Shown here: piece by piece, positions 1-64,000 of the stretch
How positions within the stretch are numbered: the stretch's first letter is position 1
Layout: every line of letters starts with the position of its first letter
From: TPA_inf: Saccharomyces
Taxonomy: Eukaryota
Direction: 5' to 3'
DNA length: 64,000 nt
NCBI GenBank assembly: GCA_000146045.2
Contig: BK006946.2
Span: 192,001 to 256,000 of the forward strand
Notes under the pieces: model-generated
The model's input: only the letters and a program-made list of their open reading frames with translations
The model's database searches: none
Told to the model about the DNA's origin: nothing
Made by a program: the position numbers and the translations under genes

Positions 1-787
1 TTTTTTTTTTTTCATTTTTCAACGCGGGTAATAGAGAATACATCCACTGTCCGGGTAAATTATGTTACAGTTAGCGCTTAATGTTCACTTCACAGTATTA
101 TGAGCTGTTTTTGTAATAAAGACGACTATAACATAACAAAAAAAATCAACTCTCGCTAGAATAAAGTAACATAATTACTAAAAGGTGGCTAAGCAACATA
201 TCGGTCCAACTTTTTCACCTCTTCTCAACGCTGTTTCAGAGTACATTTAATTTCCGCCATATACTCGAATAAGTGGCTAAGGGAGAGTCCGAAGAGCGTG
301 CTACCAATTCTTCATCTCGTTAACAAACTGGTTCTCCGTTAAAAATTGTGCTATATGTCCTATAAGCCAACTCTATCTATATCTTTTCTTTTAGTCCTAC
401 TTTGGATACTGTTACCACCATTTTAGATTGCTTTTTCTTTTGCCGCTAGCCTTACAATATTTGGCAAACTTTTTTTTTTTAGCCGCCGAGACTCTTGATC
501 TATGGCCGGGCGAAAGGGCAAATGACTGCTTATCCCCGCCATCACTTCCCCCCGCCCAAGGGTTTAGAATTGGGGATTAAGTAAAAACGAATGACTATTC
601 CTCTCAAAGTCATCCTTGTTCGACAAAAAGAATGGAATATAACATATTGGAACAATTTCATCCTCTTTTCCCCATTTTCGCATATAAGAGCAACTAAACG
701 CCGGTGAGTAAAGTGCCCTTCCCTACAGACTCTTTTACTCAGGTATATATATATATATATCCCTTAAAAACTAAAAAGAAAGCACTC

Positions 788-2800
788 ATGAGGATCTGTC
801 ATTCGAGAACTCTCTCAAACTTAAAGGATCTTCCGATAACGTCAAGGAGAGCAATGCATTCGGCCATTGTCAATTACTCCACCCAAAAGGCCCAATTTCC
901 CGTAGAGACAAATAATGGGGAACACTATTGGGCGGAAAAGCCGAACAAATTCTACCAGAACAAAAGGCCCAATTTTCAAGGCATTACCTTTGCTAAACAA
1001 CAAGACTTACCATCATTACCCGTGCCCGAATTGAAGTCTACACTTGACAAGTATTTGCAAACCATCCGCCCATTTTGCAATGATGTAGAAACTTTTGAAA
1101 GACAGCAGCTGTTATGTAAGGACTTCTCGGAGCACATGGGGCCTATCTTACAAGACCGATTGAAAGAGTATGCCAACGATAAAAGAAACTGGATGGCCAA
1201 GTTTTGGGATGAACAATCCTATTTACAATACAACGATCCTATTGTTCCATACGTCTCTTATTTTTATTCTCATATGCCATTACCGAATCATTTATCGAAG
1301 ATCGATAATGATCCTTTGATTAAGGCTACTGCGATTATCTCAACCGTGGTTAAATTCATCGAAGCTATTAAAGATGAATCTTTACCCGTAGAAATTATCA
1401 AAGGTATGCCATTTTGTATGAATAGTTTTTCATTGATGTTTAACACTTCGAGATTGCCTGGTAAGCCAGAGGATAACCAAGATACAAATATTTTTTATTC
1501 AGTTTATGAGAACAACTTTGTAACTATCGCTTATAAAGGGAAGTTTTACAAACTGATGACCCATGACGGGAATGACAAACCGCTTTCCGAAAACGAAATC
1601 TGGAGGCAACTGTACTCTGTGGTATTCCAAGGATCGCAGTCCGATCCCAAACTAGGTGGCATTGGTTCTCTCACCTCTTTACCTCGTGATCAATGGCGTG
1701 AAGTACATCTGGAGCTTATGAAGGATCCTATTTCTCAGGATTCACTAGAAACAATCCATAAGTCTTCCTTTATGCTATGTTTGGATCTTGACCAATCCCC
1801 TGTCACTTTGGAAGAAAAGTCAAGAAATTGCTGGCACGGTGATGGTATTAACAGATTCTACGATAAGTCTTTACAGTTCCTGGTCACCGGTAATGGTTCA
1901 TCAGGTTTCTTAGCTGAACACTCGAAGATGGATGGTACGCCAACATTGTTTTTAAATAACTACGTTTGTCAGCAGTTGAATAAACTAGATGTGGATGACT
2001 TCATGAGAAAAGTAATTACGCCATCATCTACGGTGGCAATGAAACCTATGGAACTGCCCTTCATTATCACACCGAAGATTCATAAAGCAATCGAATCTGC
2101 CCAACTACAATTTAAGGAAACAATTGGTGAGCATGACCTACGTGTTTGGCACTACAACAAATACGGAAAAACGTTTATAAAACGCCATGGCATGTCACCT
2201 GATGCATTTATTCAACAAGTTATCCAACTGGCGGTTTTCAAATATCTGAAACGACAACTACCAACTTACGAGGCTGCTTCCACGAGAAAATACTTCAAAG
2301 GCCGTACTGAAACTGGTAGATCTGTGTCCACCGCCTCCTTAGAATTTGTTTCTAAATGGCAAAATGGCGATGTTCCTATTGCAGAAAAGATTCAGGCTTT
2401 GAAACATTCTGCAAAAGAGCATTCTACGTACCTGAAAAATGCTGCAAATGGTAATGGTGTCGATCGTCATTTCTTCGGTCTAAAGAATATGCTAAAATCT
2501 AATGATGACCAAATTCCGCCCCTTTTCAAAGATCCCTTATTTAATTATTCTTCAACTTGGTTGATCTCCACATCTCAACTATCTTCGGAATATTTTGACG
2601 GTTATGGTTGGTCTCAAGTAAATGACAACGGGTTTGGACTGGCATACATGTTGAATAACGAGTGGCTGCATATCAATATTGTCAACAAACCAGCCAAGAG
2701 TGGAGCCAGTGTTAACAGATTACACTATTATTTATCTCAAGCTGCTGATGAAATTTTTGACGCCTTGGAAAATGAGAATAAACGAAAAGCAAAGTTATGA
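788..2800 (+). CDS. CAT2: Carnitine O-acetyltransferase, 670 aa (mitochondrial/peroxisomal)
   Basis: The ORF-track ORF 704..2800 begins at GTG; the first in-frame ATG is at 788. A second in-frame ATG at 854 (MHSAIVNY...) could give a form lacking the N-terminal presequence. The C-terminus ends in -AKL, a peroxisomal PTS1 signal. The sequence and the 670-aa length match yeast Cat2 as I remember it. Confidence 0.93.
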   Translation: MRICHSRTLSNLKDLPITSRRAMHSAIVNYSTQKAQFPVETNNGEHYWAEKPNKFYQNKRPNFQGITFAKQQDLPSLPVPELKSTLDKYLQTIRPFCNDVETFERQQLLCKDFSEHMGPILQDRLKEYANDKRNWMAKFWDEQSYLQYNDPIVPYVSYFYSHMPLPNHLSKIDNDPLIKATAIISTVVKFIEAIKDESLPVEIIKGMPFCMNSFSLMFNTSRLPGKPEDNQDTNIFYSVYENNFVTIAYKGKFYKLMTHDGNDKPLSENEIWRQLYSVVFQGSQSDPKLGGIGSLTSLPRDQWREVHLELMKDPISQDSLETIHKSSFMLCLDLDQSPVTLEEKSRNCWHGDGINRFYDKSLQFLVTGNGSSGFLAEHSKMDGTPTLFLNNYVCQQLNKLDVDDFMRKVITPSSTVAMKPMELPFIITPKIHKAIESAQLQFKETIGEHDLRVWHYNKYGKTFIKRHGMSPDAFIQQVIQLAVFKYLKRQLPTYEAASTRKYFKGRTETGRSVSTASLEFVSKWQNGDVPIAEKIQALKHSAKEHSTYLKNAANGNGVDRHFFGLKNMLKSNDDQIPPLFKDPLFNYSSTWLISTSQLSSEYFDGYGWSQVNDNGFGLAYMLNNEWLHINIVNKPAKSGASVNRLHYYLSQAADEIFDALENENKRKAKL

Positions 2801-2912
2801 ATTTTTCACCTTTCCTCTTCAATTAATTTGTGAATATTTTTGTTAAGTATCTACACTTACATACGTATAAATAGGGGAGAAAAAAGGGCTTACGAATACA
2901 TACTGATCATTA

Positions 2913-3755
2913 CTATCTATTTCTGCACCTAGTTTCATTATGCAATTTAAAACAACTTACAGAACAAATCTTATTTCCACAATTAACGCAACTTGAAATA
3001 CTATCGTAGCCACCGCAAATAGAGCATGTCGTAATTAGGGGTAACACTTTGAAGTATCGTTTATTGTAAACATTGTGGTAAATGACATTCTTATCCATCA
3101 AGTTTAGCAGCGCAGAATCTAAAAACGAATGTAAATTTCTTTTTGAACTTAAAACCTTCTTTAACGCCACAATACGATTGGTATTCTTCCTCTTTGGTTT
3201 AGGTAGTTTTGTAGATTTATACGATAATTGTATTTCCCGTAAGGTTTCTGGTTTAAGCACCCAACCATGACCATACTTGGAATGCTCTTTTACAAAAGAA
3301 GAACCACCCATTAATGCAGAGAGACCATCCGAGGTCTGTGAGATCGGTTTGGTTGTTGATTCAATTCTATCTCGTGGTACGCCTGTGAGATCACTTAATA
3401 AAGTCGGTACATTTGGTAAATCCGAGAAATTTTCTGTGTTAAGTTCCATAAACCTCCTGTCCGACTGGAGAATCTCTTGTTGTGTGTACCTTTCTTCAAA
3501 TGAATGGGAATTCTTACTATTTCGGTCATCCTGTCTGCTTATACTATTGCCATCTCCCTCAGATCTCGAAGTATATAACCTGGCCTCTAAATCTGCCAGT
3601 GAGTAGTTTATGCGCTTTACGGGCCTAGAGGTGGATATTGTGCCTTGCTTATTAATCTTCTTTGAAGTATATCGACGTGCTTGAGGATCCAATGACGTGA
3701 AATATATGTCAGGATTGTAAGTTTTCTTATCAATCTCTTCAACTAGCGCCTTCAT
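2913..3755 (-). CDS. VPS71: SWR1-complex zinc-finger HIT protein, 280 aa
   Basis: ATG confirmed at 3755..3753. The C-terminal CSICG...CVNCG...C...H pattern is a zf-HIT domain. It is convergent with CAT2, with only 112 bp between the stop codons. Confidence 0.85.
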   Translation of the reverse strand: MKALVEEIDKKTYNPDIYFTSLDPQARRYTSKKINKQGTISTSRPVKRINYSLADLEARLYTSRSEGDGNSISRQDDRNSKNSHSFEERYTQQEILQSDRRFMELNTENFSDLPNVPTLLSDLTGVPRDRIESTTKPISQTSDGLSALMGGSSFVKEHSKYGHGWVLKPETLREIQLSYKSTKLPKPKRKNTNRIVALKKVLSSKRNLHSFLDSALLNLMDKNVIYHNVYNKRYFKVLPLITTCSICGGYDSISSCVNCGNKICSVSCFKLHNETRCRNR

Positions 3756-4050
3756 TTCGCTGTTATGAGTAAGCGATCCGTTCTTTTTCTTCGATCTATC
3801 AATGATATCGACGTTACTATAGATTGAAAGGGCCGCTTCGACTTTTGTTAATACTCACAAAGATCATCATGTTCATTATAAAAAAAGTAGTTATTAATTA
3901 TCTATTACCCGGATCAAAGTTATTTCTACAGAACACAAATATTTTATTGATTGCTTCGTTACATAAAGCAACGACTAAATAAATATAAGCTCTCTAGCTA
4001 TTCCACCGACTTCACTTCCTTAATGAATGGTCGTTTTTGTAATACTCCAA

Positions 4051-4067
4051 AAAAAATATCAAAAAAA
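4051..4067 (-). terminator. RNA polymerase III terminator (T-run) for tRNA-Pro
   Basis: The plus strand reads aaaaaaaatatcaaaaaaa immediately 3' of the tRNA on the minus strand, which is T7 and T8 runs on the transcribed strand. Confidence 0.8.
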
Positions 4068-4170
4068 GGGGCGAGCTGGGAATTGAACCCAGGGCCTCTC
4101 GCATGCTTTGTCTTCCTGTTTAATCAGGAAGTCGCCCAAAGCGAGAATCATACCACTAGACCACACGCCC
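4068..4170 (-). tRNA. tP(UGG): tRNA-Pro (anticodon UGG) with 31-nt intron
   Basis: The reverse complement reads GGGCGTGTGGTCTAGTGGTATGATTCTCGCTTTGGG[cgacttcctgattaaacaggaagacaaagca]TGCGAGAGGCCCTGGGTTCAATTCCCAGCTCGCCCC. It has the A/B-box features (GGTCTAGTGG, GGTTCAATTCC). The anticodon loop is UUUGGGU and the intron follows position 37; on the plus strand the intron is 4104..4134. Confidence 0.95.
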
Positions 4171-4331
4171 TTGTGAACTTGTGAATCTTAGCCACTAAGG
4201 AATCACCGAATAGTAAAAGTTTTCTGACAACTACAATATTAAGCCCTTAACAACAATAATGAATATTGAGTGCATAATGTTGAAATGGAACTCTAAAATA
4301 TCATTTGTTTAGTAGTATTCGTGTTACTAGT

Positions 4332-4668
4332 TGTTGGAATAGAAATCAACTATCATCTACTAACTAGTATTTACATTACTAGTATATTATCATATACGGT
4401 GTTAGAAGATGACGCAAATGATGAGAAATAGTCATCTAAATTAGTGGAAGCTGAAACGCAAGGATTGATAATGTAATAGGATCAATGAATATAAACATAT
4501 AAAACGGAATGAGGAATAATCGTAATATTAGTATGTAGAAATATAGATTCCATTTTGAGGATTCCTATATCCTCGAGGAGAACTTCTAGTATATTCTGTA
4601 TACCTAATATTATAGCCTTTATCAACAATGGAATCCCAACAATTATCTCAACATTCACATATTTCTCA
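4332..4668 (+). repeat. Ty1 5' LTR (delta), ~337 bp
   Basis: It starts TGTTGG and ends ...TCTCA immediately before the primer-binding site. It contains the TYA start codon at 4628. Confidence 0.85.
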
Positions 4669-5950
4669 TGGTAGCGCCTGTGCTTCGGTTACTTCTAAGG
4701 AAGTCCACACAAATCAAGATCCGTTAGACGTTTCAGCTTCCAAAACAGAAGAATGTGAGAAGGCTTCCACTAAGGCTAACTCTCAACAGACAACAACACC
4801 TGCTTCATCAGCTGTTCCAGAGAACCCCCATCATGCCTCTCCTCAACCTGCTTCAGTACCACCTCCACAGAATGGGCCGTACCCACAGCAGTGCATGATG
4901 ACCCAAAACCAAGCCAATCCATCTGGTTGGTCATTTTACGGACACCCATCTATGATTCCGTATACACCTTATCAAATGTCGCCTATGTACTTTCCACCTG
5001 GGCCACAATCACAGTTTCCGCAGTATCCATCATCAGTTGGAACGCCTCTGAGCACTCCATCACCTGAGTCAGGTAATACATTTACTGATTCATCCTCAGC
5101 GGACTCTGATATGACATCCACTAAAAAATATGTCAGACCACCACCAATGTTAACCTCACCTAATGACTTTCCAAATTGGGTTAAAACATACATCAAATTT
5201 TTACAAAACTCGAATCTCGGTGGTATTATTCCGACAGTAAACGGAAAACCCGTACGTCAGATCACTGATGATGAACTCACCTTCTTGTATAACACTTTTC
5301 AAATATTTGCTCCCTCTCAATTCCTACCTACCTGGGTCAAAGACATCCTATCCGTTGATTATACGGATATCATGAAAATTCTTTCCAAAAGTATTGAAAA
5401 AATGCAATCTGATACCCAAGAGGCAAACGACATTGTGACCCTGGCAAATTTGCAATATAATGGCAGTACACCTGCAGATGCATTTGAAACAAAAGTCACA
5501 AACATTATCGACAGACTGAACAATAATGGCATTCATATCAATAACAAGGTCGCATGCCAATTAATTATGAGAGGTCTATCTGGCGAATATAAATTTTTAC
5601 GCTACACACGTCATCGACATCTAAATATGACAGTCGCTGAACTGTTCTTAGATATCCATGCTATTTATGAAGAACAACAGGGATCGAGAAACAGCAAACC
5701 TAATTACAGGAGAAATCTGAGTGATGAGAAGAATGATTCTCGCAGCTATACGAATACAACCAAACCCAAAGTTATAGCTCGGAATCCTCAAAAAACAAAT
5801 AATTCGAAATCGAAAACAGCCAGGGCTCACAATGTATCCACATCTAATAACTCTCCCAGCACGGACAACGATTCCATCAGTAAATCAACTACTGAACCGA
5901 TTCAATTGAACAATAAGCACGACCTTCACCTTAGGCCAGGAACTTACTGA
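4628..5950 (+). CDS. TYA: Ty1 TYA (Gag, capsid protein), 440 aa
   Basis: ORF track 4628..5950. This is the canonical Ty1 Gag sequence, and its ATG lies inside the 5' LTR. Confidence 0.95.
4669..4678 (+). other. Ty1 minus-strand primer-binding site (complementary to the tRNAi-Met 3' end)
   Basis: TGGTAGCGCC lies directly after the 5' LTR end. Confidence 0.85.
5930..5936 (+). other. Ty1 +1 programmed ribosomal frameshift heptamer CUU-AGG-C
   Basis: CTTAGGC sits in the TYA frame 14 nt before the TYA stop. The downstream frame continues as TYB. Confidence 0.9.
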
Positions 5951-8900
5951 ATCTACGGTAAATCACACTAATCATTCTGATGATGAACTCCCTGGACACC
6001 TCCTTCTCGATTCAGGAGCATCACGAACCCTTATAAGATCTGCTCATCACATACACTCAGCATCATCTAATCCTGACATAAACGTAGTTGATGCTCAAAA
6101 AAGAAATATACCAATTAACGCTATTGGTGACCTACAATTTCACTTCCAGGACAACACCAAAACATCAATAAAGGTATTGCACACTCCTAACATAGCCTAT
6201 GACTTACTCAGTTTGAATGAATTGGCTGCAGTAGATATCACAGCATGCTTTACCAAAAACGTCTTAGAACGATCTGACGGCACTGTACTTGCACCTATCG
6301 TAAAATATGGAGACTTTTACTGGGTATCTAAAAAGTACTTGCTTCCATCAAATATCTCCGTACCCACCATCAATAATGTCCATACAAGTGAAAGTACACG
6401 CAAATATCCTTATCCTTTCATTCATCGAATGCTTGCACATGCCAATGCACAGACAATTCGATACTCACTTAAAAATAACACCATCACGTATTTTAACGAA
6501 TCAGATGTCGACAGGTCTAGTGCTATTGACTATCAATGTCCTGATTGTTTAATCGGCAAAAGCACCAAACACAGACATATCAAAGGTTCACGACTAAAAT
6601 ACCAAAATTCATACGAACCCTTTCAATACCTACATACTGACATATTTGGTCCAGTTCACAACCTACCAAAAAGTGCACCATCCTATTTCATCTCATTTAC
6701 TGATGAGACAACAAAATTCCGTTGGGTTTATCCATTACACGACCGTCGCGAGGACTCTATCCTCGATGTTTTTACTACGATACTAGCTTTTATTAAGAAC
6801 CAGTTTCAGGCCAGTGTCTTGGTTATACAAATGGACCGTGGTTCTGAGTATACTAACAGAACTCTCCATAAATTCCTTGAAAAAAATGGTATAACTCCAT
6901 GCTATACAACCACAGCGGATTCCCGAGCACATGGAGTCGCTGAACGGCTCAACCGTACCTTATTAGATGACTGCCGTACTCAACTGCAATGTAGTGGTTT
7001 ACCGAACCATTTATGGTTCTCTGCAATCGAATTTTCTACTATTGTGAGAAATTCACTAGCTTCACCTAAAAGCAAAAAATCTGCAAGACAACATGCTGGC
7101 TTGGCAGGACTTGATATCAGTACTTTGTTACCTTTCGGTCAACCTGTTATCGTCAATGATCACAACCCTAACTCCAAAATACATCCTCGTGGCATCCCAG
7201 GCTACGCTCTACATCCGTCTCGAAACTCTTATGGATATATCATCTATCTTCCATCCTTAAAGAAGACAGTAGATACAACTAACTATGTTATTCTTCAGGG
7301 CAAGGAATCCAGATTAGATCAATTCAATTACGACGCACTCACTTTCGATGAAGACTTAAACCGTTTAACTGCTTCATATCAATCGTTCATTGCGTCAAAT
7401 GAGATCCAACAATCCGATGATCTTAACATAGAATCTGACCATGACTTCCAATCTGACATCGAACTACATCCTGAGCAACCGAGAAATGTCCTTTCAAAAG
7501 CTGTGAGTCCAACCGATTCCACACCTCCGTCAACTCATACTGAAGATTCGAAACGTGTTTCTAAAACCAATATTCGCGCACCCAGAGAAGTTGACCCCAA
7601 CATATCTGAATCTAATATTCTTCCATCAAAGAAGAGATCTAGCACCCCCCAAATTTCCAATATCGAGAGTACCGGTTCGGGTGGTATGCATAAATTAAAT
7701 GTTCCTTTACTTGCTCCCATGTCCCAATCTAACACACATGAGTCGTCGCACGCCAGTAAATCTAAAGATTTCAGACACTCAGACTCGTACAGTGAAAATG
7801 AGACTAATCATACAAACGTACCAATATCCAGTACGGGTGGTACCAACAACAAAACTGTTCCGCAGATAAGTGACCAAGAGACTGAGAAAAGGATTATACA
7901 CCGTTCACCTTCAATCGATGCTTCTCCACCGGAAAATAATTCATCGCACAATATTGTTCCTATCAAAACGCCAACTACTGTTTCTGAACAGAATACCGAG
8001 GAATCTATCATCGCTGATCTCCCACTCCCTGATCTACCTCCAGAATCTCCTACCGAATTCCCTGACCCATTTAAAGAACTCCCACCGATAAATTCTCATC
8101 AAACTAATTCCAGTTTGGGTGGTATTGGTGACTCTAATGCCTATACTACTATCAACAGTAAGAAAAGATCATTAGAAGATAATGAAACTGAAATTAAGGT
8201 ATCACGAGACACATGGAATACTAAGAATATGCGTAGTTTAGAACCTCCGAGATCGAAGAAACGAATTCACCTGATTGCAGCTGTAAAAGCAGTAAAATCA
8301 ATCAAACCAATACGGACAACCTTACGATACGATGAGGCAATCACCTATAATAAAGATATTAAAGAAAAAGAAAAATATATCGAGGCATACCACAAAGAAG
8401 TCAATCAACTGTTGAAGATGAAAACTTGGGACACTGACGAATATTATGACAGAAAAGAAATAGACCCTAAAAGAGTAATAAACTCAATGTTTATCTTCAA
8501 CAAGAAACGTGACGGTACTCATAAAGCTAGATTTGTTGCAAGAGGTGATATTCAGCATCCTGACACTTACGACTCAGGCATGCAATCCAATACCGTACAT
8601 CACTATGCATTAATGACATCCCTGTCACTTGCATTAGACAATAACTACTATATTACACAATTAGACATATCTTCGGCATATTTGTATGCAGACATCAAAG
8701 AAGAATTATACATAAGACCTCCACCACATTTAGGAATGAATGATAAGTTGATACGTTTGAAGAAATCACTTTATGGATTGAAACAAAGTGGAGCGAACTG
8801 GTACGAAACTATCAAATCATACCTGATAAAACAGTGTGGTATGGAAGAAGTTCGTGGATGGTCATGCGTATTTAAGAATAGTCAAGTAACAATATGTTTA

Positions 8901-9896
8901 TTTGTTGACGACATGATTTTATTCAGCAAAGACTTAAATGCAAATAAGAAAATCATAACAACACTCAAGAAACAATACGATACAAAGATAATAAATCTGG
9001 GTGAAAGTGATAACGAAATTCAGTACGACATACTTGGCTTAGAAATCAAATATCAAAGAGGTAAATACATGAAATTAGGTATGGAAAACTCATTAACTGA
9101 GAAAATACCCAAATTAAACGTACCTTTGAATCCAAAAGGAAGAAAACTTAGCGCTCCAGGTCAACCAGGTCTTTATATAGACCAGGATGAACTAGAAATA
9201 GATGAAGATGAATACAAAGAGAAGGTACATGAAATGCAAAAGTTGATTGGTCTAGCTTCATATGTTGGATATAAATTTAGATTTGACTTACTATACTACA
9301 TCAACACACTTGCTCAACATATACTATTCCCCTCTAGGCAAGTTTTAGACATGACATATGAGTTGATACAATTCATGTGGGACACTAGAGATAAACAACT
9401 GATATGGCACAAAAACAAACCTACCGAGCCAGATAATAAACTAGTCGCAATAAGTGATGCTTCGTATGGCAACCAACCGTATTATAAATCACAAATTGGC
9501 AACATATATTTACTTAATGGAAAGGTAATTGGAGGAAAGTCCACCAAGGCTTCATTAACATGTACTTCAACTACGGAAGCAGAAATACACGCGATAAGTG
9601 AATCTGTCCCATTATTAAATAATCTAAGTTACCTGATACAAGAACTTAACAAGAAACCAATTATTAAAGGCTTACTTACTGATAGTAGATCAACGATCAG
9701 TATAATTAAGTCTACAAATGAAGAGAAATTTAGAAACAGATTTTTTGGCACAAAGGCAATGAGACTTAGAGATGAAGTATCAGGTAATAATTTATACGTA
9801 TACTACATCGAGACCAAGAAGAACATTGCTGATGTGATGACAAAACCTCTTCCGATAAAAACATTTAAACTATTAACTAACAAATGGATTCATTAG
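5934..9896 (+). CDS. TYB: Ty1 TYB (protease-integrase-reverse transcriptase/RNase H), expressed as a Gag-Pol fusion by +1 frameshift
   Basis: The +1 frame is open from the frameshift site to 9896. The ORF track starts at 6177 only because that is the first start-like codon. Protease [11 protein letters not shown] lies near 6000, the integrase zinc and D,D35E region at 6400-6950, and RT YVDDM at about 8900. The frame offset relative to TYA is +1. Confidence 0.92.
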
Positions 9897-9910
9897 ATCT
9901 ATTACATTAT

Positions 9911-9918
9911 GGGTGGTA
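9911..9918 (+). other. Ty1 polypurine tract (plus-strand primer)
   Basis: GGGTGGTA lies immediately upstream of the 3' LTR TGTTGG. Confidence 0.8.
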
Positions 9919-10250
9919 TGTTGGAATAGAAATCAACTATCATCTACTAACTAGTATTTACATTACTAGTATATTATCATATACGGTGTTAGAAGATGAC
10001 GCAAATGATGAGAAATAGTCATCTAAATTAGTGGAAGCTGAAACGCAAGGATTGATAATGTAATAGGATCAATGAATATAAACATATAAAACGGAATGAG
10101 GAATAATCGTAATATTAGTATGTAGAAATATAGATTCCATTTTGAGGATTCCTATATCCTCGAGGAGAACTTCTAGTATATTCTGTATACCTAATATTAT
10201 AGCCTTTATCAACAATGGAATATCAGCAATCATCAGATGAATGTTAAAAT
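9919..10250 (+). repeat. Ty1 3' LTR (delta); terminal ~35 bp diverged from the 5' LTR
   Basis: It is identical to the 5' LTR from TGTTGG through ...CAACAATGGAAT, i.e. 9919..~10221. It then diverges (ATCAGCAATCATCAGATGAATG versus CCCAACAATTATCTCAACATTC). The end is estimated from the LTR length. Confidence 0.7.
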
Positions 10251-10774
10251 TGTGTAAGGATGCTCATTCTGTTTCGTTAACTTTCCAGTTTTCTCGAGGA
10301 CTTCTGGTTCATTATACGTGAAATTATTTACCTAACCAAAATTATCAAACAATTCTTCCTTACTTCAGCTAAAGATTCGGCGAGACAGAGGTTGAACACA
10401 ATGCAAGCGCATCGATATTTTTACGGCCGCAGTTGAATGGATCCAAAAGCATTGGCCAATTTAAATGAAAGAAATAAGTAAATTTCTAAAGATTTATCTA
10501 AGTGCCTCTTCTTTCCTGTATTCAATAATTTAGTGTCTAAAACGCAAAGGTATAAATTTGATAATGTTCTTTTATTAACTGTCAATAAAGTATATATGAA
10601 AAAGTGTGAAGAACCTTCGTATAAAATCTATCTAGTAAAATATTTTTAATTATGTGCGGATGTATTGTCTATTCCCATGTGCTTTGCTTATGTCCTGTTA
10701 GAGGACTTTTAAGTATGCTGTATACATGTTTTAAATTTTTGCCTTTATTCTTTCTCTCTCTTACTATATCGCTC

Positions 10775-12103
10775 TCAGACCTGCTGGGATGAACGACTAA
10801 CGTTTTGAGCAATCATATCAAGCTCATACTCTTGATTTGTTAGGTCGACACTAATAGAATATGGTGCGATTTTCTTGCTTCCTAACTGTTCGAAGTCTTG
10901 AAATCCCTTTAACTCGTTACGATTATCTTGTGTCGAAACTGAATGATATTTTTGTAATAGATCTTGCTTATATCTGAAGTAATTATAATAGCATACATCT
11001 GCCATAATAATAAGCATTCCTAACCAATTGTAAAAACCACTTAATCTTTCAGAAAGAATAATTATACCAAATATTACCGTCAAAAGTTCCTTCACTATAC
11101 CCACAATAGATACGGTCAGCACGGGCGTTTGCTCCAAAATACTAAACTCACAAATTGTCAACAAAAAGACTGCAAAACCAGGTAAAATTAACAAAACAAT
11201 ACCCCTCACAATGGATAGGACGGTAGTTTCCGTGCCGACACCGCCATTGCTCGTATCAAGCCTAAATATGCTAGAGCTGAATATACCAGGAAATGGTTTT
11301 TCCACAAGTAGCGAGGTAAGCAACAGAGTAATGCCCATTATAGGAGCTAACTGGTGGATTGTATGAATTGGGTGAGGCTTGGATTCTCCAAAATTCTCCA
11401 GCATTTTGTTATTGGCGAGGTTAACAACAGGTTCATTATCGACATTATCTTCATTTTCCGTGAAAAGGGCACCATCAGATTCCTCTACTGCTGCAGCGGT
11501 GTTAGTTTGAATTGGGTTGTTCCTAAGCATCAACTGCGTATAAACCCACCTTAACCCAGAAAGACAGCTACTTGCTAGGACAAGAAAGCTGCCAAAAATG
11601 ACCAAGGCTTGGTCGTTTTTGGTACTGGTGGAATCGCTTGGTTTGAAAACCATTAATGCTACACCAACAAACATAATTATTACTGAAAGTGCCAACTTCC
11701 AATGAAACTTTTCTAGCTTGAAGATACAGCCGAATAAAAGGACAAAAGCTATGCTCGAAGATTTGATAATTGTATAAATTGTCAAGGGAACATACTGGAA
11801 GGAAACGTTACTGAGCCCGATATCACCTGCAGAAGCGACTGCCGTAGGGAGTAAAAATTTTAGAAAAAAACTCCAGTTAAAACCATTATTCTTTCTTAAA
11901 ACGTTTTTCACTGGCTTATGCCTGAGCTTAATGTATATGCCGGATAGTAACCATAAAGTAGCCTGATGGAATGTTGTCACCAACACGGGATACCCAATAC
12001 CCAATCCGTCCTTCGGATCGAACATCCATCTATTGTATATGGAGAGAGCTATTGAACAGAAATACCATCCAAATACAAATGCCAAAAAGACAGTCCTATT
12101 CAT
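10775..12103 (-). CDS. YMD8: Putative nucleotide-sugar / triose-phosphate-transporter-family membrane protein, 442 aa
   Basis: The ORF-track ORF starts at TTG (12157); the in-frame ATG is at 12103 (MNRTVFLAF...). It is a multi-pass hydrophobic protein. The length and position match YML038C. Confidence 0.8.
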   Translation of the reverse strand: MNRTVFLAFVFGWYFCSIALSIYNRWMFDPKDGLGIGYPVLVTTFHQATLWLLSGIYIKLRHKPVKNVLRKNNGFNWSFFLKFLLPTAVASAGDIGLSNVSFQYVPLTIYTIIKSSSIAFVLLFGCIFKLEKFHWKLALSVIIMFVGVALMVFKPSDSTSTKNDQALVIFGSFLVLASSCLSGLRWVYTQLMLRNNPIQTNTAAAVEESDGALFTENEDNVDNEPVVNLANNKMLENFGESKPHPIHTIHQLAPIMGITLLLTSLLVEKPFPGIFSSSIFRLDTSNGGVGTETTVLSIVRGIVLLILPGFAVFLLTICEFSILEQTPVLTVSIVGIVKELLTVIFGIIILSERLSGFYNWLGMLIIMADVCYYNYFRYKQDLLQKYHSVSTQDNRNELKGFQDFEQLGSKKIAPYSISVDLTNQEYELDMIAQNVSRSSQQV

Positions 12104-12385
12104 AGCAAAATGTGACACGAGAATTGAAGGTATAAACACTCGCTGTAACAACTTCAAGTGATCGTGGAAGTGATGAAAATGCAGTTATGAGTATAATCAG
12201 GCCAATTGACACTTTAAAAAAACAGAACAACAGCTTCTCGTGATGCCACTATCCCTTATATTTCCAGTTCTAAGCCATCTCCTTCTCATTCTCGACAAAA
12301 AAAATGGGTGTGATTATTTTGCGCTTTATTTTTTGGCGTCTCGTCGCCGATGACTCTAATAGATGTTGAAGCCTACAAGCATCTA

Positions 12386-13408
12386 TTATATTTTCTTCTT
12401 TGGTTGTAATGGGATGAATGAATCTAGAGTTAATGAAGGAGTGCTGGCAATGCTGGGCTCGCTGGATGGATGATAACTAGATTGTGCAGGTACCTGTTCA
12501 AATCCATCACCATCATCATGTTCACTGCATCCAGTGTTAGTAACTGCGGGCTCGTGTACTTTGGGTTCAGCTTGTTGATCACTCATACTCTCTTGCTTTG
12601 ATTGGATGGTATTTTTATCACTGAAAGTTGTATCATCGTCAGGTGATAGGCCAGATTTTTGGCTTACCTCATCCTGAATTTCATTTTTGGCCTCTATAGG
12701 CTTTTCGGATTTCTTTTTTGAACCTGATTTAGAACCAGAATGGCCCCAAAATCCAAAAAAACTCTTCCTTTTCGACTTATTTTTCTTTGTCTTATCACCG
12801 TCTGATTTCTTCTTTTCTTTGGGCAATTCCTTAACAACGAATTTCTGTAGCGGGTCCACTTTGAAATCGGAATTAGCCCACGTAGAAGGTTTCTTGCCAT
12901 CAGCTGTATGTGCCTCATTTCTCTCAAATCTTTCTTCCACCATCCAACTTTTGCTATTGGGCTTTATACACTTATCAATCTCAGCAGAAGCTCTATCAAA
13001 TAACTGACTGGTAGTAGTAATTTTGGGCTTGTTGCTTCCTCTGCTCGGAGAGCCCTGCTTGAAGGTTGTATTTATAGTTTCTTGATGAGAAGTAGGTGCT
13101 ACATTATGACTCCAGGAAAATAGAACTGGCCCATCCAGCTGTAAAGCGCCAGAATTCATAGTTATGGTTTTTTCCTCATCAATCCAATCTCTTTGTATTT
13201 GCCGACATTTCCCATCAAGTTTGTCGGTACTCAATTTATTCCCCATTTGCATAGGTGAATGAAACAAACAGTTCATCAACCGCCTACCGTTCGCTACTTC
13301 ATCTAATAACCCATATAACGACACATCTCCATTTTTGGCTTGCTCGGAGTCATCTTGCGGTGTGTATTCCTTACTGAACAACTGGTCGATTATTTTGTTT
13401 TCGTCCAT
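12386..13408 (-). CDS. YML037C: Uncharacterized protein YML037C, 340 aa (K/S-rich, acidic C-terminal half)
   Basis: The ORF track starts at TTG (13450); the first in-frame ATG is at 13408 (MDENKIIDQ...). The length matches the systematic ORF expected between YMD8 and CGI121. Confidence 0.7.
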   Translation of the reverse strand: MDENKIIDQLFSKEYTPQDDSEQAKNGDVSLYGLLDEVANGRRLMNCLFHSPMQMGNKLSTDKLDGKCRQIQRDWIDEEKTITMNSGALQLDGPVLFSWSHNVAPTSHQETINTTFKQGSPSRGSNKPKITTTSQLFDRASAEIDKCIKPNSKSWMVEERFERNEAHTADGKKPSTWANSDFKVDPLQKFVVKELPKEKKKSDGDKTKKNKSKRKSFFGFWGHSGSKSGSKKKSEKPIEAKNEIQDEVSQKSGLSPDDDTTFSDKNTIQSKQESMSDQQAEPKVHEPAVTNTGCSEHDDGDGFEQVPAQSSYHPSSEPSIASTPSLTLDSFIPLQPKKKI

Positions 13409-13641
13409 AATTTGTCCTTCCCAAAAAATAACCAGCTTAGATTCTGACAATGCTTGTTTCTTTAATTGATGATCTGTAATATTCGTTGATCATTAATACC
13501 ATTGATTTCAATATTTCATGTTTAATCTTTTGCGCGAAAATTTCAATTGCAAACCAAAATATACATCAACAATCTTTTATCGGTCAACAAATTTGTCGAT
13601 ATAACCAAATATACGTCGTCGCTGCCCATTATACAATCATC

Positions 13642-14293
13642 ATGGTAGTATCCATCATACCGCAATTTCCTGATATCAAGGTTTCACTAGCATTGTTTGA
13701 ACAGGTTAAAAATGCTAAAGAAATACGCTCTAAAATGAGTGAATTGTCGACATCCTTTGCCTTTATTGACCCCCGGTTAGTCTGTTCGGGGGAGCAGATG
13801 TATTCTGCAATTTACAAGACCTTAATAGAAGTGAAATATAACAAGATGAGAACAAGAAATTTGAATTCCGAGTGCGTACTATGTCTTTCACCCACTTCCA
13901 ATATTAGTGATGCTTTCCTCAAATTCGGAATCAAAGACGATTCGTCACAGTTAATATGCCTTAAGTTCCATACTAATACTGACGATGTAGACAAAGAGCA
14001 ATTGAGGACGATTATGACTTCTATAGTAAAAGGACAAGAGATCGAGTTTAATGATGACAATTTATCGAGATTTTATGACGAAGCGCTCATAAGAAAAGTA
14101 TGTTTTAATAATAAATTCGAGGTAAAAACTTCAACAGCCTCACCAGAAACACATTGTACTAACTTCACCTTTGTTTTCCTTTTATTTTGTTTTTACCTAT
14201 TAGATCTATAAATTAAGTGATGATTTCAAGCCCCAAGACGTAAATGGTCTCTCAAGAGCTTTGGTAGACGCTATTCAATTGAGGGGTGTGTAG
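13642..14293 (+). CDS. CGI121: KEOPS/EKC complex subunit, 181 aa; spliced: join(13642..14097,14204..14293)
   Basis: ATG at 13642. The 5' splice site GTATGT is at 14098, the branch point TACTAAC at 14157..14163, and the 3' splice site TAG at 14201..14203. Exon 2 encodes IYKLSDDFKPQDVNGLSRALVDAIQLRGV*. The ORF-track ORF 13486..14211 is an unspliced read-through artefact. Confidence 0.88.
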
Positions 14294-14427
14294 ATAAGAG
14301 ATATCTAACGATAAAATTATAAAAAAAATTCTTTGATTATTTTTCAGATTAGTATTATTTGTTCTCCGTGAAGTCAGTGTATCGAACTGCCAAAAGTTCT
14401 CCTTATATACATGTGCGCGTATAACCA

Positions 14428-16860
14428 TCACTTTTCTTCAATGGTTCTCTTGAAATTGGCAAAATGATTAACTAATTCCAGTTCAGTTGATAATGTATCG
14501 TATCTGTAGTTAATTCTAATATCAGGAACATTTGTTCTAACCACATCGTTACCTTCAACACCACTCTTGTCAAAATCTTTCCCTATCCAATGTTTTTTGA
14601 TTTGTGCTTCCCACCCACTTTGCAACACGGAATTTCTTGCCAATTCACACATATCTACATTAGACAATTTATAAATTTGTGCTGCAACTGAGTATTCTTC
14701 GATTAATGGTTCTCTGGTATATGAGAATTGTAAAGGATCATCTGTGGATAGTGAGACATTCAAACCTCTTTTAAAGTATCTCGGAAATGGGTTTTTATCA
14801 TAGGTCAAAAATAATGCGTTATTAGAAAGGGGTGACATTGCGATACCAACCTGATCTAAATAGTATAAGTATTGAACAAATGGAACTTTCCTCAATAAAA
14901 TACCATGTGATATACCATGTGCCAATAGATATGCTGAAACGAGATGCTCGGGGTCACCGGCTTCACCACAATGTGGTCTCAAAACCAAAGTGTTAAACCC
15001 TCTCTTAGCCCTCCATTGATTCAAAGACGCGACATTTGAATACAAATAGTACAGGTAATAGGAATAAGGAGGGTTTTGAGGAGCCTCCCAGAGTGATGGC
15101 TTGGGATATTTCCTATGAAAGCGGCGATCAACCTTGGATTCATCATCGACAGAATCAAACCCAATTACTCTCTGTAAAAATACATGCAATTTTGGATGAG
15201 ACTGAGGATTTTTGGTCACTTCAAATAGTGGCTGAAACAGATTCTTACAGATGTCCTGGAAGCTTTGAACAATGCCAGTTTTCTTGTAAATATCATATAA
15301 CCTCGGAATTTGGACTAACCAACGAACATTATGGGAAATAACTTTGTTGTCAATCACCCAGCTAGCTAGTTTATCCCATTCATCGAGAGACCTGCCATAA
15401 ACAGAAATTCTATACTCACAGTTTTGGTATTTTGAATTCTCTAAATCGAATATGACTTGTTTGGTAATGTCAGCCAAGTAGGTACCCTTGATGTAGTTGT
15501 TTGTCTTCAAAAAAATTTCTCTGAGACGAGATTCACCGATAGGGTTATATTTTAAGTTGAATTTATCGAATCTGTGGAATGTATCCTTATGTGCATGCAT
15601 ATCTAAAGTATCGATGGATAAATCATATCCAGTCAAATGCAAAGAACGGAATACTTCGTCTAAAGTTAGTAGTTTCCCGTCCCTGAAAATAACCTTTTCA
15701 TCTTTGGAATGTCTCAATTTGTGTTTAATGAAACGTAATAAGTGCTTTTGGTTCATACAAGCAGAATGGTGAACGTGAGTGTCCACTTTCCTAACATTAT
15801 AAAAATCCCTGTGTGGGTTTCTTTTGGAAACGCTAGTTTCTTGATATTCGTTCAAGAGATAGTAAAGATTCCAGCGTGCTTCTAGGTATTGCAGCCTTCT
15901 ATAAGCAAATGATTTAGCGGGACCGTCTGATGAGATGGAAATCATTTTTTCTAGATCCAGATAGTAGTCACGAAGGGTAGGGATTTGAGCAATTAACTCA
16001 TCCGTCTTACCTGATCTGTGTACCACGTACGAGTCGTCATCGTTGAGGGTAAATTCCCAATCTGGATCCTCACCAGGAATTTCACATTTCGTAAAATCGA
16101 AAACTTCCGCATCCGGCTTGTTTGTTACTGGCACAACAGTCTTAGTGTCTGAGTTGTATGAAGGTTTAGGTGGTGGTGGATAGACTACCCAGCCTGGCTT
16201 ATTTTTTGGGTTTTGATCATCGTTTTGCACAGATATGGTCTGATATTTGGCTCTCAAATTTCTACACTCTGCCACTTTGGAATACAAGTCAATCAACTCG
16301 GAAGAGGGATCATCAAGAAACTGCTGTGAAGCATCATCAGCCAACATTCCCATTTTATAGGAGGCAGAGGTACGTACCTGCTTATTCACTACCGGAGCGC
16401 CGGCAAATGACTTGAGCGTCTCTGGCAAGATATGCTGAGCACTAGCAGACAAGGTCCTCGGTTTACCCCCGGAATTTTGAGATGCATGGTCTGCCGAGTC
16501 ATGGCCCTTATTCATCGCTGCTATGTTGGAAGAGCTACAATTGGTAGAATGCGATGGTTGCTCCAAGATGGCAGAGTGAGAATCATGCTCATCTAGGGCC
16601 AACTGTTTGGTGCCATTTTCCAACAACTGCTGATTCTCGTGATACGAGAAATTAGCATTCCGAGAATCAGCAGCTAAACTTTCGTGTGAATCTTGCTGCT
16701 CTAAGGGGGGTGTCTCATCATCCACTACGACACCAGCTTGTTCATCACCAATCTTTCTTTGATCTATGTCAATGACTAGTCCTGAACCATCTTGTTCATC
16801 GTGTGAAGGAGCTGGTTCTAGAGAAAGGTCGTTAAGCCTCTGTGTAGCCTGATTGTCCAT
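14428..16860 (-). CDS. AMD1: AMP deaminase, 810 aa
   Basis: ATG at 16860. It carries the conserved AMP-deaminase core (SLSTDDPLQF, HxHxxA metal-site motifs), and the length is exact. Confidence 0.93.
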   Translation of the reverse strand: MDNQATQRLNDLSLEPAPSHDEQDGSGLVIDIDQRKIGDEQAGVVVDDETPPLEQQDSHESLAADSRNANFSYHENQQLLENGTKQLALDEHDSHSAILEQPSHSTNCSSSNIAAMNKGHDSADHASQNSGGKPRTLSASAQHILPETLKSFAGAPVVNKQVRTSASYKMGMLADDASQQFLDDPSSELIDLYSKVAECRNLRAKYQTISVQNDDQNPKNKPGWVVYPPPPKPSYNSDTKTVVPVTNKPDAEVFDFTKCEIPGEDPDWEFTLNDDDSYVVHRSGKTDELIAQIPTLRDYYLDLEKMISISSDGPAKSFAYRRLQYLEARWNLYYLLNEYQETSVSKRNPHRDFYNVRKVDTHVHHSACMNQKHLLRFIKHKLRHSKDEKVIFRDGKLLTLDEVFRSLHLTGYDLSIDTLDMHAHKDTFHRFDKFNLKYNPIGESRLREIFLKTNNYIKGTYLADITKQVIFDLENSKYQNCEYRISVYGRSLDEWDKLASWVIDNKVISHNVRWLVQIPRLYDIYKKTGIVQSFQDICKNLFQPLFEVTKNPQSHPKLHVFLQRVIGFDSVDDESKVDRRFHRKYPKPSLWEAPQNPPYSYYLYYLYSNVASLNQWRAKRGFNTLVLRPHCGEAGDPEHLVSAYLLAHGISHGILLRKVPFVQYLYYLDQVGIAMSPLSNNALFLTYDKNPFPRYFKRGLNVSLSTDDPLQFSYTREPLIEEYSVAAQIYKLSNVDMCELARNSVLQSGWEAQIKKHWIGKDFDKSGVEGNDVVRTNVPDIRINYRYDTLSTELELVNHFANFKRTIEEK

Positions 16861-17524
16861 AATTTTTTTTAGAATGCCCCCTTTTTATTTGTTATATAAT
16901 TTATTAATCTGGCGTACTAGCAGTTCAATCGAGTTTTGCTGAATCAAAATTGGCTATAGCAGGGAGACTATAATAAAAATACTATTAATATCCGATAATT
17001 GACTAGTATACGAGAAACGCTGCTAATTCTGCCTGTAGAGAGAGAGAAGAAAAGTCGTCAAGAGATGCCTTTTTTTTTTTTTTAAAATTTATCTATTTTT
17101 TGATAATATCCTTTAAACCTTGTGCTACTAGAACTCCTTTCTCATCATCGCCAGGCGCAAAAAAAAGATGAAAAAGGAATGAAAAAAGAAAAGAGAAGAC
17201 CCCCACGTGCCCTAAAAATAAAGTTAGGGCATCTATAAAATAACTAGGATATATATATTGATCACCCTGAACGGAAATCAAGGGTTTTAAAGAGCCCTCA
17301 AAATTACTGTTTTAGGAAGCCCCCTTTGTTTTTGTTTTGGTTTCAATTTGTGGTGGCTAATCTGGACATCGATCTACTTGTATAGCTGTCAATATACTAT
17401 GCGGAATACATGGAAGAGAAATAGTCCTCAGTCATTATTAATAGTAGACTGAGACCATACGGAGTGAACGTAGAGGCCAGAACAACAAACAGTAGAACGG
17501 TAGCAGTACTCAGTTAGTGCCGCG

Positions 17525-17870
17525 ATGAATAGTGACTTGGAGTATTTAGAGGACGGTTTTGATCCGAATTCAATGAAAGTTGCGACTTTGAGGAGGATAT
17601 TGGTAGAAAATAATGTCGATTTCCCATCTAATGCTAGGAAAAATGCGCTGGTGGGGCTGTTCGATGAAAAGGTTAAACCGCAGATCCCGCAGTTACGGAA
17701 AATGTATCTGAACGTTCGGCCCAGCGATGAAGGTATTGTGAAAATGGACCGTCCCTCATCTTCCCCATCTATAGCTTCCCCTCGTAGAAGTAGACGAGCT
17801 CGCAGGGAGAAATCTGCTTCCCCCATGGCCAAACAGTTTAAGAAGAATAGAATACTGGATGATGTAAGTA

Positions 17871-17904
<34 letters not shown>

Positions 17905-20155
17905 CAATGATAAAAAAGACGATCCTTTAATTGTACCTAGTGGAACGGATACCGATGAAGTGGACGATGAAGAGGATGATGTGATAACATCAAGCTCCAA
18001 CAAATCAGACACCAATGATTTCCAGCAAAATTCCGATACTCGTAAGAAAAGGAAAGACCCTGATTCTGACGACTGGTCTGAATCTAATTCAAAGGAAAAT
18101 AAAATCGATAATAAGCATTTGAACCTCCTATCATCAGATTCAGAAATTGAACAGGATTACCAGAAGGCAAAAAAGCGTAAGACGAGTGATTTGAACCAAG
18201 AGCATGGAAATGGCTCTGCCATTTTAGGAAAACTTTCCGTCAAAACACCAATAAAGAACACAAATAGAAAGCCAGTAAGCATGGATAATTTTAACGATTC
18301 GTTGACTTCAAGCGGTACGGAAAATGATCCATTTGTACCGAACATACGACACAATCCAAAAGAGCTCGGAACTGCCAATGGAACAGGCCATAGCACACCC
18401 TTGAGTAAGTTAAAAGTTTCTGCCTCATTTGCGGATAAATTGCCTCAAAAGGAGGTACCATCTACAATACTGGTTCCAGAAGTGGAACAGCAAGAACCTT
18501 CTCAGAGTGAAAGAACACCGTCTTTGTTTTCGTCCGAAGGCTCTGGCTCAGAGTCGGAAGCACCCTTGCTTCCAGAGATCACCACGCCAGGTCCTCATCA
18601 GCCTATGGGTAATACCAGCAATAATGTGGTCGAAATGATAGATACAGATAGTAGTAACTTGGTATCGGATGAAGATGAAGTTTTAGTGCCTACAAGGATC
18701 GAGACTCCCCAATTACCCACAGAGAAAGACGTCGAAAAGTGTGAAGCAAGAGTGCAAGAACTTCAAGAGGAAGTAAATGAGCAATTAGAGCATGAAAATG
18801 GGAGTGAATTTGATGTTAAGCAAGGATCTGGGAAGGTCGGGAACAGGCATAAGTTCAAAAGAGCACTCAAATTTTTGAGCAAATCATTACTGGCGCTATT
18901 TTTATTTTGCATATTCATTGTTATTCCTCTCTTATTTGGCCTCTGGTATAGAGAGCAAAGACTGCTCATAGGTTACTGTGGGCATGAAGTACCATCCCAT
19001 CGAGTTAGTGGCAATTCCTTCGAGTTTATTCAAAAACTGGATAATTTGTTGCAGGACTACAGACCGAAATGTATCCCTTGTCCACCCAATGGTATTTGTT
19101 ATCCTTATTTGAAACTTAAATGTAAGCCAGATTACAAGTTAGCACCATCTAGACTTGACTTTTTGGAAATTATTCCTGCACAAGGCAAATGTGTTAAAGA
19201 CGACAAAAAACAGCAGTTAGTTTCCGAAGTGGTTGAAAAATCTTTAGAGTTTCTGAGAGCCAAAAATGCACAAATTTCATGCGGTGACGGAAAAGACGAC
19301 ATCGAGAGTGGTATGACGGAAGATGCCCTCTATCAAATATTTAATGAGGCTAGAGCTCCTTGGATTCGCGACGATGAATTTGAGGACCTGTGGATCCAAG
19401 TTATCAAAGATTTAACTGAAGAACCAGAAATATTATGGAGGCAAGTGAGTACAATTTATTATCTTACAAAAATTATTAAACCTGTTATTATATGATAACA
19501 GTTTTAATTTTTTTTGAATTTTTTTTTGTTTTTGATTTATTTACTAACATCTTTTCCTAATTTTCTCTAGTTATCACCCACTGACAACAACATTGGCGGA
19601 AATTCCAACAACATCATTAAAACCAATGACGTTCCGAGACAGAAGAGACATCTTCCAGAAAAATTCATCTCCAAGACGAGGAATTTTCGGTCGACGTCCA
19701 AGAAATACATTGGAATGAAGTGTCGATTTGAAAGAGAAATCTACCAAACGTATAAAAAATTTCAAAGGCCAATATGGCTAATGTTTTTACTGATAGTCAT
19801 TAGTAAAGTAATCGAGATCAAGCTGAAGAATTATTATAGAAAGAAGGCAAGAATTGAAGAACTCGTTACTCAAACCATGGAAAAATTGAAATTCCAAAAG
19901 ATTAAATCAATGTCCGATCCGAAAGAAAACGCGTATTTGAGCATAGTTCAATTGCGTGACATCTTTCTTTCTGATATTGTCGATCTGAAATACAAAAATC
20001 AATTATGGTCAGAAGTGGTAAAATATTTAGAGCATAATAACAGTAATATTAAATCGAACTTAACTGAAATTCGAGGTGAAATAATGAAATGTTGGGAATG
20101 GATAGGTCCGATGGAACTCAATGAACCTAAGGATTCCGCTGAAAACAAAATATAA
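17525..20155 (+). CDS. SRC1: Inner-nuclear-membrane HEH/LEM-domain protein; long form 834 aa = join(17525..19444,19571..20155); short form 687 aa = join(17525..19440,19571..19718)
   Basis: It has an N-terminal HeH/LEM fold ([33 protein letters not shown]). The intron offers overlapping alternative 5' splice sites, GCAAGT at 19441 and GTGAGT at 19445. The branch point TACTAAC is at 19542..19548 and the 3' splice site CTAG ends at 19570. The two splice choices give different frames and C-termini. The ORF-track pieces 17525..19495 and 19715..20155 are the two exons. Confidence 0.88.
17870..17906 (+). repeat. (GAT)12 trinucleotide repeat encoding poly-Asp in SRC1
   Basis: gatgatgat... encodes [12 protein letters not shown]. 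The antisense strand gives the spurious poly-Ser ORF 17428..18015. Confidence 0.9.
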
Positions 20156-20514
20156 CCCACAAAATGAAACTCAAACGTAGTTTTCTCTTCTCAAACTTAA
20201 TGATCTATTGTTTTTCCGAGTTGCCATATTTGTATAGTTTATTCTATTTATACGGTTATCCTAATATCTGTTATATAATTCTTTATGTAATACTTTTGTA
20301 AAGTTATAATGAATCTAATCCTGAAAATGACTTGTAAAATAATAAGAATTTTTTATTCGATTTAAAGTAAATATTAATACGACACATGGAGGAAAGAAAA
20401 ACTAGACGATATAGGAAGAAATACAAATAAAATCAGAATTGAAAGAGTAACTAGAGGATTTTGGAGTAATAAATAATGATGCAAATTTTTTATTTGTTTC
20501 GGCCAGGAAGCGTT

Positions 20515-21930
20515 TCAAGTAGGCTTGCGTGCATGCAGGGGATTGATCTTTGGTCTTCCAACTTCTCTTCGTGTCGATCTTTGTTGCGGAACGGCTGGCA
20601 CTGCACCATTTCCATTAGGATGTACTACCTTAGAAGGCGGCGCAAACCGTGGAGCAGCTGCAGGCGGAAAAGCTGTAGCGTTCGTTTTAATTGGTGTGGT
20701 TTCACGCGGTACTTGATTCCCAGCCCCTTCTAGCATATGAGGCCCCAGTTCTTTATCATTGTTCTTCATGCTCAATTGTTTTCCCTTTGGTGCAAATTTT
20801 TCATAGACAGAATCCCTCGCGGTGGTCATCGTTTTGTCTTTTAGCACACTCGCTGGAATATGCTTGGACGTAGTCTGATCAACGGTGTGCCTAATGGATT
20901 GTGCCTGGTATTTGGGATCAAAAATGCTCTCTTCACCAATATAACGTTCATTTTGTACGGAAGTTGCAGCCTTAGCTGTAACAAAGGTGATTTGTTCTGC
21001 CTCTGGGTTTGAGCTAGCAGTTGGGCTTTGCTTAGCTACAACGGGATCCTTCTCTGTCGTTAAAACATTACTGTTTGTGTTGCCCATATTTATCAAGTCG
21101 TCGTCTTGAAAATCATCGCTAAACATAAGAGAATCATCGAGAAGGTCATCTTGATCCTGTTTGGAAGCATCGAGAGATTTGAGATCAGTATCTTTATTAC
21201 TGCTGTTTTTACTGTTAGCCTCAGCAGGTGCGGCCATCATTGGGGTACCTCGACTTACTGTATTTTCTATTTTCACCAGGTTCTTCGTCGAGTCGGGATT
21301 GGTATTTGTAACTTTAGTCAATTGCCTTCTTTTATTCGGGTATTGTTGTTGTTCTTGATTTTCATGCAAAGTATTCGTTCTTGAGCTTTCGCTGATTTCA
21401 TCCGTTGGCCTAAACAAATTGTTTTCGTCAAAATCTGGCGGATCGAACTTCACCTTATCGATCTTTGCCAGAAAATCTTTATCGTAAAGACAATTTCCTA
21501 GAGCATTACCAAACCCTCTCAAAGATCTTTTCAAGGCATCCGTAACGGCAGATTTCTTGGCCCTTTCGAAAGCGGCAGGTTTCCGTCTTTCGTTCTCCAC
21601 GGTACCATACCCAATATCTTCCCTATAAGTCCCGCTAGTCAACGTAACACGAACAATTGCAGTACACCCTATGCTAAACTTTCCCTGTCGCTCATCCAAA
21701 AAATCGATAACTACACTTTTTACCTCCGTAGACCAGCCATTATATCCAAAGATTTGATTAGCAAGATTAATTACTCTCCAACCTTCGATGTATGCAATCC
21801 TGCTTGTTCCAAACCCAACTCTCTTGGAGATATACTCAGGTCCTAATTTCTTGTCCAATTTGGTCTGTATGTCCTCGGAATGGTTACCGAAAACGGGCTT
21901 CTTCTCATCCATATCCATAATTTCATTCAT
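20515..21930 (-). CDS. RAD52: Recombination mediator Rad52, 471 aa from ATG 21930 (504 aa if the first ATG at 22029 is used)
   Basis: There are five in-frame Met codons in the first 40 codons (22029, 21990, 21930, 21918, 21912). It has the conserved N-terminal Rad52 DNA-binding/annealing domain (YISKRVGFG...GWSTEV...). I recall the annotated start as MNEIMDMDEKK. Confidence 0.88.
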   Translation of the reverse strand: MNEIMDMDEKKPVFGNHSEDIQTKLDKKLGPEYISKRVGFGTSRIAYIEGWRVINLANQIFGYNGWSTEVKSVVIDFLDERQGKFSIGCTAIVRVTLTSGTYREDIGYGTVENERRKPAAFERAKKSAVTDALKRSLRGFGNALGNCLYDKDFLAKIDKVKFDPPDFDENNLFRPTDEISESSRTNTLHENQEQQQYPNKRRQLTKVTNTNPDSTKNLVKIENTVSRGTPMMAAPAEANSKNSSNKDTDLKSLDASKQDQDDLLDDSLMFSDDFQDDDLINMGNTNSNVLTTEKDPVVAKQSPTASSNPEAEQITFVTAKAATSVQNERYIGEESIFDPKYQAQSIRHTVDQTTSKHIPASVLKDKTMTTARDSVYEKFAPKGKQLSMKNNDKELGPHMLEGAGNQVPRETTPIKTNATAFPPAAAPRFAPPSKVVHPNGNGAVPAVPQQRSTRREVGRPKINPLHARKPT

Positions 21931-22188
21931 CAACAACACACCAAAGCCACCAGAACCTTCAGCAGTTCTTGGCAACCTCCTTGTTTGCATTTGTTGATTC
22001 TCAGTGGCAAAATAGCTTAAAAACGCCATTCGATACCGGTCGCGTAACCCGCCCGCCGCTATATTTTTCGTCTTTTCTTAACAGACTAAAGAATATAATA
22101 ACATCGAGAATCACTAACGGGAAGAGCAGACTCTTTGGCGATGAGTAAGTGTGATTGAGAAGACGAAAGGACATTACAGGGCAAGCAG

Positions 22189-34993: not shown

Positions 34994-36664
34994 TTATTCT
35001 ATAATTACACTTTTATCATGAACGCCAAACATTTGGGAGACTATGGGATACAATAAAGGCGGATCATTTCCTAAGTTAAGCGCCTTGGCCCACTGTCGCC
35101 TCCCTGAATCATTTTTCTCAATCGCATGTAACATTTCTAACTGTTCCTTAGCGTCTAATATCGCTTCGGTCCCGATCAAATGCAGAAGATATCGTAGTAG
35201 GACCAGTAGGCAGACGTCACACTTTTCAATATTCAAAACGGCTTCTTCATACGAAGCTTGGCTACATTGCTCGGTAAAAGCAAAACATTTTGATTTAACC
35301 AAACCGATAACTTCGTTGCAAAATGAAACGCCATCTGATAAATTTTCGACTAGCGTTAAAATAACGACACATTCCTGTGTGTCTTTGAGTATCTCAGAAA
35401 GGGTACCTTCAGCTAATAGGGGTATAAAATAAGACTCTTGCGACAGATTTTCAGTCATAAAAAACTTTTTGAACTGCAGGATATCATTAAAAGAAGCCAA
35501 CGTCCGTGAGATCCCCTGGATAACATCATCTGCAACTATTCTCGGAGTAATCAATCTATGTCCATCTGGAACTCTTAGTAATAGTTTGAAACATGACCCA
35601 ATCAGTTTCCTCCGCAAAGCTAATGATTTTTGTGATTTGTACAAAGGACTACATTTAATTGTGGGAATATACGTATCAACAATTGTGTTTTCACCATTAT
35701 ATACGGGATGAACCGGCGTTGCATAATTGTCGGATGGCAGTTTGTAATCACAATTGAGAAATACATATTCGGAAAACCTATTCGCAAAATTCCTTGTATT
35801 TAAAGATTCAAAAAAAACTGCTAACGGACTCTCAGATAAGCGTTGAACGAACAAGGATTTGCTTACATTTTGGGCGACTTCATGCTGTATGAAATAATCT
35901 TGTCTACAACTAAACAGATCAATGAGTATTTCAAGTAAGGGCATCCAAATCTCATGGCTTGATAGGAACAGAGGTGTGCTTTCTTGCAGCGAGTTAGACA
36001 ATGTCCATAAAATCATGTTAATAAATTCTCCAGGTTCATTCAGTTTCAAATTCAATAAGCGATTGCCCAATATGGTATTTCTTTGCTCAAGACAACTAAT
36101 ATACGACCTGTAAGGATTTTTAAAAGTTTTAGCCTGATCCAACTCGGGATCTACACTAGCATTTTGCCTATATGTTACACCACTTTCAGATTTCGTTCTC
36201 CTAAATCTATCGAAACCCCACTTTTGCTTTTTTGGTGTCAACGTATCGATTGCCAAGAAAAACTGGCATCGCAACAACTCCAAGTCATACAAATTGTATT
36301 GCTCAGAATCAAACTCTTTCAGAATCGCCAGATATTTCTGCAATAGTTTCAAAGCTCTCCTACTTAAAGTTTCCCTGGACGTGTTATATGGATCATTTGC
36401 CCTCAATATCGGCTCCTTATAATATTCAGATAAAGTCGATAACGTGAAAAGAACTAATATGATATCGAACGGGATAACAGCCAAATTGTGAGATTTGCCG
36501 AACTGGCACTCCAGAAACAACAGCACATGATCATAATTTTCTAAGAGACACATGGAATTGAGCATCTCAAACGCCAATAGATGTTTCTCAGTGAGTTCAA
36601 CAAAATAATGTGCACCATTGCGTGGACTCACGTATAAAACGGAATTTATCAACGCACCATCCAT
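34994..36664 (-). CDS. NSE5: Smc5/6-complex non-SMC element 5, 556 aa
   Basis: The ORF track starts at TTG 36700; the in-frame ATG is at 36664 (MDGALINSV...). I identify it by position, strand and exact length between RPS17A and APT1. I recognise no diagnostic motif, so the symbol is less certain than the ORF itself. Confidence 0.7.
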   Translation of the reverse strand: MDGALINSVLYVSPRNGAHYFVELTEKHLLAFEMLNSMCLLENYDHVLLFLECQFGKSHNLAVIPFDIILVLFTLSTLSEYYKEPILRANDPYNTSRETLSRRALKLLQKYLAILKEFDSEQYNLYDLELLRCQFFLAIDTLTPKKQKWGFDRFRRTKSESGVTYRQNASVDPELDQAKTFKNPYRSYISCLEQRNTILGNRLLNLKLNEPGEFINMILWTLSNSLQESTPLFLSSHEIWMPLLEILIDLFSCRQDYFIQHEVAQNVSKSLFVQRLSESPLAVFFESLNTRNFANRFSEYVFLNCDYKLPSDNYATPVHPVYNGENTIVDTYIPTIKCSPLYKSQKSLALRRKLIGSCFKLLLRVPDGHRLITPRIVADDVIQGISRTLASFNDILQFKKFFMTENLSQESYFIPLLAEGTLSEILKDTQECVVILTLVENLSDGVSFCNEVIGLVKSKCFAFTEQCSQASYEEAVLNIEKCDVCLLVLLRYLLHLIGTEAILDAKEQLEMLHAIEKNDSGRRQWAKALNLGNDPPLLYPIVSQMFGVHDKSVIIE

Positions 36665-36936
36665 ACTCAGACTACCACTACAATCACCATTTGCCGGCAA
36701 TTATCTTCATATATCTATAATTTTATTGCCAACCTACTAGTAGTGGTCTTGAATTAGTTTTGAAGGGCTCTCTATGTGGGAAAAAATCGGGCCGCGCAAT
36801 GAAAAATTTTTGGCATTATAAATTCACCTCATTGGGAAGGTAAAATGCATCTTGCGTCTGACTCAATATCCATAAAATCTATTTTCACGCATTTTGCCTG
36901 CTTCAAAGAAATCTATCGCAAATATTCCTACTAATC

Positions 36937-37500
36937 ATGTCTATAGCAAGTTATGCCCAAGAGTTGAAGTTGGCTTTACATCAATATCCAAACTTCCCTA
37001 GTGAAGGCATTCTCTTCGAAGATTTCTTACCCATTTTCAGGAACCCAGGTCTTTTCCAGAAGTTGATCGATGCTTTCAAACTGCATTTAGAAGAAGCTTT
37101 TCCAGAAGTTAAAATTGATTATATCGTCGGGTTGGAATCCCGTGGGTTCTTGTTCGGACCAACTTTAGCTTTGGCCCTAGGTGTTGGTTTCGTTCCAGTC
37201 AGGAAGGCAGGTAAGCTACCTGGCGAATGTTTTAAGGCTACGTACGAAAAGGAGTACGGTTCTGATCTTTTTGAGATACAGAAAAACGCTATTCCAGCAG
37301 GTTCCAACGTTATCATTGTTGATGACATTATTGCCACTGGTGGTTCTGCTGCTGCAGCCGGCGAATTAGTTGAACAACTCGAAGCCAACCTTTTGGAATA
37401 TAACTTTGTTATGGAGTTGGATTTCTTGAAAGGCAGGAGTAAGTTGAATGCTCCAGTGTTCACTTTACTGAACGCTCAAAAGGAAGCGTTGAAAAAATGA
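36937..37500 (+). CDS. APT1: Adenine phosphoribosyltransferase, 187 aa
   Basis: ATG at 36937. It has the PRPP-binding motif VIIVDDIIATGGSA and a type-I PRTase fold. Confidence 0.93.
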   Translation: MSIASYAQELKLALHQYPNFPSEGILFEDFLPIFRNPGLFQKLIDAFKLHLEEAFPEVKIDYIVGLESRGFLFGPTLALALGVGFVPVRKAGKLPGECFKATYEKEYGSDLFEIQKNAIPAGSNVIIVDDIIATGGSAAAAGELVEQLEANLLEYNFVMELDFLKGRSKLNAPVFTLLNAQKEALKK

Positions 37501-37733
37501 TATGTTTCACGTCCTGACCCATATTCAAGCTTCCTTTCTGCCGGTTTCAAGCAATTTATTTTTCTTACTTCTCCTTACTCTCTCAATTTGGTTGTATAAT
37601 ATTTACTTTTTAGATTGAAAAATATTCAATCCACTTTTCTGCTTTGTGCCACAAAGTAGTCTATTTAGTTTTTTATCTATTATATGCTTTTAAAGAGTTT
37701 GGAAATCGAGACCTGCATATGCAATAGTAATAT

Positions 37734-38813
37734 TCAAGGGTCCTTTGATTCTGACTCTAAGCGAGCATTTGCCTCCTGAACTTCTCTTAATGACGTTCCA
37801 GGAACAACACTCCAGTCTATCATTTTCTCTCCGCGGGTATTGTATAGCCAATCGTTTATCATTTTGAAATGGTTGGTACCAAAAAATCCTCTACTTGCAC
37901 TTAATGGAGACGGATGCACTGACTTCATCACCATGATATTAGGGTACTTACTACCGCTTCCAACGGAAGTAGATCCCAACAGAGACTCTACTAATTTGAT
38001 AGCATTGTTCCCCCATAAGAGGAATACTAAACTCTTACCGTCGGCCTCTCTGTCCTGGATCAACAACTGAACTACCCTTTTTGTAAAAGTTTCCCAACCA
38101 TGCTTAGAATGCGAGTTTGCATTATGTGCTCTTACAGTTAACGAGGTATTAAGCAATAAAACCCCTTGTGAAGCCCAGTGAGTTAAATCTCCCACTTTAT
38201 TATCTTCAACAAAATCAGGATACTCTTGCTTCAGTTCCTTATATATGTTCTTTAATGACGGTGGTGCTGGTGTAGGGGGTTTGACGCTAAAAGCCAAGCC
38301 ATGCGCCTGATTAAAGTTGTGGTAGGGATCTTGACCGATAATCACGACTTTAACTTTATTAAAAGGCGTTAGCCTGGTCCATGAGTAAATATCCTTTGCA
38401 GGCGGAAATACTGTATGATCAGCTTGCTCTTTAGTGACAAACTGTTTCAACTTTACAAAATATGGCTTTTTAAATTCATCCATTAAATGTGGAAACCACG
38501 AATCATCAATCGTTTCTAGCTCCAGCGACAGTAGTGTACGTAAATTGCTGCTCAAGTTCTTCGAATATACATCTTTTGCATTTGAATTAGCAGGATATTT
38601 GTCCGTGTTTGCCTCCTTTGCGACCGCCTTTGTCTCTGTCTTGATAGCTGCGCCATTTGTTATGGTCATGAAAGTAGCGCCCGATTTACCTTTCTTATTG
38701 GGCGCCTCATTAGTGCTTTTCTTTGTACCAAAGAAGTCTTCGATCGTAGTTTGCTTTCTCTTTCGAGCCACCGTCATAACTGAATTTGTTGGCAATCTTC
38801 TCATGCACCACAT
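37734..38813 (-). CDS. UNG1: Uracil-DNA glycosylase, 359 aa
   Basis: ATG at 38813. It has the UDG catalytic water-activating loop GQDPYH, the leucine-intercalation loop HPSPLS, and a basic N-terminal targeting region. Confidence 0.93.
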   Translation of the reverse strand: MWCMRRLPTNSVMTVARKRKQTTIEDFFGTKKSTNEAPNKKGKSGATFMTITNGAAIKTETKAVAKEANTDKYPANSNAKDVYSKNLSSNLRTLLSLELETIDDSWFPHLMDEFKKPYFVKLKQFVTKEQADHTVFPPAKDIYSWTRLTPFNKVKVVIIGQDPYHNFNQAHGLAFSVKPPTPAPPSLKNIYKELKQEYPDFVEDNKVGDLTHWASQGVLLLNTSLTVRAHNANSHSKHGWETFTKRVVQLLIQDREADGKSLVFLLWGNNAIKLVESLLGSTSVGSGSKYPNIMVMKSVHPSPLSASRGFFGTNHFKMINDWLYNTRGEKMIDWSVVPGTSLREVQEANARLESESKDP

Positions 38814-39148
38814 GTATGTGAACGGCTTGTGTACAGCTTCTGATAATATATATCATTATGGATGAATTACGCGTTGCGGACACATTCCAGGTTTTGACAA
38901 TAGGGAAAATATTGAGTTTATATGTAAAGCTTTTTACAAGTCACTAATGTGAACAACGTGAGGTAATTCCATGGAAAGTTCATATAAGAATAGTTCGAAA
39001 ACTATCTTTTTTATTCCCACCAGTCACTAGATTCGGCTTTATACATATAGTGGGCTTATCACTGCTCTTGGATAGCACTTTTGCACTACAAATAGACACC
39101 ATTACGAAGAATTGGAAGAGACTTATATACAGAGTACCAGTAGGTAGA

Positions 39149-41143
39149 ATGGTCACGACTCCATTGCATTCCTCGCCGAAAAGCAGTCTGAAATCTTCAA
39201 CGACCTCACTGCGCTCAGTACATACTCAGTCTGGTCGTATGGGGCCTAGTGAGCCTAAGCACAGAACAACCAAATCCTGGTCTATATGGGGAGGTAATGA
39301 CGAGGAAGAACCGGAGTTATCTAATAAAAATAAAGGAAAGGAAACCGCCCAAGACAACAGTCAAGAAAATGACAATGTTTCAAATGAGGGAACACGCTTG
39401 CACGATAATCAACAAACAACGATTTTAAAGGAAACCACCAGGATCGAGAAGGGTGAGAAGGACAAAAAAGACAGAAATGCAGCTATAGTAGAAAAAAACA
39501 CAAGACCACGAGCATGGCCATTCTTTTGGGGCCGTAACAAAAAAGATCCGGAGCCGACGCATAACATTCCCACTGATGCGGATAATAACACTTTATCACG
39601 TTTAGCAAATAGTCTAAATCCGGCTCCTCTAACCAACACTTACATACCTTATAAACCTGATGCTATATTGATCAGAGATAAAGGTGTCAAAACTGCTAAG
39701 AAATTAACAGATGACATAGGCAATCAGTTTCCTAACATTGTTGTACCAAGTTTCGATATTTTACCGAAACAAACCATATGGAATACAGTCACATCCACAA
39801 TTTGGAAGTGGAAGACTGAATACTGGGATAGAAGACCTTCATCAAGGGTACGAGAGGGGGAAGAACAGGTGCAGCACTCACAAAATCAGTTAAAAGAGGA
39901 AACAAACACAGTTGCAAACGAGGCAAAAGATGAGGAGCGGTTGGAACACAACAGAGGATCTCTATTTAGGGTTGATCCATGGAAAAAAATAAACCTTCTA
40001 TCAGATTACCAATCTAGGCCCATCAGAGTTCTCATTGTCGGCGTTCATGGGTTCTTTCCAACAAAAATTATTAGACCGTTTATTGGTGAGCCAACGGGTA
40101 CATCTACCAAGTTTGTCACAGAAGCTGAGGAAATAGTGAAGGAATATTTTGATCAACATAAAGTACCCATTGAAATAAGCAAGATCGCTCTTGAAAGAGA
40201 AGGAGAGATATTTGATAGAGTAGATTTCTTCTACGAAGTTATGAAGCATTGGAGCAAAGAAATAAACAATTCTGATTTTATTTATTTTGTTAGCCATTCG
40301 CAGGGGTGTCCGGTAACCATTATGCTTTTAGCGAAGCTGATCAAAAACGGCATAATAAACCTTGATAATTCTCAATTTTTCAACGATGAAATTCAGTTTT
40401 GTTCGTCCAAAAAAATTATCTCGGTCTTGGCCATGGCAGGTATCAATAATGGTCCATTCTACGGTGCAGATCAAACTTTGTTTGTTCGTGCTTACCAGAC
40501 GATTGAAAAAGACTCATTGAGGGAGTTATTCGAGTTTCAAAAGTTTGATTCCAAACAATCGCAAAGCTTCATAGAAGGCCTAAGAACAATCATATCAAAT
40601 AACGTTAAGATTACATTTGTGGGATCCATCAATGATCAACTGGTCCCTCTGTATTCATCCACATGTCTTTTTGCCAACCATCCCAATATATTTCGGGCCA
40701 TTTTTATTGATAGAGGATCACAAACTCCAGCATTTATCACTCGCATAGTTAAAATTGCTGGTTCACTCTTAAACCTGGGTTATAACGATCACGGAATCAT
40801 AAAGGAAATAAGCGGATCTCTGGCGGGCACCCTGACAGGAGGTGGTCACTCTACCATTTATAATGAGAAACAGGTCTACCATCTGGGCATCAAATTTGCA
40901 TTAGAAACAACCGATTTGTCCGAAATGTATCCAATTGAGTACTCACCATATAAATTGTCTGAGTTAGGAGCCAACCCCTATCGTCTGCCATGGTGTATGA
41001 GGGGATTGATGTACGAGTCCAACAAGCATTTCAGTAATGAAGAAATCAAGATGTTGTTTAAGGAATTTGAGGAATGGGAGCCTGAGACAAAGCAATTGAA
41101 GGACATAAAAAACAGGCTTAATGGTTTGAAATATCGACTCTGA
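39149..41143 (+). CDS. YML020W: Uncharacterized protein YML020W, 664 aa; putative serine hydrolase (DUF676-like)
   Basis: The ORF track starts at GTG 39050; the ATG is at 39149 ([13 protein letters not shown]...). The N-terminal third is low-complexity and basic. The C-terminal half carries a nucleophile-elbow-like FVSHSQGC motif around residue 390, preceded by [11 protein letters not shown]. Confidence 0.75.
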
Positions 41144-41456
41144 TAAAAAATACATCCAGCATGATACCAGCTTGCTTCCGCAAACGAAACATAACTTAAG
41201 GTACCGCAATTCAAAAAGGCATTCATACGTACAAATATTAACTATATCTGACATTATTTAGACTATCACAAGCAGTATTTATTTATTTATTTACTTATTT
41301 ATTCATTTATTCATTTCCTTTTTAGTCTTTTATGCCAGTGAGCTACTGTCGCGAATTGAAAACTGCAAAAAAATAAAATAGGAACTTGGATTCAGAAGTT
41401 TTGATAATAAAATTGCATGTAGATGAGAGCCGCGAACTGAATCATACAAAAAAAAT

Positions 41457-42455
41457 ATGAAGTGGTGTAGCACATACATTATTATATGGCTCGCCATTAT
41501 ATTCCATAAGTTTCAGAAGTCCACAGCCACTGCATCCCATAATATAGATGATATTCTACAGTTGAAAGATGACACCGGTGTGATAACAGTGACCGCTGAC
41601 AACTACCCACTGTTAAGCCGTGGTGTCCCAGGTTACTTCAATATCTTGTACATCACAATGAGGGGTACAAACAGTAACGGCATGAGTTGCCAACTATGCC
41701 ATGATTTTGAAAAAACCTATCACGCAGTGGCCGATGTAATTCGCTCGCAGGCCCCACAATCACTAAATTTGTTTTTTACAGTGGATGTCAACGAAGTACC
41801 ACAATTGGTCAAGGATTTAAAGTTGCAAAACGTACCTCATCTTGTGGTATATCCGCCAGCAGAAAGTAACAAGCAATCTCAGTTCGAATGGAAAACATCA
41901 CCTTTTTATCAGTACTCTTTGGTACCTGAAAATGCGGAAAACACTTTACAATTTGGCGATTTTCTGGCTAAAATACTCAATATTTCGATAACGGTTCCTC
42001 AAGCCTTCAACGTTCAGGAATTTGTTTATTATTTTGTTGCGTGTATGGTAGTTTTCATCTTTATTAAGAAAGTAATTCTACCGAAGGTAACTAATAAATG
42101 GAAGCTTTTCTCCATGATATTGTCATTAGGCATACTTCTACCAAGTATTACTGGTTACAAGTTTGTGGAAATGAATGCTATCCCTTTCATTGCACGTGAT
42201 GCTAAGAATCGTATAATGTATTTTAGCGGTGGTTCAGGATGGCAGTTCGGTATAGAGATTTTTTCTGTATCATTGATGTACATTGTGATGTCCGCACTGT
42301 CTGTGCTTTTAATTTATGTGCCCAAAATCTCGTGTGTAAGTGAAAAAATGAGAGGACTATTGTCGTCATTTTTGGCATGTGTTCTATTCTACTTCTTTTC
42401 TTATTTCATTAGTTGTTATTTGATAAAGAATCCAGGGTACCCAATTGTTTTTTAA
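41457..42455 (+). CDS. OST6: Oligosaccharyltransferase subunit (Ost3/Ost6 family), 332 aa
   Basis: ATG at 41457. It has a signal peptide, a luminal thioredoxin-like domain with the CQLC (CxxC) motif, and four C-terminal transmembrane helices. Confidence 0.88.
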   Translation: MKWCSTYIIIWLAIIFHKFQKSTATASHNIDDILQLKDDTGVITVTADNYPLLSRGVPGYFNILYITMRGTNSNGMSCQLCHDFEKTYHAVADVIRSQAPQSLNLFFTVDVNEVPQLVKDLKLQNVPHLVVYPPAESNKQSQFEWKTSPFYQYSLVPENAENTLQFGDFLAKILNISITVPQAFNVQEFVYYFVACMVVFIFIKKVILPKVTNKWKLFSMILSLGILLPSITGYKFVEMNAIPFIARDAKNRIMYFSGGSGWQFGIEIFSVSLMYIVMSALSVLLIYVPKISCVSEKMRGLLSSFLACVLFYFFSYFISCYLIKNPGYPIVF

Positions 42456-42770
42456 TTTTGAGAAAATGCGTTTTTCAGTTTCATTATAACATGTATATTT
42501 GCATTTCTTTCTCACGGCAAAGTTAGTGACAAAGAATAAGGTTTGTATGAAGCCAACGAGATACTTTTTCTCTTATTGAAAATTCTTTTGGCCTCTGTTT
42601 TGTTAGTCTGGATACTGAAAAAAATGTTTAAGATTATTAAATCACACAGGAATGAAATTGTTATTAGAAAAATTATAATATACATTCTATATAGGGAAAA
42701 ATTTCTTCTGACTTTGAAATTTAGATGCTAATAGTTTTTTTTATTATTTCTATTTTTTTTTTTTTTAAGA

Positions 42771-43952
42771 TCAGTTGTTTGCTGCTGGCACCTCCACTGA
42801 TTCGTAATTGCTAGCCGTTATTGAGTTCTCAAAATGTTCCTCCTCAGAGCTTTTGTTAATGATGAAAAATGAGCCTAAGATGAGGGTAGCACCAAATAAA
42901 TAGAGCGCAGACATGGTTTTGTGCTTAAAGATTACATCACCAAACATTGCTAGGGGTATCGTTATGCTCAATCCTACGGTGACGGTTAAAGGACTCGTTA
43001 GTAACATAGCCTTTGCCCAACAAAAGTCGCTAACAAATGTGATGAGACAATTGACGAAGATTATTACCACAACTTTAGGATCTTTGGGCAGAGAGAATGG
43101 TTCCCAGCCAAAAAAGTCCAATACAATCAGTGATGGCCATAGAAAAAGTAAATTAAAGAGACCAACAAAGCCAAAAAAAATCTTCATGTTAACACGAGTC
43201 TCATCTCCGACTTCTCTCTTCAATAAAGTACTGTAGACACCGTAAAGTACAGCACCTGCAAGTGCCAACAAGTTGCCTATCAGAACTTGCACGGCATCGT
43301 TATCATCACCACTAACGTCCGCGATATGGCGTTGGTAGCGCTGATGAGAATCTGATTTGGTGACCATGATTATGCCTACAAAGGAAATGAACGACCCGAG
43401 TACTTTGGACTTGCTCAACGATTCAACATGACAAATAGCACCTATGAACAAGGTGAAAAAGGAAGAAGTAGTGGAGAGGATTGTCTGCGATGCCACCGAT
43501 GTGAATGCCAGCGAGGCATTGGTCACAAGGTTAGCTGTGAACCAAAGTATGCAGAACTCAGCACTTAACTTGATTGTTTCATATAACGTTAGCCTCTTCT
43601 TTTGGTTGGCATGCGTGCCTGCTTCAAGGTTTGTAAGCAGTGGGCTAGTCATATCAACCGAGCGATTGCTATCACTACCAGTACCTTCTTCCTCCATAAT
43701 TAGTTCGCGGTGAACGTTTGCACGGCCTGTGTCCTTGTAATTCACCACAACGGCCTTTGCAGTTGGAAAAAGATAAAAGATAAAGGCGGCAGTATTGGTG
43801 TACGTGATAAAGAATGGTTTTCTATACGAGTCATCCTCGAAGATCAAATTTATCAGGAAGGACGATAAAACCCACAAAATAATGACTAGACCCAACATCA
43901 GAAGACCCAAGGTCCACCTCTTATTAAAGGACGTTTGATCCTTCGACACCAT
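42771..43952 (-). CDS. YML018C: Uncharacterized membrane transporter-like protein YML018C (EamA/DMT-type), 393 aa
   Basis: ATG at 43952. It has about 10 predicted transmembrane segments in two halves. It is convergent with OST6. Confidence 0.75.
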   Translation of the reverse strand: MVSKDQTSFNKRWTLGLLMLGLVIILWVLSSFLINLIFEDDSYRKPFFITYTNTAAFIFYLFPTAKAVVVNYKDTGRANVHRELIMEEEGTGSDSNRSVDMTSPLLTNLEAGTHANQKKRLTLYETIKLSAEFCILWFTANLVTNASLAFTSVASQTILSTTSSFFTLFIGAICHVESLSKSKVLGSFISFVGIIMVTKSDSHQRYQRHIADVSGDDNDAVQVLIGNLLALAGAVLYGVYSTLLKREVGDETRVNMKIFFGFVGLFNLLFLWPSLIVLDFFGWEPFSLPKDPKVVVIIFVNCLITFVSDFCWAKAMLLTSPLTVTVGLSITIPLAMFGDVIFKHKTMSALYLFGATLILGSFFIINKSSEEEHFENSITASNYESVEVPAANN

Positions 43953-44587
43953 GGCTCTGTTGAACTTTTATCTGAGAGAGGAAAAAAAGGAAGGAAAAAA
44001 AAGAAGAAACTTCCTTTATTTATTTGTCTTAACCACAACACACAATGCAATAAGATGCAATATAATATCAAAGCCAATATCTTATGTTGCTGATCCTGAG
44101 AAGGAATATATACAATTTATGTAGTAAAATACCTTTTCTTCTGCGAGTTGCAAGAAATAGAAAAGACTCCGATTGCGCATCGCCAGAATAAAATTTCACA
44201 ACCACACTTTTTGGCTGAACTTTTTATTACCTGATTAAACAGAGAGAGAAAAGGTAGAGGTCAAAATTTTTTAAGCAAAACTAAAAAAGATGCAAAATCA
44301 CGTGCTGAAAATCTAACATAAGGGTTAAGATTAGAGTTTTATAGGACTTGTTTTGTAATATTTCAAATACGAGCTAACCCTACTGATTTCAATTAGGTCT
44401 AATTTAGGGTTGAGCTGCACTGAAATTTCGGAAATTTTGGGTTATTTTAAATGAGACAGAAGAACTACAGAGATACGTTCTTCAGACTTTAAAGCTTATC
44501 TCCACAAAGAATTGGTCAAGAAATCATCCTAGAAAAACACGTTTGCTCACTCGATCTTAATCACATAGAGTGCTGGAACGGGAAGAA

Positions 44588-46731
44588 ATGGGTATGTGCC
44601 TCGGTTTTTCTCATTAACCCCTTTTGATCCATAACGGTCCTCTTTTGTTTCCTTTTTTTTTTTTGTTTTAGTATTTTATGTTTACTATTTTCTTCTGTTT
44701 CAGTCATACGTAGGAATTATTGCATGAAAGAGGATATAATATTCATGTGGATTTTTAAGAAAATAGATCAAGTTTAAATAGCCACTAACAATTGAACAAT
44801 GCTCTCTCTTGGCCTCTTTTCTTCTTTTTTATCGTTTCTCTAAAAATCAAGCTGATTAGACATGGTCTTGCAATGTTTTTGCTTTCTCTAATCAGCTTGG
44901 TTTTCCGCAAAGAAGAGAAAGTCACGGAATTGTCTACATATGTTTCTATTCAGGAACAAATAATACATCTAATAATAATGGCACTACGAAGAAAATGTCC
45001 CTAGAAGAATTTCTAGGGAACGACACTTTAGGCGAGTCAGTATGGGATGAGGAAGATATTAATTTGGATGCTATAAGCAATACTACGAATATTGACATCT
45101 TGAAACAAACCAAGGCAGGCGAACATCAACGTGATGGTCACCAACAGCACCCACACGGTGGTCATGGACCCATGAACAGATCACGTTTTTCTAATGCAGG
45201 GCCTTTTGGTGGTGGTAGCATGGGGGACTTTGCAAATCATCACCACCCGCTGCAGCATCAGCAAGGTCCTCCTTATATTGTGAAGTTTTCTGATTTACCA
45301 CCGAGATTTTCCAACTTTGACATTGAAGATCTTTTTCAAGCAAAGTTTACCAAGTTTATTAAGTTCAAACTGTTTTGGGAGATAAATAAAAATCCAAGTA
45401 TTTCTACTTTGAAATCGGGGTCAATCTTTGATCAAAATTTCAAACGTGACTCGAAGGTAGCATTTGTCGAGTTATATACATCCCGTGATATGGACAAAAT
45501 TTTGAACTATTGGACCACTCCTTTGAAGGAAATTTACCACATTACAACAGCGCCCGCAGAATTCGAAGATTTTAAGGATTACAGCACGAAGGTGAAATTA
45601 TTAACAGACCCTAAAGACGATGCTGGCAAACCATTCATTACTAAGACTCAGCGGTCAAAATCCAATCCTTTTGGAAGTGCTAAACCGGTTGATACGCAAT
45701 CGAAGATTTTGGACATTGAAGAAAAAATGGAAAATTTACACGTGGAAGATACAACAACCCTGAGGGCATCATTAATCCCTAGTAGTGATTCTATGGCAAC
45801 CACTGCAACAGGCAGCAAGATCACAATCTTGAAAAAGCAGACACCTACAGAGGAGGAATCACATTCTGCAACCCCAACTCCCAAACCTTTAAGTTACTCT
45901 GAAGTAGTTGAGAGATCTGTGGTCAATGAAACTTCCAAGAAAGGAACTCCATTAAGCAAGCTTGACTCACCAGCTCTTGAACTACAATCTAAGCCCGATA
46001 AATCGGACGAGTTCAAAGGTGGCGATGAACAAGGCTTTGAGAAAGGTGGCGACGATAAAGCTCAATTAGATGTCTCAAATGATAAAGATAAAGGTTCAGA
46101 AACCGATGTTGATAAACAGTTCACTTTCAAGAATGTGGAAAGGGAACATAGTATGAGCAGAACCAAATATAACGGAAACCATAATAACAATAATGGCAAT
46201 TTTAGAGGGAGTAATAGATATCGTGGAGGCCCCAATGGCAGCAGTTATAAAGGTGGGCATAACAATCGTGGTAATCGCGGCGGATATCGTGGTGGCAGCT
46301 CATACAACAACAACAACAACAACACTAATGATAATAATAATAATAATAATAATAGTAGTAGTAATAATAATAACGGTTCAAGATATCATGATCGACAAAA
46401 CAATGAAGAAGGGTTAACCTCGGATTCATCTTTAGATGCCTCAGGAAATAAAAAGAATGATTTCACGAACTCAACATCCAATACACAACAATATTCCATT
46501 TTCAAACCAGCAAGTGGGTTCCTTGGCCAAGGTAATAATGATTCTATAAGGAACAATGGACGCGGTAACTATAACAGCAGCGGTATGAATGGAGGTTCGA
46601 GAGGAAGAGGATTTGGCAGAGGAAGGGGATTTGGCAGAGGCGCATATAACAATCGAGGTAGTCGTGGTGGACGTGGAAGCAGCGGTAACTACTCCAACTA
46701 CAATAACAGAACAACAGACATGCCTTTATGA
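44588..46731 (+). CDS. PSP2: RGG-motif / Asn-rich P-body-associated protein, 593 aa; spliced: join(44588..44591,44954..46731)
   Basis: Exon 1 is ATGG, followed by GTATGT at 44592. The 3' splice site TATTCAG ends at 44953, giving a 362-nt intron. Exon 2 restores the frame: M-G-TNNTSNNNGTTKK-MSLEEFLGN... The total of 593 aa matches the expected length. The ORF-track ORF 44995..46731 lacks the first 15 codons. RGG/RGRGFGRG repeats and a poly-N tract lie at the C-terminus. Confidence 0.75.
46305..46375 (+). repeat. (AAC)n/(AAT)n trinucleotide repeats encoding the poly-Asn tract of PSP2
   Basis: caacaacaacaacaacaac ... aataataataataataataat encodes NNNNNNTNDNNNNNNNSSSNNNNG. Confidence 0.9.
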
Positions 46732-46756
46732 GTCATGTACTGACCCATTAATTTTC

Positions 46757-46763
<7 letters not shown>

Positions 46764-46787
<24 letters not shown>
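46764..46787 (+). repeat. Homopolymer T24 tract immediately downstream of the PSP2 stop
   Basis: 24 consecutive T, embedded in a longer pyrimidine-rich stretch at 46750..46810. Confidence 0.95.
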
Positions 46788-47349
46788 CCTCTATTTCCTT
46801 TTTTTGTTCTAGTCGGTTACGCAGTTCTGAGTAATGTAATATAGCGTTCCTTTTCCTCTCAGATTTTTTTGACCTTATTTTGTTTCCACTTTTTACTACT
46901 TATGCTGCTTTTTGTCCATTTCCCCTTCAGTTGTTTTGAATTTTTTTTTTAAAAAAAATTCGTCTTTCTGATTAATCAATTTTGATTATATATTTTCTCT
47001 TGATTAGTTCACAATTTTTATAGGCCCTTATTTCTTAAAGAAGTTTTATGAAGTTTCGTAAGTATTGGGGGGGTTGAAAATAATCTCTCACGTTATACGC
47101 AATAAAAAATTAAAATTAAGGAGAACCAATCTATAGAAACGAACCATTGAATTTAGCTATATGACTATATACCATTACGTAATTTATATAAACAGCTTAA
47201 TATAGCGAAAGCAAAGTAGAACGAAATTTCGGAGAGTTCTAGATTGTATAGAGCGAATGAGCATTCAATACACACGCGAAGGCAGTAGGCGATGAAAGGA
47301 AGTTTTTTAATGTCATTAAGAAAAAGATAGGGAACTTCTATTTCCTGTC

Positions 47350-47353
<4 letters not shown>

Positions 47354-47385
<32 letters not shown>
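47354..47385. repeat. (AT)16 dinucleotide microsatellite in the PSP2-PPZ1 convergent intergenic region
   Basis: A perfect 32-nt alternating AT run. Confidence 0.95.
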
Positions 47386-47388
<3 letters not shown>

Positions 47389-47457
47389 CATATGTACATC
47401 GTTGAGTTGTTCATGAAATAATGAATATAATACTTCTGGATTTTTTAGTCAGTAAAT

Positions 47458-49536
47458 TTACTGTTGAGATTCGTTATCATTTGTGATGCTTGTTTCCATC
47501 ATTTGCTGTTGTTGATTAGCCAGTTTTCTTTCCTGTCTACCTTTCTTCATAACTTGCTTCAAAGCTGCACTATCTAGTGGATCTAACAATTCAAAAGAGC
47601 ACAATAAACCTTCGCTGACGCTCATTACAGCCCCCCAATTATCAAATTCACCACAATAATTTGGCGCGGAAAACACCGTAACGAGACTTCTATCATTGAA
47701 AAATTCATAACCGTCTTCCACAACCATGTGAGCTCTACAAACCAAATCAAACCCAAACTTGTTCAAGAATTTGTTAATTGCCACCTTATTATAACAGTAA
47801 CTTACACCACGTTCGTTATCCTCCCATTCGTTGGGTGAATCTGTGGGATCGGACCACAAAAGATCATTAATTAAGCCAAAATCTGGTACATCAGTAGGCC
47901 TAACTACATGTCTGATTTCATCCATAGAATTTAAAACTGGCGACAATCCACCATGAACACAAAAAATCTTTCCGGCTACGATAGCAGCTAATGGTAATGT
48001 ATTAAAAGTATCGATGAATGTCTTCCAGATCTTGATGTTACAACGACGTTTACATTCATCATAAAATCCATAAACCCTTGTGACGTTAGCACATTCATGG
48101 TTGCCTCTCAATAAAAAGAAATTTTCAGGGTATTTTATTTTGTAACAAAACAATAGTAAAATAGTCTCCAGTGACTGTTTACCACGGTCCACATAATCAC
48201 CTAGGAATAAATAGTTCGAGGATGGTGGGAACCCACATTTGGTAAAAAGCCTTAAGAGATCCCCATATTGGCCATGAACGTCGCCTACAATTTTTACAGG
48301 AGGTGATAATTCTAATAAGGAAGGTTGAGAAAGAAAGATTTCACGAGCCTTGATGCAAATCTGTAAAATTTCATTGTTCTTCAAACAAACATTTTTTGTT
48401 CTCTTAGCAGCGTAGCCCGCATCCAGTAATTTTTGGATAGTTTCATCAATATCGATAGGCTTTTTGAATTTTTTTGGAGCGTTTTTGTTTCCGGAAGATT
48501 GCATTATATCATTAAATTCCTCATTCGGATCTTTTTTGCTATCTGTTATATTATTATTTTTATCATTAACATTTTCCATTGATGCATGGATATTACTCAA
48601 TTGAGATGAATTTTCAATGTCATCATCATTGCTGATGTGTTTGCTCGGGTAAATATCGCGACTTGAATGGTGATTCAATGAGGAGGTTGAATTAGAGGTA
48701 AAGTATTCACCAGAGTGATCTGTTAGCTTGGACAAGCCTGGAGAGTTTAATGGGGTGCTGTATGCGGTATTACCATCTGATCCAAACGAAGATTTCCTAC
48801 TGTGTAGCGAAGATGCATGAGAATTTGACCGGGTTAATGCCTGAACGAGATAATTCTCCTGATTGTTAGAGGAGTATGATCCATTGTTAGGCTCTTCATG
48901 GGTCACATCTGATTTCCTTCTTGACACTGATCCGCTTCTTATACTGGACGGACGAGAATTCGAAGATCTAGAAAACCTTTTAGTGTGCGAGATGTCGTTG
49001 TCTTTATCATCATTGTCATCATCGGTTAAGGCGTTCTCATAATAGGTAGATGAGTATGAAGATTTATGCTTGGATACGTGTGTGCTACTATTGTTTGTTT
49101 TTAAAATGGGTGACTTGGGTTCCATTTGGATCATTGAAGGTGGTAAATCAGCAGCAGCCTTAGTATTATAACTTGATCTTCTAGAAGTAGAAGGCCTCTT
49201 AGTAGAGGATGATGAAGGAGTAGTTAACAATTCGTTTTGAGAATTTGAATGCGAGTGTGAGCTAGATGGGAAATGGTAACGATTCGTGTGAGAGCTATGT
49301 CGTTGGTGATTAACCTCAAGATTGGGCTTTGATGGAGTGGAGGGATCAGGGACGTTTGAATTAGTATTCGTAGTGGACGAAGAAGGAAGAGATCGCCTTG
49401 ATCTTGAAGATTTATTTGATTTTGCAGACTTCACAGAATGGGAAGTCTCGGTTCTCGACACTTGAGGACGAGGATTTCTCGAGGAGGAATTCGAATGTGA
49501 ATCCTTTTTCGAAGATTTTGAACTTGAATTACCCAT
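47458..49536 (-). CDS. PPZ1: Ser/Thr protein phosphatase Z (PP1-related), 692 aa
   Basis: ATG at 49536 with the N-myristoylation-type start MGNSSSK. It has a long Ser-rich N-terminal half and a C-terminal PPP catalytic domain (GDVHGQ, GDYVDRG, GNHE, HGG, RG, H motifs). Confidence 0.93.
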
Positions 49537-49988
49537 TTTGAAAAGGAAGGAAAGATAAGCAGAGAGTGGTTGATTTGTTGTTTTATGACAAAGCCTCTAG
49601 GGGAAAAGAAGCGACTATAACGATGAAATAAAAATAAAACGATAAAGAAAAGTATAATCAAATGTATTCCAAAGAAGTACTTTTATATATAATCTTTATA
49701 TTTAACTTGAAAGAAAAAGATTTAACATGTATTGCCAAAACAAACAAAACTAATAATGGAAGCTATTGTATTGTGCTTTTATGTTACCCACCTGCCAATG
49801 GTTCACAAGAGAAAGCTGATTAACAGAATTAGAAGATCTGCAGTAATCGTTTTCTTTTTTTTTTTTTCATTAATTTATATGCTATCCTTTTAAAAATAGA
49901 CATGTCATTTCAAACGACATGTTAAAAATTATATATATGTTTATATATAGATTGATATATGTTGGAGCCGTTGGACAATTATGGGCAG

Positions 49989-51029
49989 CTATCTGAACAT
50001 GGATCCCTGCCCTTCTCCTTGAGTTCTCCAGTAAGCGTTAGGCAAAGTGTCCGACTGCAGACGGTAGAGTCTCCACGCCTCACGGATGTGTTCGGGCAAT
50101 AAGGGACTGTTGTTATATTTCTCGATGCTTACATCTAGTTTGTTGAATTGGAGGACGAGCTTATTGTACTGCTCGATGAGTTGTAGCTTCAAGTCCTGTG
50201 AATTATGGTCTGATTGCTGTAAGGATTTGGACTGTAGCAACGAGTTGCCCAGCGTAGTTTCGCGCTTGTCTACTTCTTCATCGTCGAAGTAGAAATCAGG
50301 TTCGTCTTCGGGAACGCTATCGGATTGATAATCTTGCTTGTATTGCTGGTTTTCTATGATGGAGAAAGTCAATTTTTTTAGATATTTTTTCAATTTATAG
50401 CCTATTTTGGTCCTCTTATCAAACTCTATGCACATTTGACTTGTCAACCACTTATTCTTCACAATCATGGCCAATTCGATTATCTCACCAGCGTATATTT
50501 TTCCCACCGCTTGCAGAAAAACACGAATATTTTCACTTATAGTTTGATTAGCTACTGTGCTAGCCAGTTTTTTGACCTGGGTTTTGTTTAGGGATGTTCT
50601 ATGGAAAACTTCAAACCGATTAGTTTGATCTTTATCCAAGTTGGTTACCAAGAGCTTGAATTGTTCGTCCTGCGCAAGTTTTTCATTTTCATCTTCGTTG
50701 GTATTGGTGTCTTCGTAATTGCTATTTTGTGTTTGCTGTTGTAAAATGTCTTGTGGAAAGATCAGGTTTTCTGGGACTTTGTTGATAGAGTCCGGGTCTT
50801 GCTGATTTATCCTGGTTTTCTGGTATTTGTATTTTGGATATTTATTTAATTGGTTGTTGATTGATGTACCACCCGTTCGCAGGTTTTGCAATTTCCACGT
50901 AACGTAGTCCTGGTCCTCACTGATGACTTGGTCAATCATTTGTTTTGTGGAAAAATAGTTTGCTATTGTCAGTATTGGCGGATAGTTCACTTTCGGGATG
51001 GTGTCCAAAGGACCTTGAGGTTCGGTCAT
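49989..51029 (-). CDS. TAF11: TFIID subunit TAF11, 346 aa
   Basis: The ORF track starts at TTG 51050; the ATG is at 51029 (MTEPQGPLDT...). It has a C-terminal histone-fold region. The position and length match YML015C. Confidence 0.75.
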   Translation of the reverse strand: MTEPQGPLDTIPKVNYPPILTIANYFSTKQMIDQVISEDQDYVTWKLQNLRTGGTSINNQLNKYPKYKYQKTRINQQDPDSINKVPENLIFPQDILQQQTQNSNYEDTNTNEDENEKLAQDEQFKLLVTNLDKDQTNRFEVFHRTSLNKTQVKKLASTVANQTISENIRVFLQAVGKIYAGEIIELAMIVKNKWLTSQMCIEFDKRTKIGYKLKKYLKKLTFSIIENQQYKQDYQSDSVPEDEPDFYFDDEEVDKRETTLGNSLLQSKSLQQSDHNSQDLKLQLIEQYNKLVLQFNKLDVSIEKYNNSPLLPEHIREAWRLYRLQSDTLPNAYWRTQGEGQGSMFR

Positions 51030-51224
51030 CGTTGCGCTGTTGAAGCTCAAACTTACTTTGTGCTCTTCATTTATATGGATAATTATCTCTATATACCTCT
51101 TCTTGATTTTTCAATTTCTTTCAACTTTTCAGTCGAAGAAATGGGAATAAGAGAAAAAATTCGGTAATGAACTGAACAGAGATGAGGTCTCGAAGAGCCA
51201 AGAAATAAAAGGTTAAGAACCAAC

Positions 51225-52064
51225 ATGGAGATAAACCAAGCGGCTGAAAAAGAACAGGAGTATGTTCACAAAGTGTATAATGAGATAGCTCCGCATTTCT
51301 CGCAAACTAGATATAAGCCATGGCCCATAGTGACTCAGTTCTTGAAGACTCGCCCAATGGGTTCCATCGGTATCGACGTCGGGTGTGGCAATGGAAAGTA
51401 CCTCGGAGTGAACCCTGATATATATATTATCGGTTCAGATCGCTCAGATGGTCTTATTGAGTGCGCCAGAGGAATAAACCCATCGTACAACTTACTGGTG
51501 GCAGACGGGCTGAACTTACCACACAAAAACGAAACATTTGACTTCGCCATCTCAATTGCTGTAGTGCATCACTGGTCTACAAGGGAGAGACGTGTTGAGG
51601 TGATCAGGCACGTTCTATCGAAGCTACGTCAGGGCGGACAAGCATTAATATATTGTTGGGCTCTAGAACAGGGCAGCTCCCGTAGAGGTTACCATGAAGG
51701 TATGGAGCAAGATGTCTTTGTCCCCTGGGTTCTTCCCAAGAGTAAATCCAAACCAAAAACTAAATCAACGCCGCCTGCTAAAGTCAAGACAAGGCCAAAG
51801 CCAAACTTAATGAATATTCCCCCAAAGGAGCGTTCCGAATACTTGCAGCGCTGGAAGGAGGAACAGCAACGCAGTAAGTCTCTTGATGATAACGACGAGA
51901 AGCAACAACAAGATCAAGAACAGGAAAGAGAAGAGGTAAAATACCGATACTATCACTTATACCGAGAGGGCGAATTGGCTGAGGATTGCCGCCAAGCTGG
52001 GGCTGCCGTTCATAGTGAGGGCTTCGAGCGCGACAATTGGTGGGTGGTGGCCCAGAAGAGATGA
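51225..52064 (+). CDS. TRM9: tRNA (mcm5U34) methyltransferase, 279 aa
   Basis: ATG at 51225. It has the class I SAM-methyltransferase motif I (IDVGCGNGKY) and post-I (GSDRS). The basic/acidic C-terminal tail is typical of yeast Trm9. Confidence 0.88.
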   Translation: MEINQAAEKEQEYVHKVYNEIAPHFSQTRYKPWPIVTQFLKTRPMGSIGIDVGCGNGKYLGVNPDIYIIGSDRSDGLIECARGINPSYNLLVADGLNLPHKNETFDFAISIAVVHHWSTRERRVEVIRHVLSKLRQGGQALIYCWALEQGSSRRGYHEGMEQDVFVPWVLPKSKSKPKTKSTPPAKVKTRPKPNLMNIPPKERSEYLQRWKEEQQRSKSLDDNDEKQQQDQEQEREEVKYRYYHLYREGELAEDCRQAGAAVHSEGFERDNWWVVAQKR

Positions 52065-52148
52065 AGGTGATATATAGGTAGACAGTGTATTTTGTAGCAG
52101 CAGGTATTACGATAGAAGTATGTAATAGCTTTCATAGTGTAATCGAAG

Positions 52149-53903
52149 ATGCCAGTAGTCAATCATGAGGATAGTGAATTTCACCTTTCGCACACAGAAG
52201 AGGACAAGTTAAATGAGTTCCAGGTCATCACGAATTTCCCCCCAGAAGACTTGCCAGATGTGGTGAGACTGTTGAGGAACCATGGTTGGCAGTTAGAACC
52301 AGCATTGAGCCGATATTTCGATGGAGAGTGGAAAGGCGAACCAGACCAGATGGGAGAGCCCACTCAAACGTCTACACCCATGGCTGAGACCTTGGTTCCT
52401 CCCGCGTTGGGACCTAGACCGTTGTTATTTACAGCCTCACTGCCCGTGGTCAGACCATTGCCAGCGAACTTCCGCAATGATTTCAGAACAATTGGGCTAA
52501 ATGGACGCTCTAACACTGTGTGGTCCATGTTTGAATCTTTTAGTTATGATGGTAACCCCTTTCTTTTTATTTTACTGTTGATCCCTCGGATAATCAATAG
52601 GTTATCTGCCACAATATTCACGTTCTTTTGCACTCTATTGTCCCTGCATTCGATAAGTGGTGGCGGTAATTCAGGAAAACCCAAGATCTCCAAGGTTCCA
52701 AAGGCACCAACCAGAGAAACCCATATCCCACTTGCAGAAATACTGGGTGACACGAAGGACAAGGATGCATTTTGCGAACTAAAAAGCTTTAAACCAGACA
52801 TTTCCTTCAATGAGGCCTTGCGTATTGCAAAAGAAGAGTTTAAGTTTATGTTGCTCATCCTAGTGGGCGACACCTACGATACCGATACTGATACCGTAGA
52901 TGTTAATTCTAAACTACTATTGGAAAAGATTTTGTTAAACAAGAAGACTTTACAGTACTTGCGCAAGATTGATAACGACCTGATTATCTATTTGAAATGC
53001 GTACACGAGTTGGAACCTTGGCTGGTTGCTCGCCAACTAGGTGTCAGAAACACCCCGGAGATATTCCTCATTGCCAACGTGGCTAATAAGGCTTCCCATT
53101 CAGAAACTTTGCCCTCACAAAGACTCTCCATTCTCGGCAAGCTAAAGGTCAATTCACTGAACAGATTCTTGCAGTCGTTAACAAACGTGGTGGAAAAGTA
53201 CACTCCAGAATTAGTTGTTAATAAAACTGAAATGCACGAGCTACGCATGTCAAGAGAAATAAAAAAACTGCAGGAGGATGCGTACAAAAAGTCGCTAGAA
53301 ATGGACAGAATCAAAGCTATAGAAAAGGAAAAGAGCTTGAAACACGCTCAGGATTTGAAATTAAACTCAACTGCTCGGCAATTAAAATGGTTAAAGGCTT
53401 GCATCGATGAGATACAGCCGTTCGAGACAACGGGGAAGCAAGCTACTCTGCAATTTAGGACTTCTAGTGGCAAAAGATTCGTCAAGAAGTTCCCCTCCAT
53501 GACTACACTTTACCAAATCTACCAATCCATTGGGTGTCACATATACCTCGCGGTATATTCTAGTGACCCCGCAGAATGGTCTAACGCCCTCCAGGACAAA
53601 ATCAGGCAATTATCTGCAGACGACGATATGCTCTGCTTTAAAGAAGGACAACTCGAAACTGCTACTGCTACCACTATCGAAGAGCTCGGCCACATCATCA
53701 ACAACGAGCTTACCTCATTTGATCTCGAACGTGGTAAACTTGAATTCGACTTTGAATTGGTATCGCCCTTCCCTAAGTATACTGTGCATCCTAACGAGCA
53801 CATGTCGGTGGACCAAGTGCCCCAGCTATGGCCAAATGGCAGTCTTCTAGTGGAAGCACTGGATGAAGAAGATGAAGAAGATGAGGAAAATGAAGAACAA
53901 TGA
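52149..53903 (+). CDS. UBX2: ER-membrane UBX-domain Cdc48 adaptor, 584 aa
   Basis: ATG at 52149. It has an N-terminal UBA domain (LNEFQVITNFPPEDLPDVVRLLRNHGWQLEPALSRYF), two central transmembrane segments, a C-terminal UBX domain and an acidic tail. It starts only 84 bp after the TRM9 stop. Confidence 0.85.
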   Translation: MPVVNHEDSEFHLSHTEEDKLNEFQVITNFPPEDLPDVVRLLRNHGWQLEPALSRYFDGEWKGEPDQMGEPTQTSTPMAETLVPPALGPRPLLFTASLPVVRPLPANFRNDFRTIGLNGRSNTVWSMFESFSYDGNPFLFILLLIPRIINRLSATIFTFFCTLLSLHSISGGGNSGKPKISKVPKAPTRETHIPLAEILGDTKDKDAFCELKSFKPDISFNEALRIAKEEFKFMLLILVGDTYDTDTDTVDVNSKLLLEKILLNKKTLQYLRKIDNDLIIYLKCVHELEPWLVARQLGVRNTPEIFLIANVANKASHSETLPSQRLSILGKLKVNSLNRFLQSLTNVVEKYTPELVVNKTEMHELRMSREIKKLQEDAYKKSLEMDRIKAIEKEKSLKHAQDLKLNSTARQLKWLKACIDEIQPFETTGKQATLQFRTSSGKRFVKKFPSMTTLYQIYQSIGCHIYLAVYSSDPAEWSNALQDKIRQLSADDDMLCFKEGQLETATATTIEELGHIINNELTSFDLERGKLEFDFELVSPFPKYTVHPNEHMSVDQVPQLWPNGSLLVEALDEEDEEDEENEEQ

Positions 53904-54115
53904 TAAAATAGCATATCGTTAAAAACGACAAACGCGTACAAAGAGTTTCTGGAGTTTACTTTTTTTTCATTTTTCGTTTTTACTCTTTCGTCTCCCTAAT
54001 GATTTTGGCCAACCGTTGGTTGTTACGTGTTATATGTTTGTTTTAGGAGCTGGGGCCTACCTTTATAGTTAGTTGTATAACTCAGTTGATCTCATAAGTG
54101 AAAAGCAAAAAAAGG

Positions 54116-54751
54116 ATGCAGGTGTTACAGTTATGGTTGACAACTTTGATCTCTTTGGTGGTGGCAGTGCAGGGATTACATTTCGACATTGCAGCATCTA
54201 CAGATCCAGAACAGGTTTGTATTCGTGATTTTGTCACTGAAGGTCAATTGGTTGTCGCGGATATTCACTCAGATGGTTCTGTTGGTGATGGACAGAAACT
54301 AAACCTCTTCGTGCGTGATTCAGTTGGAAACGAGTATCGTAGAAAGAGGGACTTTGCAGGCGACGTTCGTGTTGCGTTTACTGCTCCATCCTCCACGGCA
54401 TTCGACGTTTGTTTTGAAAATCAGGCTCAGTATCGTGGCCGTTCTTTAAGCAGGGCCATTGAATTGGACATTGAGAGTGGTGCTGAAGCTCGTGACTGGA
54501 ACAAGATCAGTGCCAACGAAAAATTGAAACCTATAGAAGTGGAGTTGCGTAGAGTGGAGGAAATTACCGACGAAATTGTCGACGAATTGACTTACTTGAA
54601 AAACAGAGAGGAGAGATTAAGAGACACCAATGAATCTACCAACAGAAGGGTAAGAAATTTCTCAATTTTGGTTATTATTGTCTTGTCCTCGCTGGGTGTT
54701 TGGCAAGTCAACTATTTGAAGAACTACTTCAAAACGAAACATATCATTTAA
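54116..54751 (+). CDS. ERV25: p24-family COPII cargo receptor, 211 aa
   Basis: The ORF track starts at GTG 54098; the ATG is at 54116 ([20 protein letters not shown], a signal peptide). It has a GOLD domain, a coiled-coil, one C-terminal transmembrane segment and a short cytosolic tail. Confidence 0.85.
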
Positions 54752-54894
54752 GCAAAGGAAGAGGACCACACCATGCATTTGTGTATCAGCTTACCCTATA
54801 ATTGCATATGTACTCGACTATTTTCTACATATATATGAATAGATTCCAGAACCGAATAAAGGAGAAAAAATATTTGAATATGGATTTGTTCGCT

Positions 54895-55428
54895 TCACAT
54901 CTTTAAGTAACCTAGTTTTCCCAATACGCAACCAAAGTCCAAGTATGTCATGAAAAGCCTCTTGCCATCAGTAGCACAACTAATCATTTCAATGGTCCCA
55001 GAACTTTGGTCAGCCCCGATGAGATTGGAGATTTTTTGAAGGTCTTTTACGCTTAATACATGATCTCTTAAGGCCACTTGCGGGAAATCCACGTCTCTGC
55101 CACAGTTTCTAATAAGCATCGACCATAAATCATCTATTACTGTTAAATTATTCATCAGTATCAGTAACTGGCATGTGCATCGTACCAGTTTCGTGAAATC
55201 TATTACGTCAGTTCCTTCTATAATGACGTCTTCATTTCTCACCAGTTTCCAAATTGTGGGCTCTAGTTGCAAATCCTTGAAGAACCTTGGTAGTTCATTA
55301 ACGGTCATATCATGGTCCAGACTGGATTCCGCATATTTTTCCAGAATTTCATCTTCAACTTCGATAGGTACTTTCGGGTTCTCGAATAGCTCTACTCTTT
55401 CATAACTAACGTTAGTGGATTTGCTCAT
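54895..55428 (-). CDS. RAD33: Nucleotide-excision-repair factor, 177 aa
   Basis: ATG at 55428. I identify it by position, strand and exact length (YML011C). I recognise no strong motif. Confidence 0.7.
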   Translation of the reverse strand: MSKSTNVSYERVELFENPKVPIEVEDEILEKYAESSLDHDMTVNELPRFFKDLQLEPTIWKLVRNEDVIIEGTDVIDFTKLVRCTCQLLILMNNLTVIDDLWSMLIRNCGRDVDFPQVALRDHVLSVKDLQKISNLIGADQSSGTIEMISCATDGKRLFMTYLDFGCVLGKLGYLKM

Positions 55429-55676
55429 TGAAAAAAAACTCGGAAGGTATTTAGGTGACCTTGCGGCTTCTTAATGCTGACACCTGCATGCGTAATTGTT
55501 ATTATATATATATATGATAGTATATTTCATACTTGTTCCTTCTAAAGGTGACCCGCCTGATATGCGACATAGAAAAAAATTTGGATGAACATGTTCAAAG
55601 ATTGGTAGCATTGACAAGAACCATTCATACAAGTAGGTAACAGCAGAAGGAAAGAGGAACGGGTGTTGTGATAATT

Positions 55677-58600
55677 ATGAGTGACAACTCGGACACAAAC
55701 GTGAGCATGCAGGACCATGATCAACAATTTGCTGATCCCGTAGTGGTTCCGCAGTCAACTGACACTAAAGATGAAAATACTAGTGACAAAGATACTGTTG
55801 ATAGTGGCAATGTGACCACAACGGAAAGTACAGAACGTGCAGAAAGTACAAGCAATATTCCCCCTTTAGATGGGGAAGAAAAAGAAGCAAAATCTGAGCC
55901 ACAGCAACCTGAGGATAATGCAGAAACGGCGGCCACAGAGCAGGTTTCATCTAGTAACGGGCCTGCTACAGATGATGCCCAAGCAACTTTGAATACGGAT
56001 TCATCCGAAGCAAATGAAATTGTCAAGAAGGAAGAGGGCTCTGATGAAAGGAAGAGACCTCGCGAAGAGGACACCAAAAACAGTGATGGTGATACCAAAG
56101 ATGAGGGCGATAACAAAGATGAAGACGATGATGAAGACGACGATGACGATGATGATGATGAGGACGATGACGATGAAGCCCCAACTAAAAGGCGTCGTCA
56201 GGAGAGGAACAGATTCTTGGATATTGAAGCTGAGGTTAGTGATGATGAAGATGAAGATGAAGATGAAGAGGATTCAGAGTTGGTTCGTGAAGGTTTCATT
56301 ACCCATGGTGATGATGAAGATGACGAAGCAAGTGCTCCAGGCGCAAGAAGAGACGATAGATTACATAGACAACTGGACCAAGATTTGAACAAGACTTCAG
56401 AAGAAGACGCTCAAAGGTTAGCGAAAGAATTAAGGGAGCGTTACGGTAGAAGCAGCTCCAAGCAATACCGTGCTGCTGCTCAAGATGGTTACGTGCCCCA
56501 GAGGTTTCTCCTACCAAGTGTTGATACAGCTACCATTTGGGGTGTGCGCTGCAGACCAGGTAAAGAAAAGGAATTGATTCGTAAGTTATTAAAAAAAAAA
56601 TTCAATTTGGATAGGGCGATGGGTAAGAAAAAACTGAAAATTTTATCCATTTTCCAAAGGGATAATTACACAGGAAGAATCTATATCGAAGCCCCTAAGC
56701 AATCCGTTATTGAAAAATTTTGTAATGGTGTTCCAGATATTTATATTTCTCAAAAATTGCTAATTCCTGTCCAAGAATTACCTCTATTACTAAAACCAAA
56801 CAAATCTGATGATGTTGCTTTGGAAGAAGGTAGCTACGTTCGTATTAAGAGAGGGATCTATAAGGGTGACTTAGCTATGGTCGACCAAATTAGTGAGAAT
56901 AATTTAGAAGTTATGCTGAAAATTGTTCCTCGTCTGGATTATGGTAAATTCGACGAAATTGATCCAACAACACAGCAACGTAAATCCAGAAGACCAACTT
57001 TTGCTCATAGAGCACCACCGCAATTATTTAATCCAACAATGGCTCTAAGATTAGACCAAGCTAACCTGTACAAAAGGGATGATCGCCACTTTACTTATAA
57101 GAATGAAGATTATATCGATGGTTATCTGTATAAGTCCTTCAGAATTCAACATGTGGAAACCAAAAATATTCAGCCAACTGTGGAGGAATTGGCAAGATTC
57201 GGTTCCAAAGAGGGCGCGGTAGATCTAACATCAGTTTCACAATCAATCAAGAAGGCTCAAGCTGCAAAGGTCACTTTCCAGCCAGGTGATCGTATCGAAG
57301 TTCTAAATGGTGAACAACGTGGTTCCAAGGGTATTGTAACAAGAACCACGAAAGATATTGCTACTATCAAACTAAATGGCTTTACAACGCCTCTAGAATT
57401 TCCTATCTCTACTCTGAGGAAAATTTTCGAACCTGGTGATCACGTTACTGTCATCAATGGTGAACATCAAGGTGATGCTGGTTTAGTTCTTATGGTAGAG
57501 CAAGGTCAAGTGACATTTATGTCAACTCAAACAAGCAGAGAAGTTACCATTACAGCAAATAATCTGTCCAAATCCATCGACACTACAGCTACATCAAGTG
57601 AATATGCGCTACATGACATAGTCGAATTGAGTGCTAAAAATGTTGCTTGTATTATTCAAGCTGGCCACGATATCTTCAAGGTTATTGATGAAACTGGTAA
57701 AGTGTCGACAATTACGAAGGGGTCTATCTTGAGTAAAATAAATACTGCTCGTGCACGCGTTTCTAGTGTCGATGCAAATGGTAATGAAATCAAAATTGGT
57801 GATACCATAGTAGAGAAAGTAGGTTCACGCAGAGAAGGTCAGGTCCTGTACATACAAACACAACAAATTTTTGTTGTTTCAAAGAAGATTGTTGAAAATG
57901 CAGGGGTTTTTGTTGTTAACCCTAGTAACGTTGAGGCCGTGGCATCCAAGGACAATATGTTAAGTAACAAAATGGATCTAAGTAAAATGAATCCAGAAAT
58001 CATTTCTAAAATGGGACCTCCATCATCTAAGACATTCCAACAACCCATCCAGTCCAGAGGAGGTCGTGAAGTTGCACTCGGCAAAACAGTAAGAATTCGT
58101 TCTGCTGGTTACAAGGGTCAATTAGGTATTGTGAAAGATGTGAATGGTGATAAAGCTACTGTCGAATTACACTCGAAGAACAAACACATTACAATTGACA
58201 AGCATAAGTTAACATATTACAACCGTGAGGGAGGTGAAGGTATCACGTATGATGAATTGGTTAATAGACGTGGTAGAGTTCCACAGGCCAGAATGGGCCC
58301 AAGTTACGTCAGTGCCCCAAGAAACATGGCCACTGGCGGTATTGCAGCAGGTGCTGCGGCTACCTCTTCTGGTCTTAGCGGTGGTATGACACCAGGATGG
58401 AGCTCCTTCGATGGTGGCAAAACACCAGCTGTAAATGCGCATGGAGGCTCAGGTGGTGGCGGTGTCTCCTCATGGGGTGGTGCTTCCACTTGGGGTGGCC
58501 AAGGTAATGGAGGTGCATCCGCTTGGGGCGGTGCTGGCGGCGGTGCCTCAGCTTGGGGCGGCCAAGGTACTGGTGCTACTTCTACTTGGGGTGGTGCTTC

Positions 58601-58868
58601 AGCCTGGGGTAACAAATCAAGTTGGGGCGGTGCATCCACTTGGGCGTCGGGTGGTGAATCTAATGGTGCCATGTCTACTTGGGGTGGTACCGGTGATAGG
58701 TCAGCCTACGGCGGGGCTTCCACCTGGGGAGGAAATAACAATAATAAAAGTACAAGAGATGGCGGAGCTTCTGCATGGGGTAACCAAGACGATGGAAATA
58801 GGTCTGCTTGGAACAACCAAGGAAATAAGTCAAACTATGGTGGTAACAGTACATGGGGAGGTCATTAA
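55677..58868 (+). CDS. SPT5: Transcription elongation factor Spt5 (DSIF large subunit), 1063 aa
   Basis: The ORF track starts at GTG 55668; the ATG is at 55677 (MSDNSDTNV). It has an acidic N-terminus, NGN and multiple KOW domains, and a C-terminal repeat region of S-[TA]-W-G-G-[AQ] hexapeptides. Confidence 0.93.
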   Translation: MSDNSDTNVSMQDHDQQFADPVVVPQSTDTKDENTSDKDTVDSGNVTTTESTERAESTSNIPPLDGEEKEAKSEPQQPEDNAETAATEQVSSSNGPATDDAQATLNTDSSEANEIVKKEEGSDERKRPREEDTKNSDGDTKDEGDNKDEDDDEDDDDDDDDEDDDDEAPTKRRRQERNRFLDIEAEVSDDEDEDEDEEDSELVREGFITHGDDEDDEASAPGARRDDRLHRQLDQDLNKTSEEDAQRLAKELRERYGRSSSKQYRAAAQDGYVPQRFLLPSVDTATIWGVRCRPGKEKELIRKLLKKKFNLDRAMGKKKLKILSIFQRDNYTGRIYIEAPKQSVIEKFCNGVPDIYISQKLLIPVQELPLLLKPNKSDDVALEEGSYVRIKRGIYKGDLAMVDQISENNLEVMLKIVPRLDYGKFDEIDPTTQQRKSRRPTFAHRAPPQLFNPTMALRLDQANLYKRDDRHFTYKNEDYIDGYLYKSFRIQHVETKNIQPTVEELARFGSKEGAVDLTSVSQSIKKAQAAKVTFQPGDRIEVLNGEQRGSKGIVTRTTKDIATIKLNGFTTPLEFPISTLRKIFEPGDHVTVINGEHQGDAGLVLMVEQGQVTFMSTQTSREVTITANNLSKSIDTTATSSEYALHDIVELSAKNVACIIQAGHDIFKVIDETGKVSTITKGSILSKINTARARVSSVDANGNEIKIGDTIVEKVGSRREGQVLYIQTQQIFVVSKKIVENAGVFVVNPSNVEAVASKDNMLSNKMDLSKMNPEIISKMGPPSSKTFQQPIQSRGGREVALGKTVRIRSAGYKGQLGIVKDVNGDKATVELHSKNKHITIDKHKLTYYNREGGEGITYDELVNRRGRVPQARMGPSYVSAPRNMATGGIAAGAAATSSGLSGGMTPGWSSFDGGKTPAVNAHGGSGGGGVSSWGGASTWGGQGNGGASAWGGAGGGASAWGGQGTGATSTWGGASAWGNKSSWGGASTWASGGESNGAMSTWGGTGDRSAYGGASTWGGNNNNKSTRDGGASAWGNQDDGNRSAWNNQGNKSNYGGNSTWGGH
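58440..58745 (+). repeat. Spt5 C-terminal repeat (CTR) region: ~15 degenerate hexapeptide repeats (S/T-W-G-G-x-x) at the DNA level
   Basis: The encoded protein shows repeated ...GGASTWGGQGNGGASAWGGAGGGASAWGGQGTGATSTWGGASAWGNKSSWGGASTWASGG... It is coding, in-frame and GC-rich. The antisense strand gives a spurious Pro/Ala-rich ORF. Confidence 0.85.
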
Positions 58869-59303
58869 TCACCAAAAGGAGAACCAATATCACCCAAGAA
58901 GAAATCAATAAAAAAGACTTTAATATTACCACGTTAATAAGAATAGTTATGAAGATTTCGATGTTTCGATGAAATACTGAATCTCGATCTTTTTTTTTCA
59001 TTTATGCTTGCATTTGTATGTCACGAGTTTTCCTTGATTCTAACTTTTACATATACGTATGTATGTATGTATGCATATGTGTTTTTGCATATCTAAATGA
59101 AATATCAACTTTATTATGAGGGAGTTGATTATTGTAATGTAATTTTATATAACTTCTTTTTCGTTAGCGGAATTTCTTTCCGTTTGAATCGTATACAAAA
59201 TGTATGTATCCATTACTTATTTACAGGATAAATGAAAAAAAATGCGTAACGTCTGCGTATTCGATGGGCTTACATGCCGGGGCTCGTGCTTATTCATATT
59301 TCT

Positions 59304-59540
<237 letters not shown>

Positions 59541-59838
59541 TTACGATGTTGTATTCTTACTATCTTCCGCTGTAGGGGAGCAGTCAATACGTTTGTATGC
59601 AGTGAATTATAGTTTTTTCTTATTCTGATAGAAAATACTGGTCGTTTGCCACGACATGATGAAAAAAAAAAAAGCCGAACTTGAAAATCACAAGTGGGAT
59701 AAATTGTGGGGTAGTAAAGGCATCGGACAGTCTGTTTGTAAGGCCTGCTAGCAATGAACGTGCTATCTTTTTATCTGCATATATAGGAAAATAGGTATAT
59801 ATCGTGCGCTTTATTTGAATCTTATTGATCTAGTGAAT

Positions 59839-60990
59839 TTATTGAGTTGCTTCTTGGGAAGTTTGGGAGGGGGTTTCGGCGTTTTCTGGCTTCCTAGCGA
59901 CGAAAAGCATCATTGGAGTGAATAACTTGGACTTACCACCGGCAACTAAACCAACCGCAGCATTTTCTAGAGCAGCAGTAACTTCCTTGGAACCTTCTGG
60001 GGCTAGACCTAATTTTTCCATTACAGTAACCATTGCTGTAGTAAATTGTCTACCCAAGTAAGAAGTTCTGAAAAATGTGGCCAAATTAGCTAAGTTTTGA
60101 ACGTACTTCCACTCACCAGTTAATGGGTAATACCAAGGGATTTCATCATCATTGTCCGCCAGGTCTTCGCTAACGAGGACTTCGAAACCACAGTTCTTCA
60201 ATGCTTTCCTAGCCACGTCGACATGGAACATCTTTGGGATACCATCACCTAGTTCAATTTCATAAGCGATCTTTCTATGTTCAGGATTGTTTTCGTCATA
60301 TTTATCAGTCATTACCCATTCGTAAACAGCAAAGGTACCACCCGGTTTCAAAACCTTGTAGATTTCGCTGTATACACCTTCTAATTTTGGAGCGTGACAT
60401 GTGGCCTCAATTGCATAAACTTTGTCGAAAGTGTTTTCTTCGAAATCCATTTTCATGAAATCACCCTTTACAAAGTCCATTTGGTCACTCAAATTGTATT
60501 TTTTAGCGTAATATTTTGCCTTGGCAATTTGGTAATCGTTATTGTTTAGACCGATGACGTTACAACCGGTAAATCTTGCAATCTCTCTTGCTGGGCCCCC
60601 AACACCACAACCAACGTCGAGAACTAAATCGCCTCTTTGAATACCAGCCTTGTAAGCTAAATAATGTTCATGTCTTGCTATCGAGGCAGCGAAACTCTCA
60701 CCTTTATAAAATCTGCTGAAATGGAAAGAGGAACCCCAACCATATTCATAGAAATCTGTAACGACGTTATAGTAGGAATGTGTGGCTTCATTATAATCCT
60801 CAAGACGACGTTCTTCGGCATCTTTATCGGTTCTACCATCCCAATTTCTCAAGTACTTCTGAACGGCTTCCTTTTGGGCAGAGTTGTTCTTCGACATCAA
60901 TGCACTCAAACCTGTCTTTTTACCAATATCATCACCATGTAACTCCCTAGTGAATTGGGCCTGTCTTTTTCTCAATTCTGTTTCACTCAT
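59839..60990 (-). CDS. ERG6: Delta(24)-sterol C-methyltransferase, 383 aa
   Basis: ATG at 60990. It has SAM-MTase motif [17 protein letters not shown] and the conserved sterol-MTase region [12 protein letters not shown]. Confidence 0.95.
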
Positions 60991-61762
60991 CTTATGCTGC
61001 CTACTATATTATTATTTTATTCTTGTTTTTTTAAATTATGTAAAACTTAAATCGAAAGTAAAACAGATAAGGGAAACTTGAATGAAAATTAACAGCTTAT
61101 AAATTACAAAGACGAATGGAAAGAAAAAGAGAGCAGCAGAGGATAGGAGAAAACACCCGAACTATATAAAAAGCAATGAAGAAGTTATCGGCAACAGCAA
61201 GTATTGGAGGTTTCTCACCAATCTTCGCATAAAACGCATGCTTCGTAAGGCGATAAAAATGAAGTGTACCATTGAGACGAAGTGGAGCAGTTTACAGTGA
61301 ATAATACATTGTCTGCTCCTCACTTACTCTCGCTTCTCGAAAACTTTTTTGTATTTATCGGAAACGGCAGTAAACGACGCCAAAAATTGAAAATAAGTAC
61401 GGGAACGAGGTACCATATACGAAGATCGGGGCTTTGTTCGGCCCTAAATTTTGCTGATCTTACCCTGTTGCATCTTTTCAAAAATAGTAACCAGCCCTAG
61501 CTGTTTGGTTGATTTGACCTAGGTTACTCTTTTCTTTTTCTGGGTGCGGGTAACAATTTGGGCCCCGCCAAAGCGCCGTCTTTGTCATGGGAACCGGAAA
61601 CCCTCCGATGAAGAGTAGGAGGGTGGCAACTGATGGATGCGTAAGGTCTTAAGAGATACATTTGCTTAATAGTCTTCCGTTTACCGATTAAGCACAGTAC
61701 CTTTACGTTATATATAGGATTGGTGTTTAGCTTTTTTTCCTGAGCCCCTGGTTGACTTGTGC

Positions 61763-61783
61763 ATGAACACGAGCCATTTTTAG
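61763..61783 (+). promoter_or_regulatory. Upstream ORF in the YAP1 5' leader (AUG AAC ACG AGC CAU UUU UAG; MNTSHF*)
   Basis: A 6-codon uORF ends 64 nt upstream of the YAP1 AUG in a different frame. It is a documented uORF. Confidence 0.8.
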
Positions 61784-61847
61784 TTTGTTTAAGGGAAGTT
61801 TTTTGCCACCCAAAACGTTTAAAGAAGGAAAAGTTGTTTCTTAAACC

Positions 61848-63800
61848 ATGAGTGTGTCTACCGCCAAGAGGTCGCTGGATGTCGTTTCTCCGGGTTCATT
61901 AGCGGAGTTTGAGGGTTCAAAATCTCGTCACGATGAAATAGAAAATGAACATAGACGTACTGGTACACGTGATGGCGAGGATAGCGAGCAACCGAAGAAG
62001 AAGGGTAGCAAAACTAGCAAAAAGCAAGATTTGGATCCTGAAACTAAGCAGAAGAGGACTGCCCAAAATCGGGCCGCTCAAAGAGCTTTTAGGGAACGTA
62101 AGGAGAGGAAGATGAAGGAATTGGAGAAGAAGGTACAAAGTTTAGAGAGTATTCAGCAGCAAAATGAAGTGGAAGCTACTTTTTTGAGGGACCAGTTAAT
62201 CACTCTGGTGAATGAGTTAAAAAAATATAGACCAGAGACAAGAAATGACTCAAAAGTGCTGGAATATTTAGCAAGGCGAGATCCTAATTTGCATTTTTCA
62301 AAAAATAACGTTAACCACAGCAATAGCGAGCCAATTGACACACCCAATGATGACATACAAGAAAATGTTAAACAAAAGATGAATTTCACGTTTCAATATC
62401 CGCTTGATAACGACAACGACAACGACAACAGTAAAAATGTGGGGAAACAATTACCTTCACCAAATGATCCAAGTCATTCGGCTCCTATGCCTATAAATCA
62501 GACACAAAAGAAATTAAGTGACGCTACAGATTCCTCCAGCGCTACTTTGGATTCCCTTTCAAATAGTAACGATGTTCTTAATAACACACCAAACTCCTCC
62601 ACTTCGATGGATTGGTTAGATAATGTAATATATACTAACAGGTTTGTGTCAGGTGATGATGGCAGCAATAGTAAAACTAAGAATTTAGACAGTAATATGT
62701 TTTCTAATGACTTTAATTTTGAAAACCAATTTGATGAACAAGTTTCGGAGTTTTGTTCGAAAATGAACCAGGTATGTGGAACAAGGCAATGTCCCATTCC
62801 CAAGAAACCCATCTCGGCTCTTGATAAAGAAGTTTTCGCGTCATCTTCTATACTAAGTTCAAATTCTCCTGCTTTAACAAATACTTGGGAATCACATTCT
62901 AATATTACAGATAATACTCCTGCTAATGTCATTGCTACTGATGCTACTAAATATGAAAATTCCTTCTCCGGTTTTGGCCGACTTGGTTTCGATATGAGTG
63001 CCAATCATTACGTCGTGAATGATAATAGCACTGGTAGCACTGATAGCACTGGTAGCACTGGCAATAAGAACAAAAAGAACAATAATAATAGCGATGATGT
63101 ACTCCCATTCATATCCGAGTCACCGTTTGATATGAACCAAGTTACTAATTTTTTTAGTCCGGGATCTACCGGCATCGGCAATAATGCTGCCTCTAACACC
63201 AATCCCAGCCTACTGCAAAGCAGCAAAGAGGATATACCTTTTATCAACGCAAATCTGGCTTTCCCAGACGACAATTCAACTAATATTCAATTACAACCTT
63301 TCTCTGAATCTCAATCTCAAAATAAGTTTGACTACGACATGTTTTTTAGAGATTCATCGAAGGAAGGTAACAATTTATTTGGAGAGTTTTTAGAGGATGA
63401 CGATGATGACAAAAAAGCCGCTAATATGTCAGACGATGAGTCAAGTTTAATCAAGAACCAGTTAATTAACGAAGAACCAGAGCTTCCGAAACAATATCTA
63501 CAATCGGTACCAGGAAATGAAAGCGAAATCTCACAAAAAAATGGCAGTAGTTTACAGAATGCTGACAAAATCAATAATGGCAATGATAACGATAATGATA
63601 ATGATGTCGTTCCATCTAAGGAAGGCTCTTTACTAAGGTGTTCGGAAATTTGGGATAGAATAACAACACATCCGAAATACTCAGATATTGATGTCGATGG
63701 TTTATGTTCCGAGCTAATGGCAAAGGCAAAATGTTCAGAAAGAGGGGTTGTCATCAATGCAGAAGACGTTCAATTAGCTTTGAATAAGCATATGAACTAA
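61848..63800 (+). CDS. YAP1: bZIP oxidative-stress transcription factor, 650 aa
   Basis: ATG at 61848. The bZIP basic region is KQKRTAQNRAAQRAFRERKERKMKELEKKV. The n-CRD and c-CRD cysteines and the C-terminal NES (DIDVDGLCSELMAKAKCSERGVVINAEDVQLAL) are present. Confidence 0.95.
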   Translation: MSVSTAKRSLDVVSPGSLAEFEGSKSRHDEIENEHRRTGTRDGEDSEQPKKKGSKTSKKQDLDPETKQKRTAQNRAAQRAFRERKERKMKELEKKVQSLESIQQQNEVEATFLRDQLITLVNELKKYRPETRNDSKVLEYLARRDPNLHFSKNNVNHSNSEPIDTPNDDIQENVKQKMNFTFQYPLDNDNDNDNSKNVGKQLPSPNDPSHSAPMPINQTQKKLSDATDSSSATLDSLSNSNDVLNNTPNSSTSMDWLDNVIYTNRFVSGDDGSNSKTKNLDSNMFSNDFNFENQFDEQVSEFCSKMNQVCGTRQCPIPKKPISALDKEVFASSSILSSNSPALTNTWESHSNITDNTPANVIATDATKYENSFSGFGRLGFDMSANHYVVNDNSTGSTDSTGSTGNKNKKNNNNSDDVLPFISESPFDMNQVTNFFSPGSTGIGNNAASNTNPSLLQSSKEDIPFINANLAFPDDNSTNIQLQPFSESQSQNKFDYDMFFRDSSKEGNNLFGEFLEDDDDDKKAANMSDDESSLIKNQLINEEPELPKQYLQSVPGNESEISQKNGSSLQNADKINNGNDNDNDNDVVPSKEGSLLRCSEIWDRITTHPKYSDIDVDGLCSELMAKAKCSERGVVINAEDVQLALNKHMN

Positions 63801-64000
63801 AGCGGGAACTTTATGGAAAACTGGGTAACCGAAAGAACTTTTTCTATAATGTTACAATTAAACTTTTTTAACTTACCTTGCTTCGCCTTTTCGCCGAAAG
63901 TAGGTAGATTGTATCACCTCGGTATTTTTTTATGTACACAACCTATACTTTAAATATATTTAGACTATGTATGAATTCTCTGTATCACCTTCAATGTCAA

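What the first reader, a model, noticed from the sequence alone, without database searches (positions are those of the whole stretch)
9919..10300. The two Ty1 LTRs are not identical: the 3' LTR terminus diverges over ~35 bp, and no 5-bp target-site duplication is detectable
The LTRs match base-for-base from TGTTGG for about 300 bp, through ...TATCAACAATGGAAT. The 5' LTR then continues CCCAACAATTATCTCAACATTCACATATTTCTCA up to the primer-binding site. The 3' LTR instead continues ATCAGCAATCATCAGATGAATGTTAAAATTG, which is related but has many substitutions. Reverse transcription creates identical LTRs, so this points to post-insertion gene conversion or recombination with a different, older delta. 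The 5-bp 5' flank, CTAGT at 4327..4331, is not repeated after the 3' LTR. That is consistent with an inter-element recombination product rather than a simple insertion.
Basis: seen in the sequence. Interest (0 to 1): 0.55.

Follow-up and report, generated by a model that had tools for sequence, protein, structure and literature searches.

The report
Ty1 3' LTR clipped by old delta
The right-hand repeat of this yeast Ty1 retrotransposon is not mutated: its last 34 bases, the target-site duplication and about 110 bases of neighbouring DNA were lost by recombination with an older LTR scrap lying just downstream, which is an ordinary, well-understood kind of event.

Summary
The window is S. cerevisiae chromosome XIII (CAT2, VPS71, tP(UGG)M, Ty1, YMD8). 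The element is YMLWTy1-2.

**What the sequence shows**
- The 5' LTR is complete: 4332-4668, 337 bp.
- The 3' LTR (9919-10221) is identical to it for 303 of 303 bases and then stops.
- The left flank CTAGT is not repeated on the right.

**What Ty-free alleles from other strains show**
- After CTAGT they carry an inverted old delta fragment, then a direct old delta fragment matching LTR positions ~256-320.
- The window's sequence from 10222 onward is that direct fragment and its flank, joined in register.
- The switch lies inside a 14-bp identical block, ATCAACAATGGAAT.
- A simple insertion with a CTAGT duplication into the closest empty allele (L022), followed by one 149-bp deletion, reproduces window 9919-11614 with no mismatch.

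**Reading**
- The "divergent tail" is 13 bp of an older delta plus unique flank. It is not a mutated LTR end.
- A simple insertion would have created a ~64-bp near-palindrome with the inverted fragment, which probably provoked the deletion. That step is inferred.

This is a known kind of event in a long-annotated reference element, so interest is low.

The parts
4068..4170 (-). tRNA-Pro(UGG) gene with intron (tP(UGG)M). Its 5' end is 161 bp from the Ty1 5' LTR and it is transcribed divergently from the Ty1.
   Evidence: Rfam RF00005, 48.7 bits. Sequence read. ARAGORN missed it. The locus is named tP(UGG)M / YMLWTy1-2 in bioRxiv 10.1101/2023.04.17.534528.
4278..4331 (+). Old, degenerate delta fragment A, equivalent to LTR positions 1-52. 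In Ty-free alleles it continues to about position 60. The Ty1 sits inside it.
   Evidence: Local alignment. nhmmer on the empty alleles gives E=0.002-0.003 for LTR 2-60. The evidence is weak but runs end to end, in register.
4327..4331 (.). CTAGT, the 5 bp next to the 5' LTR. This is the presumed target site; its right-hand copy is missing.
   Evidence: In empty alleles CTAGT is followed directly by ATAGTAyC.
4332..4668 (+). Complete 5' LTR (337 bp, TG...CA). It is a mosaic: a Ty2-like 5' half and a Ty1-like 3' half.
4669..4678 (+). Primer-binding site TGGTAGCGCC.
   Evidence: That this matches the Ty1 PBS for initiator tRNA-Met is from established knowledge.
4628..5950 (+). TYA (Gag) ORF, 440 aa. 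Its ATG is at LTR position 297.
   Evidence: Pfam PF01021 TYA, E=1e-233.
5910..9896 (+). TYB (Pol) reading frame, open throughout. The +1 frameshift heptamer CTTAGGC is at 5930-5936.
   Evidence: Pfam rve, RVT_2, Pol_BBD.
9911..9918 (+). Polypurine tract GGGTGGTA, abutting the 3' LTR.
   Evidence: Identification as the PPT is from established knowledge.
9919..10221 (+). Truncated 3' LTR: LTR positions 1-303, 100% identical to 4332-4634. The last 34 bp (most of U5 and the terminal CA) are absent.
10208..10221 (+). Crossover block ATCAACAATGGAAT. These 14 bp are identical in the Ty1 LTR (positions 290-303) and in old delta fragment C. The switch of parentage lies within it.
   Evidence: To its left the window has the LTR-type CTTTATC (empty alleles have CTCAATC). 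To its right it has the A of old fragment C (empty haplotype H3), where the LTR has C.
10222..10234 (+). Surviving end of old direct delta fragment C (ATCAGCAATCATC), equivalent to LTR 304-316 with 9/13 identical.
   Evidence: Carr et al. 2012 annotated the element as 5903 bp, i.e. running to this point.
10235..10774 (.). Unique intergenic flank up to the YMD8 stop codon, collinear with Ty-free alleles. It is identical to allele L022 through 11614.

Best explanation
YMLWTy1-2 is a young, intact Ty1 lying 161 bp upstream of tP(UGG)M, inside a patch of old delta scraps. Its left end is a normal integrase-made end: LTR position 1 follows CTAGT. Its right end is a recombination joint, not an integrase end. 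The 3' LTR (positions 1-303) is fused in register to a pre-existing, roughly 63-bp, ~84%-identical direct delta remnant (fragment C) that lay about 65-125 bp downstream of the insertion point. The switch falls in their longest shared block, 14 bp (ATCAACAATGGAAT).

Compared with a simple insertion, 149 bp are missing: 34 bp of the LTR end, the 5-bp right copy of the target duplication, and 110 bp of target DNA. The lost target DNA includes an inverted delta remnant (fragment B).

The most likely path is inferred, not shown. Normal integration with a CTAGT duplication placed the 3' LTR end tail-to-tail with fragment B. That created a ~64-bp near-perfect inverted repeat with a 13-nt spacer. Such a structure is unstable in yeast, through hairpin formation, breakage or replication slippage. 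It was resolved by annealing or slippage between the flanking direct repeats (the 3' LTR and fragment C), which deleted everything between them.

The lost part of the 3' LTR is almost all U5. U5 is not part of the Ty1 transcript and is copied from the 5' end during reverse transcription. The element should therefore still be able to produce normal progeny. This last point is inferred from the standard LTR-retroelement replication scheme.
For: Shown:
- Locus identity comes from the neighbouring ORFs, the tRNA and the literature.
- The LTRs are identical for 303/303 bases and then break.
- Ty-free alleles have a 1237-1242-bp VPS71-YMD8 spacer. The window's left flank matches positions 1-579 of it and the right flank matches 691-1242, so 111 bp (110 bp in the H3-type alleles) are absent from the window.
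- That stretch reads ATAGTAyC, then the inverted delta 3' end (nhmmer E=1e-17 to 1e-19), then the direct delta fragment LTR 256-320 (E=2e-11).
- Reconstruction from L007, then one 149-bp deletion, gives 1 mismatch in 553 bp, and the shared block is 14 bp.
- Reconstruction from L022 gives 0 mismatches over window 9919-11614.
- The A at 10222 is a segregating variant of fragment C, present in L002, L004, L007, L020 and L022. No new mutation is needed.
- The element is rare: none of the 20 chromosome XIII loci fetched carries a Ty1 at this site, and Carr et al. found it in 3 of 23 strains.
- The element is intact: TYA, the TYB frame, the frameshift heptamer, the PBS and the PPT are all present.

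Inferred:
- The reconstructed intermediate folds into a long hairpin, -66.4 kcal/mol, z=-16.3 against shuffles.
- Long inverted repeats induce breaks and instability in yeast (PMC3681665).
Against: - No allele with the same Ty1 and an intact 3' LTR plus CTAGT duplication was found. The two-step order is therefore not demonstrated. A metagenome scan for that junction gave only two chance hits.
- The palindrome exists only in my reconstruction.
- I could not confirm the junction in an assembly independent of this window.
- The R/U5 boundary and the dispensability of 3' U5 rest on recalled Ty1 literature and were not tested here.
Confidence: 0.85

Rival explanations
1. One-step aberrant integration. 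Integrase joined only the U3 (left) end of the Ty1 cDNA at CTAGT. The free right end was resected and captured by host repair through annealing of its LTR to fragment C. The 34 bp of cDNA end and 110 bp of target were lost at the moment of insertion, so no duplication or palindrome ever existed.
For: - The final product would be identical.
- The left junction is a precise LTR end, and the right junction is a homology joint in a 14-bp block.
- No intact intermediate allele was found.
Against: - It needs a rare half-site integration as well as a repair event.
- The two-step path uses ordinary integration plus a deletion that the local inverted repeat would strongly favour.
- Nothing in the sequence separates the two paths.
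Confidence: 0.2
2. The 3' LTR terminus diverged in place by point substitutions, so a full-length LTR has a decayed last ~35 bp.
For: 17/34 ungapped identity between the tails, and 9/13 over the first 13 bases.
Against: - The tail and everything after it are base-for-base identical to DNA present in Ty-free alleles.
- The first 303 bp of the LTR carry no substitutions at all.
- Tail similarity is within the range of shuffles.
Confidence: 0.01
3. Ectopic recombination between two dispersed full Ty1 elements or solo LTRs, exchanging flanks. That would be a translocation, inversion or large deletion, which is the usual explanation for Ty elements without matching duplications.
For: Absence of a target-site duplication.
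Against: - Both flanks are collinear with the same 1.24-kb intergenic spacer in about 17 Ty-free alleles, and only 110-111 bp are missing.
- Gene order CAT2-VPS71-YMD8-YML037C-CGI121-AMD1 is unchanged.
Confidence: 0.02
4. Conversion of an older, already truncated solo delta. An earlier delta at CTAGT had lost its 3' end against fragment C. A Ty1 cDNA or another Ty1 later converted it into a full element.
For: - The site is a hot spot. L002 has a solo Ty2-type delta 3 bp away, also without a duplication. L004 and L010 have other Ty1s within ~70 bp.
Against: - No sampled allele has a solo delta starting exactly after CTAGT.
- It requires more events.
- The joint itself would still be the same LTR-by-fragment-C deletion.
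Confidence: 0.07
5. Assembly artefact at the right end of the element.
For: I obtained no independent assembly of this allele.
Against: - The joint is a clean in-register fusion. It carries haplotype-consistent variants on both sides and an exact match to L022 for 1.39 kb.
- A 14-bp repeat is too short to collapse a finished assembly.
- Carr et al. list the same extent, 5903 bp, though from the same reference sequence.
Confidence: 0.02

Closest known systems
Canonical full-length Ty1 insertion upstream of a tRNA gene (e.g. other S288C Ty1 elements)
   Same: - TG-start LTR, PBS, PPT, TYA, TYB with the CTTAGGC frameshift, and Pfam TYA/rve/RVT_2 domains.
- LTR copies are identical where both exist.
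- The element lies 161 bp upstream of a Pol III gene.
   Different: The 3' LTR lacks its last 34 bp and the terminal CA, there is no 5-bp duplication, and 110 bp of target DNA are missing.
Truncation of LTR retrotransposons by deletion between short direct repeats. This covers 'illegitimate recombination' in plant LTR elements (Devos, Brown & Bennetzen 2002; recalled) and the 'truncated' Ty class of Carr et al. 2012 (PMC3511429).
   Same: The deletion is bounded by short direct homology with one copy kept. It removes part of an LTR plus adjacent DNA. [quoted passage not shown]
   Different: The repeats here are themselves homeologous LTR sequence: the 3' LTR against an old delta scrap. The event is therefore halfway to LTR-LTR recombination. 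Carr et al. still class this element as full-length.
Inverted-repeat (quasi-palindrome) stimulated deletion in yeast. Sources: Gordenin et al. 1993 and Lobachev et al. 1998 (recalled); Saini et al. 2013, PMC3681665.
   Same: The reconstructed precursor has a ~64-bp near-perfect inverted repeat with a 13-nt spacer, flanked by direct repeats. The product lacks the loop, the right arm and part of the left arm, and keeps one direct repeat.
   Different: The precursor is inferred, not observed. No genetic dependence (MRX/Sae2, Pol delta, Rad52/Rad1) can be tested from sequence.
Ty elements lacking matching target-site duplications because of inter-element recombination, as surveyed by Kim et al. 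1998 (Genome Res 8:464). This is recalled; the paper could not be read here.
   Same: No duplication, and an origin by recombination.
   Different: The flanks here belong to one and the same site. There was no exchange with a distant element.

Membership tests
Ty1 (Pseudoviridae / copia-type) full-length LTR retrotransposon | Gag (TYA) and Pol (protease, integrase, RT-RNase H) ORFs linked by the +1 frameshift site CTTAGGC | tested here: met
   Pfam TYA E=1e-233; rve, RVT_2 and Pol_BBD in the TYB frame. CTTAGGC at 5930 and the TYB frame open 5910-9896.
Ty1 (Pseudoviridae / copia-type) full-length LTR retrotransposon | PBS next to the 5' LTR and PPT next to the 3' LTR | tested here: met
   TGGTAGCGCC at 4669-4678 and GGGTGGTA at 9911-9918. 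The motif identities are from established knowledge.
Ty1 (Pseudoviridae / copia-type) full-length LTR retrotransposon | Two complete direct LTRs, each TG...CA | tested here: not met
   The 5' LTR is complete (337 bp). The 3' LTR stops at position 303 and lacks the CA end.
Ty1 (Pseudoviridae / copia-type) full-length LTR retrotransposon | 5-bp target-site duplication flanking the element | tested here: not met
   CTAGT on the left only. The right copy falls inside the 149-bp deletion inferred.
Ty1 (Pseudoviridae / copia-type) full-length LTR retrotransposon | Insertion within the window upstream of a Pol III-transcribed gene | tested here: met
   tRNA-Pro(UGG) at 4068-4170 (-), with its 5' end 161 bp from the LTR.
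   Fragment C (LTR 256-320, E=2e-11) is present in every allele recovered by the anchor search, across four empty-site haplotypes. L013 was not tabulated because its anchor sequence differs.
   LTR-type CTTTATC lies to the left, and the A of old fragment C (empty haplotype H3) lies to the right, of the 14-bp block ATCAACAATGGAAT.
Ectopic exchange between two dispersed Ty or delta elements | Left and right flanks derive from different genomic sites | tested here: not met
   Both flanks map to the same 1.24-kb spacer, 110-111 bp apart, in the Ty-free alleles.
Inverted-repeat-stimulated deletion | A long, closely spaced inverted repeat present in the precursor and removed in the product | tested here: inconclusive
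   Fragment B is present in empty alleles and absent from the window. The hairpin with the 3' LTR (-66.4 kcal/mol, z=-16.3) exists only in a reconstructed precursor.
Inverted-repeat-stimulated deletion | Dependence on hairpin processing or replication factors | not testable with these tools
   This needs yeast genetics.

The most novel reading that the evidence does not exclude
The joint could be the natural footprint of a one-ended Ty1 integration. In that reading, integrase joined the U3 end, and the U5 end was captured by homology-directed repair using a nearby old delta scrap. More generally, Ty1 insertions landing tail-to-tail beside inverted delta remnants at tRNA hot spots may create palindromes that are removed at once. 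That would systematically erase duplications and LTR ends in such nests. L002 shows a second delta at this site without a duplication.
Probability: 0.2. Interest if true: 0.4.

Novelty: already known. Interest (0 to 1): 0.15.

Why it matters
The practical value is mainly for annotation.

- The 3' LTR of YMLWTy1-2 ends at window 10221, not at 10234 or about 10255.
- The element has no target-site duplication for a clear local reason.
- LTR-divergence dating or duplication-based validation would misjudge it if the tail were read as "substitutions".
- It is also a tidy natural example of how tRNA-proximal Ty nests are remodelled by short homeologous repeats and inverted repeats.
- It changes no concept: LTR/delta recombination, repeat-mediated deletion and palindrome instability are all established in yeast.

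Tried and rejected
- ARAGORN found no tRNA in the window. That briefly suggested an atypical Ty1 site. Rfam then found the intron-containing tRNA-Pro.
- I first labelled the element YMLWTy1-1 and considered the tandem YMLWTy1-1A/B reported by Chan & Kolodner. Carr et al.'s table and the 6.2-kb spacing show that the window element is YMLWTy1-2 and that the tandem is the neighbour outside the window. I dropped this lead.
- Lenient local alignments of the flanks to the LTR were no better than shuffles. I replaced them with empty-allele comparison and nhmmer.
- I searched for an intact intermediate or an independent copy of the junction:
  - a metagenome scan for ATTTCTCACTAGTATAGTA gave two unrelated hits;
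  - the TYA look-up led to a chromosome X element;
  - the TYB ORF and the junction-spanning 54-aa ORF are not on record.
- Kim et al. 1998 could not be read.
- My first deletion-scan script gave trivial matches (top part). It was corrected.

Full report
**Locus**

The ORFs around the finding translate to CAT2 (704-2800), VPS71 (2913-3755, minus strand), a Ty1 TYA/TYB pair, YMD8 (10775-12103, minus strand), YML037C, CGI121 and AMD1 (gene names from my own knowledge). Pfam annotations of the same genes in other assemblies agree. This is S. cerevisiae chromosome XIII.

Carr et al. 2012 (PMC3511429, File S2) list the element at 196 kb as YMLWTy1-2. They class it as full-length and active, and found it in 3 of 23 scorable strains. 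A 2023 preprint describes tP(UGG)M as divergently flanked by YMLWTy1-2.

ARAGORN found no tRNA. Rfam found an intron-containing tRNA at 4068-4170 on the minus strand. Its sequence shows it to be tRNA-Pro(UGG). The Ty1 therefore lies 161 bp upstream of a Pol III gene, which is the classic Ty1 target zone.

**The observation**

- The 5' LTR is 4332-4668 (337 bp), followed by the PBS TGGTAGCGCC.
- The 3' copy starts at 9919, right after the polypurine tract, and is identical for exactly 303 bases, to 10221.
- After that, the 5' LTR reads CCCAACAATTATCTCAACATTCACATATTTCTCA. The 3' side reads ATCAGCAATCATCAGATGAATG...
- The tails share 17/34 bases ungapped. The best local alignment of the 5' tail to the 120 bases after 10221 is matched or beaten by 164 of 1000 shuffles.
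- CTAGT (4327-4331) is not repeated to the right.

The description of the tail as "related but with many substitutions" does not.

**Empty-site alleles**

Using the exact VPS71 and YMD8 proteins I fetched 20 chromosome XIII loci from other assemblies.

- Seventeen of them have a 1237-1242-bp VPS71-YMD8 spacer without a Ty. One assembly was fetched twice, as L007 and L020.
- L004 and L010 carry Ty1 elements at other points in the spacer.
- L002 carries a solo delta.
- The window's left flank (3756-4331) matches positions 1-579 of the empty spacer. The right flank (10223-10774) matches positions 691-1242. So 111 bp are missing from the window.

In the empty alleles the sequence after ...GTTACTAGT has three parts:

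- ATAGTAyC;
- an inverted delta 3'-end fragment B, the reverse complement of LTR 337 down to about 261-277 (nhmmer E=1e-17 to 1e-19);
- a 26-nt spacer and then a direct delta fragment C, equivalent to LTR ~256-320 (E=2e-11).

The DNA just left of the site (window 4278-4331) is a weak match to LTR 1-52, and to 1-60 in empty alleles (E about 0.003). The Ty1 thus landed in a nest of old delta scraps.

**The joint**

The window's 3' LTR runs into fragment C in register.

- Left of the 14-bp block ATCAACAATGGAAT (10208-10221) the window has the Ty1-LTR variant CTTTATC. Fragment C has CTCAATC there.
- Right of the block the window has fragment C's ATCAGCAATCATC and then the unique flank.
- The A at 10222 is a segregating variant of fragment C, present in L002, L004, L007, L020 and L022.
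- I built a hypothetical simple insertion (complete 3' LTR + CTAGT) into allele L007 and removed 149 bp. That reproduces the window with 1 mismatch in 553 bp.
- With allele L022 the match is perfect from 9919 to 11614.
- The 149 bp are 34 bp of LTR end, the 5-bp duplicate and 110 bp of target DNA, including fragment B.
- The empty alleles cannot derive from the window allele, because they contain 110-111 bp that the window lacks. Those bases occur in four distinct haplotypes.

**Mechanism**

Shown: the right end is a homology joint between the 3' LTR and an older, adjacent delta remnant. The left end is a precise LTR terminus.

Inferred: after a normal integration, the 3' LTR end and fragment B would lie tail-to-tail, 13 nt apart. 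They would form a ~64-bp near-perfect inverted repeat. The reconstructed 206-nt stretch folds at -66.4 kcal/mol, z=-16.3. Long inverted repeats cause breaks and instability in yeast (PMC3681665; older work by Gordenin and Lobachev, recalled). Repair or slippage between the flanking direct repeats (LTR ~254-316 and fragment C; longest perfect block 14 bp) gives exactly the observed product.

A one-step alternative cannot be excluded. In it, integrase joins only the left end and the right end is captured by annealing to fragment C. No allele with the intact intermediate was found.

**Consequences for the element**

The ORFs, the frameshift site, the PBS and the PPT are intact. The TYA ATG is at LTR position 297 and the GAGGAGAAC motif near the transcription start is at 244. 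By the recalled Ty1 map (R of about 56 nt), the missing 304-337 is essentially U5 of the 3' LTR. That region is not transcribed into genomic RNA and is regenerated from the 5' end during reverse transcription. The element is therefore probably still competent. This is an inference and was not tested.

**Comparison with what is known, and novelty**

This is a known reference element. The event belongs to known classes: recombination between LTR and delta sequences, deletion between short direct repeats that truncates LTR elements, and palindrome-stimulated deletion.

It is not an exchange between dispersed elements, because both flanks come from one site. Carr et al.'s length of 5903 bp shows that homology-based annotation ran 13 bp into fragment C.

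I could not read Kim et al. 1998 to see whether the missing duplication was noted there. The detailed reconstruction may not be published, but it is a small annotation-level point.

**Verdict**

Interest is low.

Noticed in passing
window 4068-4170 (-): An intron-containing tRNA-Pro(UGG) gene that ARAGORN (bacterial settings) missed and Rfam found. Without it the Ty1 would look like an atypical insertion with no tRNA nearby.
   Followed up: yes
L001 9299-9413 (= empty-spacer positions 588-702, window orientation); same region in L007, L014, L015: In Ty-free alleles, the 26-nt spacer between the inverted delta arms B and C is exactly reverse-complemented between haplotype H1 (ATAATATCAGCTATACAGAATACTAT) and haplotypes H2-H4 (ATAGTATTCTGTATAGCTGATATTAT). 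This is a spacer-inversion polymorphism of the kind attributed to template switching between inverted repeats (PMC8604942). The stretch is deleted in the window.
   Followed up: partly
window 4332-4668 and 9919-10221: The LTR is a mosaic. Positions 1-165 are 98% identical to the Ty2-type solo delta of L002 and only 78-85% to canonical Ty1 deltas. Positions 166-337 are 97-98% identical to Ty1 deltas and 78% to the Ty2 type. The element therefore belongs to the known Ty1/Ty2 hybrid-LTR subfamily.
   Followed up: partly
L002, VPS71-YMD8 spacer positions ~576-915 (window orientation): A Ty2-type solo delta sits 3 bp to the right of the window's Ty1 site. It also has no target-site duplication (GTATA before, GACTT after). 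It lies tail-to-tail with inverted fragment B, separated by only the 4 nt GACT. This is a second rearranged delta junction at the same spot.
   Followed up: no
L004 and L010, VPS71-YMD8 spacers: Independent full-length Ty1 insertions lie about 65 bp closer to the tRNA (near window 4264-4268). L010 also has extra inverted delta pieces and a solo delta inside fragment B, with a normal TGTTG duplication. The site is a multi-hit Ty hot spot.
   Followed up: partly
window ~10537-10748: Another very degenerate delta-like stretch (LTR ~120-291, nhmmer E about 0.003) lies just upstream of the YMD8 stop. The match is weak and may be chance.
   Followed up: no
window 10222-16900 compared with L001, L007 and L022: The window's haplotype is a mosaic. 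Next to the Ty1 it matches H3-type alleles (L022 is identical for 1.39 kb). Over the full 6.7-kb right flank it is closest to H1-type L001 (4 mismatches, against 28 for L007).
   Followed up: no
outside the window (about 6 kb to the left; YMLWTy1-1): Chan & Kolodner 2011 (PMC3102749) report that S288C-derived strains carry two tandem Ty1s at the neighbouring YMLWTy1-1 locus, unlike the reference. This is not relevant to the element studied here but is easily confused with it.
   Followed up: yes
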